Positions 1 through 64,000 of a DNA stretch of 64,000 bases are shown piece by piece. The notes below the pieces were generated by a model. The model was given only the letters and a program-made list of their open reading frames with translations, had not been told where the DNA came from and ran no database searches. Source of the stretch: an uncultured Alphaproteobacteria bacterium (GTDB lineage Bacteria; Pseudomonadota; Alphaproteobacteria; Rs-D84); NCBI GenBank assembly GCA_947053455.1, contig CAMRSV010000003.1:26315-90314 (forward strand), in the 5' to 3' direction. Both the position numbers and the translations under genes were made by a program. The stretch's first letter is position 1. Every line of letters starts with the position of its first letter.

Positions 1-553
1 TCCAGCTGCCGTGTTCTGGGATAATACGTGCCGTATAAGTTATTGGGTTGCCGGCAACCTTGGCTTCCTTGGTTGTCGCGAAAACAACACCCTGTGCGCG
101 GTGCATTTGCGAAACGATTACACGTTCAACACCAGACGCGATAAAACTGCCGCGTTCGGTCATAAGCGGCACTTCGCCCATAAATATTTCTTGGTCTTTG
201 ACTTCGCGCAGAGACTTTTTTCCGTCTTCGGCGATGTCCCATAAAATCAATCTCAGCTTCAACTTCAGCTTGCTGGAATAAGTCATATTGCGCAGCATGC
301 ATTCTTTAACATTGTATACAGGCTTGTCCAAAGTGTATTCCACAAATTCCAGGTCGGCAATGCCGGCATAATCCTTGATTGGGAACATGGACGAAAACAC
401 ATTCTGCAGACCGACATTCTTGCGGTTTTCTGGTGCAACATCAGACTGCAAAAAATCTTTGTATGAATTATATTGAATTTCAACTAAATCAGGAAGCGGA
501 GTTTGCAAAAAACTTTTTCCAAAAGATTTTCTAAATTTCTGGATAACTGCCAT
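1..553 (-). CDS. rpoB: RNA polymerase beta subunit, N-terminal part (runs off window start)
   Basis: Not in the ORF track. Manual translation gives MAVIQKFRKSFGK...LPDLVEIQYNSY...GLQNVF...EIFMGEVPLMTERGSFIASGVERVIVSQMHR; it follows rplL. Confidence 0.97.
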   Translation of the reverse strand, partial: MAVIQKFRKSFGKSFLQTPLPDLVEIQYNSYKDFLQSDVAPENRKNVGLQNVFSSMFPIKDYAGIADLEFVEYTLDKPVYNVKECMLRNMTYSSKLKLKLRLILWDIAEDGKKSLREVKDQEIFMGEVPLMTERGSFIASGVERVIVSQMHRAQGVVFATTKEAKVAGNPITYTARIIPEHGSW

Positions 554-630
554 GGGTCTGAATCCTTTTTTCTTGTGCGTTTTGCAAACGAAAGCGACTG
601 CTTATCGCTGTATCTTTTTTACGCCTGTGC

Positions 631-658
631 GCCCGCCTGGGGAAAATCCCCGGCGGGC
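631..658 (-). terminator. GC-rich hairpin (terminator/attenuator) between rplL and rpoB
   Basis: gcccgcc-tgggga-aaa-tcccc-ggcgggc stem-loop at the position of the known rplL-rpoB attenuator. Confidence 0.55.
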
Positions 659-718
659 TGGGCGTTGCGCCGCGATTACCGCGACGACTTGTGGGCTGTG
701 TGCCCGTGCGTGATTAAA

Positions 719-1084
719 TTATTTCAATTCAATCTTGGCACCGGCAGCTTCCAATGTAGCCTTCATTTTTTCGGCTTCATCTTTAGCAACGCCTTCTTTC
801 ACGGTCTTCGGTGCGCCTTCGACCAAAGCTTTCGCTTCGCCCAGACCCAGACCTGTGATGTCTTTCACAGCCTTGATAACCGCCAATTTGTTTGCACCGG
901 CTTCGGCCAGAACAACATCAAATTCGCTTTTTTCTTCGGCAGCGGCAGCAGCCGGACCGGCCGCAACTGCGACGGCGGCGGCGGCGCTAACGCCCCATGT
1001 TTCTTCCAACGCTTTGGACAGTTCAACTGCTTCCAAAACGGTCAATTTTGACAATTCTTCAACCAATTTTTGAATGTCTGCCAT
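719..1084 (-). CDS. rplL: 50S ribosomal protein L7/L12
   Basis: Ala-rich hinge, [29 protein letters not shown]. Confidence 0.99.
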
Positions 1085-1129
1085 TTTATTACTCCTATTC
1101 AGTAATTCAGAATGTTGCCATTCTGCGTG

Positions 1130-1609
1130 TTATTGATTCTTTTTTCCATACTCTGCCGAAACACGCGCCAAACGCGAACCCGGTTCGACCAGGATACGCG
1201 CGATTGTACCACGAATTTCCAACAGGGAAGGAAGCTTGGATAATTGCATAACGCCGTCCGTATCCAGAACATCTGCGTCCATTTTACCACCAACGATTGT
1301 CAAATTCGGATGCGCATCCGCAAATTTGGCCAATACTTTGGTGACCGCCAACGCGTCGGTCGCAACCGCAACCGCCGTCGGGCGTTTCATCATATCAGAC
1401 ACAGGTTCGAAATCGGTACCTTTTAGCGCCAGTTTCATCAAACGGTTTTTGACAACTTTGAAAACGGAAACCAACGGGCGCAACTCATTGCGCAGTGATT
1501 CCATTTCTTGAACTGTCAAACCATGATTTTCAATAACGAAAATACCGTTTGCTTCTTTCAAGGACGACTGCAACGCTGAAATCAAATCTGATTTTTCTTC
1601 GCGTCTCAT
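1130..1609 (-). CDS. rplJ: 50S ribosomal protein L10
   Basis: VVKNRLMKLAL and LSKLPSLLEIRG motifs; operon position. Confidence 0.97.
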   Translation of the reverse strand: MRREEKSDLISALQSSLKEANGIFVIENHGLTVQEMESLRNELRPLVSVFKVVKNRLMKLALKGTDFEPVSDMMKRPTAVAVATDALAVTKVLAKFADAHPNLTIVGGKMDADVLDTDGVMQLSKLPSLLEIRGTIARILVEPGSRLARVSAEYGKKNQ

Positions 1610-1701
1610 AAAATCATACCCTTACTTCTTCTGTTGTTAACTTTCCATCGGGCGTTTCCACCCGGATGGGGCCTTTTTCCTGCCCCAAAGAATTTTTTCT
1701 T

Positions 1702-1759
1702 TGTCTATGACGGCGGTTTCCCTTTAAGCGACAGGTGCCACACCATCAGTCTCGGACAG
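1702..1759 (-). promoter_or_regulatory. L10 (rplJ) leader autoregulatory RNA
   Basis: Minus strand ctgtccgagactgatggtg...cttaaa...ccgtcatagac, resembling the L10-leader AGAC..CTTAA..TAGAC pattern, upstream of rplJ. Confidence 0.65.
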
Positions 1760-1769
1760 AAATCTTGTT

Positions 1770-1799
1770 TGCATCCGGCAAAAATTACCGCCGGATGCA
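1770..1799 (-). terminator. hairpin after rplA
   Basis: Perfect 10-bp stem tgcatccggc/gccggatgca. Confidence 0.6.
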
Positions 1800-1803
1800 G
1801 TTA

Positions 1804-2478
1804 TTATTTCACCTCAACCTTCAGACCCGGGCCCTGGGTTGTAGCAACCGCCGCACCCAAGATATATTGACCCTTGGTCGAAGAAGGTTTTACCTTTTTC
1901 AACTGTTCAATCAACGCAACCGCGTTTTCAACCAGTTTCGCCGTTTCAAATGACATTTTACCAATACCGGCGTGAATAATGCCCTTCTTTTCCGCACGAT
2001 ATTCAATCTGACCGGCCTTGGCTGTTTTCACCGCTTCGGCCACGTTGTTCGTGACGGTGCCCAGTTTCGGGTTCGGCATCAAGCCCTTTGGTCCCAAAAC
2101 ACGTGCGATTTTGGACATTTTCGGCATCATATCCGGTGTTGCGATAACACGGTCAAAATTGATTTCGCCACCTGCGACTTTTTCAATCAATTCTTCACCG
2201 CCAACAACATCGGCACCCGCCTTTTTGGCCTCGTCCTGGGAATTAGCCGTAAAGACCGCAACGCGAACGGTTTTACCCGTTCCATTCGGCAATGACAGCA
2301 TTCCACGGATATTCTGATCGGCCTTGGTAACATCAACACCCAAACGGATGGCGATTTCCAATGTTTCATCAAACTTTTTGGACGCATAGGGACGCAAAGC
2401 TTCAATCGCATCGGCGATGGAATAAACCTTGTCCGTGTCCAGATTTGCCCAAGTCTTTTGTCTTTTTGTCTGTTTCAT
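1804..2478 (-). CDS. rplA: 50S ribosomal protein L1
   Basis: KFDETLEIAIRLGVD, LGPKGLMPNPKLGTVT. Confidence 0.99.
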   Translation of the reverse strand: MKQTKRQKTWANLDTDKVYSIADAIEALRPYASKKFDETLEIAIRLGVDVTKADQNIRGMLSLPNGTGKTVRVAVFTANSQDEAKKAGADVVGGEELIEKVAGGEINFDRVIATPDMMPKMSKIARVLGPKGLMPNPKLGTVTNNVAEAVKTAKAGQIEYRAEKKGIIHAGIGKMSFETAKLVENAVALIEQLKKVKPSSTKGQYILGAAVATTQGPGLKVEVK

Positions 2479-2482
2479 GATA

Positions 2483-2914
2483 TTATTCCTCCACCTTTAC
2501 GCCCATAGAACGGCACTGACCGGCGACAATATTCATCGCAGATTCAATGGTAGAGCAATTCAAATCCGGCATTTTATTTTCTGCAATTTCTTTAATCTGT
2601 GCCTTGGTAATCGTGCCAACAAAATCACGACCCGGTTTCTTTGAGCCCAGTTTCAGTTTCAACGCCTTTTTGATATAGTAAGATACCGGCGGCAGTTTCA
2701 TGATAAATTCAAAACTGCGGTCAGTATAAACCGTGATAATGCACGGAATCGGCATACCCGGTTCCTTGTCGGCGGTCTTGTCATTAAACTGTTTGCAGAA
2801 TTCGGCGATATTAACGCCCGCGGCACCCAACGCCGGTCCAATTGGTGGCGCAGGATTTGCCTGTTTCGCAGGGACGACCAATTTGACCAATCCCTTAACT
2901 TCTTTTTTTGCCAT
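2483..2914 (-). CDS. rplK: 50S ribosomal protein L11
   Basis: [22 protein letters not shown]. Confidence 0.99.
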
Positions 2915-2940
2915 TTCATCACTCCTTTTTCAGTTAGTGT

Positions 2941-2968
2941 CGTGGTACGATGTGGCGCATCTACCACG
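2941..2968 (-). promoter_or_regulatory. probable L1-binding leader hairpin of rplK
   Basis: cgtggt...accacg stem with an internal loop, immediately upstream of the rplK SD. Confidence 0.45.
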
Positions 2969-3032
2969 GGTTTGCGAATTTTTAATGGAACGATTCCACA
3001 AAACCCGCGAAAACTTTTGGGCGCGTTTGCGT

Positions 3033-3566
3033 TTACACTCTTTCGACCTGTTCAAATTCCAGTTCAACGCTGGTTTCACGACCGAAGACTAGAATTGTTA
3101 CTGTCATTTTTTGCTTTACATTATCAACTTCGGATGCAACACCGTTGAACCCAGCAAATGGCCCATCAATAACATGAACTTCTTGACCGACCTCATACTC
3201 AACATCGTCTGGCAGGAAACTACCCTCTTCCACCTGCTTTTGCAAGCGGCGTGCTTCTTCTTCGCTGACGGCGATTGGCTTATTTTTCGCCCCAAGGAAC
3301 ATAACAACCTGCGGCATTAGTTTTACCAACGAAAATGTTTCGTTGTCCATAACCATTTGAACAACAATGTACCCTGGGAAAAATTTGCGTTCCGCCTTGA
3401 CACGTTTTCCGCCCTTGATTTCCACAACTTCGCGCGTCGGCACCAAAATTTCGCCGAACAGCGCGTTCAGGCGCCGCTTGTCAATTTGTTCACGCAGGTT
3501 CCGTGCAACCTTGTCTTCGCACCCGGTGTGAACATTAACTACAAACCACTGCATTTTGTCTTCCAT
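3033..3566 (-). CDS. nusG: transcription antitermination factor NusG
   Basis: WFVVNVHTGCEDKV, FFPGYIVV, KOW motif VIDGPFAGFNG. Confidence 0.99.
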   Translation of the reverse strand: MEDKMQWFVVNVHTGCEDKVARNLREQIDKRRLNALFGEILVPTREVVEIKGGKRVKAERKFFPGYIVVQMVMDNETFSLVKLMPQVVMFLGAKNKPIAVSEEEARRLQKQVEEGSFLPDDVEYEVGQEVHVIDGPFAGFNGVASEVDNVKQKMTVTILVFGRETSVELEFEQVERV

Positions 3567-3587
3567 ATGCGCATCCTTTGCCCGTGT

Positions 3588-3767
3588 TTAGAAAATCCAG
3601 CCAACAATTGCGTTCAGCGCACTGTCCACAACAAAAAAGAACAATGCCGCCAAACCAGAAAACACCAGAATCATTATCGTAGAACGAATTACGGTATCGC
3701 GCGACGGCCATACAATTTTAAACCATTCACTGCGTACCGATTTTATATATTCCAGTATTTTTTTCAT
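3588..3767 (-). CDS. secE: preprotein translocase subunit SecE (59 aa)
   Basis: Manual translation MKKILEYIKSVRSEWFKIVWPSRDTVIRSTIMILVFSGLAALFFFVVDSALNAIVGWIF; E..K(I/V)WP motif; upstream of nusG. Confidence 0.96.
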   Translation of the reverse strand: MKKILEYIKSVRSEWFKIVWPSRDTVIRSTIMILVFSGLAALFFFVVDSALNAIVGWIF

Positions 3768-3803
3768 AAAAACTGCCTATCTATCCTGTTTACTTGGTCA
3801 TCC

Positions 3804-3946
3804 TTGGCAGGGGCAGAAGGAATGTTCGGGACTGCACCCTCACCACTCGTATTGGTTTCGCTGCACTTTGCTTGCAAAACCTTACTCGTATGCGAACCCA
3901 ACATCATTACCATTCAGGTTCGATTCCACCTTACTCCAACCATTCC
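3804..3946. repeat. tRNA-Trp 3'-end duplication plus a ~130-bp MITE-like insert
   Basis: 3804-3823 is identical to 3982-4001 (ttggcaggggcagaaggaat). The insert is bounded by ggaatg/cattcc and has internal repeats accttactc and actcgtat. Confidence 0.6.
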
Positions 3947-3982
3947 AAATTAGCAAACCGTATTTCATGCGTTTTGCTAATT

Positions 3983-4056
3983 TGGCAGGGGCAGAAGGAA
4001 TCGAACCCTCATCCGCGGTTTTGGAGACCGATATTCTACCGTTGAACTATGCCCCT
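3983..4056 (-). tRNA. trnW: tRNA-Trp(CCA)
   Basis: AGGGGCATAGTTCAACGGTAGAATATCGGTCTCCAAAACCGCGGATGAGGGTTCGATTCCTTCTGCCCCTGCCA; cloverleaf, CCA anticodon, usual position before secE. Confidence 0.97.
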
Positions 4057-4302
4057 AAAAAAGAACCAATTGCCTGCTATTTACAACGCCGGGCCAATAT
4101 AGTCTTGGACAAGATAGCACAGCATCACAAAAAATCAAGCGGAAAGTATTATAAGATTTTAATCGCGACAGCGCAAGCAAAATATGCAATAAATATTCAA
4201 AATCAAGCAGATAGTACTTGCGCGACATCAAGTACGCACACTTTTTACTTGCACGGCCCCTGCCTTTTTTTCTATGATTTACATACTAGGAGAGAAAAAA
4301 CC

Positions 4303-4980
4303 GTGCAAAACCGCATAGAACCGCCAGTTTTAGTATCACGCTTGATGACGTTTGTCTTGGCGGCGGCGCTGGTTGTATTAATGGCGCTGGGGTTAACATT
4401 GTATAAAATGTTCCCACTTAACCGGCCGGAAATATTTTTCCTGGCATCCCAGCCACGCGCTGATTTAGAGGTGCGGCTTATTGAAATGCCACCAAACGAT
4501 GAAAATTTGGCAAATTATAAAAAGGCTTTTATTCGTGAATATATCAAGGCGCGAAACGAGGTCGTGCCAAATGCAAAAATAATGCGTGAAAAATGGGCTA
4601 ACAATCGTGATGGTGTCGTGCGAGTATGGTCTGATGATGCGGTATTTACGAAATTTATTCAAACGGACATGTGGAACGCCCAGATGAATAACATACCAGA
4701 TTTTGAATTTTCATGCTCGGTTGAATTTCAAAACGGCGCAATATCACCATATTCAAACACTGATGATACATATATTGTAAATTTCCGTTATTTTTGTGCA
4801 GATAGTGATAGACAGATGGATAAAAAAGATTATAAAATAAAGGTAAAGCTGGAAACAACAGACGGCGAAAAAATGAAATGGGCCGACCGGTTGGAAAATC
4901 CGTTGGGAATACGCGTAACGGAATATAAGGTGGAATCAGGAAACGGTGACCCACTGGACACTGGTTTCTTGCCCAACTAA
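4303..4980 (+). CDS. virB8: type IV secretion inner-membrane protein VirB8-like
   Basis: GTG start after AGGAGAG; N-terminal TM; FIREYIKARNE and DRLENPLGIRVTEYKV VirB8 signatures. The track ORF extension to 3868 is spurious. Confidence 0.88.
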   Translation: MQNRIEPPVLVSRLMTFVLAAALVVLMALGLTLYKMFPLNRPEIFFLASQPRADLEVRLIEMPPNDENLANYKKAFIREYIKARNEVVPNAKIMREKWANNRDGVVRVWSDDAVFTKFIQTDMWNAQMNNIPDFEFSCSVEFQNGAISPYSNTDDTYIVNFRYFCADSDRQMDKKDYKIKVKLETTDGEKMKWADRLENPLGIRVTEYKVESGNGDPLDTGFLPN

Positions 4981-4997
4981 TTGATTTAGAAAGGATT

Positions 4998-6545
4998 ATG
5001 GACATGAGTTTTTCAAAAGCGTTCAAATTAAATGTATCCTTGCTGTGCATCGGTATGCTATGCTTTGCAGCACCGGCATTTGCCGAAGATTATGGCATAC
5101 AAGAGGCATGGGACAACCCACATGCCAACATGGCCAGCGGCAGCAGTAAGCCAGGATACGCCCAATTATCCTGGACCAAGGGCAGCGTTTTGCCAATAAA
5201 ACTGCGCAACGGCATGGTTACAATGGTGACGCTGCCTAATGGCGAACAAATTCAAGATGCAGTTATTGGTAACACAGGTCTTTTCACAATTCAGGACGCC
5301 GTCCAGGGTGGACGTACAATGATGATAAGCCCACAGCCCGCCGTCCAAGGTGGTGATACAAACATGATTGTAACGGGCAAATCTGGAAATACGTATGTTT
5401 TTTACCTGCGCGCGGAACCTGCAAATTCCAGTGAAATCACATACTCGCAGGTTGATATCGTTTTGGACGGTAATACCACATTGCCCAGCACAGGAACCAG
5501 TGCCACGACAGCGTCCGGCGGAATGAATTCAATATTTGCAAAAAAATCTGCGGCATCAAACACAGTTGGCGTTGACGGCGAAGATTATGGATGGATAAAG
5601 TCAATGAAAATCGACCCGTCCGAATTCCGCTTTGATTTGGATATTTTTGTTCCAAACCCAGATGATTATGTAATTGCACCGGAACGCGTATGGCGCGACA
5701 GAATATTTACCTATATCGACTTTGGCGACAAGGTTATCGCCATGACACAACGCCCGGTGGTATCGCTTTTGGTCGAAGGCGGCGAATCCCCAGTTGGATT
5801 CCGCACCGACGGCGAAGATGGCCGTCTGTTGATAGTAGAGGCGGTTGGCGACATGGTTTTGCGCAGCGGCCAGCGTATTGTATGTATTAAAAAACGTGAA
5901 AAGCCGTTCCTGATTGCAGATACAGCATCCGTCATGGCACTGGCCGAGGCTAATGTTGCACAATCTATAATGTCGGGACAATCATTGAACAACATTGCCT
6001 ATCAAATGGATATTAATGCAATAAATGCCGCCGGCACAAATTATACCGGGACACCAATATTCATGGGTCAAGGCGCCAACAGCACCACCGGCGCAGGCTA
6101 CTATATGCCCGCAGGATATGGTAAAACGATGACGGAAACAGTCATGGGTGGCGGCACGTCCGGTGTGACAATGATGCCAACACAAAGATTGACTGCGGGT
6201 TCATATCTGCCACAAACAAATATACCGTTGATTACCAGCAATCAGACCGGGGTTGCCGTGGAACTAAAGTCCGATACGTCGGTCAAGGCACTGGATGATT
6301 ACTGGACGGGACTATTGGCGAAATTCAGCGGCGAAAATGGTCAAGGTCTGCTAACGCCGTACAAAGACATGGTATTCTTTGCGGTTGACGAACAGGGGGT
6401 CGGCGATTTAGGTTCCGGCGCATCAACGGCGCGCCTGTACCGTTTACGTATAGGGCCAATGACCGACATAGACTCTGCGCAATCACTGTGCGACCAATTG
6501 CTAAAATTCAGCGGCGCCAGTTGCCATGTAGTAAGAATCCAGTAA
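4998..6545 (+). CDS. virB9: VirB9/TrbG/CagX-family outer-membrane core protein with C-terminal SPOR domain
   Basis: Signal peptide; VTMVTLPNGEQI..DTNMIVTGKSGNTYVFYL; PERVWRDRIFTYIDF..MVLRSGQRIVCI; C-terminal YRLRIGPMTDIDSAQSLCDQL..CHVVR. Confidence 0.88.
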   Translation: MDMSFSKAFKLNVSLLCIGMLCFAAPAFAEDYGIQEAWDNPHANMASGSSKPGYAQLSWTKGSVLPIKLRNGMVTMVTLPNGEQIQDAVIGNTGLFTIQDAVQGGRTMMISPQPAVQGGDTNMIVTGKSGNTYVFYLRAEPANSSEITYSQVDIVLDGNTTLPSTGTSATTASGGMNSIFAKKSAASNTVGVDGEDYGWIKSMKIDPSEFRFDLDIFVPNPDDYVIAPERVWRDRIFTYIDFGDKVIAMTQRPVVSLLVEGGESPVGFRTDGEDGRLLIVEAVGDMVLRSGQRIVCIKKREKPFLIADTASVMALAEANVAQSIMSGQSLNNIAYQMDINAINAAGTNYTGTPIFMGQGANSTTGAGYYMPAGYGKTMTETVMGGGTSGVTMMPTQRLTAGSYLPQTNIPLITSNQTGVAVELKSDTSVKALDDYWTGLLAKFSGENGQGLLTPYKDMVFFAVDEQGVGDLGSGASTARLYRLRIGPMTDIDSAQSLCDQLLKFSGASCHVVRIQ

Positions 6546-6568
6546 TCCAATCACGCGGCGGATAAAGT

Positions 6569-8947
6569 ATGATAAAAATAAAGCAACAATTTTCAGATTT
6601 GCGCAAAACAACGCCAAAGCATATTCAGTGGCTGCTGCTGGCGGCGGCGTTCATTGTGGTGCTGATATTGTTGACACTGTTGCTGACCGGTGGCCGGAAC
6701 AAGGAAACCATTCAAAACACAGATGACATTCCGGTAAAATTAAACATAACGCCGGACGTAATTGACTGGGCAGACACACCAGTTGATGAACGTCGTACGG
6801 AAACAATAAAAGTATCGGCTAACGGCCCGGTAAAAATCATGGCTGTGCGTGATACAAAAAGCATATCCGGATTTGAACACAAAGAAACATGTCCAAACAT
6901 GGGCGAGATTAACGATAAAATCTCGTGCACGATAACTGTGGATTATGTGCCCACCGCCGCCGCCACCGCCGAAGGAAACACTATGTTTATTGACTGGCGT
7001 GGCGCCAACGAATCCGATGCAATGGTGCGCACAGATAAAATTATCGTTACACTGGGCGCGGTCGCACCCGCGGCGCCGGTAAATTTTATAGAGCCCGAAC
7101 CAGAACCGGAAATTGTTGTACCAGAACCCATTCCGGAACCAGCGCCGATAAAATCTGAAATTGTGCGCGAAATTGAAACAATTGCACCATCTGACCCGTT
7201 TGCAGATAACAATGATGATGATGATGATTTTATTATCACCGAAACCGTGCAACCTTTGCCACCGGTTTCATCCCCGGTCACAAACACGCCGGCACGTGCA
7301 GAGACATGTTCTGACTTTGCATTTGCGGGTTACAATTCAACCGGCAATCAAATTGGCTGGATAAAGCCCGAAGGTGGCGCATATTATTTTCATCCATTTT
7401 CTGATAAAAACTGCGATACACCGACTGGAATTTACAACCCGGACAATGGCATAATTACATCAATTGACGGGTCAGGTCAAAAAATCGGTACTGATGCGGA
7501 ACACATTGGTCAAACAACAATTTCGTTAAATGGAACGATTCCGCAGCTGTCTAATGCGCCGGCTATAAAAAAGGTAAACCGTGCACGGCAATTAACCACC
7601 GAAGAATTATCCACAACCACATTGAATGAAGGTATGGGTCAGGTTCTGTTGGCGCCAGCGCCCGTGGACGTAAGTTTTAATTCTAGCGGCGATACCGTCC
7701 AAAATACGCAGCCGTTTGACCGTTCATTTATACTGCGTCAATATAAACCCATTCCGGCAACAATTGTTTCGGATATTCGCGCCGATGTAGAAGCGTTAAA
7801 AAACAATACACTGCCGGTTCGTGCAACTGTTGACCGCAATGTTTATGCCGATAATGGTCGCACGGTAATTATACCGGCCGGCACCCTATTGATGGGCTAT
7901 GTAACTGGCACATTGCCGGGACCATATACCACAATTGGGCGTATGGATATACGTTGGTATCAGTTTATATTGCCCAGTGGGGTTGAATTTAATTTCCAAG
8001 AAGGTCAAGATCCGTTTTCCGCAGACGCCCAGGGACGCACCGGTGTTCCCGGCCGCGGCAGCACCGATTATCTGGAACAGTTTGTTATGCCGATGTTAAC
8101 GGCGATTGTTCCGGCGGCGGTAAACATGATTGCGCCCGTCGCGGACAAGTTTGTTAATCAGATTGATTTGGACAATAACACTGTGGTGCAAAGCGGTACA
8201 CTGCGTTCATCGGAATTAGCTAAAAATGAAATTATCACTGCTTGGAATCAGGTGGCACAGAAATTGATGGTTGATATGATGGAAAATACAGTACCGCCGT
8301 TTTCAATCGCGGCCGGTACACGCATAACTGTATACTCACCCGTTGATTTGCAGGTAACATGCGGCACAGCAACAGAAAATCCGGGTAAAAAATGTGCAAT
8401 AACAGAATACAGCAGCAACAGACGCCGCAACGTCCAAAATAACGCCATTCCAGATTACGAAGACGGTTCATGGGTCGGCCAGGTTCGTTCATTTAATTGG
8501 GCGCAATATTGCGAAGGGTATGCCAACGGAAGATTATCTGATGAACAAACACAGGCCGTGTATGATGCCGGCTTGGATTACAGTTCAGTTCTGTTCTATT
8601 GCCAATCTAATCAATACAAGGCGATAAACAACGCCCGCCAGGACGCACTGTTCAAAAATCAGAAGTCAGCCAGCAACCAAAACAGCGTTGTCAGCATGGG
8701 CGGTGTGGGAACAACAGCATACAATGAAAATGTTCTTGGGTTGCAGTATGCAGACGAAGATAAAACACAAATTGTGAACCCGTTTTTGCAATTGCCAACA
8801 GAAGAAGCCCCCACGATAACATGCGAAGATGGTGCCAATCCAGATGCAAACGGTTGCTGCACCGGTGAAATATATACAGATATGGGCGACCAGGGATTCA
8901 ATTGCTGCCCGGAAACCGGAGGTGATTGTTTTCCGCCGATACAATAA
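6569..8947 (+). CDS. virB10: VirB10/TrbI-family protein, enlarged (792 aa)
   Basis: N-terminal TM, P/E-rich linker, TrbI domain (PIPATIVSDI..VRATVDRNVY..VIIPAGTLLMG..ADAQGRTGVPG..IAAGTRITVY); follows virB8-virB9. Confidence 0.9.
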   Translation: MIKIKQQFSDLRKTTPKHIQWLLLAAAFIVVLILLTLLLTGGRNKETIQNTDDIPVKLNITPDVIDWADTPVDERRTETIKVSANGPVKIMAVRDTKSISGFEHKETCPNMGEINDKISCTITVDYVPTAAATAEGNTMFIDWRGANESDAMVRTDKIIVTLGAVAPAAPVNFIEPEPEPEIVVPEPIPEPAPIKSEIVREIETIAPSDPFADNNDDDDDFIITETVQPLPPVSSPVTNTPARAETCSDFAFAGYNSTGNQIGWIKPEGGAYYFHPFSDKNCDTPTGIYNPDNGIITSIDGSGQKIGTDAEHIGQTTISLNGTIPQLSNAPAIKKVNRARQLTTEELSTTTLNEGMGQVLLAPAPVDVSFNSSGDTVQNTQPFDRSFILRQYKPIPATIVSDIRADVEALKNNTLPVRATVDRNVYADNGRTVIIPAGTLLMGYVTGTLPGPYTTIGRMDIRWYQFILPSGVEFNFQEGQDPFSADAQGRTGVPGRGSTDYLEQFVMPMLTAIVPAAVNMIAPVADKFVNQIDLDNNTVVQSGTLRSSELAKNEIITAWNQVAQKLMVDMMENTVPPFSIAAGTRITVYSPVDLQVTCGTATENPGKKCAITEYSSNRRRNVQNNAIPDYEDGSWVGQVRSFNWAQYCEGYANGRLSDEQTQAVYDAGLDYSSVLFYCQSNQYKAINNARQDALFKNQKSASNQNSVVSMGGVGTTAYNENVLGLQYADEDKTQIVNPFLQLPTEEAPTITCEDGANPDANGCCTGEIYTDMGDQGFNCCPETGGDCFPPIQ

Positions 8948-8951
8948 CATG

Positions 8952-8978
8952 AATCCCCGCACATCGTGGGGATTTTTT
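8952..8978 (+). terminator. Rho-independent terminator after virB10
   Basis: aatccccgc-acatc-gtggggatt followed by a T run. Confidence 0.7.
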
Positions 8979-9261
8979 AATATAACCGTGGGAGGGGGGT
9001 TGAAAAAATAAATAAATGATTTATATATATTCATGCATTCGGTACGCATATTCGCGTGCCGTTTTTATTATATGCCAATTTGTACCGCCTTGAAAAACGC
9101 GATTTTTTGCGATTCGTGCACATATGCACAAAAGCGACCAACGAATCGAAAAACATAATCGTATTTCAACCATTGGTTGTAATATTTTACAGCCTTCAAT
9201 TCTTGCTCTATACCAAAAGAACAACCTGTCATAAATAATCTAAACACAAAGGAGGGATAAT

Positions 9262-30080: not shown

Positions 30081-30683
30081 ATGAATAATAAAAGTAAATA
30101 TTTAATGATTTTTGCCAGTCTAACATTTGCTGCGTGGAATATCAAATGCACCCAGCAACACAAAAGCAATGAAGCACATACCATTGCAACCATAGACAAT
30201 GAAATCGGTACATTAAGATACCGCATTGATTCAATTCGCACAAACGTTTCGCGTCAAATCCAAGATTCATTGTCAATGTGTGGACAGTACATTTATATTC
30301 GGGAAAATCGTGAAAAGGTTGAACAGCTGGCCGAAGAAAACAAAGAAATACTAAAAAAAGTCTATAATTTGGTAAAACGTCAGTCACCTTTTAATATCCC
30401 CAAATGCAACGAAACCCTGTTTACAGAAAATGCCGATATGGGTTACCTGCCACGGAACGAAGTTGATTACATCAACTATGCACGTCAAATCTATTTTTCA
30501 AACAAACGCAAGATTACAAAGTTCAACAAGGCAGAGGCAGCCCTGAAACAAATAGAGCCATCCATCCGCAACCACTTTGGTCAGCATGCTATTGCACAAA
30601 TATCCGACATGCAATTGCAAATTGATTCCCTGCTGAATAAAAAAATTGCCGTGCTAAATGGAGGCGCAGCAAAACAAAAATAA
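30081..30683 (+). CDS. ORFan with N-terminal membrane/signal segment and coiled coil
   Basis: Own promoter-like region, SD aaagga, followed by a terminator hairpin. Confidence 0.75.
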   Translation: MNNKSKYLMIFASLTFAAWNIKCTQQHKSNEAHTIATIDNEIGTLRYRIDSIRTNVSRQIQDSLSMCGQYIYIRENREKVEQLAEENKEILKKVYNLVKRQSPFNIPKCNETLFTENADMGYLPRNEVDYINYARQIYFSNKRKITKFNKAEAALKQIEPSIRNHFGQHAIAQISDMQLQIDSLLNKKIAVLNGGAAKQK

Positions 30684-30708
30684 AAATCACTAATTGATTT
30701 TTGCATAT

Positions 30709-30735
30709 AAAAAAACCGCCAACGGCGGTTTTTTT
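30709..30735. terminator. bidirectional terminator
   Basis: aaaaaaccgcc-aac-ggcggtttttt. Confidence 0.75.
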
Positions 30736-30886
30736 AATTGGCGGCGGTAACGGCCAATCTTTTACGACCCGCCGCGCGACGACGGCTTAACACCGCGCGT
30801 CCGCTTTTCGTCGACATTCTTTCACGGAATCCGTGTGTACGCACACGGCGTGTTTTCGACGGTTGATAAGTACGTTTTGTTGCCAT
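30734..30886 (-). CDS. rpmH: 50S ribosomal protein L34
   Basis: Manual translation [50 protein letters not shown]. Confidence 0.98.
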
Positions 30887-30942
30887 AACTAAATCCTTTT
30901 GTGCGCATATTTAAGCATATGTTTTATTAAAACGCAACCTTT

Positions 30943-31068
30943 TTATTTAGATTTTTGTAAAATGCCCGCTTTTTCCAGCGCTAATACAAATAATTCCCAA
31001 ATAAACAGGTACACCAATGCCGAATGTAATATCGGCCCCCAATGACTAACCAACAAAGCCGGTTCCAT
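30943..31068 (-). CDS. 41-aa putative small membrane protein
   Basis: MEPALLVSHWGPILHSALVYLFIWELFVLALEKAGILQKSK, SD-like agggga upstream. Confidence 0.4.
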   Translation of the reverse strand: MEPALLVSHWGPILHSALVYLFIWELFVLALEKAGILQKSK

Positions 31069-31077
31069 CTTTATCCC

Positions 31078-31269
31078 CTATTTTATCTTTTCGCGTTTAT
31101 ATAACTTTGCAGCCATATTTTCAATTTTTTCCGAAAACTTTATCATTTTAGTCAAAGTCCATGCACGAAGCATATAATCCATTCGCACCAAATACCCCAA
31201 ACTTTTGTTCGAGGACAAATTACGCATATAATCGCGGTGCTGCTCTAATAAATTTCTTGTAGTGCCCAT
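31078..31269 (-). CDS. small basic hypothetical protein
   Basis: Fills the intergenic gap; adjacent and co-oriented with the 41-aa ORF. Confidence 0.4.
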   Translation of the reverse strand: MGTTRNLLEQHRDYMRNLSSNKSLGYLVRMDYMLRAWTLTKMIKFSEKIENMAAKLYKREKIK

Positions 31270-31405
31270 TTTCACTCTTTTTTAGTGCCCATAACAATAC
31301 CAAAACCAGCATGTTTGTCAACACGTTTTTTTGGGTTTATTTCTTGACCAAAAGCCTAAAAATTTGCTATCTTTGGCATGTTATTAAAGGTAAGGAAAAT
31401 CAAGT

Positions 31406-34168
31406 ATGTCTGAAAACATAAACCCAAATGAAATAAACGAAGTAAAAGTTCCACAATCATCGCTGGAACACGAAATGCGGACAAGTTTCCTGGATTATGC
31501 AATGTCGGTTATCGTTGACCGTGCGTTGCCCGATGTCCGTGACGGATGCAAACCAGTACACCGCAGAATACTGTATGTTATGAACGATGTGGCACCGGCA
31601 ACAAAACCCACAATAAAATCCGCCCGTATCGTCGGTGACGTTATGGGTAAATACCACCCGCACGGCGACAGTTCTATTTATGAGGCAATGGTTCGTATGG
31701 GCCAAGATTTTTCCATGGGTGAAACACTGGTTCAAGGGCAAGGTAACTTTGGTTCGCGTGACGGGGACAAGGCCGCGGCCATGCGTTATACAGAAGCGCG
31801 CCTATCAAAACTGGGTGCATCACTGATGGACGATATGGAAAAAGACACTGTTGATTGGCAGCCGAATTTTGACGGTTCACTACAAGAGCCTGTTGTTCTG
31901 CCAACAAAATTTCCGAACTTTCTGGTAAATGGCGGTTCGGGTATTGCAGTTGGTATGGCGACAAATGTTCCGACATACAACTTGGGGGAAATATGCAATG
32001 GAATACTTGCAATATTGGACAACCCGAAATTAACCGACGATGAATTGTTCACAATTATTCCAGGTCCTGATTTCCCAACTGGCGGCATTATCATGGGGCA
32101 CGCCGGCGCGTACAAAGCGCACACCACAGGTCGCGGTTCCATCATTGTCCGCGCAAAGGCGCACATGGAAAAATTCCATGACCACGAAGCGATTATTGTC
32201 GACGAAATACCCTATCAGGTTAACAAAGCGCAACTGATTGTAAAAATAGCTGAACTTATCAAAGACAAGCGCATAGAAGGTATTTCTGAAATCCGCGACG
32301 AATCATCCAAGGAAGGATTGCGTGTTGTAATTGAACTCAAACGCGATGCAATTTACGATGTTGTATTGAACCACTTGTTCCAGTACACAGAAATGCAGAC
32401 AAACTTCCCGGTAAACATGATGGCGCTGAACCGCGGACGTCCTATGCTTTTCAATGTTCGCGGCGTACTGGACGCGTTCATCGAATTCCGAACCGAGGTT
32501 ATACGCCGCCGCACCATATTTGATTTGAACAAGGCACGCGCACGTGCGCATACGTTGCTGGGGCTGTCGGTTGCGGTTGGAAATCTGGACGAGGTTATTG
32601 AACTTATTAAATCCAGTCCCAACCCGGACGAGGCACGCGCGGCACTTATGGCGCGCGGATGGCGGGCATCTGATATTGAATCATATATCCAATTGATTGA
32701 TGACCCGAATACAGAATACGAAAACGGAATGTTTCACATGTCCGAAGACCAGGCACGCGCAATTCTAGAATTGCAGTTACACCGGTTAACCGGGCTGGAA
32801 CGTGACAAGATTCACAATGATTTAACTGCGCTTGGGGCATCAATCAAAGACCTGTTGGATATTTTGGGCAGCCATGAACGCATTGTTCAGATTATCCGTG
32901 AAGAAACCGTGTCGGTACGTGACAGCTGGTCATCTGACCGCCGCACGGAAATTTCTGATGCAGATGTAGATATCGATATTGAAGACCTGATTGCACGTGA
33001 AGACATGGTTGTAACAGTTTCAAACACCGGATATATCAAACGTGTTGCGCTGGATACATACCGTGCCCAAAAGCGCGGCGGCAAGGGACGCAACGCCATG
33101 ACCACCAAAGAAGACGATTATGTTGTTCAGGTGTTTGTCGCAAACACGCACACGCCGCTGCTGTTCTTTAGTTCAAAGGGGATATGCTACAAATTAAAAA
33201 CATATAAATTACCAGAAGCGGCGGCCGCCGCCAAGGGACGGCCATTGGTAAATCTGTTGCCGTTATCCGCGGGCGAGACAATTACCGCAATTTTGCCAGT
33301 ATCTGATGAGGACGCCCAACGCGTCGCGGCATCCGGCAAGGAACATTTCTTGATGTTTGCGACCGCATCGGGTACAGTGCGCCGTAACCGTATGGCAGAC
33401 TTTGATTCAATCCGCGCAAACGGGAAAATCGCAATGAAACTTGACGAAGGAGACAGCCTAATTTCCGTATTGCCCTGCGCCGAGGATCAGGACGTATTCT
33501 TATCAACATACCGTGGACGCTGCATACGTTTCCCGGTTCCAGAAATCCGTATATTCGCAGGCCGCAATTCAACTGGTGTACGCGGTATAACACTGGCATC
33601 TGATGATAAAATTATAGGTATGGCGATGCTGAATCACGGCGAAAGTGACAGCGCTGTGCGTGCCGCATATATCAAGCAGTCACGTGCCCTGCGCCGTATG
33701 CAGACCGGCATAGAAGAAGAAGCTGACAACGAAGAAGAAGCGACAAATCTGGTTCTGGACGATGCGACAATGGCGCGTATGGCGGCGGCCGAAGAGTTCA
33801 TATTGACCGTGTCCGAAAACGGGTTTGGTAAACGCACAAGTTCATATGAATACCGTATCACACACCGTGGGGGCGGCGGATTTACCAATATCAAATTGGG
33901 CGGCAAAAACACCGCGGTTGCAGGTTCGTTCCCAGTGGCCGATGACCATGACATCATCATGGTGACCAATGGCGGAAAAATTATCCGCACCCCGGTCAAG
34001 GACGTTCGAATCGCAGGACGCGCAACCGCTGGTGTAACATTGCTGCGCACGGCGGAAAATGAAAAGGTTGTATCAGCCATTTCAATTGCCGGCGAAGACG
34101 AAGAAGATGTGGTTGCCGACACAGATGAAGGCGCCGCATCAACGGACAACACCGAAACACAGGAATAA
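31406..34168 (+). CDS. gyrA: DNA gyrase subunit A
   Basis: [21 protein letters not shown], GyrA-box QKRGGKG, beta-pinwheel CTD. Confidence 0.99.
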
Positions 34169-34555
34169 ATGGGGGCCGGCATGGATAATGAATACTTTGC
34201 ATCAATAAACGATGTTTCAAAGCAATTAAATGTGCCGGCGCACACCCTGCGCTATTGGGAAAAGCAATTTCCGGTCGCCATTCGCCCCACAACCGGAAAT
34301 GGTGGCCGGCGATATTATCGGGCAGAAACGGTACGGCGCCTGATGGTAATTCGTGACATGCTATATAAACACGGGCTGACAATTGCCGGGGTAAAAAAAT
34401 TACTGCGGGATGGAAAATTACCGGATACGGCTGACGATTTTATGGCGGATGGAACCGCCGTACAAAAATCTGCCGTAACAGCATCAAAAAAAAACACGGA
34501 CATAATAAACGCGGCGATAACAATGCTGGAACAGGCAAAAAACATATTGGCGTAA
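34169..34555 (+). CDS. MerR-family HTH regulator
   Basis: SINDVSKQLNVPAHTLRYWEKQF..GGRRYY..TIAGVKKLL. Confidence 0.92.
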   Translation: MGAGMDNEYFASINDVSKQLNVPAHTLRYWEKQFPVAIRPTTGNGGRRYYRAETVRRLMVIRDMLYKHGLTIAGVKKLLRDGKLPDTADDFMADGTAVQKSAVTASKKNTDIINAAITMLEQAKNILA

Positions 34556-34573
34556 TACGTCGGGAAACAGACC

Positions 34574-35308
34574 ATGAATATTTTGCGGAAAATTCGCGCA
34601 TCAATCGTAAATATAATTTGTACATTTATTCCAAACAAAATGACGCGGCATAAAGTTCGTGCCATAATGAATTCAGATATTTCAGGTTACCGGCGACTTA
34701 TAAAACGCGACCTGGGGATGCCTATTAAAAAGATTAAATACATAACAGGGTTTCGCGGGCGCAATCTAATACTGGCCGTAAATGATGAATATATTTATAA
34801 ATTTCCGCTGCGTCATAGAAACGGCGATGTGGCAATACGCGAAAAACGCATTGTTGATGCGCTGCAACCCCTGTCTCCGATTGCAATACCCGATGTAGAT
34901 ATACTGGAATACAAGGGAAAACTGGTACGTAAATATAAATTAATTCACGGGCTGCAAATAAATCAGATACCATTTAAAACAGTTAATGCAAACAAGGAAA
35001 AACTGGCGCGGCAAATCGCAAAGTTTATGTATGAAATTGGTCGTGCCAATCCCAGCACTATACGCGACCTAAAACCAAATTCGGCGAAAAAACCCGGATA
35101 TATGTATGGATGGAATCAAGGTGACATTTATGACAATTTTATAGTCAATACGGACACGATGAAAATCATTGCATTTATCGATTGGGAAGATAGCACATTT
35201 GGCGACTTCTCGCAGTTTATGCAGGGCGCCCGGTTTGAGAACGAGCAAATTTTAGTCCCATTGGTTCGTGCCGAATACGACAAATTATACAAAAAAAGTT
35301 CAAAATAA
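34574..35308 (+). CDS. aminoglycoside/choline phosphotransferase-like (APH fold) kinase
   Basis: YIYKFP, REKRI, QGDIYDNF (degenerate Brenner motif), IDWED. Confidence 0.8.
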   Translation: MNILRKIRASIVNIICTFIPNKMTRHKVRAIMNSDISGYRRLIKRDLGMPIKKIKYITGFRGRNLILAVNDEYIYKFPLRHRNGDVAIREKRIVDALQPLSPIAIPDVDILEYKGKLVRKYKLIHGLQINQIPFKTVNANKEKLARQIAKFMYEIGRANPSTIRDLKPNSAKKPGYMYGWNQGDIYDNFIVNTDTMKIIAFIDWEDSTFGDFSQFMQGARFENEQILVPLVRAEYDKLYKKSSK

Positions 35309-35338
35309 AACACGCCCGCAATCGCGGGCATTTTTTTA

Positions 35339-36067
35339 TTATAAATTTTCCCAAGTGCATATGACTATGGCGTGTTCGGTATCATTCGTACGAATACGAT
35401 GCCGCGACACATTGTCATCAATTGCAACATCAACCGATACCATTGGCGTATCAGGATTTATTTCTTTCTTAAAATTTATTTCAATGCATTTCAATTTATG
35501 CTGATTACGATATGCATACCCAACGCTTTCAGTTGCCCAAACGGCATAAACAGCATTATTTATATGCTGATTTACATCTATATCGTCAAAACGGCATTTC
35601 ATTTCATGCGTTTTTTGTGGTTCAAAATCTGGAAATTTTTCAAAAGTACGATTCCATGCACGATTTGGATTTGTCATCCATAGCGGCAAGTTTTCATCCA
35701 ATCGCAATGGACGACGCTGCGCCATATCAATTAAAATCCATTGCGATGTCGCCCGTACCATCAGACGATTGTCAGAACCGCGAACTTCAAAATCACGTGT
35801 TGCACGCAACGCATCCTGGTTTGATGGCCATGTGATAAAAGTCAATTCCTCACCCTCACACGGCAATTCTATAATATCGACCAAGTAATGCGTCACAACC
35901 CATGCCATGTTGTGTTCCAACAAAAACGTGCGCCCACACCCCAGTATTTCGGCATGCTTGTCCGCCATACCCTGCAGTTCATTCATCAGGATAAGCGGCC
36001 GCACATTACCATATCGGTCACATTGATATGCCTGCAAAACACGTTTTTCAATCAGTTGTTCGGCCAT
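35339..36067 (-). CDS. acyl-ACP thioesterase (double hotdog)
   Basis: YQCDRYG, WVVT, ATSQWILID..RRP, DIDVNQHINNAVY. Confidence 0.92.
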   Translation of the reverse strand: MAEQLIEKRVLQAYQCDRYGNVRPLILMNELQGMADKHAEILGCGRTFLLEHNMAWVVTHYLVDIIELPCEGEELTFITWPSNQDALRATRDFEVRGSDNRLMVRATSQWILIDMAQRRPLRLDENLPLWMTNPNRAWNRTFEKFPDFEPQKTHEMKCRFDDIDVNQHINNAVYAVWATESVGYAYRNQHKLKCIEINFKKEINPDTPMVSVDVAIDDNVSRHRIRTNDTEHAIVICTWENL

Positions 36068-36071
36068 TATA

Positions 36072-38477
36072 TCACCCTTGGACTGGGTTTTGTGCAACGA
36101 CAAAATCAATCGCGTCACCCAAATGAATTTCATTTGCACGCGCAGCTGATTTTATAAGCCCGTGTAAAGTATTCGGTGTAGACGCCGGGATTGTCAATGA
36201 TTCCAATCTGGCACCGTTTCCAACCTTGCGTTCTGTACGCAGTCCACGTACATTTTTTAGAATATCAAGCGCCACCTGCATATCGGCAGTGTCCGTGTCG
36301 CGCGCCGCATCCACCGATGGATATTCGGTCAAGTGCAATGTCAAACCGCCTTCGGTCGGTTGATAAATCTTTTGCCACAATTGTTCGGTCACAAACGGGA
36401 TAAACGGCGCATAAAGACCGATTATCGCGCGCAGAACTTCAAACAAAGTCCACTGGGCGGCAATTTTTGATTCCGCACTGTATTTTTCAGGTGCCCAGAA
36501 TCTATCCTTGATGAATTCCACATACTGATCACAGAACACATCATAGAAGAACGTATCAATCGCGGCACGTGAATTATAATTATCATACTTATCCAAATTG
36601 CGACGAACATCCGCCACAGCCTTGTTCAATTCCGATAGAATCCAGCGATCTTCGATAAAACGGGATGCAACCGGTACACTCAATGCTGTTTTCGGGTCAA
36701 AGTCATCCAAATACATCAGAACGAATTTCGCAACGTTCCAAAGTTTTGTAAGCAACTTGCTGCCACGTTTGACTTCGTCATCACTGTAACGAATATCTGT
36801 TCCAATCGGGGCGGTCGCCACCCAGTAACGCAACGCATCGGCACCGAATTTTTCAATAACAGTTAACGGGTCGGTTCCGTTACCCTTGGTCTTGGACATT
36901 TTCTGTCCCTTGGCATCACGCACCAGGCCGTGAAAATTCACTGTCTTAAACGGTACACGTCCCATCACGTACATGCCCATCATCATCATGCGCGCCACCC
37001 AGAAAAATATTATATCCGCACCGGTGTACAACAAACTTGTCGGATAGTATTTTTTGAGTTCATCTGTTTCATCCGGCCAGCCAAGCGTTGAAAACGGCCA
37101 CAGGGCAGATGAAAACCAAGTATCCAGACACGCATCTTCACGCGTTAATGTTTTGCCGCCGGATTGTTTTACGGCCTCTTGCTCGGTTTCGGCGACATAG
37201 ATATTACCATCGGCGTCATACCATGCGGGAATCTGGTGTCCCCACCATAATTGCCGTGAAATTGACCATTCGTGAATATCCCGCATCCACGCCATAAACA
37301 GATTGTATCTGTGTTCCGGCATAAATTTTGTATCGCCGTTTTCCACCGCACGTATCGCCGCCACGGCTAATTTTTCGGCATCAACAAACCACTCGTCACG
37401 CACCATGTATTCAATCACAACGCCACCACGTTCAGAATATGGCGTTGCAATTTTCTTGTCCTCGATTTTTATCAACAGACCAGCCGCATCAATATCCTTG
37501 ATAATTTCGGCCCGCGCCACAAATCTGTCCATGCCGCGATACTTTTCGGGCACAACATCAATATCCGCCATTTTTGCAGCCGCGGTCAATATGCACACGG
37601 GTGTCAAATCATGACGCAGTCCCACCGCCCAGTCATCCTTGTCATGAGCCGGCGTGATTTTTACGGCCCCCGTTCCCTTTTCCGGGTCGGCATGCACATC
37701 GGCAATAACCGGAATCTCAATATCGGTCAGCGGGATTATCGCCGTTTTTCCGATTAAATGTTTTAATTTTTCATTTTCTGGATGAATTGCAATCGCCTGG
37801 TCGCCGAACAATGTTTCCGGACGTGTTGTGGCGATTTCAATTGTGCCACCATCTTTTAATGGATAATTAAAGTAATAAAACTTTCCATTTTCTTCACGGG
37901 TTTCCACCTCCAAATCAGAAATGGATGTCTGCTGTTTCGGGCACCAGTTAACCAGACGACGCGCCCGATATATCAGACCTTCGTTATACATTTTCACAAA
38001 CAGTTTTGTAACCGCACGCGATAACCCCTCGTCCATGGTGAAACGTTCGCGATGCCACACCGGCGTCACACCCAACGTATGCAACTGCTTTATAATCTGG
38101 CCACCCTTTTCCGCCTTCCATTGCCATGCGATTTCCAGCAATTGTTCCTTGGTCTTGGAACGGGGGTTAATTCCGCGCTTTGACAAATCGCGTTCCACCA
38201 GCAATTGTGTCGCAATCGATGCGTGATCTGTCCCCGGTTGCCATAAAACGTCAAATCCGCACATACGTTTGTATCGGCAAATAATATCGGTCAAAACATT
38301 ATCCAACGCATGCCCCATGTGCAGATTTCCTGTTACGTTCGGTGGCGGCATCATGACACAAAACGGTTCTTTGCCCGATTTTACGTCATTATCCCAGAAA
38401 TTATTCGAATCCCAGAATTGTTGAATCTTGGATTCAATTTCATGCGTGTTGATGTTTTTTTCCAGTTCGATATTCAT
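36072..38477 (-). CDS. valS: valine--tRNA ligase, lacking the C-terminal coiled coil
   Basis: PPPNVTGNLHMGHAL, DTWFSSALWPF, KMSKTKGN. Confidence 0.97.
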   Translation of the reverse strand: MNIELEKNINTHEIESKIQQFWDSNNFWDNDVKSGKEPFCVMMPPPNVTGNLHMGHALDNVLTDIICRYKRMCGFDVLWQPGTDHASIATQLLVERDLSKRGINPRSKTKEQLLEIAWQWKAEKGGQIIKQLHTLGVTPVWHRERFTMDEGLSRAVTKLFVKMYNEGLIYRARRLVNWCPKQQTSISDLEVETREENGKFYYFNYPLKDGGTIEIATTRPETLFGDQAIAIHPENEKLKHLIGKTAIIPLTDIEIPVIADVHADPEKGTGAVKITPAHDKDDWAVGLRHDLTPVCILTAAAKMADIDVVPEKYRGMDRFVARAEIIKDIDAAGLLIKIEDKKIATPYSERGGVVIEYMVRDEWFVDAEKLAVAAIRAVENGDTKFMPEHRYNLFMAWMRDIHEWSISRQLWWGHQIPAWYDADGNIYVAETEQEAVKQSGGKTLTREDACLDTWFSSALWPFSTLGWPDETDELKKYYPTSLLYTGADIIFFWVARMMMMGMYVMGRVPFKTVNFHGLVRDAKGQKMSKTKGNGTDPLTVIEKFGADALRYWVATAPIGTDIRYSDDEVKRGSKLLTKLWNVAKFVLMYLDDFDPKTALSVPVASRFIEDRWILSELNKAVADVRRNLDKYDNYNSRAAIDTFFYDVFCDQYVEFIKDRFWAPEKYSAESKIAAQWTLFEVLRAIIGLYAPFIPFVTEQLWQKIYQPTEGGLTLHLTEYPSVDAARDTDTADMQVALDILKNVRGLRTERKVGNGARLESLTIPASTPNTLHGLIKSAARANEIHLGDAIDFVVAQNPVQG

Positions 38478-38482
38478 TTTTC

Positions 38483-39001
38483 TTATTTCCTAATCACAGG
38501 TTCCCAGTTTTTCATGTCTTGATTACGCAACGCGGCCGGCAATTTATCCACAGGCAACGCATTCCAAATTTGTGTACGCCCAAACGGGCCGATTTTTCCA
38601 CGCACGTTCAGTTTTCCGTTCTCTGACCATATAACAGACGAATAAACCTTGCCTGATGTCGGGTCCATTATCTTTCCACCTTCAAATTTATCGGCTTTGG
38701 CGTTCCAATTCATGCCCCAAATTATATCCATACCGGCATAAAACGGCTTGCCCTGCACTTTTTCCGCAATCTTGACGGGCTGCGCAATTGTTTCAATAAT
38801 TTCGCCGTTCTTATCATATAACGCAAGCACACGACCAGCCAATTTTTCATCGTCACCTGACCCATAACTATACAGCCCAACAATGGATTTCGGCGCATTA
38901 CTTACATCATCAACGGTCTGGTAAAAACCAACATATGGAAACGCCCCTAATAAGGACGGATAGCCTATCAAAGCCATTGCGGCATAAATACTTGTTCTCA
39001 T
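38483..39001 (-). CDS. DUF2147 family secreted protein
   Basis: GMDIIWGM..GGKIMDPTSGKVY..LNVRG.IGPFGRTQIW. Confidence 0.88.
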   Translation of the reverse strand: MRTSIYAAMALIGYPSLLGAFPYVGFYQTVDDVSNAPKSIVGLYSYGSGDDEKLAGRVLALYDKNGEIIETIAQPVKIAEKVQGKPFYAGMDIIWGMNWNAKADKFEGGKIMDPTSGKVYSSVIWSENGKLNVRGKIGPFGRTQIWNALPVDKLPAALRNQDMKNWEPVIRK

Positions 39002-39099
39002 ACAAAATCCTTTGTAATAACTTACCAAATCGTATCAGAATAAAATCAAAATTCAAGTGCGCATTAATAGCAGGTAATATAAAGCAAACACAAAAAATA

Positions 39100-39127
39100 T
39101 TGACAAACTAATTTTGTGTGCTATATT
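39100..39127 (+). promoter_or_regulatory. sigma70-type promoter
   Basis: TTGACA-16nt-TATATT with extended TG, upstream of 39156. Confidence 0.6.
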
Positions 39128-39155
39128 TTTCTTAAGAAATCAAAAAGGCGTATAA

Positions 39156-39527
39156 ATGGACAATTTATTAAAACAACAAATTTTGGAATCTATTCGTAAA
39201 AATGGGGTGGTAGCCACATCTCATCGCGGCGTGAACATATATACCGTCAACGACGAAAAAAACAACCGTATCATAAAAATACATCACAATTACATGCATA
39301 ATTTATGCACAGTTGAAATATCAAATGCCGGACGCAGACCATTGATTAATACATTAAAGTCCGATGAGGAAGCAAAAATTCTGGATGCGTGCCATAACGC
39401 ACATCGCAGGACGCAGACCGCACAAACCTATAATAACGACTATGAACAAACATCCTTTAAGGAATATGCAGATGCAAACACCGCGATTTTAAGCATGGTG
39501 TCACTAGGCAATATCAATCATCGGTAA
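39156..39527 (+). CDS. hypothetical protein (paralogue of the next gene)
   Basis: ORF with its own promoter; shares its N-terminal pattern with 39532. Confidence 0.75.
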   Translation: MDNLLKQQILESIRKNGVVATSHRGVNIYTVNDEKNNRIIKIHHNYMHNLCTVEISNAGRRPLINTLKSDEEAKILDACHNAHRRTQTAQTYNNDYEQTSFKEYADANTAILSMVSLGNINHR

Positions 39528-39531
39528 AGAA

Positions 39532-39798
39532 ATGAATAGTTTTACAAAAAAAGCAATATTAAACATCTTGAAAAATAATCACGTTGAACGACGTTCAGAC
39601 AATATGTGCGAAACATATATGGTAACAGACACGCGCGGGCATACAATGGTGGTTATTAACAATAATTGGGACGTGGGCGAATACACAATATCAATACCGG
39701 GTCAGCAAATTATATCTGTAAAGCAAGAAAATAAAAAACCGTATGAATTACAGGATGTATTTGATATAATACGCGCAACACGCCAATCATGTAGGTAA
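39532..39798 (+). CDS. hypothetical protein (paralogue of the previous gene)
   Basis: 4-bp gap from the previous ORF, terminator hairpin downstream. Confidence 0.7.
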   Translation: MNSFTKKAILNILKNNHVERRSDNMCETYMVTDTRGHTMVVINNNWDVGEYTISIPGQQIISVKQENKKPYELQDVFDIIRATRQSCR

Positions 39799-39822
39799 CT
39801 CATCCCGCCCCGGCGGGATTTT

Positions 39823-40566
39823 TTACACCGCGCGCACAACGCGACAAAACGAAACGCCATAAACCTCTAATGCGCCGGCACGCATCAGCACGCGCCGCAA
39901 TTCACGGAAAGTTGCACCACTCGTCATTACGTCATCAACTAGAAGAATACGCCGACCCCGAATTCTATCTGGGCGAATAACCGTAAAAACATTGCGGATA
40001 TTTTCCACTCTTTGTTTCGGGGTTTTATGCCCCATGTCGGGACGATGCTTTCTATGAACGCTGTCAACATCCATGCGAACACCATAGACCCGCGCAATCG
40101 GACGCGCCAGCAGTGTCGCATGATTATACGTTCTATGCAGTAGACGCCGCCGCGCCAATGGCACAGGCATAACAATATCGGGGCAAATATCAGCCCCATG
40201 CAGCGCCCATATCATAGCCAACGCCATAAAATATGAATACTTAATTTTACCTGCATGTTTAAACGGTAACATCGCCGCCTTTGACGCATCGTCATAAACG
40301 CATGCGCTGCGAATAAAATCCAACGCACAGTCACCCGCGGCGCACGTGGGACATAACGCATTTGGTGAAACATCAATGTGTGCCGGAAACGGATATCCAC
40401 ATTTCGCACACTTTGGCCCATCAATCCAATTGAACGCAGTCCAACAGTCAATACACAAATCACCGTGCGAATCAACTGGCGCATTGCACAACGGACACGT
40501 TGGCGGAAACAAAAAATCAATCAGGAAATTCGCCGCACCACGCACAATGCGACCGATAGTATACAT
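39823..40566 (-). CDS. comF: ComF family protein (zinc ribbons plus PRTase domain)
   Basis: FPPTCPLC..C..C, CAKCG..CPTC, ILLVDDVMTSGAT. Confidence 0.93.
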   Translation of the reverse strand: MYTIGRIVRGAANFLIDFLFPPTCPLCNAPVDSHGDLCIDCWTAFNWIDGPKCAKCGYPFPAHIDVSPNALCPTCAAGDCALDFIRSACVYDDASKAAMLPFKHAGKIKYSYFMALAMIWALHGADICPDIVMPVPLARRRLLHRTYNHATLLARPIARVYGVRMDVDSVHRKHRPDMGHKTPKQRVENIRNVFTVIRPDRIRGRRILLVDDVMTSGATFRELRRVLMRAGALEVYGVSFCRVVRAV

Positions 40567-40571
40567 TTATT

Positions 40572-41885
40572 TTACCAAGACATGCTTTTGTATGTTTTTT
40601 TACTTGTCGTATCACCAAACATATCGCGCTGTTTCTTGGTCAATGTTTCATATTGATCATTTGAAATAACGCGCAGAACGAATCCATCTTCATCACGCTG
40701 GCTTAATACTGGCATTATACGCTGTTCTGAAACACCGGTGTCACGCAAAACCTGTTCTACTATTGCTAGGCGCCGCGCCGCCAATTTGCGTGCATCCGTG
40801 TTACGCGTCGCCGCCTGGGGAATCGATACCTGAATTGCACGTTTCGGATTGCTGACCACGATTGATGCGTATTCGCTTAATAAATTATAATTATCACGGG
40901 ACAATGCCGCATCGTCATCACGGAATCTGATTTTTATCTCCAACGGACGAATACCTGCAGATTCAGACAAATCACGCCGGGCAGTAAATCCTTCAACAGA
41001 CGCGGTCATGTCACTGGCGACATCAAAACGGTCGTCTATCTGAAATGTAGACAAATGCTTGTTTTCTGATAAAAAGGTTTTACGAAACGCCTTGCGCAGT
41101 TCGGTCGGCGACATAGAATTCATATCATCACGCGCGGCAGCGATACGCGGCGCAGTATTCTTTTCCACGGTGCGCACAACAACATCAGGTGCCATTGGAA
41201 CAACCATGCGCGATAACTGTACCGGCGATGAATCCGCCACATCGTCTGCAGCAGGCTTTTGTGCACGCACGGCGGCAATCGAATCGACATGGCCGGCCGC
41301 GGAATCTAGTGCTATCTTCTGTGAACTGGTGGAACGCGTCGTGGCACGCACGCTTTCATCTGCGCGACGTTGCAATTCAACCAACTTTGAAATTTGAGAA
41401 TCTAAATCAGTTGCACGGGCGCGCAAATCATTTATTGACGCATCCTTTTCCACCGCTGCAAATGCGGAGTTTAAGTCCTCCTCTGGCAATTCGGCATCAG
41501 AACGAAACACAGAAAATTCATCAGGCGTTGGTATACGCAAGCTTGCATCTGATTTCGCCCATAAATCCGCACTTGGGCGACGTGGAGTCAAAACATCGGT
41601 TCGCGCAATTATTTCATCGCCATTGGCAACAGTTTTTGCGGCCGCTGCCTTTTTCGCAGCTCGTGTGACAACCTTTTTTTCCGGTGCCTTTGTTGGCGTC
41701 GCCACATCAACATGTGACGCCAAATCCGCCTTTGCAATTTGTTTGGGGGTCTGAATAATTTCTTCGCCAAATGCAGCGCGGGCTGAAACACTGCCCGCCG
41801 CCAGATTTACAACCGGCAAACGCGTACCGGCCGATGCCGGCAATGCAAATAACAGGGCAAATACAGATACCGAAATCCGTCGCAT
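40572..41885 (-). CDS. secreted protein with degenerate OmpA-like C-terminal domain
   Basis: Signal peptide; IRFRDDDAALS..ARKLAARRLAIVEQVLRDTGVSEQRI. Confidence 0.75.
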   Translation of the reverse strand: MRRISVSVFALLFALPASAGTRLPVVNLAAGSVSARAAFGEEIIQTPKQIAKADLASHVDVATPTKAPEKKVVTRAAKKAAAAKTVANGDEIIARTDVLTPRRPSADLWAKSDASLRIPTPDEFSVFRSDAELPEEDLNSAFAAVEKDASINDLRARATDLDSQISKLVELQRRADESVRATTRSTSSQKIALDSAAGHVDSIAAVRAQKPAADDVADSSPVQLSRMVVPMAPDVVVRTVEKNTAPRIAAARDDMNSMSPTELRKAFRKTFLSENKHLSTFQIDDRFDVASDMTASVEGFTARRDLSESAGIRPLEIKIRFRDDDAALSRDNYNLLSEYASIVVSNPKRAIQVSIPQAATRNTDARKLAARRLAIVEQVLRDTGVSEQRIMPVLSQRDEDGFVLRVISNDQYETLTKKQRDMFGDTTSKKTYKSMSW

Positions 41886-41954
41886 AATCTTTCCTTTCAC
41901 GACAATCATAGAACAAATCACGAAAGTCGCGCAAGCGGAAAAATAAGACAGATA

Positions 41955-43001
41955 TCATTTTGTTATTTCATCGGCTATCAATTGAACCGCATTATTTGGA
42001 ACCAAGGCTTTTTGCGCCATTTTGACTAAACGCGACGGGTTATCAAACAAATCCGTCAATGTCGCCGCCAGCCATTTTGCCGTAAAGGCCGATTGGGAAA
42101 TTGCAAATCCACCACCCAGTTTTTCAAAACTCGCCGCGTTGGCTGCCTGGTCTGGATTTATGCCCAACGGCACCAATATTGCCGGCCGCCCGATTGTTTC
42201 CAATTCCACAACCGTGCTGGCGCCACTGCGACCGATGACCAAATCCGCGTCCGCAATCGCCGATGCCATGTCATGAATAAAAGATAAAACATTGGCACGA
42301 ATTTTATTGTCCGCATAGAACTTGCGCAGACGCGCCACATTTTCTGGCCGCGTTTGGTGCATTACAAAAATCTTTTTATTTTTCATCTGCATTATTGCGG
42401 CGGGGACAACATCGTCCAAAACTTGTGCCCCCAGTGACCCGCCCGTCACCAACAAATTTGCCCCACCCGGCATTTTTGCGCCGGCCTGTGCCAGTATTTC
42501 ACCGCGCACCGGAAGCCCCGTATAGACCACGCGCGCACGCGATACGGCGGGAATTCCGGTAACAGTCGGAAAACTGGTCATCAATGTTCTAACCCAGCGC
42601 ATTGTAAACTTGTTTGCGCGCCCAATTGCCGCGTTTTGTTCATGCAGAAACGTTGGAACACGCCATAAATGCGCCGCAAAAACCGCCGGAACCGATGCAT
42701 ACCCACCGAATGCAACCACGCGGTCAGGGCGCAGCACCATAAATCGTAACGCCAACGCCATTGCTGAAACAGAAATCTTAAACAGTGCCCAAATTTGACG
42801 AACACGGCTTTTCGCGCCGACACCAGACGCCCAGATATGAACCATGGCGGCCCCTTTCGGACGCGACGCCGCAACCATGCCACGCACACGCCCATCGCAC
42901 GAAATTGTTACGCGATTGCCGCGTTTGACCAGTTCTGACGCCACACTTAATGCCGGAAAAACATGTCCGCCGGTTCCCCCTGTTGCAATCCATATTTTCA
43001 T
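41955..43001 (-). CDS. murG: MurG glycosyltransferase
   Basis: GGTGGHVFPA, FGGYASVP, HEQNA, GGSLGA, GRSGAST. Confidence 0.98.
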   Translation of the reverse strand: MKIWIATGGTGGHVFPALSVASELVKRGNRVTISCDGRVRGMVAASRPKGAAMVHIWASGVGAKSRVRQIWALFKISVSAMALALRFMVLRPDRVVAFGGYASVPAVFAAHLWRVPTFLHEQNAAIGRANKFTMRWVRTLMTSFPTVTGIPAVSRARVVYTGLPVRGEILAQAGAKMPGGANLLVTGGSLGAQVLDDVVPAAIMQMKNKKIFVMHQTRPENVARLRKFYADNKIRANVLSFIHDMASAIADADLVIGRSGASTVVELETIGRPAILVPLGINPDQAANAASFEKLGGGFAISQSAFTAKWLAATLTDLFDNPSRLVKMAQKALVPNNAVQLIADEITK

Positions 43002-43020
43002 ATCAATCCCTTTTTTTTAT

Positions 43021-44160
43021 TTATTTCCACTTATCTTCACGCACAACAGCCAGCACCATAGCGAACAACAGACAAAATGATACAAACGAACTGCCACCAT
43101 ATGAAATCAGCGGCAGCGTCATTCCCTTTGGCGCGAATAAGTGCAGTGTCGACATAAGATTTATGCAAACCTGGGTTCCAAACAAAGCCGCCGCACCGCC
43201 TGCGGCATAAAACACGAAATTATCGCGCGCAGACAATGCATCCGTCACCAATCGTTTTAACACATACAGCAGCAACCCCAACAACATACACGCCATTATT
43301 GCCCCCAAATCTTCGGCAATGGCCGCAAATATAAAATCGGTATGCGCATCAGGCAGCGATTGCTTTACAAATGCGTCGTCCCCACTGCCGAGTAAGCCCC
43401 CGTGCTGAATCGACTGAATAGACTGCGTTACTTGGAACGTGTCGCCGGTCCCGGTCGCCCATGAAACAATTCGGTTATGAAAGTGAGGAAACGTAAAGAA
43501 CAACAATACCCCCAGACCCGACAATCCGAAAAGAATAATAGGAATCACGAACAGCGGCAATCCCGCCATAAAAAACATCCCGGACACTACCGCAAAATAC
43601 AATATAGCCGTTCCAATATCGGGGTGACGCAAAATGATGAAAAACGCAGGCAAAAACACCGCCAGATACGACCACCATGAAATCCACGAGGCGCGCCACG
43701 CGTCACGATTAAGAAAAATATTGCCACTATATTTCTCGCGCATTTTTGCCAGAAACCACGCAGTCAGCATTACAAATCCAGGTTTCATGATATCTGCGGG
43801 CATAACGTTAAATCCGCCAATATGAACAAAGCGCGCCGAACCATTTATCAAATGTGGCGCCACCACCGTCACCAGCAACAGGCAAATCCCCACCAGAACA
43901 TTCGGCACCGACAACCCCAGTACCCATTTTTTGTTCAACATGCTGACCCCAAAGAGCGAGGTTATGCCAATCAAATAAAAAGGCAGCATTTTTACGGCGA
44001 ACGTGTACCATTCCCAGCCCTTACGTTCTGCCGAAACACTGCCTGCCGACACCATAAAGAACATGCCGATAACAATCAGTACCAACAACGCCCCCAGCAA
44101 TCGCCGGTCTATTTCAAAATACCAACTGGTTAGTTTGCTTTCTTCTGTTCTTCTTAACAT
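43021..44160 (-). CDS. ftsW: cell division SEDS protein FtsW
   Basis: INGSARF, HPDIGT, LPDAHTDFIFA, PKGMTLPLISYGGSS. Confidence 0.95.
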   Translation of the reverse strand: MLRRTEESKLTSWYFEIDRRLLGALLVLIVIGMFFMVSAGSVSAERKGWEWYTFAVKMLPFYLIGITSLFGVSMLNKKWVLGLSVPNVLVGICLLLVTVVAPHLINGSARFVHIGGFNVMPADIMKPGFVMLTAWFLAKMREKYSGNIFLNRDAWRASWISWWSYLAVFLPAFFIILRHPDIGTAILYFAVVSGMFFMAGLPLFVIPIILFGLSGLGVLLFFTFPHFHNRIVSWATGTGDTFQVTQSIQSIQHGGLLGSGDDAFVKQSLPDAHTDFIFAAIAEDLGAIMACMLLGLLLYVLKRLVTDALSARDNFVFYAAGGAAALFGTQVCINLMSTLHLFAPKGMTLPLISYGGSSFVSFCLLFAMVLAVVREDKWK

Positions 44161-44169
44161 TTTCTTTCA

Positions 44170-45258
44170 TCACGCAAATTTCAACAGTATCAGCGCCAGC
44201 CCAGCAAACAATATTGATACGATAAAAAAGCGATCCACTATCTTTGTTTCGTCCCAGCCGTACTCTTCAAAATGATGATGCAGCGGCGCCCGCAGGAATA
44301 TACGCCGCCCAGTACCGGTGATGCGACGTGTCGCCTTGAAAAACATGGTCTGAGTAAACGAAGACAACAGTATCAACACCATCATGCCCGCGGCAATTCC
44401 CATAATTATTTCAGACTTTAGCAGCATTGCAACCGTACCCATAAAACCACCTAACGCCAGCGACCCGACATCCCCCATAAATATTGAGGCAGGTTTCGCA
44501 TTATACCACAAAAATCCCAAAACTGCGCCAAACGCCGCACCAAGGGGCGCGTATAAACCGCTTGCCGTCGGCAAAAACATAACCGTATCCATAAATCCGA
44601 TGCGCGTCGCACCATATAGCGCCACCACCAACACAACCAATACCGGCATATATAATTTCGCCAGCATACCATCCAACCCGTCGGTGATATTTGTAGCATT
44701 TGCCGCCCCACAAATTACGAAATACGCAAAAACATAATACAAGAACCCCAACGGCAATATTATACCGAACGGCAATGCCATTGACAATTCGGCAATATAT
44801 GGGGGCATCGTCCAGTTTATCAAATATGCCAAAATTACAACAAATATTCCTTCTATAATCAGGCGCGACCGCGGTGACAAACCATTCGCCGCCTTTTTCG
44901 ATTGGCTTTTAACCTTTTTATAATCATCCGCAAACCCAAGACCACCAAACATCACCAGCGACAAAATTGCAATCCATCCGGTTGGATTTGCCAACGGCAT
45001 AAACAATAGGGAAGCTATCAAAATCGCCACCAAAACCAATATTCCACCCATGGTCGGGGTGCCCGATTTCTGGCGATGGCTCGCCGGAACATTTTCACTA
45101 ATTGGCTGACCCTTTTTCTGTATGCTACGCATTGCGCGAACAAACGGACGACCAAATAACAGCACAATTAAAAATGCCACACCAAACGCGGCCGCAAATT
45201 GTGCCCAACCGCTTGCAAAATATACCGCACCACGGGACAAGAAATAATCAGTCAGCAT
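44170..45258 (-). CDS. mraY: phospho-MurNAc-pentapeptide transferase
   Basis: KSGTPTMGG, GFADDY, NITDGLDG, FMGDVGSL, APLHHHFE. Confidence 0.98.
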   Translation of the reverse strand: MLTDYFLSRGAVYFASGWAQFAAAFGVAFLIVLLFGRPFVRAMRSIQKKGQPISENVPASHRQKSGTPTMGGILVLVAILIASLLFMPLANPTGWIAILSLVMFGGLGFADDYKKVKSQSKKAANGLSPRSRLIIEGIFVVILAYLINWTMPPYIAELSMALPFGIILPLGFLYYVFAYFVICGAANATNITDGLDGMLAKLYMPVLVVLVVALYGATRIGFMDTVMFLPTASGLYAPLGAAFGAVLGFLWYNAKPASIFMGDVGSLALGGFMGTVAMLLKSEIIMGIAAGMMVLILLSSFTQTMFFKATRRITGTGRRIFLRAPLHHHFEEYGWDETKIVDRFFIVSILFAGLALILLKFA

Positions 45259-45312
45259 AAAAATCTCCTTGCTTTGCTGATATTTTATCACAAAGAAAAC
45301 TGAAAATAAACC

Positions 45313-45621
45313 TTATTTAGCAACGCACGAAATTACCATGTCTTGGTCAATCAGCATTGTCCAATCGTCGCCCTTGTTCCACAATGTCACATCGGTATCG
45401 TTCAAAACACCGTCAAATTTTGCACCGGATGCAGCCACGACATTTGCCAATTCGACCGCATCGCCATTTATGTTTGCATTTATTTTGTCTCCGTTATCGG
45501 AAAACTCAATTTCAACCGTATAATCACCACACTGGCGAACAATGACGGACGCATCTTCGTTTTTTTTATCGCATGCGCAAATCATCGCGGCACAAAATAC
45601 ACATAACAATACTTTTTTCAT
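45313..45621 (-). CDS. MliC-family lysozyme-inhibitor lipoprotein
   Basis: Lipobox MICAC; AASGAKF and LWNKG motifs. Confidence 0.82.
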   Translation of the reverse strand: MKKVLLCVFCAAMICACDKKNEDASVIVRQCGDYTVEIEFSDNGDKINANINGDAVELANVVAASGAKFDGVLNDTDVTLWNKGDDWTMLIDQDMVISCVAK

Positions 45622-45672
45622 AAAAAATCCCCCTTTGGGGGATATTATATCACAAGGTACACCCAAATAACA

Positions 45673-47712
45673 TCAAAATACGCCACCAACAACCGGTGCA
45701 TTAGAATTTCCAGCCTTTTTCGGCGCCGGATTAGGGGATTGACCGGGCTTGAATGCCTCAATTATTATCTGGCCATCGGGGTCCGCAGACGCGGCCGCAC
45801 CACTGCGCCGGTTAACCCGAACAAATGTCATGCCATCAGGTACTGCAAACGGCTGATTCTTTTCGTCTTTCAATACTGTTTTCATAAAATCTGCAAATAC
45901 GCGCGCGGCCATATGACTACCTGCGCCACGCCCCAAAGGTTTCGGTGTATCAAACCCTAGGTAAACACCCGCTATAACATTCTGTGAAAAGCCCACAAAC
46001 CAGATATCCTTTACATCATTGGTTGTTCCGGTTTTACCCGCGATTGTATGCCCTGCAACACGCGCCTGCTTTCCAGTGCCGCGTTCAACCGCGCCCTGTA
46101 ATATAGACACGATTTGATACAAACTCTGCGGGTCGGACAATGGCTCGGATTCCGCAGCCTTTTCCGGCGGCAATAATTCTGCCCCCCATTCAATAAATTC
46201 CGGAGCCGCCCCACCAATTACGCGGCCATATCTATCCTCGATATAATCAACCATCTTTGGTTCAATTACACGCCCGCCGTTTATAAACGCCGAATACCCC
46301 AGCACCAGACGTTCCAATGTCGTTTCACCAGACCCCAGCGCCAGTGACAAATTCAAATTTTTCATATCCTTTGGGTATACACCGAAACGCTGCGCGGCCT
46401 CAATTGACGGAAGCACACCTATTTGTTCAACCATCCTAACCGCCGGCACATTTCTGGATGTTTCAAGCGCCAAGCGCAACGGCACATCCCCCAGGAATTT
46501 CTTGTCATAATTTTCCGGCTTCCACATTGTATCATCTTCGCGCCATCCGACAATCGGCGCATCAAGCAGTAACGCCTCCGGTGATACGCCGCGTTCCAGT
46601 GCGGCCAAATAAACAAACGGCTTTATCGTTGAACCAATCTGACGTAACGCCTGGGTTGCACGGTTAAAAGAACTTTCTGAAAACGCGCGCCCCCCGGTCA
46701 TCGCCAAAATACGCCCCGTATGCGGATTCATTGCAATAATAGCCCCCTGCAATTTTTCCGTGCGTCCTTCGTTATACTTATCCAATTCGCGCGCCAATGC
46801 CGCCGCCGCGGCTCGTTGATACGCCGGCACAATCGTGGTTTTTATGTACAGCCCCTGATTATATAACGTTTCGCGCCCAAGCGTATTTAGCAATTGACGG
46901 CGCACATCTTCGGCGAAATACTGAAAATCTTCGGCCATTTGGGCGGTAAACCCACTGTTGATATTTAATTCTTCGGCGAATGCGGCATCCGCCTCGGCCT
47001 GGGTAATAAAACCTTCGGCAGCCATGCGGCGCAAAACGTAATTACGGCGTTCAACCGCGCGGTTACGATTATTGGGCGCCTTGGGCAGTGAGGCTAAAAA
47101 CGCACATTCCGCCAAAGTCAATTCAGACACGGGTTTGTTAAAATACATCAACGCCGCAGAGCCCACCCCATACGCGCGCGCACCCAAAAATATCTGATTT
47201 AAATAAAGCGTCAGTATATGTTGTTTGGAAAAAGTACGTTCCAGCCGCATGGCCAGTATCGCCTCTTTTATCTTGCGCGAAAGAGTCCGTTCCGGTGTCA
47301 GAAAAAAGTTTTTCGCCACCTGCTGTGTGATGGTGGATGCACCAGAAAAACTGGTCTTGAAACCTAACAGACGCAACGCGTTAGATGCGGTCGCACGAAC
47401 AATACCCTGAATATCAATTCCCGGATGCGTCCAGAAATTCTGATCCTCGGCTGCGATAAAGGCGTTAACCAATTGCGGCGGCATATCATCAAAGTCAATA
47501 AACACGCGCCGTTCTTCGGCATATTCAATCAGCAAAGAGCCGTCCGACGCATACAGACGTGTTGCAACCGGCGGCGCATAAGTCGCCAATTTCTTGTAAT
47601 CGGGCAAATCATTCCCATAAATAAGAACCAGTACCGCCAACGCCGCAACCCCAGCCGTCAGGCACCAAAACATTACATTTAAGAATTTACGCAAAAACTT
47701 TTTGAATTTCAT
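45673..47712 (-). CDS. mrcA: class A penicillin-binding protein 1A
   Basis: AAEDQNF, GASTITQQVAKN, RKIKE; RQIGSTIKP, SRN, KTGT. Confidence 0.96.
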   Translation of the reverse strand: MKFKKFLRKFLNVMFWCLTAGVAALAVLVLIYGNDLPDYKKLATYAPPVATRLYASDGSLLIEYAEERRVFIDFDDMPPQLVNAFIAAEDQNFWTHPGIDIQGIVRATASNALRLLGFKTSFSGASTITQQVAKNFFLTPERTLSRKIKEAILAMRLERTFSKQHILTLYLNQIFLGARAYGVGSAALMYFNKPVSELTLAECAFLASLPKAPNNRNRAVERRNYVLRRMAAEGFITQAEADAAFAEELNINSGFTAQMAEDFQYFAEDVRRQLLNTLGRETLYNQGLYIKTTIVPAYQRAAAAALARELDKYNEGRTEKLQGAIIAMNPHTGRILAMTGGRAFSESSFNRATQALRQIGSTIKPFVYLAALERGVSPEALLLDAPIVGWREDDTMWKPENYDKKFLGDVPLRLALETSRNVPAVRMVEQIGVLPSIEAAQRFGVYPKDMKNLNLSLALGSGETTLERLVLGYSAFINGGRVIEPKMVDYIEDRYGRVIGGAAPEFIEWGAELLPPEKAAESEPLSDPQSLYQIVSILQGAVERGTGKQARVAGHTIAGKTGTTNDVKDIWFVGFSQNVIAGVYLGFDTPKPLGRGAGSHMAARVFADFMKTVLKDEKNQPFAVPDGMTFVRVNRRSGAAASADPDGQIIIEAFKPGQSPNPAPKKAGNSNAPVVGGVF

Positions 47713-47816
47713 AATTTGGGATTTTAGGATATTTGATTTACGTTTGCAAGTTTTGTTATGAAAGAAAACACCAATTTAATCTTGCGCAAATAAAGAATAT
47801 ATTCATATAATTTCAT

Positions 47817-49754
47817 ATGCGCGATTTTTTGAAAAACCAATTTGAAAACATATTCCTGTGGGCGCCGTTTTTAATGGCATTTGGTGCAGCGCTTTACTTT
47901 GGGTTGGATGTTGAACCAATGCTTCCATTCGCACCATTATTGGCCTTGGTAATATTGGTGCCATGTTTGCTGCGGCGAACGCCGAACACACTACGTGCGG
48001 TTTGTCTGTTTGTGTTTGGTTTTTTGTATGCGGCCGCATTCACCAAGATATTTGCCACACCACAGATTTTTCGCACTATGCGTGATATTGAAATTTCCGG
48101 ACGGGTTCACGCGATTGATTTTGGACCCGAAAAATCCAGAATTTATATAGATGCCGAAAACCTAAACCCGAATCCCGTGGGAAAAATGATTGTGCGCCTA
48201 TCCGTGTCGAATGACGCGCCGGAAATTTCTGTGGGTGACACGATACGTGCAAACGGTTCATTATTTAGACCTGCAGGCGCATACGCACCGGGAACATTTG
48301 ACTTTGCCCGTTGGGCATATTTTAACGGATTGACCGCAACCGGATATGCATCCGACATTGAAATAACATCAAACGCAAACGCGGGAACGCTGACCACTAT
48401 GCGTTCATATTTACACAAATTAGTGGATTCTTTCTTGGCGGACGGACTGGTTTTGGGTTACAAGCAATCTGTTCCGGAATCCGATTCAGACATCTGGATT
48501 GCATCTGGTATTGGTCACGTTTGGTCAATCAGTGGCTTTCACATGACTCTTGTATCGGGATGGCTGTTTGCAATATTTTATTTGATATTGCGCTGCATAC
48601 CATTTATAACACGACGCGTTCCGGCGCGAATACCTGCAATGATTCTCGCCCTTGGTGGATTGGTTTTATACCTGTTCTTATCTGGCACAAACATTGCCAC
48701 AATAAGAGCGTTTATAATGACTGCACTGGTATTCGCGGCGTTTATTCTGGGACGCAATGCGATTTCAATGCGCAATATATGCATGGCACTCCTAGCAGTA
48801 TTTCTTTTAAACCCGCACTGCGTTATGCAGGCCGGATTTCAATTATCTTTTTCTGCAGTGTTTGGTCTTGTATGGTTTTGGGGAACAATTAAACCTAAAA
48901 TGCCAGAAAACAAAATCCTAAAGATAATTTATTCAGCTGTTGCGACATCGCTTGTTGCGACAATTTTCACCCTGCCATTCGTCGCCGTGCATTTCTATGC
49001 GATGCCATTGTATGGACTGTTGGGTAATCTTGTACTGCTACCTATATTTTCTTTTGTAATAATGCCGCTGGTAATGATTGGCATTGTGTTAGCTACAATC
49101 GGAATCAGGTTTCCGATTGATATTGCACACACCGCATATGATTTAACATTAATACTGGCGAATAAAATTGCGGAATTGCCATTCGCATCACTGCAGATGC
49201 CACATATATCAAATACGGCAATGATTATTATAATAATCGGATTTGTATGCCTTATACTGGTGCGTGCAAACCGCATACGAACAAACATTGCAATATTCTG
49301 TGCATTTGAAATGATTGGGCTGATTTTTATTGCATTAACGCCACGGCCGGTTTTCTTTGCGTCACCGGATCACGAACTGGTTGCATTCCGCGATTACAAC
49401 AAATTGGAATTTAATAAATCGCGGGCATCAAATCACTTTTTCGCGTTTGACACATGGAAACAAATATCAGGTGTCACAACCGACACACCCAATGTTCGGC
49501 GCAAGCATAACAAGGGTCTGTATGTTTTTCATACAAAGAATTTTAGTCTGGCATATATTCAAAAATTTGTGCCACTGCACAAAAATATTTCAAAACTTTG
49601 CCAGGATGACAGAATAAACTATATCGTGTCTTATTTTGATGTAAGGTCGCCGCAGTGTGACAACAAGATTTTACGTGGTGGCGTCCTTGTTTACCCGTCT
49701 GGTTACGTTAAACAAATTATGCATTTGCGGCCATGGCATAATCCGCGCCAATAA
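47817..49754 (+). CDS. comEC: ComEC/Rec2 DNA uptake channel
   Basis: DUF4131/OB region (PGTFDFARWAYF), SGIGHVWSISGFHM, ATIRAFIM, AGFQLSF. Confidence 0.95.
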   Translation: MRDFLKNQFENIFLWAPFLMAFGAALYFGLDVEPMLPFAPLLALVILVPCLLRRTPNTLRAVCLFVFGFLYAAAFTKIFATPQIFRTMRDIEISGRVHAIDFGPEKSRIYIDAENLNPNPVGKMIVRLSVSNDAPEISVGDTIRANGSLFRPAGAYAPGTFDFARWAYFNGLTATGYASDIEITSNANAGTLTTMRSYLHKLVDSFLADGLVLGYKQSVPESDSDIWIASGIGHVWSISGFHMTLVSGWLFAIFYLILRCIPFITRRVPARIPAMILALGGLVLYLFLSGTNIATIRAFIMTALVFAAFILGRNAISMRNICMALLAVFLLNPHCVMQAGFQLSFSAVFGLVWFWGTIKPKMPENKILKIIYSAVATSLVATIFTLPFVAVHFYAMPLYGLLGNLVLLPIFSFVIMPLVMIGIVLATIGIRFPIDIAHTAYDLTLILANKIAELPFASLQMPHISNTAMIIIIIGFVCLILVRANRIRTNIAIFCAFEMIGLIFIALTPRPVFFASPDHELVAFRDYNKLEFNKSRASNHFFAFDTWKQISGVTTDTPNVRRKHNKGLYVFHTKNFSLAYIQKFVPLHKNISKLCQDDRINYIVSYFDVRSPQCDNKILRGGVLVYPSGYVKQIMHLRPWHNPRQ

Positions 49755-50472
49755 AATACAGACCCGCCGCCGGTGCGGTGGGGCCTGCCGCGCTACGCGC
49801 GCGCGCCGCGAAAATTTCATCAATGTCATACGGCTTGCCCAGCCCGATTTCAACCAAAGTGCCAACCATATTACGCACCTGGTGATGCAGGAACGACTGG
49901 GCAGAAAACTCAAAAAGTATTTTATCGCCATCTTGTAAAATGCGACACGAATCCAGCGTTTTTATCGGACTTTTAGCCTGGCACTGTGTGGCGCGAAAAC
50001 TGGTAAAATCATGATTGCCAACCAATTTTGCAGCGGCATGCCGCATTGCCTCAATATCCAACGGACGCGGCACCCACCACACGCGGTCTCTTTCCAAAAC
50101 TGGCGCCGCACGACGGTTCAATACTATGTAACGATAATGACGCCCCCGGCAACAAAAACGCGCATGAAATTCAGACGACACTACTTCACATTTCAGCACC
50201 ACAACCGGTTTGCCGGTCAAATAAAAATTTATTGCACGCATAACAATGTCACTTGCCGCGTCCCCATCTAAATCAAAATGCGCCACCATACGCGCCGCAT
50301 GAACCCCCGCGTCTGTGCGACCGGCGGCAACAACATCCGGGCGCGAACCGCAAAACGCAAAAATCGCATCTTTTAATAATGATTGCACGGACGGCCCCTG
50401 GCGATTTTCCTGCCATCCGATTAGGTTTGTTCCATCATATTCAAGAGTTATTTTATATCGTATCATTCGCAA
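49717..50472 (-). CDS. truA: tRNA pseudouridine(38-40) synthase
   Basis: YDGTNLIGWQ, AGRTDAGVHA, HDFTSF, FLHHQVRNMVG. Confidence 0.98.
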   Translation of the reverse strand: MRMIRYKITLEYDGTNLIGWQENRQGPSVQSLLKDAIFAFCGSRPDVVAAGRTDAGVHAARMVAHFDLDGDAASDIVMRAINFYLTGKPVVVLKCEVVSSEFHARFCCRGRHYRYIVLNRRAAPVLERDRVWWVPRPLDIEAMRHAAAKLVGNHDFTSFRATQCQAKSPIKTLDSCRILQDGDKILFEFSAQSFLHHQVRNMVGTLVEIGLGKPYDIDEIFAARARSAAGPTAPAAGLYFIGADYAMAANA

Positions 50473-51275
50473 TCAAATTTTATTTCCGCCCCACGCAGGC
50501 CGTTTACAAAACTTTTCCAATCCATCGGTTTTTTCCCGGCGGGCTGCAACCGCAATATCTGCAGCGCACCCGTCGTATCGATTTTCGTTTGTAAAATTTT
50601 TACATCAATGCCGTTTATCTTTGTGCGTCCCGCCCCCATTGCCCGCACCTGATTGTGAATGTCACGGGCATCGCGCGTCCAATCAATTATTTCGTCCGCG
50701 CCGGTGAATTTGCGCGTGTAAGTCACCGCGCCCGATTGCGGCACGCCCGGATGCCCATTTGGGTCACGCAAATATTCCACCAACATTTGCGCACCGATTT
50801 CGGACACCTTGCCTTCAATGTCTGTATTTGTATCATTTTCCCCAATTTCAAATTCACGGCACATATGAACATCGCCCGCATCCAGTTCTGATACTACATC
50901 CATCAGGCACACGGCCGATTTTTCATCCCCGTTATAAATGGCCGTACGTATCGGCGATGGGCCACGATATTTGGGAAGCGCACTCGGGTGAATATTGACG
51001 CACGGCGCAGATGATAAAACATTATCACGTAATATCACGCCATATGACACAACACAAATTATGTCAGGTGAAAAATTATATTCATTTATATTTGTATAAA
51101 CCGGCAAACCATTTTCGTGTGCCCACGTATCCACCGGCGACGGCGTCAGCATTTGCTTGCGCCCGGCGGGTTTTGGTGCACGGGTGAACACAGCCATAAT
51201 TTCATGCCCAGCATTTTTTACCGCATCAAAAATCGGAACGACAAACCCGTTCGTCCCCATTAAAACAACTTTCAT
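50463..51275 (-). CDS. fmt: methionyl-tRNA formyltransferase
   Basis: MGTNGF, NIHPSALPKYRGPSPI, LDAGDV. Confidence 0.96.
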   Translation of the reverse strand: MKVVLMGTNGFVVPIFDAVKNAGHEIMAVFTRAPKPAGRKQMLTPSPVDTWAHENGLPVYTNINEYNFSPDIICVVSYGVILRDNVLSSAPCVNIHPSALPKYRGPSPIRTAIYNGDEKSAVCLMDVVSELDAGDVHMCREFEIGENDTNTDIEGKVSEIGAQMLVEYLRDPNGHPGVPQSGAVTYTRKFTGADEIIDWTRDARDIHNQVRAMGAGRTKINGIDVKILQTKIDTTGALQILRLQPAGKKPMDWKSFVNGLRGAEIKFDCE

Positions 51276-51775
51276 CTTTTATGCCGCCTTACCTTGCGCA
51301 TAACCATTTCGCGACGAACCGGCGACAGATGGTCTATGAACAACACTCCGTCCAAGTGGTCTGTTTCATGCTGAACAATGCGTCCGGGCAAGCCTGACAT
51401 GTGAGCGGCGCAATCTTTTCCAGATTCATCCGTCCATTCGACCGTGACGGTGGCCGGGCGTGATACATGCGAAAACACCGGCAGATTGTCCGGTCCAAGT
51501 ACGGACAGACATCCTTCCTCCATCGTGCATTTTTCATCAGAAAATTCCACGATACGTGGGTTAATCATTTTATAAACCGTATTTGAATCCGGATCCATCA
51601 TAACAAGCATACGCGATAAAATTCCAACCTGTGGCGCGGCAAGTCCAACACCGTTCTGTTCGCGCATCATTTGCGTCATTTCATCCAACGTTTTCAAAAT
51701 ATCCGGGGTTATATCTGTTACCGGTGTGCATTTTTCACGCAAAACCAAATCCCCACAAAGTTTCATTTGCAACAT
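51272..51775 (-). CDS. def: peptide deformylase
   Basis: GVGLAAPQVG, EEGCLS, QHETDHLDG. Confidence 0.98.
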   Translation of the reverse strand: MLQMKLCGDLVLREKCTPVTDITPDILKTLDEMTQMMREQNGVGLAAPQVGILSRMLVMMDPDSNTVYKMINPRIVEFSDEKCTMEEGCLSVLGPDNLPVFSHVSRPATVTVEWTDESGKDCAAHMSGLPGRIVQHETDHLDGVLFIDHLSPVRREMVMRKVRRHKR

Positions 51776-51817
51776 ACGTATTTCCTCTTATAATGAATTC
51801 TAGCAAAGGAAAGGCAA

Positions 51818-52696
51818 ATGACAACCTATATTTTAATAATTTCTGTTATGCTGGTGGCAATAATACTGATGCAGATTGCGATATTGATGCGACGGCCGGC
51901 ATTTGACATGTCGGGTCTGCGCGAAGATAATGCGCGCCTGCGCGAACGGCTGGCCGAACGCCTTGGGGCATTGTCCCAGAATGCGGCGGAACTAAAAAAT
52001 ATCAGCGCGGACATCGCAAATTTTAAAAACATACTAATGGGCAACAAACAGGCACGCGGCACATTCGGCGAACGCCAGTTAGAAGATTTGGTTGCCGACA
52101 TAATGCCACCAGACGCATATTCGTTTCAATGCGTAATGGACACGGGCGTGCGACCGGATTGCATAATCCGCCTGCCGTATCCGCCCGGTGACATGGTAAT
52201 TGACAGCAAATTTCCACTGGAAAGTTTTTCGCGCATGGGGGTCGACGACATTTATCGGAAACAATTTGAACTAGATGTAAGAAAGCATATAGACGCAATT
52301 GCGGAAAAATATATAATTCCGGGACGCACAGCGGAATCGGCAATGATGTTTATCGCATCAGAATCGATATTTGAAACCATTCACCGCGAATTTCCCGCGA
52401 CAATTGAATACGCCGCCCGCCGCAAGGTGTTTATTGTTTCCCCATCGACATTGTGGGCGACGCTTAACACCGTACGTGCTGTGCTATCTGATATAAAAAT
52501 AAAGCGTGTTGCAAACAAGATTAAACGCGAATTAGACTTGTTGCTGACAGATTTGGGGCGACTGGATGCGCGTGCAAAGAATGTACAGCAACACTTTGCC
52601 CAGGCGGCGTCCGACATAGAACAATTGCAAACATCAATAAACAAAATAACGCCGCGCGCCACGAACCTGCGCGATATGAATTTTGGCGAAGATTAA
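51818..52696 (+). CDS. rmuC: DNA recombination protein RmuC
   Basis: RGTFGERQLE, RPDCII, IDSKFPL, MFIASE, VSPSTLWATL. Confidence 0.95.
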   Translation: MTTYILIISVMLVAIILMQIAILMRRPAFDMSGLREDNARLRERLAERLGALSQNAAELKNISADIANFKNILMGNKQARGTFGERQLEDLVADIMPPDAYSFQCVMDTGVRPDCIIRLPYPPGDMVIDSKFPLESFSRMGVDDIYRKQFELDVRKHIDAIAEKYIIPGRTAESAMMFIASESIFETIHREFPATIEYAARRKVFIVSPSTLWATLNTVRAVLSDIKIKRVANKIKRELDLLLTDLGRLDARAKNVQQHFAQAASDIEQLQTSINKITPRATNLRDMNFGED

Positions 52697-52729
52697 ATAA
52701 TAAAAAAGCCCGCACCGCGGGCGTTTTTA

Positions 52730-53257
52730 TTATCGGTCGGCAACTTTGCCTTTACCAAGTGTCCTAAATAACAAACCATTTTGGGTTTTATTGTTATTTA
52801 ATATCAAATTGATATGTTCCATTATCTGGCTTTTTTCTTTCTTAATCTTTTCTGTAAGATTATTTTGTATCTGTTTTTGTAATTTAGGGTCGGTGATTTC
52901 CATTAATTCTTGTAAATCAAAAGATTCCGCCCATTTATTCCGATCAAAATGAACCCCTTTTATATTAATCAGGCTCAGGTTCGGCCTGCCAATTACTATT
53001 ACAGGTGCCACATTATCCATTTCTTTAAAAATTTTTTTCAATTCCTCAAAACTTTCATTATTATTTTTGAAATCTATTTTATCTATTGTTTTGGAAAAAC
53101 CGTATTTACTTATAAATGTTGCTATTTTTAGATAATACTTTGGCACATAATCATAAATTGCCCAATCGGCAGGAACCGGCCCCAATTTCTCTAAATCCTT
53201 TTTCCAACTTGCTAATGCATTAAGCATTTGCACACGACGTATACTTTTTTCAAACAT
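52730..53257 (-). CDS. AT-rich ORFan
   Basis: Lys/Asn/Ile-rich ORF with SD, flanked by terminator hairpins at about 52703-52728 and 53308-53337. Confidence 0.7.
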   Translation of the reverse strand: MFEKSIRRVQMLNALASWKKDLEKLGPVPADWAIYDYVPKYYLKIATFISKYGFSKTIDKIDFKNNNESFEELKKIFKEMDNVAPVIVIGRPNLSLINIKGVHFDRNKWAESFDLQELMEITDPKLQKQIQNNLTEKIKKEKSQIMEHINLILNNNKTQNGLLFRTLGKGKVADR

Positions 53258-53335
53258 TTTAAAATCCCCTTTGCCAGATTATTATCATTATAGCATGAAA
53301 CGACGTTAAAAAAAAATCCCGCAATGCGGGATTTT

Positions 53336-54040
53336 TTACAATTCTATTTTGCCGTTTGTGGCGATTAAGTCCGCCGCCATTTCAATTTTACCGCCCGCTT
53401 CGCGTACAAGCAAATCGCCCGCCGCAATTTCAGCGTAGTCCAACGCATCGGACACAAAGCCATCAAATTTACCCGCCGCAACATTTGCCAAATCCAGTGC
53501 CGGGCACCCAGTGCGGCGCACATCGCCAATAATCGGACGCGGCGCCGACGTATTATATGCAACCGTCGATTCGGTCACATCTGATATATTTGAAACCTTG
53601 ATACGCGCCGAATGAAACGCGGAAAAGGCGTATGCGCCGCGTTCCGCTTCGGCATAATATAATCTTTCGTCAATTGGGGAATAAACCAGCGCAATACGGG
53701 TTTCGTCATTTGTACGCAATGCCAACGATATTGCAAAATATGGATTTGCGCGAACAAAATTTTGCGCCCCAGACAGTGACAGTACAAATTCATCGCGCCC
53801 ATCGCCCGCCTTTGATACATTGGGCGTCAAAAGCCCCGCACTTGGACGCACCAGCAGTAAATCGGATAGAATACTTTCCTCTATTCTGGCGGCGGCCTTT
53901 TGCACAAAATCGTGCGCACCGCGCAAAGACTGCTGCAGGTTTTCCACCTCTCCGAAATCACGGCGCAGACCAGACGCGGTGCGTTGCAGCGCCATAAACA
54001 TTTTATTCAGTTCGGTTGAACCCTTAATCAGCAATTCCAT
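53336..54040 (-). CDS. inositol monophosphatase (SuhB) family protein
   Basis: RDFGEVENLQ N-terminus, RRTGCPALDLANVAAGKFDG, IAAGDLLVREAGG; metal-site motifs appear degenerate. Confidence 0.85.
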   Translation of the reverse strand: MELLIKGSTELNKMFMALQRTASGLRRDFGEVENLQQSLRGAHDFVQKAAARIEESILSDLLLVRPSAGLLTPNVSKAGDGRDEFVLSLSGAQNFVRANPYFAISLALRTNDETRIALVYSPIDERLYYAEAERGAYAFSAFHSARIKVSNISDVTESTVAYNTSAPRPIIGDVRRTGCPALDLANVAAGKFDGFVSDALDYAEIAAGDLLVREAGGKIEMAADLIATNGKIEL

Positions 54041-54069
54041 ATCGCATTCCCCCCGGATTAGTTTTTATT

Positions 54070-54282
54070 TTAGAACTTAAATCCGGCGAATTTTGCCTTG
54101 AACCCAGCCGCACGCTGTCCCTTGTCACCGGCGTTAGAACGCTGACCAGTCCAGGCGGAATGATTCAAATTATCTGTGGACAAAACCAAGTTTTTTTTAA
54201 CGGAAGAATACATTTTTACCGTATTTCCATCCGTCATTGTGACGTTGATTTCATGATATTCAGGATGAATTCCTTTTTTCAT
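54070..54282 (-). CDS. rpmE: 50S ribosomal protein L31 (Cys-less)
   Basis: MKKGIHPEYH..HSAWTG..FKAKF. Confidence 0.96.
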   Translation of the reverse strand: MKKGIHPEYHEINVTMTDGNTVKMYSSVKKNLVLSTDNLNHSAWTGQRSNAGDKGQRAAGFKAKFAGFKF

Positions 54283-54364
54283 AGCATAACCCTTTTTATA
54301 AAATTTAGCTCATGAATTATATAAGTAATTTTAGAGAAATCAAGCAATATTCGCAGCAAATCCG

Positions 54365-54874
54365 TTAATAACGCCCGATACACCCCAGATATGAATTGCC
54401 GGTCGATTCGAGTATATTTATAAACTGTCCCTGATTCTTTCCAGAAAAAAGCGCCAAAATAGTCCCCGCGTCTGTTGCCAACATGTCGGCCACCGTCGCA
54501 ATGGATGAATTCATTTTCTTAAAAAATCCGCTGGTAGGATATATTTCCGCCGCCAGCAGTTGATTGGTTCCACGCGCATTTGCATGTGTGCCTGATTTTA
54601 TCACCATTAATTGACATTCCGACGATATTATCATTTTGTCCGTCACGACAGCATCCCCCCCCAGCAGTTCGCCCCACCACCCGGTCGATTCGCAAAAAAC
54701 CGGGTAATAAACGACTGCATTTGGTGTTTCATTAAATAACGCCGCCAAATCAAGGTCATCTGTTAAAACGGTCGGCATTGTGCCAGTCGCAGAATTTATA
54801 ACCTTTCGCGCCAGGTGATACGTAGCCTCATCCCCACGTTTACGCGTCCAATAAAGAATCGGAATCTGTTTCAT
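54365..54874 (-). CDS. hypothetical protein
   Basis: 169-aa ORF with an extended -10 directly before the ATG; no recognised motif. Confidence 0.7.
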   Translation of the reverse strand: MKQIPILYWTRKRGDEATYHLARKVINSATGTMPTVLTDDLDLAALFNETPNAVVYYPVFCESTGWWGELLGGDAVVTDKMIISSECQLMVIKSGTHANARGTNQLLAAEIYPTSGFFKKMNSSIATVADMLATDAGTILALFSGKNQGQFINILESTGNSYLGCIGRY

Positions 54875-54942
54875 CGCTATGAATTATATCAGATTCGGAA
54901 TGTATAAAAAAGGGGGGCAAGTGAAATAAAGGACTTGATTTT

Positions 54943-56229
54943 TTATTTTTTTATTTCCCCGTACCATTTTTTAAGGTTTTGCCACATAATTTTTGCATTA
55001 TTTTTGAACTGGTTATAAAAATCTTCTGAAATATTGATGTTAAACAGCATCTTGGCCAGCGCAACCGTTGATGTCATAAACATCGCAATAAATATTCCCA
55101 TAAGTATAATAGTTACCAAACTGTCGTTATGCATCAACAGTCCGTCCATTAAAATGCCCGAATCGTTTTTCTCAATCGCTGTGGCAAGCGCACCCGCCCC
55201 ATCCCAGCGTCCGAAAACCGCATTCAAAAACATAACAGAAAATGTAACGAATACGCCCACCGCCGCAATCCCAAGCGTTCCAGACACAACGTCATTTATC
55301 ATCGATTGTATGTTTTTCTTGCCCGTGGGTAATATTTTCCAATCCGAAAACAACCACGACAACAGCATTATCGGCAACATTATCAAATCCATGGAAAGTT
55401 TTATAAACACCTCCAAGAAATATATAGGCACCGGCAGCAGTGCATAGAAAAATAACGCCAATATCAATGCACCGGCAAAGAAAATCGGAACATTTGGAAA
55501 AATCGGGATATCCCACATTATTTTATGCATATATTTTTCATTAAACGCCATATTAAGCATTGTCCATCCAACGGTCATCCCCAATCCCGTCATCTGGTGC
55601 GCATTGGCCACCTCGCACGCCAGATTATGCCGCAGACGCGGCGAAAACGCCCCGGACGCAGCGGACGTATCGGATACAGACACAGGGTCTGCAATCGCGG
55701 TTGCAACCACGCACTCGGCAAACTTATCGTTACCGGCAACAACACGATTAAGTGATAATCCGATGTTAAATATCGGCTCTATCGCAACGGTGGTAAGTAT
55801 ACGCGGCATCGGCGCCAACAGAACCGCCCCCACAAAAACTAACTTTATAATGTGCGTACCAAACGTACTTGTAGTTGTCCAAGCATCTTCAGTTTTACCT
55901 TCCATAAATCCGGATGTCATTTTCCATGCAAACCATATAGCCGTAAGTGCCGCCGACATTGGAAAAACGACGCGCCCAATTGCCCCATACGCGCGTGGCA
56001 ACAGACCTGACATCGTTGCCATAACATCCGAAAACATCTGACACGACCAACAGGTCGAGAAAAAATTCATTGCATCCGCCATATTGACTGGCGCCGCCGA
56101 CCGATAAATTGAAAAGCCTGCAACAACCCCAATTCCGACCAGTCCACCCACGACAAACGGAGCCACCGCCCCGGCTGCGACCGGGGCAAATGCAATAATT
56201 GCAATCCAGAACTTTTTTAACCAATTCAT
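54943..56229 (-). CDS. VirB6/TrbL-like polytopic membrane protein (paralogue 1, CWSC)
   Basis: Start reassigned to MNWLKK; multi-TM; FLEVFIKLSMDLIMLPIMLLSWLF helix matches the VirB6 conserved Pro segment. Confidence 0.68.
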   Translation of the reverse strand: MNWLKKFWIAIIAFAPVAAGAVAPFVVGGLVGIGVVAGFSIYRSAAPVNMADAMNFFSTCWSCQMFSDVMATMSGLLPRAYGAIGRVVFPMSAALTAIWFAWKMTSGFMEGKTEDAWTTTSTFGTHIIKLVFVGAVLLAPMPRILTTVAIEPIFNIGLSLNRVVAGNDKFAECVVATAIADPVSVSDTSAASGAFSPRLRHNLACEVANAHQMTGLGMTVGWTMLNMAFNEKYMHKIMWDIPIFPNVPIFFAGALILALFFYALLPVPIYFLEVFIKLSMDLIMLPIMLLSWLFSDWKILPTGKKNIQSMINDVVSGTLGIAAVGVFVTFSVMFLNAVFGRWDGAGALATAIEKNDSGILMDGLLMHNDSLVTIILMGIFIAMFMTSTVALAKMLFNINISEDFYNQFKNNAKIMWQNLKKWYGEIKK

Positions 56230-56296
56230 TGTTTTAACTATATCATATTTTGCATCAAATGTGATATAATTGAAAAGATAAATAATACGGGCGGGA

Positions 56297-57571
56297 ATGT
56301 TTTTTTTCAAACGGAGGACTTTTTTATCCATTGTTCTGGCGGCGGGATTGATATTTAATTCCGCGATGCCCGCATTTGCCGATATCGTCGACAGTTTTAA
56401 TCTGGCACCGTTTGTGCCGACGGTGCTTGATGCGCTGATGATGGTTGCCACCGGCGGATATGAATTTTTTGTAGGCAAAGGCAACGGCATCATATACATC
56501 CTGGTCTGGGGTTTTTTGGCGTTTTCACTAACATACGGTATTGCAAAAATGTATTTCCCGAAAATTGCCGGCGACCTGTTGGGGACAAGCGGGGTTGGCA
56601 CAATGATGGACGGCAAGGTAACGGCACAAAACATTATTCAAAACAATGTCATGAAACCTGTTTTGCGCGCGATTATTGCGGCGGCGGTGTTATTACAACT
56701 GCGTCCCGCATTTATGACTGAATGGCTGGTCAATCCGTTTTTGCAGGTGGGTGCAATTTACACACGCGCAATAACCGATACAATCAACACCGGCATCGCC
56801 GCACCAAAAATGGAATGCCCGCCCGAAATTGTTGAAAAAGAATGGATTTCAAAATCTTCGTGCGAATTTCTGATTCAACCCGTGGCGGACATATCGGTCG
56901 CAAACAATCAGGTTATCAAAACAGGTTTTGGCTTTATTACGCGTGGGCTGCGTGGATTGATGACGCTGGTGCCGCACGGCGGCGAAGATTTCTTGAATCT
57001 GGTCACGGGAATTTTACTGGTGACGACATTTGTCGCATCGAATCTGTTCATGGCACTGCTAATTATACAGGCGATATTTAATTTTGGTATGGCGCTGATA
57101 CTGTATCCATTTAATGTTTTGGCGTATGTTGCAAAATCCAGTGACAAATGGCTGGACATATGGCCGGCATTTTCGGGCATAACCAAGGCATTACAAAGAC
57201 TGATTATAACAATGATTGCATGTGCGTTCATATTGTGCATAAATGTTTCGGTGATACGCGCCCTGTTCCAATGGAACAGTTCCGTCTTTGTTGTTGCGGC
57301 CGGCGGCGTTGGAACCAGCAACATGCCGCAAATAGCAACCAACGCGATGGGCTTTGGCGCGCATTCAATACTGTGGTTGTCGGCGATACTGACATTTTAT
57401 TTGATGTTCCGCATCTTTGCACTGACACGCGAACAATTAAACGCGTATGTCGGCGGCGGAATGGATAACCTATATAAAAGCACAACCAATGACGCAAAGA
57501 CCATGTGGGCGGGCGCAAAAAATTTGGGCAAAAAAATCGGCACGGCCGCGGGATGGATTAAAAAGAAATGA
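56297..57571 (+). CDS. VirB6/TrbL-like protein (paralogue 2)
   Basis: Signal-like N-terminus; IIQAIFNFGMALILYPFNVLAYV. Confidence 0.65.
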   Translation: MFFFKRRTFLSIVLAAGLIFNSAMPAFADIVDSFNLAPFVPTVLDALMMVATGGYEFFVGKGNGIIYILVWGFLAFSLTYGIAKMYFPKIAGDLLGTSGVGTMMDGKVTAQNIIQNNVMKPVLRAIIAAAVLLQLRPAFMTEWLVNPFLQVGAIYTRAITDTINTGIAAPKMECPPEIVEKEWISKSSCEFLIQPVADISVANNQVIKTGFGFITRGLRGLMTLVPHGGEDFLNLVTGILLVTTFVASNLFMALLIIQAIFNFGMALILYPFNVLAYVAKSSDKWLDIWPAFSGITKALQRLIITMIACAFILCINVSVIRALFQWNSSVFVVAAGGVGTSNMPQIATNAMGFGAHSILWLSAILTFYLMFRIFALTREQLNAYVGGGMDNLYKSTTNDAKTMWAGAKNLGKKIGTAAGWIKKK

Positions 57572-58791
57572 ACGGTATCGCAAACTATTTTGTAGACAAC
57601 GCCGTCCAGTGCTGGGGATGTCCGGTGTTTGACCGGCTGTTCCAAATCGTGTCAAACGGCGCGGCGGCGGTCTATTCACAATTTAGTACGATATGCCTGA
57701 TTATATTCTGCGTACTGTTTGCGTTTTATGTCGTAAACGCCGTGTGGAAAAACATGCAATCAGGTGGCGATGACCCGTTTTATCAGAAATCAATGCGCCC
57801 GGTTATTATAAATTCAATAGTCGCGCTATCATTGCTGGGGCTGGGTGTTGCGTTGCCCCGGCTTATAACGACGGTGACATTTGAACCGGTGGCACAAATG
57901 GCGACTGTGTACACCCAAACTATGATTGGCACCGATTCTGCGGCGGTTAATGAACGTGTTACATACACACCCGAAAAAATGTCAGACAACGGATTTTACC
58001 GCCCGCAAATGCGCGATATGATAATAATGCTTACCAAGACAACAATAACGCAATTTCAATCATACATGAAACTGGGAATTGCCGTTATGGACAAGGCATT
58101 TTCCTGGGACGCGCTGCTGGGCATAGGCGCATTGATTAAGCATATAATATTGTTTTTAATCGGGCTTTACCTTTTCTATGGATTTTTCAAGATATTTGCG
58201 AAGTTCTGCTTTTATTTCGCAGACATTATTGTGGCGATGGCATTCTTTGCGTTTTTCTTTCCACTCTCACTGGTGCTAATGGCGTTCAAAGGTGCACAGA
58301 ACGTTCCAGGCTGGATGTCGGGTCTTGGTAAAAATATCGGCATAGGTCAATTTAAGAACCTGATTAAGGCGATAATAACGCTGGCGGCGGCCGTGATAAC
58401 ATACACAGTTATAGTGGTGATAATCGCCAAATACTTTTCAGCCCCCGGTGCATCGGCGGCCGACCTAATGCAAATAATCACCAGTGGGAATATATTTGCC
58501 GCGGACTTATCAGACGAAAATCTGGCGGCAATGACACTTATGGGCGCGGTTGTGCTGATATATGTCTTGAACTTTATTTATTCCCAGATACCAGAGGTTA
58601 CAAAAATGGTGCTGGATGTATTCGGTACTTCTGAAAAACATAATTTGGGCGATGCATTGGCCAAAGATGCGATGCAACTTACCAACGCGGTAATAAACAC
58701 TGCGAAAAATATTGGAAAAACCGTCATGTCCAGCGGGAATCAGAAAGAAGAAAAAACCGACGGTAAAAAAGACAATAAGGCAGCCAAATGA
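57568..58791 (+). CDS. VirB6/TrbL-like protein (paralogue 3, CWGC)
   Basis: FYFADIIVAMAFFAFFFPLSLVLMAFK; ATGA overlap with the previous gene. Confidence 0.68.
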   Translation: MNGIANYFVDNAVQCWGCPVFDRLFQIVSNGAAAVYSQFSTICLIIFCVLFAFYVVNAVWKNMQSGGDDPFYQKSMRPVIINSIVALSLLGLGVALPRLITTVTFEPVAQMATVYTQTMIGTDSAAVNERVTYTPEKMSDNGFYRPQMRDMIIMLTKTTITQFQSYMKLGIAVMDKAFSWDALLGIGALIKHIILFLIGLYLFYGFFKIFAKFCFYFADIIVAMAFFAFFFPLSLVLMAFKGAQNVPGWMSGLGKNIGIGQFKNLIKAIITLAAAVITYTVIVVIIAKYFSAPGASAADLMQIITSGNIFAADLSDENLAAMTLMGAVVLIYVLNFIYSQIPEVTKMVLDVFGTSEKHNLGDALAKDAMQLTNAVINTAKNIGKTVMSSGNQKEEKTDGKKDNKAAK

Positions 58792-60230
58792 AAGCAAAAC
58801 TTATCATGATTGCCATTCGTTTGATTATGGGCGCAATTGCACTTGGGCTTGGCATTTGGTATTTGTCGTCGTCAATTGGGGGGGCATCCCTGACCTATTC
58901 CAGCATGAACGGATTCATGTCTGCAATCGGGGCGACGGACGGGGATATCGCAAACGTGAACGGATGCTTTATGTGCGGTTATGTAGCGGAAATATTTGGC
59001 GTCATTGGGCGGGCGGCGGAAATGTTTTGGACGGCGATGGTCGACAACATCTGGATTTTAATGGCGATTGGGTTTGGAATATTCTTGTTTATCTACACGG
59101 CGCAATACATATTTGACGCGGCGAAAAAAACCACCACCCTTGATGGCAAGGAAAAGTCCCTAGAGTTTAAGGGTTGGTTTGATAAAATCTGGCCACAGGC
59201 GGTGCGGATTATTGCCGTCGGCGCACTGATGGGCATGCTGGGGATGGGGGGAACCACCGCACTGCGCGCGGTAACCCAGGTGACGGTGACGCCCGTGCTG
59301 TTTGTCGGCACACAAATAGCCATGGCCGCAACCGGGGTAGACAACGCCGCATCATGCGGCGGCGGTACGATTGCGGCGGCGGCCCGAAACGATGTTCTAA
59401 ATCCGGTTCTACAACCTTTTATGTGCATTGTAGGTAATATAAACAGCGTAATGCTGGCCGGTGCGGCGGGTGGCTTTGCCCTTATGAACTACGCATGGCT
59501 GGGGATGGGCGGCGGCGCAATAACATGGATTGCGGGATTGGCTCTGGTGATAATGTTTTTACTAATCGGGTTCAAATTATTCTTTGAAATATTGTCCGTC
59601 GTGTTTGAATTGATATTTGTAATAATATTTATGCCACTGCTGCTAGCGGCGGCGGCATTTGAACCCGTTTGGAATGCGGCATCAGGATTAATAAAAAAGG
59701 CAATCAATTTGTTAATTAACGCAGCCATCCAGGTTGTACGCATCGCACTTAAAACACTGATAATATATGCGACCGTATCATACGCCGCCGACATTTACTT
59801 TCCCGGCCCCGCCGATGGATACAGCGCCATACTGCCGCCAATGATGGGGCGCGAAATTCAAAACCCGGATGCACAGACACTTTCGGTCATGACAGTATTT
59901 TCCGACTGTGAAAAGGTATCACTTGCAGACGGTGAAATGAACGCGGACAAATTCAAAAAGTGCTTTACCGCACGGCGAGCAGAGGTTGAACGCCGATACC
60001 CTGGCGCGTTTGATTTCCTGTCGGATGGGTGGGATTTCATGATGCTGATGCTGGGGCTGTTTATATTGTACTTTTTCGCACTTGAACCGGAAATCAACAA
60101 AATACTGGGCAAGGATTTAAAAACCAATTTTGACTTTGGCGGGAATATTCTGGCATTGGGCAAAAAGATATGGGCGGCTCCAAGGCAAATATTTGAAACT
60201 ATATCAAAAACCGTCGGCAAAAAGGACTAG
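58788..60230 (+). CDS. VirB6/TrbL-like protein (paralogue 4, CFMC)
   Basis: FELIFVIIFMPLLLAAAAFEP..KKAINLLINAAIQ; ATGA overlap. Confidence 0.7.
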   Translation: MKAKLIMIAIRLIMGAIALGLGIWYLSSSIGGASLTYSSMNGFMSAIGATDGDIANVNGCFMCGYVAEIFGVIGRAAEMFWTAMVDNIWILMAIGFGIFLFIYTAQYIFDAAKKTTTLDGKEKSLEFKGWFDKIWPQAVRIIAVGALMGMLGMGGTTALRAVTQVTVTPVLFVGTQIAMAATGVDNAASCGGGTIAAAARNDVLNPVLQPFMCIVGNINSVMLAGAAGGFALMNYAWLGMGGGAITWIAGLALVIMFLLIGFKLFFEILSVVFELIFVIIFMPLLLAAAAFEPVWNAASGLIKKAINLLINAAIQVVRIALKTLIIYATVSYAADIYFPGPADGYSAILPPMMGREIQNPDAQTLSVMTVFSDCEKVSLADGEMNADKFKKCFTARRAEVERRYPGAFDFLSDGWDFMMLMLGLFILYFFALEPEINKILGKDLKTNFDFGGNILALGKKIWAAPRQIFETISKTVGKKD

Positions 60231-60239
60231 GCGCCAACA

Positions 60240-64000: not shown

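What the first reader, a model, noticed from the sequence alone, without database searches (positions are those of the whole stretch)
6249..6545. VirB9 fused to a peptidoglycan-binding SPOR domain
Seen: after the second VirB9 domain comes a long Gly/Thr/Met/Ala-rich linker, then VAVELKS..YW..L..F...YRLRIGPMTDIDSAQSLCDQL..CHVVR, a good SPOR pattern. Established: SPOR domains bind denuded septal glycan. Inference: the T4SS outer core may be tethered to or placed at the division septum or new pole, an architecture I do not know from model T4SSs.
Basis: partly seen in the sequence, partly recalled or inferred. Interest (0 to 1): 0.72.

Follow-up and report, generated by a model that had tools for sequence, protein, structure and literature searches.

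The report
VirB9 fused to an atypical SPOR domain
A chromosomal type IV secretion gene of a small-genome gut alphaproteobacterium encodes the outer-ring protein VirB9 fused to a cell-wall-binding SPOR-type domain, but the glutamine that normally grips the septal glycan is a glutamate in every member, so wall tethering is likely and septum targeting is unproven.

Summary
Bases 6249-6545 encode residues 418-515 plus the stop of a 515-aa VirB9 (ORF 4998-6545), which lies between virB8 and virB10.

The tail is a genuine SPOR homologue:
- All 30 aligned homologues hit Pfam SPOR.
- A profile of the tail finds canonical SPOR proteins in 1.8 billion sequences.
- hhalign gives 99.2% probability.
- The AlphaFold model is beta-alpha-beta-beta-alpha-beta, and its top four PDB matches are DedD, RlpA (twice) and CwlC SPOR domains.

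The fusion is not an artefact. It is intact in 120 listed proteins and 80 genome loci, and in at least five clusters below 50% identity. All sit in chromosomal contexts of uncultured Alphaproteobacteria (Candidatus Enterousia and relatives).

The beta1 glutamine that contacts the glycan (RlpA Q270, FtsN Q251) is Glu in every fused domain examined (Asp in one). In E. coli FtsN, Q251E weakens denuded-glycan binding and septal localisation.

My best reading is a ring of linker-tethered SPOR-type domains that anchors the T4SS outer core to peptidoglycan, with non-canonical ligand specificity. Septal or polar placement is possible but not shown. I class it as a new variant of known kinds, of moderate interest.

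The parts
4304..4980 (+). virB8 (about 225 aa), first gene of the three-gene unit. GTG start at 4304, preceded by AGGAGAG.
   Evidence: Pfam VirB8 PF04335, E 9.2e-10. The start was read from the sequence. tRNA-Trp lies just upstream at 3983-4056 (-).
4998..6545 (+). virB9-SPOR fusion ORF (515 aa from the ATG at 4998; homologues start at the ATG at 5004, giving 513 aa).
   Evidence: Homologues are full length: 120 proteins of 75-100% identity are listed out of 1395 hits, and 80 genome loci are kept out of 200.
4998..5084 (+). Probable Sec signal peptide (residues 1-29, ...APAFA|EDYG).
   Evidence: Read from the sequence. Inference only; no signal-peptide predictor was run.
5148..5468 (+). VirB9 N-terminal beta-sandwich domain (residues about 51-157).
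   Evidence: Pfam CagX covers residues 56-299. In the AF2 full-length model strands 54-156 have pLDDT about 80. Mean pairwise identity is 75%.
5568..5903 (+). VirB9 C-terminal domain (residues about 191-302), nearly invariant in the clade.
   Evidence: Pfam CagX. Mean pairwise identity is 98%. It is not confidently modelled as a monomer.
5904..6002 (+). Conserved post-CTD segment (residues 303-335, PFLIADTASVMALAEANVAQS...), predicted helical.
   Evidence: Mean pairwise identity is 96%. AF2 gives helices 309-326 and 330-343, but at low confidence.
6003..6185 (+). Variable low-complexity Gly/Thr/Met/Ala-rich linker (residues 336-396).
   Evidence: Mean pairwise identity is 46% and length varies between homologues. 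pLDDT is below 40.
6186..6248 (+). Conserved pre-SPOR motif (residues 397-417, R-x-TAGSYLPQxNIPLIxSNQ).
   Evidence: Mean pairwise identity is 84%. Divergent fusions keep it as G-x-(Y/I/F)-LP-x3-(V/I)P-(L/V). AF2 models IPLI as a strand.
6249..6545 (+). SPOR-type domain (residues 418-515) plus stop codon. Secondary structure: beta1 418-426 (E422 in place of the canonical Gln, codon 6261-6263), alpha1 429-443, an insert of about 13 aa, beta2 459-464, beta3 480-488 (YRLRIGP with R482 and R484), alpha2 491-505, beta4 510-514. C498 and C509 form a conserved Cys pair. The protein ends at Q515.
6569..8947 (+). virB10 (792 aa), with the TrbI domain at residues 390-590 and a long Cys-rich C-terminal extension.
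   Evidence: Pfam TrbI, E 1.4e-17, and NCBIfam T4SS_VirB10, E 4.1e-16. Sequence.
8951..8975 (+). Terminator-like hairpin (10-bp stem followed by a T run) directly after the virB10 stop. A second one lies at 9040-9061.
   Evidence: This is a consensus scan only.

Best explanation
The gene encodes a periplasmic VirB9 subunit of the outer-membrane core of a chromosomal type IV secretion system. After its two canonical domains come a conserved helical segment, a flexible low-complexity linker of about 60 residues, and a C-terminal domain that is a true but atypical homologue of the SPOR peptidoglycan-binding domain.

Model T4SS cores contain about 14 VirB9 copies (established knowledge, not tested here). 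Each machine would therefore carry a ring of tethered SPOR-type domains reaching down to the sacculus. The most likely role is to anchor or position the outer core on peptidoglycan in cis. The Legionella Dot/Icm core does this in trans with the OmpA-like subunits DotK and Dis1, and type IV pilus secretins do it with AMIN domains.

The fold, the beta3 arginines and the Cys pair of the nearest canonical SPOR subfamily are kept. The glycan-contacting beta1 Gln is replaced by a conserved Glu in the whole VirB9-fused clade. So the ligand, or the binding mode, probably differs from classical denuded septal glycan.

What is shown: homology, predicted fold, fusion, conservation, chromosomal context and the Q-to-E change. 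What is inferred: periplasmic location, peptidoglycan binding, ring stoichiometry and the anchoring role.
For: - VirB9 identity and virB8-virB9-virB10 gene order.
- SPOR homology. All 30 tails hit PF05036, best E 3.9e-9. The tail profile finds canonical SPOR proteins at E 2.7e-8 to 1e-5 among 1.84e9 representatives, and these score 1e-26 to 1e-34 on PF05036. hhalign gives 99.2% probability, E 1.8e-19, over 81 columns.
- Fold. The AF2 model (pLDDT 75) is beta-alpha-beta-beta-alpha-beta. The top four Foldseek PDB hits are DedD 6ztg, RlpA 6i09 and 6i05, and CwlC 1x60, with probability 0.97-1.0.
- The fusion is real and under selection. It is intact in 120 listed proteins and 80 loci from separate genome assemblies, kept from 200 matches. 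An independent contig spans 5267-6556 with 12 substitutions and no gaps. The SPOR region is 81% identical on average, against 46% for the linker and 75% for the VirB9 NTD.
- The fusion is old. At least five further clusters below 50% identity (P0129, P0139, P0143, P0134, P0158) carry CagX plus the same tail, each next to virB10 and four of the five also next to virB8, and among housekeeping genes.
- The layout of anchor, disordered low-complexity linker and terminal SPOR is the usual SPOR-protein design (PMC6895207).
- R482 and R484 align with the beta3 basic residues of canonical SPORs.
- The organism makes peptidoglycan and has a canonical Gln-type SPOR protein. The window holds mraY, ftsW, murG, a class A PBP, and a DD-carboxypeptidase-SPOR at 16570-17760.
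- There is precedent for peptidoglycan-binding modules on secretion outer cores: DotK and Dis1 (PMC9302130) and PilQ AMIN (PMC5285504).
Against: - No binding or localisation data exist for any member.
- The beta1 Gln, the only side chain highly conserved among SPOR domains of known structure for glycan contact, is Glu in all 120 close homologues. It is Glu or Asp in all 20 fused-type sequences of the joint alignment.
- The same change in FtsN (Q251E) reduces binding and septal localisation. The domain may therefore bind peptidoglycan weakly or not at all.
- The Pfam score of the window protein itself is at or below the gathering cut-off. No PDB SPOR sequence is found by sequence search.
- The full-length AF2 model is poor (pLDDT 50), so the spatial relation of the tail to the core is unknown.
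- The rest of the T4SS (virB2-6, virB11, virD4) is not in the 64-kb window, so I could not show that a complete machine exists.
Confidence: 0.55

Rival explanations
1. The SPOR domain binds amidase-denuded septal glycan in the canonical way. T4SS outer cores are therefore recruited to the division septum and inherited at new poles.
For: - The domain is a genuine SPOR homologue and has the SPOR fold.
- The basic beta3 residues are kept.
- About 14 copies per core could compensate for weak single-domain affinity by avidity (inference).
- Septal peptidoglycan targeting of an envelope machine through a domain on its outer-ring protein is proven for PilQ AMIN (PMC5285504).
- Polar targeting of the Dot/Icm T4SS is reported in the review literature (PMC9302130).
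Against: - The key Gln is Glu in every fused member.
- FtsN Q251E reduces septal localisation and denuded-glycan binding.
- In RlpA the Gln amide donates hydrogen bonds to the MurNAc lactyl carboxylate and the GlcNAc acetyl oxygen. A carboxylate cannot do this and would repel the lactyl group.
- The same genome keeps a Gln-type SPOR on its DD-carboxypeptidase. The change is therefore specific to the VirB9 lineage and not general drift.
Confidence: 0.2
2. The domain is an exapted SPOR fold that no longer binds peptidoglycan. It would instead serve as a protein-protein module inside the T4SS. It might dock onto the unusually long VirB10 or onto VirB8, act as a periplasmic plug or assembly chaperone, or replace a missing VirB7-like stabiliser.
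For: - The ligand-contact Gln is lost, yet the domain is very well conserved (81% mean identity), including a conserved preceding motif and an invariant C-terminal Gln.
- No virB7-like lipoprotein gene precedes virB8 here.
- VirB10 in this clade carries large extra regions: 792 aa here and 2274 aa in L081.
Against: - The Arg pair on beta3, the Cys pair and the overall sheet surface pattern of peptidoglycan-binding relatives are retained.
- A variable low-complexity linker of about 60 residues suggests reach to a distant target such as the sacculus, not docking onto a neighbour in the same ring.
- No interaction partner has been identified.
Confidence: 0.2
3. The fusion or the SPOR call is an artefact, arising from a frameshift, a misassembly or a chance profile match.
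For: The SPOR Pfam score of this single sequence is borderline and matches only half of the profile.
Against: - The same uninterrupted ORF occurs in 120 listed proteins, in 80 loci from separate genome assemblies, and in five clusters below 50% identity from NCBI, JGI, ENA and Logan assemblies.
- An independent contig spans the junction without gaps.
- Profile-profile probability is 99.2%.
- The top Foldseek hits are all SPOR domains.
Confidence: 0.02

Closest known systems
Canonical VirB9/TrbG/CagX outer-membrane core subunits (Agrobacterium VirB9, pKM101 TraO, R388 TrwF)
   Same: It matches Pfam PF03524 across both domains, has an N-terminal export signal, and is encoded between virB8 and virB10.
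   Different: It carries about 215 extra C-terminal residues: a conserved helical segment, a low-complexity linker and a SPOR-type domain. It is chromosomal and lies among housekeeping genes. It scores far below the NCBIfam VirB9 and TrbG equivalog cut-offs (51.5 against 217.7 bits).
SPOR domains (PF05036): FtsN, DamX, DedD, RlpA, CwlC. The nearest in sequence are multi-SPOR proteins of uncultured bacteria, one of them annotated as Pseudomonadota (P0136, P0138, P0140, P0141, P0145).
   Same: It has the beta-alpha-beta-beta-alpha-beta fold, the YRLRxGP beta3 motif with its arginines, the alpha1 Trp, a Cys pair spanning alpha2 and beta4, a C-terminal position behind a disordered linker, and 99.2% hhalign probability.
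   Different: The beta1 motif is (I/V)-E-(L/I)-(G/A/K) instead of V-Q-L-G-(S/A)-(F/Y). The glycan-contacting Gln is Glu, which is the FtsN Q251E loss-of-binding change. The Enterousia clade has an insert of about 13 aa between alpha1 and beta2. There is a conserved LP...VPL motif upstream, and the protein always ends ...VVR-x-Q.
PilQ secretin AMIN domains of type IVa pili (P. aeruginosa, M. xanthus)
   Same: A peptidoglycan-binding domain is fused in cis to the multimeric outer-membrane ring protein of a trans-envelope machine. It recruits the machine to septal or polar peptidoglycan and anchors it (PMC5285504).
   Different: The fold differs (AMIN, not SPOR), the position differs (N-terminal, not C-terminal) and the machine differs (secretin, not T4SS core). 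Binding and localisation are experimentally shown for PilQ and not for this protein.
Legionella Dot/Icm outer-membrane core subunits DotK and Dis1 (OmpA-like domains)
   Same: These are peptidoglycan-binding modules present at one copy per asymmetric unit of a T4SS outer core (PMC9302130).
   Different: They are supplied in trans as separate lipoproteins with an OmpA-like fold that binds stem-peptide-bearing peptidoglycan. Here the module is fused to the VirB9 (DotH-equivalent) subunit itself and is SPOR-type.
DD-carboxypeptidase (Peptidase_S11)-SPOR protein of the same window (16570-17760, minus strand)
   Same: It has a C-terminal SPOR domain behind an Ala/Ser/Pro-rich linker, in the same organism.
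   Different: Its beta1 is the canonical GVQFGAF with Gln. BLASTP finds no similarity to the VirB9 tail (E 2.5), so the VirB9 tail is not a recent copy of it.

Membership tests
VirB9/TrbG/CagX (PF03524) | Profile match above the curated threshold across the N- and C-terminal domains | tested here: met
   PF03524 scores 77.4 bits against a cut-off of 34.2, covering residues 56-299 and profile positions 5-197 of 198.
VirB9/TrbG/CagX (PF03524) | Encoded between virB8 and virB10 homologues | tested here: met
   VirB8 (PF04335) lies upstream and TrbI/VirB10 (PF03743) downstream. Divergent relatives L081-L083 have the same order; in L084 virB10 follows but no virB8 is called next to virB9.
VirB9/TrbG/CagX (PF03524) | NCBIfam equivalog score for P-type VirB9 or TrbG | tested here: not met
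   TIGR02781 scores 51.5 bits against a cut-off of 217.7, and TIGR02775 scores 21.6 against 180.85. This is a divergent member, not an equivalog of the conjugative P-type proteins.
VirB9/TrbG/CagX (PF03524) | Exported to the periplasm (signal peptide) | not tested
   An N-terminal hydrophobic stretch ending APAFA|ED was read from the sequence. No predictor was run.
SPOR domain (PF05036) | Profile match above the Pfam gathering score | tested here: inconclusive
   The window protein scores 18.2 bits as a full protein and 21.2-21.7 bits as an isolated tail, against a cut-off of 21, and matches only the second half of the profile. All 30 homologous tails match at E<=0.1, best 3.9e-9. Some homologues carry a precomputed PF05036 hit.
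SPOR domain (PF05036) | Homology to undisputed SPOR domains by profile methods | tested here: met
   The tail profile finds proteins that score 1e-26 to 1e-34 on PF05036. hhalign gives 99.2% probability and E 1.8e-19.
SPOR domain (PF05036) | RNP-like beta-alpha-beta-beta-alpha-beta fold with a four-stranded sheet backed by two helices | tested here: met
   The AF2 model (pLDDT 75) has that element order. The top four Foldseek PDB hits are DedD, RlpA (twice) and CwlC SPOR domains, with probability 0.97-1.0 and TM up to 0.62 on the target. This is a predicted structure, not a solved one.
SPOR domain (PF05036) | Conserved beta1 Gln that hydrogen-bonds MurNAc lactyl and GlcNAc acetyl (RlpA Q270, FtsN Q251, DamX Q351) | tested here: not met
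   It is Glu (E422) in 120 of 120 close homologues. It is Glu in 19 and Asp in 1 of the 20 fused-type domains in the joint alignment, while 24 of 24 canonical domains have Gln in that column. The role of the Gln is described in PMC6895207.
SPOR domain (PF05036) | Basic patch on the sheet (beta3 Arg residues: RlpA R309 and R311, FtsN R285) | tested here: met
   In YRLRIGP, R482 and R484 are invariant and align with the canonical YRLRxGP.
SPOR domain (PF05036) | Binds denuded glycan strands and localises to the septum | not testable with these tools
   This needs sacculus pull-down, ITC and fluorescent-fusion localisation. The only indirect evidence argues against it: FtsN Q251E reduces both.
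Peptidoglycan-anchored trans-envelope machines (PilQ-AMIN type, DotK/Dis1 type) | A peptidoglycan-binding module carried stoichiometrically by the outer-membrane ring | tested here: inconclusive
   The architecture fits, with the module fused to the ring subunit by a linker. Peptidoglycan binding itself is unproven. The comparison rests on PMC5285504 and PMC9302130.

The most novel reading that the evidence does not exclude
The Glu-type SPOR domain is a new specificity class. It would read a peptidoglycan feature other than ordinary denuded glycan, for example a positively charged de-N-acetylated sugar or a modified chain end. De-N-acetylated anhydro-muramic chain ends do exist in some Alphaproteobacteria (PMC10838918). 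This would place or lock about 14 tethers of the T4SS outer core at a specific envelope site. That would be a cell-wall 'address code' for a secretion machine, in a clade of about 1-Mb gut Alphaproteobacteria that probably depend on other cells.
Probability: 0.15. Interest if true: 0.8.

Novelty: new variant of a known kind. Interest (0 to 1): 0.55.

Why it matters
How T4SS outer cores are positioned and fixed relative to the cell wall is only partly understood. Known solutions use separate OmpA-like subunits or inner-membrane polar-targeting factors. A VirB9 that carries its own wall-binding module would be a third solution, acting in cis.

It also defines a natural, strongly conserved Gln-to-Glu SPOR subfamily. 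That offers a direct test of what determines SPOR ligand specificity, through an E422Q swap, sacculus binding and localisation in E. coli. The hosts are abundant, uncultured, genome-reduced gut bacteria whose lifestyle is unknown. A conserved chromosomal T4SS with unusual envelope anchoring is a lead into how they interact with other cells.

Tried and rejected
- A sequence search of the tail profile against all PDB chains found no SPOR entry, only chance antibody hits at E>0.3. SPOR domains are too divergent for this, so I used fold search instead.
- The full-length AF2 model with 40 close homologues was poor (pLDDT 50). The nearly invariant VirB9 CTD and the linkers were unmodelled, so it says nothing about where the tail sits.
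- BLASTP of the tail against the window's own DD-carboxypeptidase-SPOR found no similarity. I rejected the idea of a recent intragenomic domain copy.
- hmmsearch with the Enterousia-only profile aligned the alpha1 'YW' to the canonical beta1 'YWVQLG', which would have moved the Gln column. I rejected this alignment. The divergent fused members lack the 13-aa insert and match the canonical spacing, and both MAFFT and hhalign with them place E opposite Q.
- Short E-type hits (96-179 aa) looked like stand-alone domains. The two I checked lie on contigs of 684 and 997 bp. One starts 29 nt from the contig end and is probably a fragment. The other (L086) does not translate to the query, so its status is open.
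- The primary paper for FtsN Q251E (Duncan et al. 2013, PMC3837948) is not held. The claim is cited second-hand and from PMC6895207.
- I considered a ComB-like DNA-uptake T4SS, because ComEC and ComFC-like genes are in the window and virB11 does not follow virB10. NCBIfam scores for VirB10 (59.1 bits) and ComB10 (55.4 bits) do not discriminate, and a divergent relative has virB11 after virB10. The question is left open.
- I could not determine T4SS completeness.
Full report
**What is at the coordinates.** Bases 6249-6545 translate to GVAVELKSD...YRLRIGPMTDIDSAQSLCDQLLKFSGASCHVVRIQ*. These are residues 418-515 plus the stop of one uninterrupted ORF, 4998-6545, of 515 aa.
- The ORF matches Pfam CagX/VirB9 at residues 56-299 (77.4 bits, cut-off 34.2).
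- It lies between a VirB8 homologue (about 4304-4980) and a 792-aa VirB10/TrbI homologue (6569-8947).
- Residues 336-396 are a variable linker rich in Gly, Thr, Met and Ala.

**Is the tail a SPOR domain?** For this sequence alone Pfam is borderline. It scores 18.2 bits in the full protein and 21.2-21.7 bits in isolation, against a cut-off of 21, and matches only profile positions 41-75. Four independent lines settle the question.
1. All 30 diverse homologous tails hit PF05036, best E 3.9e-9.
2. A profile of the tail was searched against 1.84 billion representative proteins. Besides VirB9 fusions, it finds multi-SPOR proteins at E 2.7e-8 to 1e-5, and these score 1e-26 to 1e-34 on PF05036.
3. 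hhalign of 20 fused domains against 24 canonical domains gives 99.2% probability and E 1.8e-19 over 81 columns.
4. The AlphaFold2 model of the last 116 residues (pLDDT 75) is beta-alpha-beta-beta-alpha-beta. Its top four PDB matches by Foldseek are DedD, RlpA (two entries) and CwlC SPOR domains, with probability 0.97-1.0.

A PDB sequence search found nothing. That is expected, because SPOR domains share less than 20% pairwise identity (PMC6895207).

**Is the fusion real?** Yes.
- The protein search returned 1395 hits. The 120 listed are 486-537 aa long and 75-100% identical, and 113 of them cover at least 99% of the query.
- 200 stretches of the species-representative genome collection (one genome per species) encode a relative. 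The 80 kept loci match residues 1-515, 3-515 or similar.
- An independent contig covers 5267-6556 with 12 substitutions and no gaps.
- The tail is under purifying selection. Mean pairwise identity is 81% in the SPOR region and 84% in a 21-residue motif before it. It is 46% in the linker and 75% in the VirB9 N-terminal domain.
- The architecture is old. Clusters below 50% identity (P0129, P0139, P0143, P0134, P0158, plus partial sequences) have both CagX and the same tail.
- All four contigs read carry virB10 after virB9, three of them also carry virB8 before it, and all lie among housekeeping genes.

**Organism and context.** The window is chromosomal.
- rplJ, rplA, rplK, nusG and tRNA-Trp lie upstream. 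yidC, lspA and a cation/proton antiporter lie downstream.
- The rest of the window holds gyrA, leuS, mraY, ftsW, murG, a class A PBP, ComEC and other housekeeping genes.
- The best genome matches are MAGs labelled uncultured Alphaproteobacteria or Candidatus Enterousia, including a closed 958,618-bp genome.
- Enterousia belongs to order Rs-D84, a gut lineage with genomes of about 0.75-1 Mb (PMC12306168).
- This strain occurs in mouse-gut metagenomes.
- virB8-virB9-virB10 looks like a three-gene unit. A ribosome-binding site precedes the virB8 GTG, and terminator-like hairpins follow virB10 directly.
- No other T4SS gene is in the 64 kb. A divergent relative has virB8, a small ORF, virB8, virB9, virB10 and virB11 in that order.
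- Two short contigs from a run labelled metatranscriptomic overlap virB9 and virB10. This is only a weak hint of expression.

**The change that alters the interpretation.** In the RlpA SPOR-glycan crystal structures, one side chain is highly conserved across SPOR domains of known structure. It is the beta1 Gln (RlpA Q270, FtsN Q251, DamX Q351), whose amide hydrogen-bonds the MurNAc lactyl group and the GlcNAc acetyl oxygen. A basic patch (RlpA R302, R309, R311; FtsN R285) and backbone contacts complete the site (PMC6895207).

I made a joint alignment of 20 VirB9-fused domains and 24 canonical SPOR domains. The canonical set includes the DD-carboxypeptidase-SPOR of this same window and CwlC.
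- Every canonical domain has Gln in that column (WVQLGS, VQFGAF, VQIGAF).
- Every fused domain has Glu, except one with Asp (VELKS, IELGA, IEIGV).
- hhalign pairs the same columns.
- All 120 close homologues have Glu.
- The arginines of YRLRxGP, the alpha1 Trp and a Cys pair are shared with the nearest canonical subfamily.

[quoted passage not shown] The VirB9 tail is therefore a conserved 'Glu-type' SPOR. It is not a decayed one, given its conservation. It is also not a lineage-wide drift, because the same genome keeps a Gln-type SPOR.

Further clade-specific traits are:
- an upstream G-x-(Y/I/F)-LP-x3-(V/I)-P-(L/V) motif, which AF2 models as an extra strand;
- an insert of about 13 residues between alpha1 and beta2 in the Enterousia branch;
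- an invariant ...VVR-x-Q C-terminus.

**Most likely mechanism.** VirB9 is exported; the signal peptide is read from the sequence and is an inference. It assembles with VirB10 into the outer-membrane core. From each of the roughly 14 subunits (a number taken from model systems), a disordered linker of about 60 residues lets a SPOR-type domain reach the sacculus. The result would be a multivalent tether that fixes or positions the core.

The design of anchor, low-complexity linker and terminal SPOR is the standard SPOR-protein layout. Wall-binding modules on secretion outer rings have precedent in DotK and Dis1 of Dot/Icm and in the PilQ AMIN domains. The AMIN domains recruit the type IV pilus machine to septal and polar peptidoglycan.

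Because of the Gln-to-Glu change, I do not accept that the ligand is ordinary denuded septal glycan. The domain could bind it weakly, with avidity compensating. It could bind a different wall feature. It could also have been exapted for a protein contact. I put anchoring with non-canonical specificity at about 0.55, canonical septal targeting at about 0.2, a non-peptidoglycan protein-interaction role at about 0.2, and an artefact at about 0.02.

**Comparison with what is known, and novelty.** No paper in the held library mentions VirB9 together with a SPOR domain. Searches for T4SS with SPOR and for VirB9 with peptidoglycan-binding returned nothing describing such a fusion. Automated annotation has already attached PF05036 to some homologues, so the architecture is implicit in databases but undescribed.

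The protein is a member of the VirB9 family, though divergent and below the NCBIfam equivalog cut-offs. It is a homologue of SPOR domains that fails one defining functional feature. I rate it a new variant of known kinds, of moderate interest. The fusion itself and the natural Q-to-E subfamily are both directly testable in E. coli.

**Limits.**
- There are no binding, localisation or structural data for any member.
- The spatial relation of the tail to the core is unknown, because the full-length model is poor.
- T4SS completeness, and the presence of amidases or deacetylases in these genomes, were not determined.
- The Q251E phenotype is cited second-hand, because the primary paper is not held.

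Noticed in passing
window 6569-8947 (+); L081 4115-10939: VirB10 is unusually elaborate. Here it is 792 aa, with a Pro-rich and acidic N-terminal half and a Cys-rich extension of about 200 aa after the TrbI domain (ending ...NGCCTGEIYTDMGDQGFNCCPETGGDCFPPIQ). In a divergent relative it is 2274 aa, with nine beta-flower repeats (PF21785) before the TrbI domain.
   Followed up: partly
window 16570-17760 (-): A DD-carboxypeptidase (Peptidase_S11) carries a canonical Gln-type C-terminal SPOR domain (GVQFGAF...WRVRV). It shows that the organism also uses ordinary SPOR domains. It has no BLASTP similarity to the VirB9 tail.
   Followed up: yes
window 54943-56634 (-) and 56297-61529 (+): Five large ORFs give no Pfam hit even at E 0.1. 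Four are consecutive on the + strand (424, 407, 480 and 429 aa). One of 563 aa lies on the - strand and overlaps the first of them by about 340 nt. This block of unknown function sits in an otherwise housekeeping region.
   Followed up: no
window 47817-49754 (+) and 39823-40566 (-): ComEC (Competence plus DUF4131) and a ComFC-like protein (double zinc ribbon plus phosphoribosyltransferase) are present. The virB8-10 unit lacks a following virB11 or virD4, which raises the untested possibility of a ComB-like DNA-uptake role.
   Followed up: partly
window 4304-8975: virB8-virB9-virB10 appears to be a self-contained three-gene unit next to tRNA-Trp and the nusG-rplKAJ cluster, with terminator-like hairpins at 8951-8975 and 9040-9061. 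No other T4SS gene lies within the 64 kb, so the system seems to be scattered on the chromosome.
   Followed up: partly
window 6186-6248 (residues 397-417): The conserved motif R-x-TAGSYLPQ(S/T)NIPLI(T/S)SNQ lies immediately before the SPOR domain. Fusions below 50% identity keep it as G-x-(Y/I/F)-LP-x3-(V/I)P-(L/V). AF2 models part of it as an extra strand. Its function is unknown.
   Followed up: partly
window 40572-41921 (-): A 449-aa ORF beside murG has only a weak OmpA-like C-terminal match (E 0.013, below cut-off). It may be a divergent peptidoglycan-associated outer-membrane protein.
   Followed up: no
window 9262-9606 and 9599-10039 (+): Two small ORFs (114 and 146 aa) lie between the virB10 terminator and yidC and have no Pfam match. 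Whether they are real genes or relate to the T4SS is unknown.
   Followed up: no
L081 658-2269: A divergent relative encodes two VirB8 paralogues separated by a 58-aa ORF, upstream of virB9-SPOR. From memory, not tested here, this recalls the gene duplications of the Rickettsiales vir-homologue T4SS.
   Followed up: no
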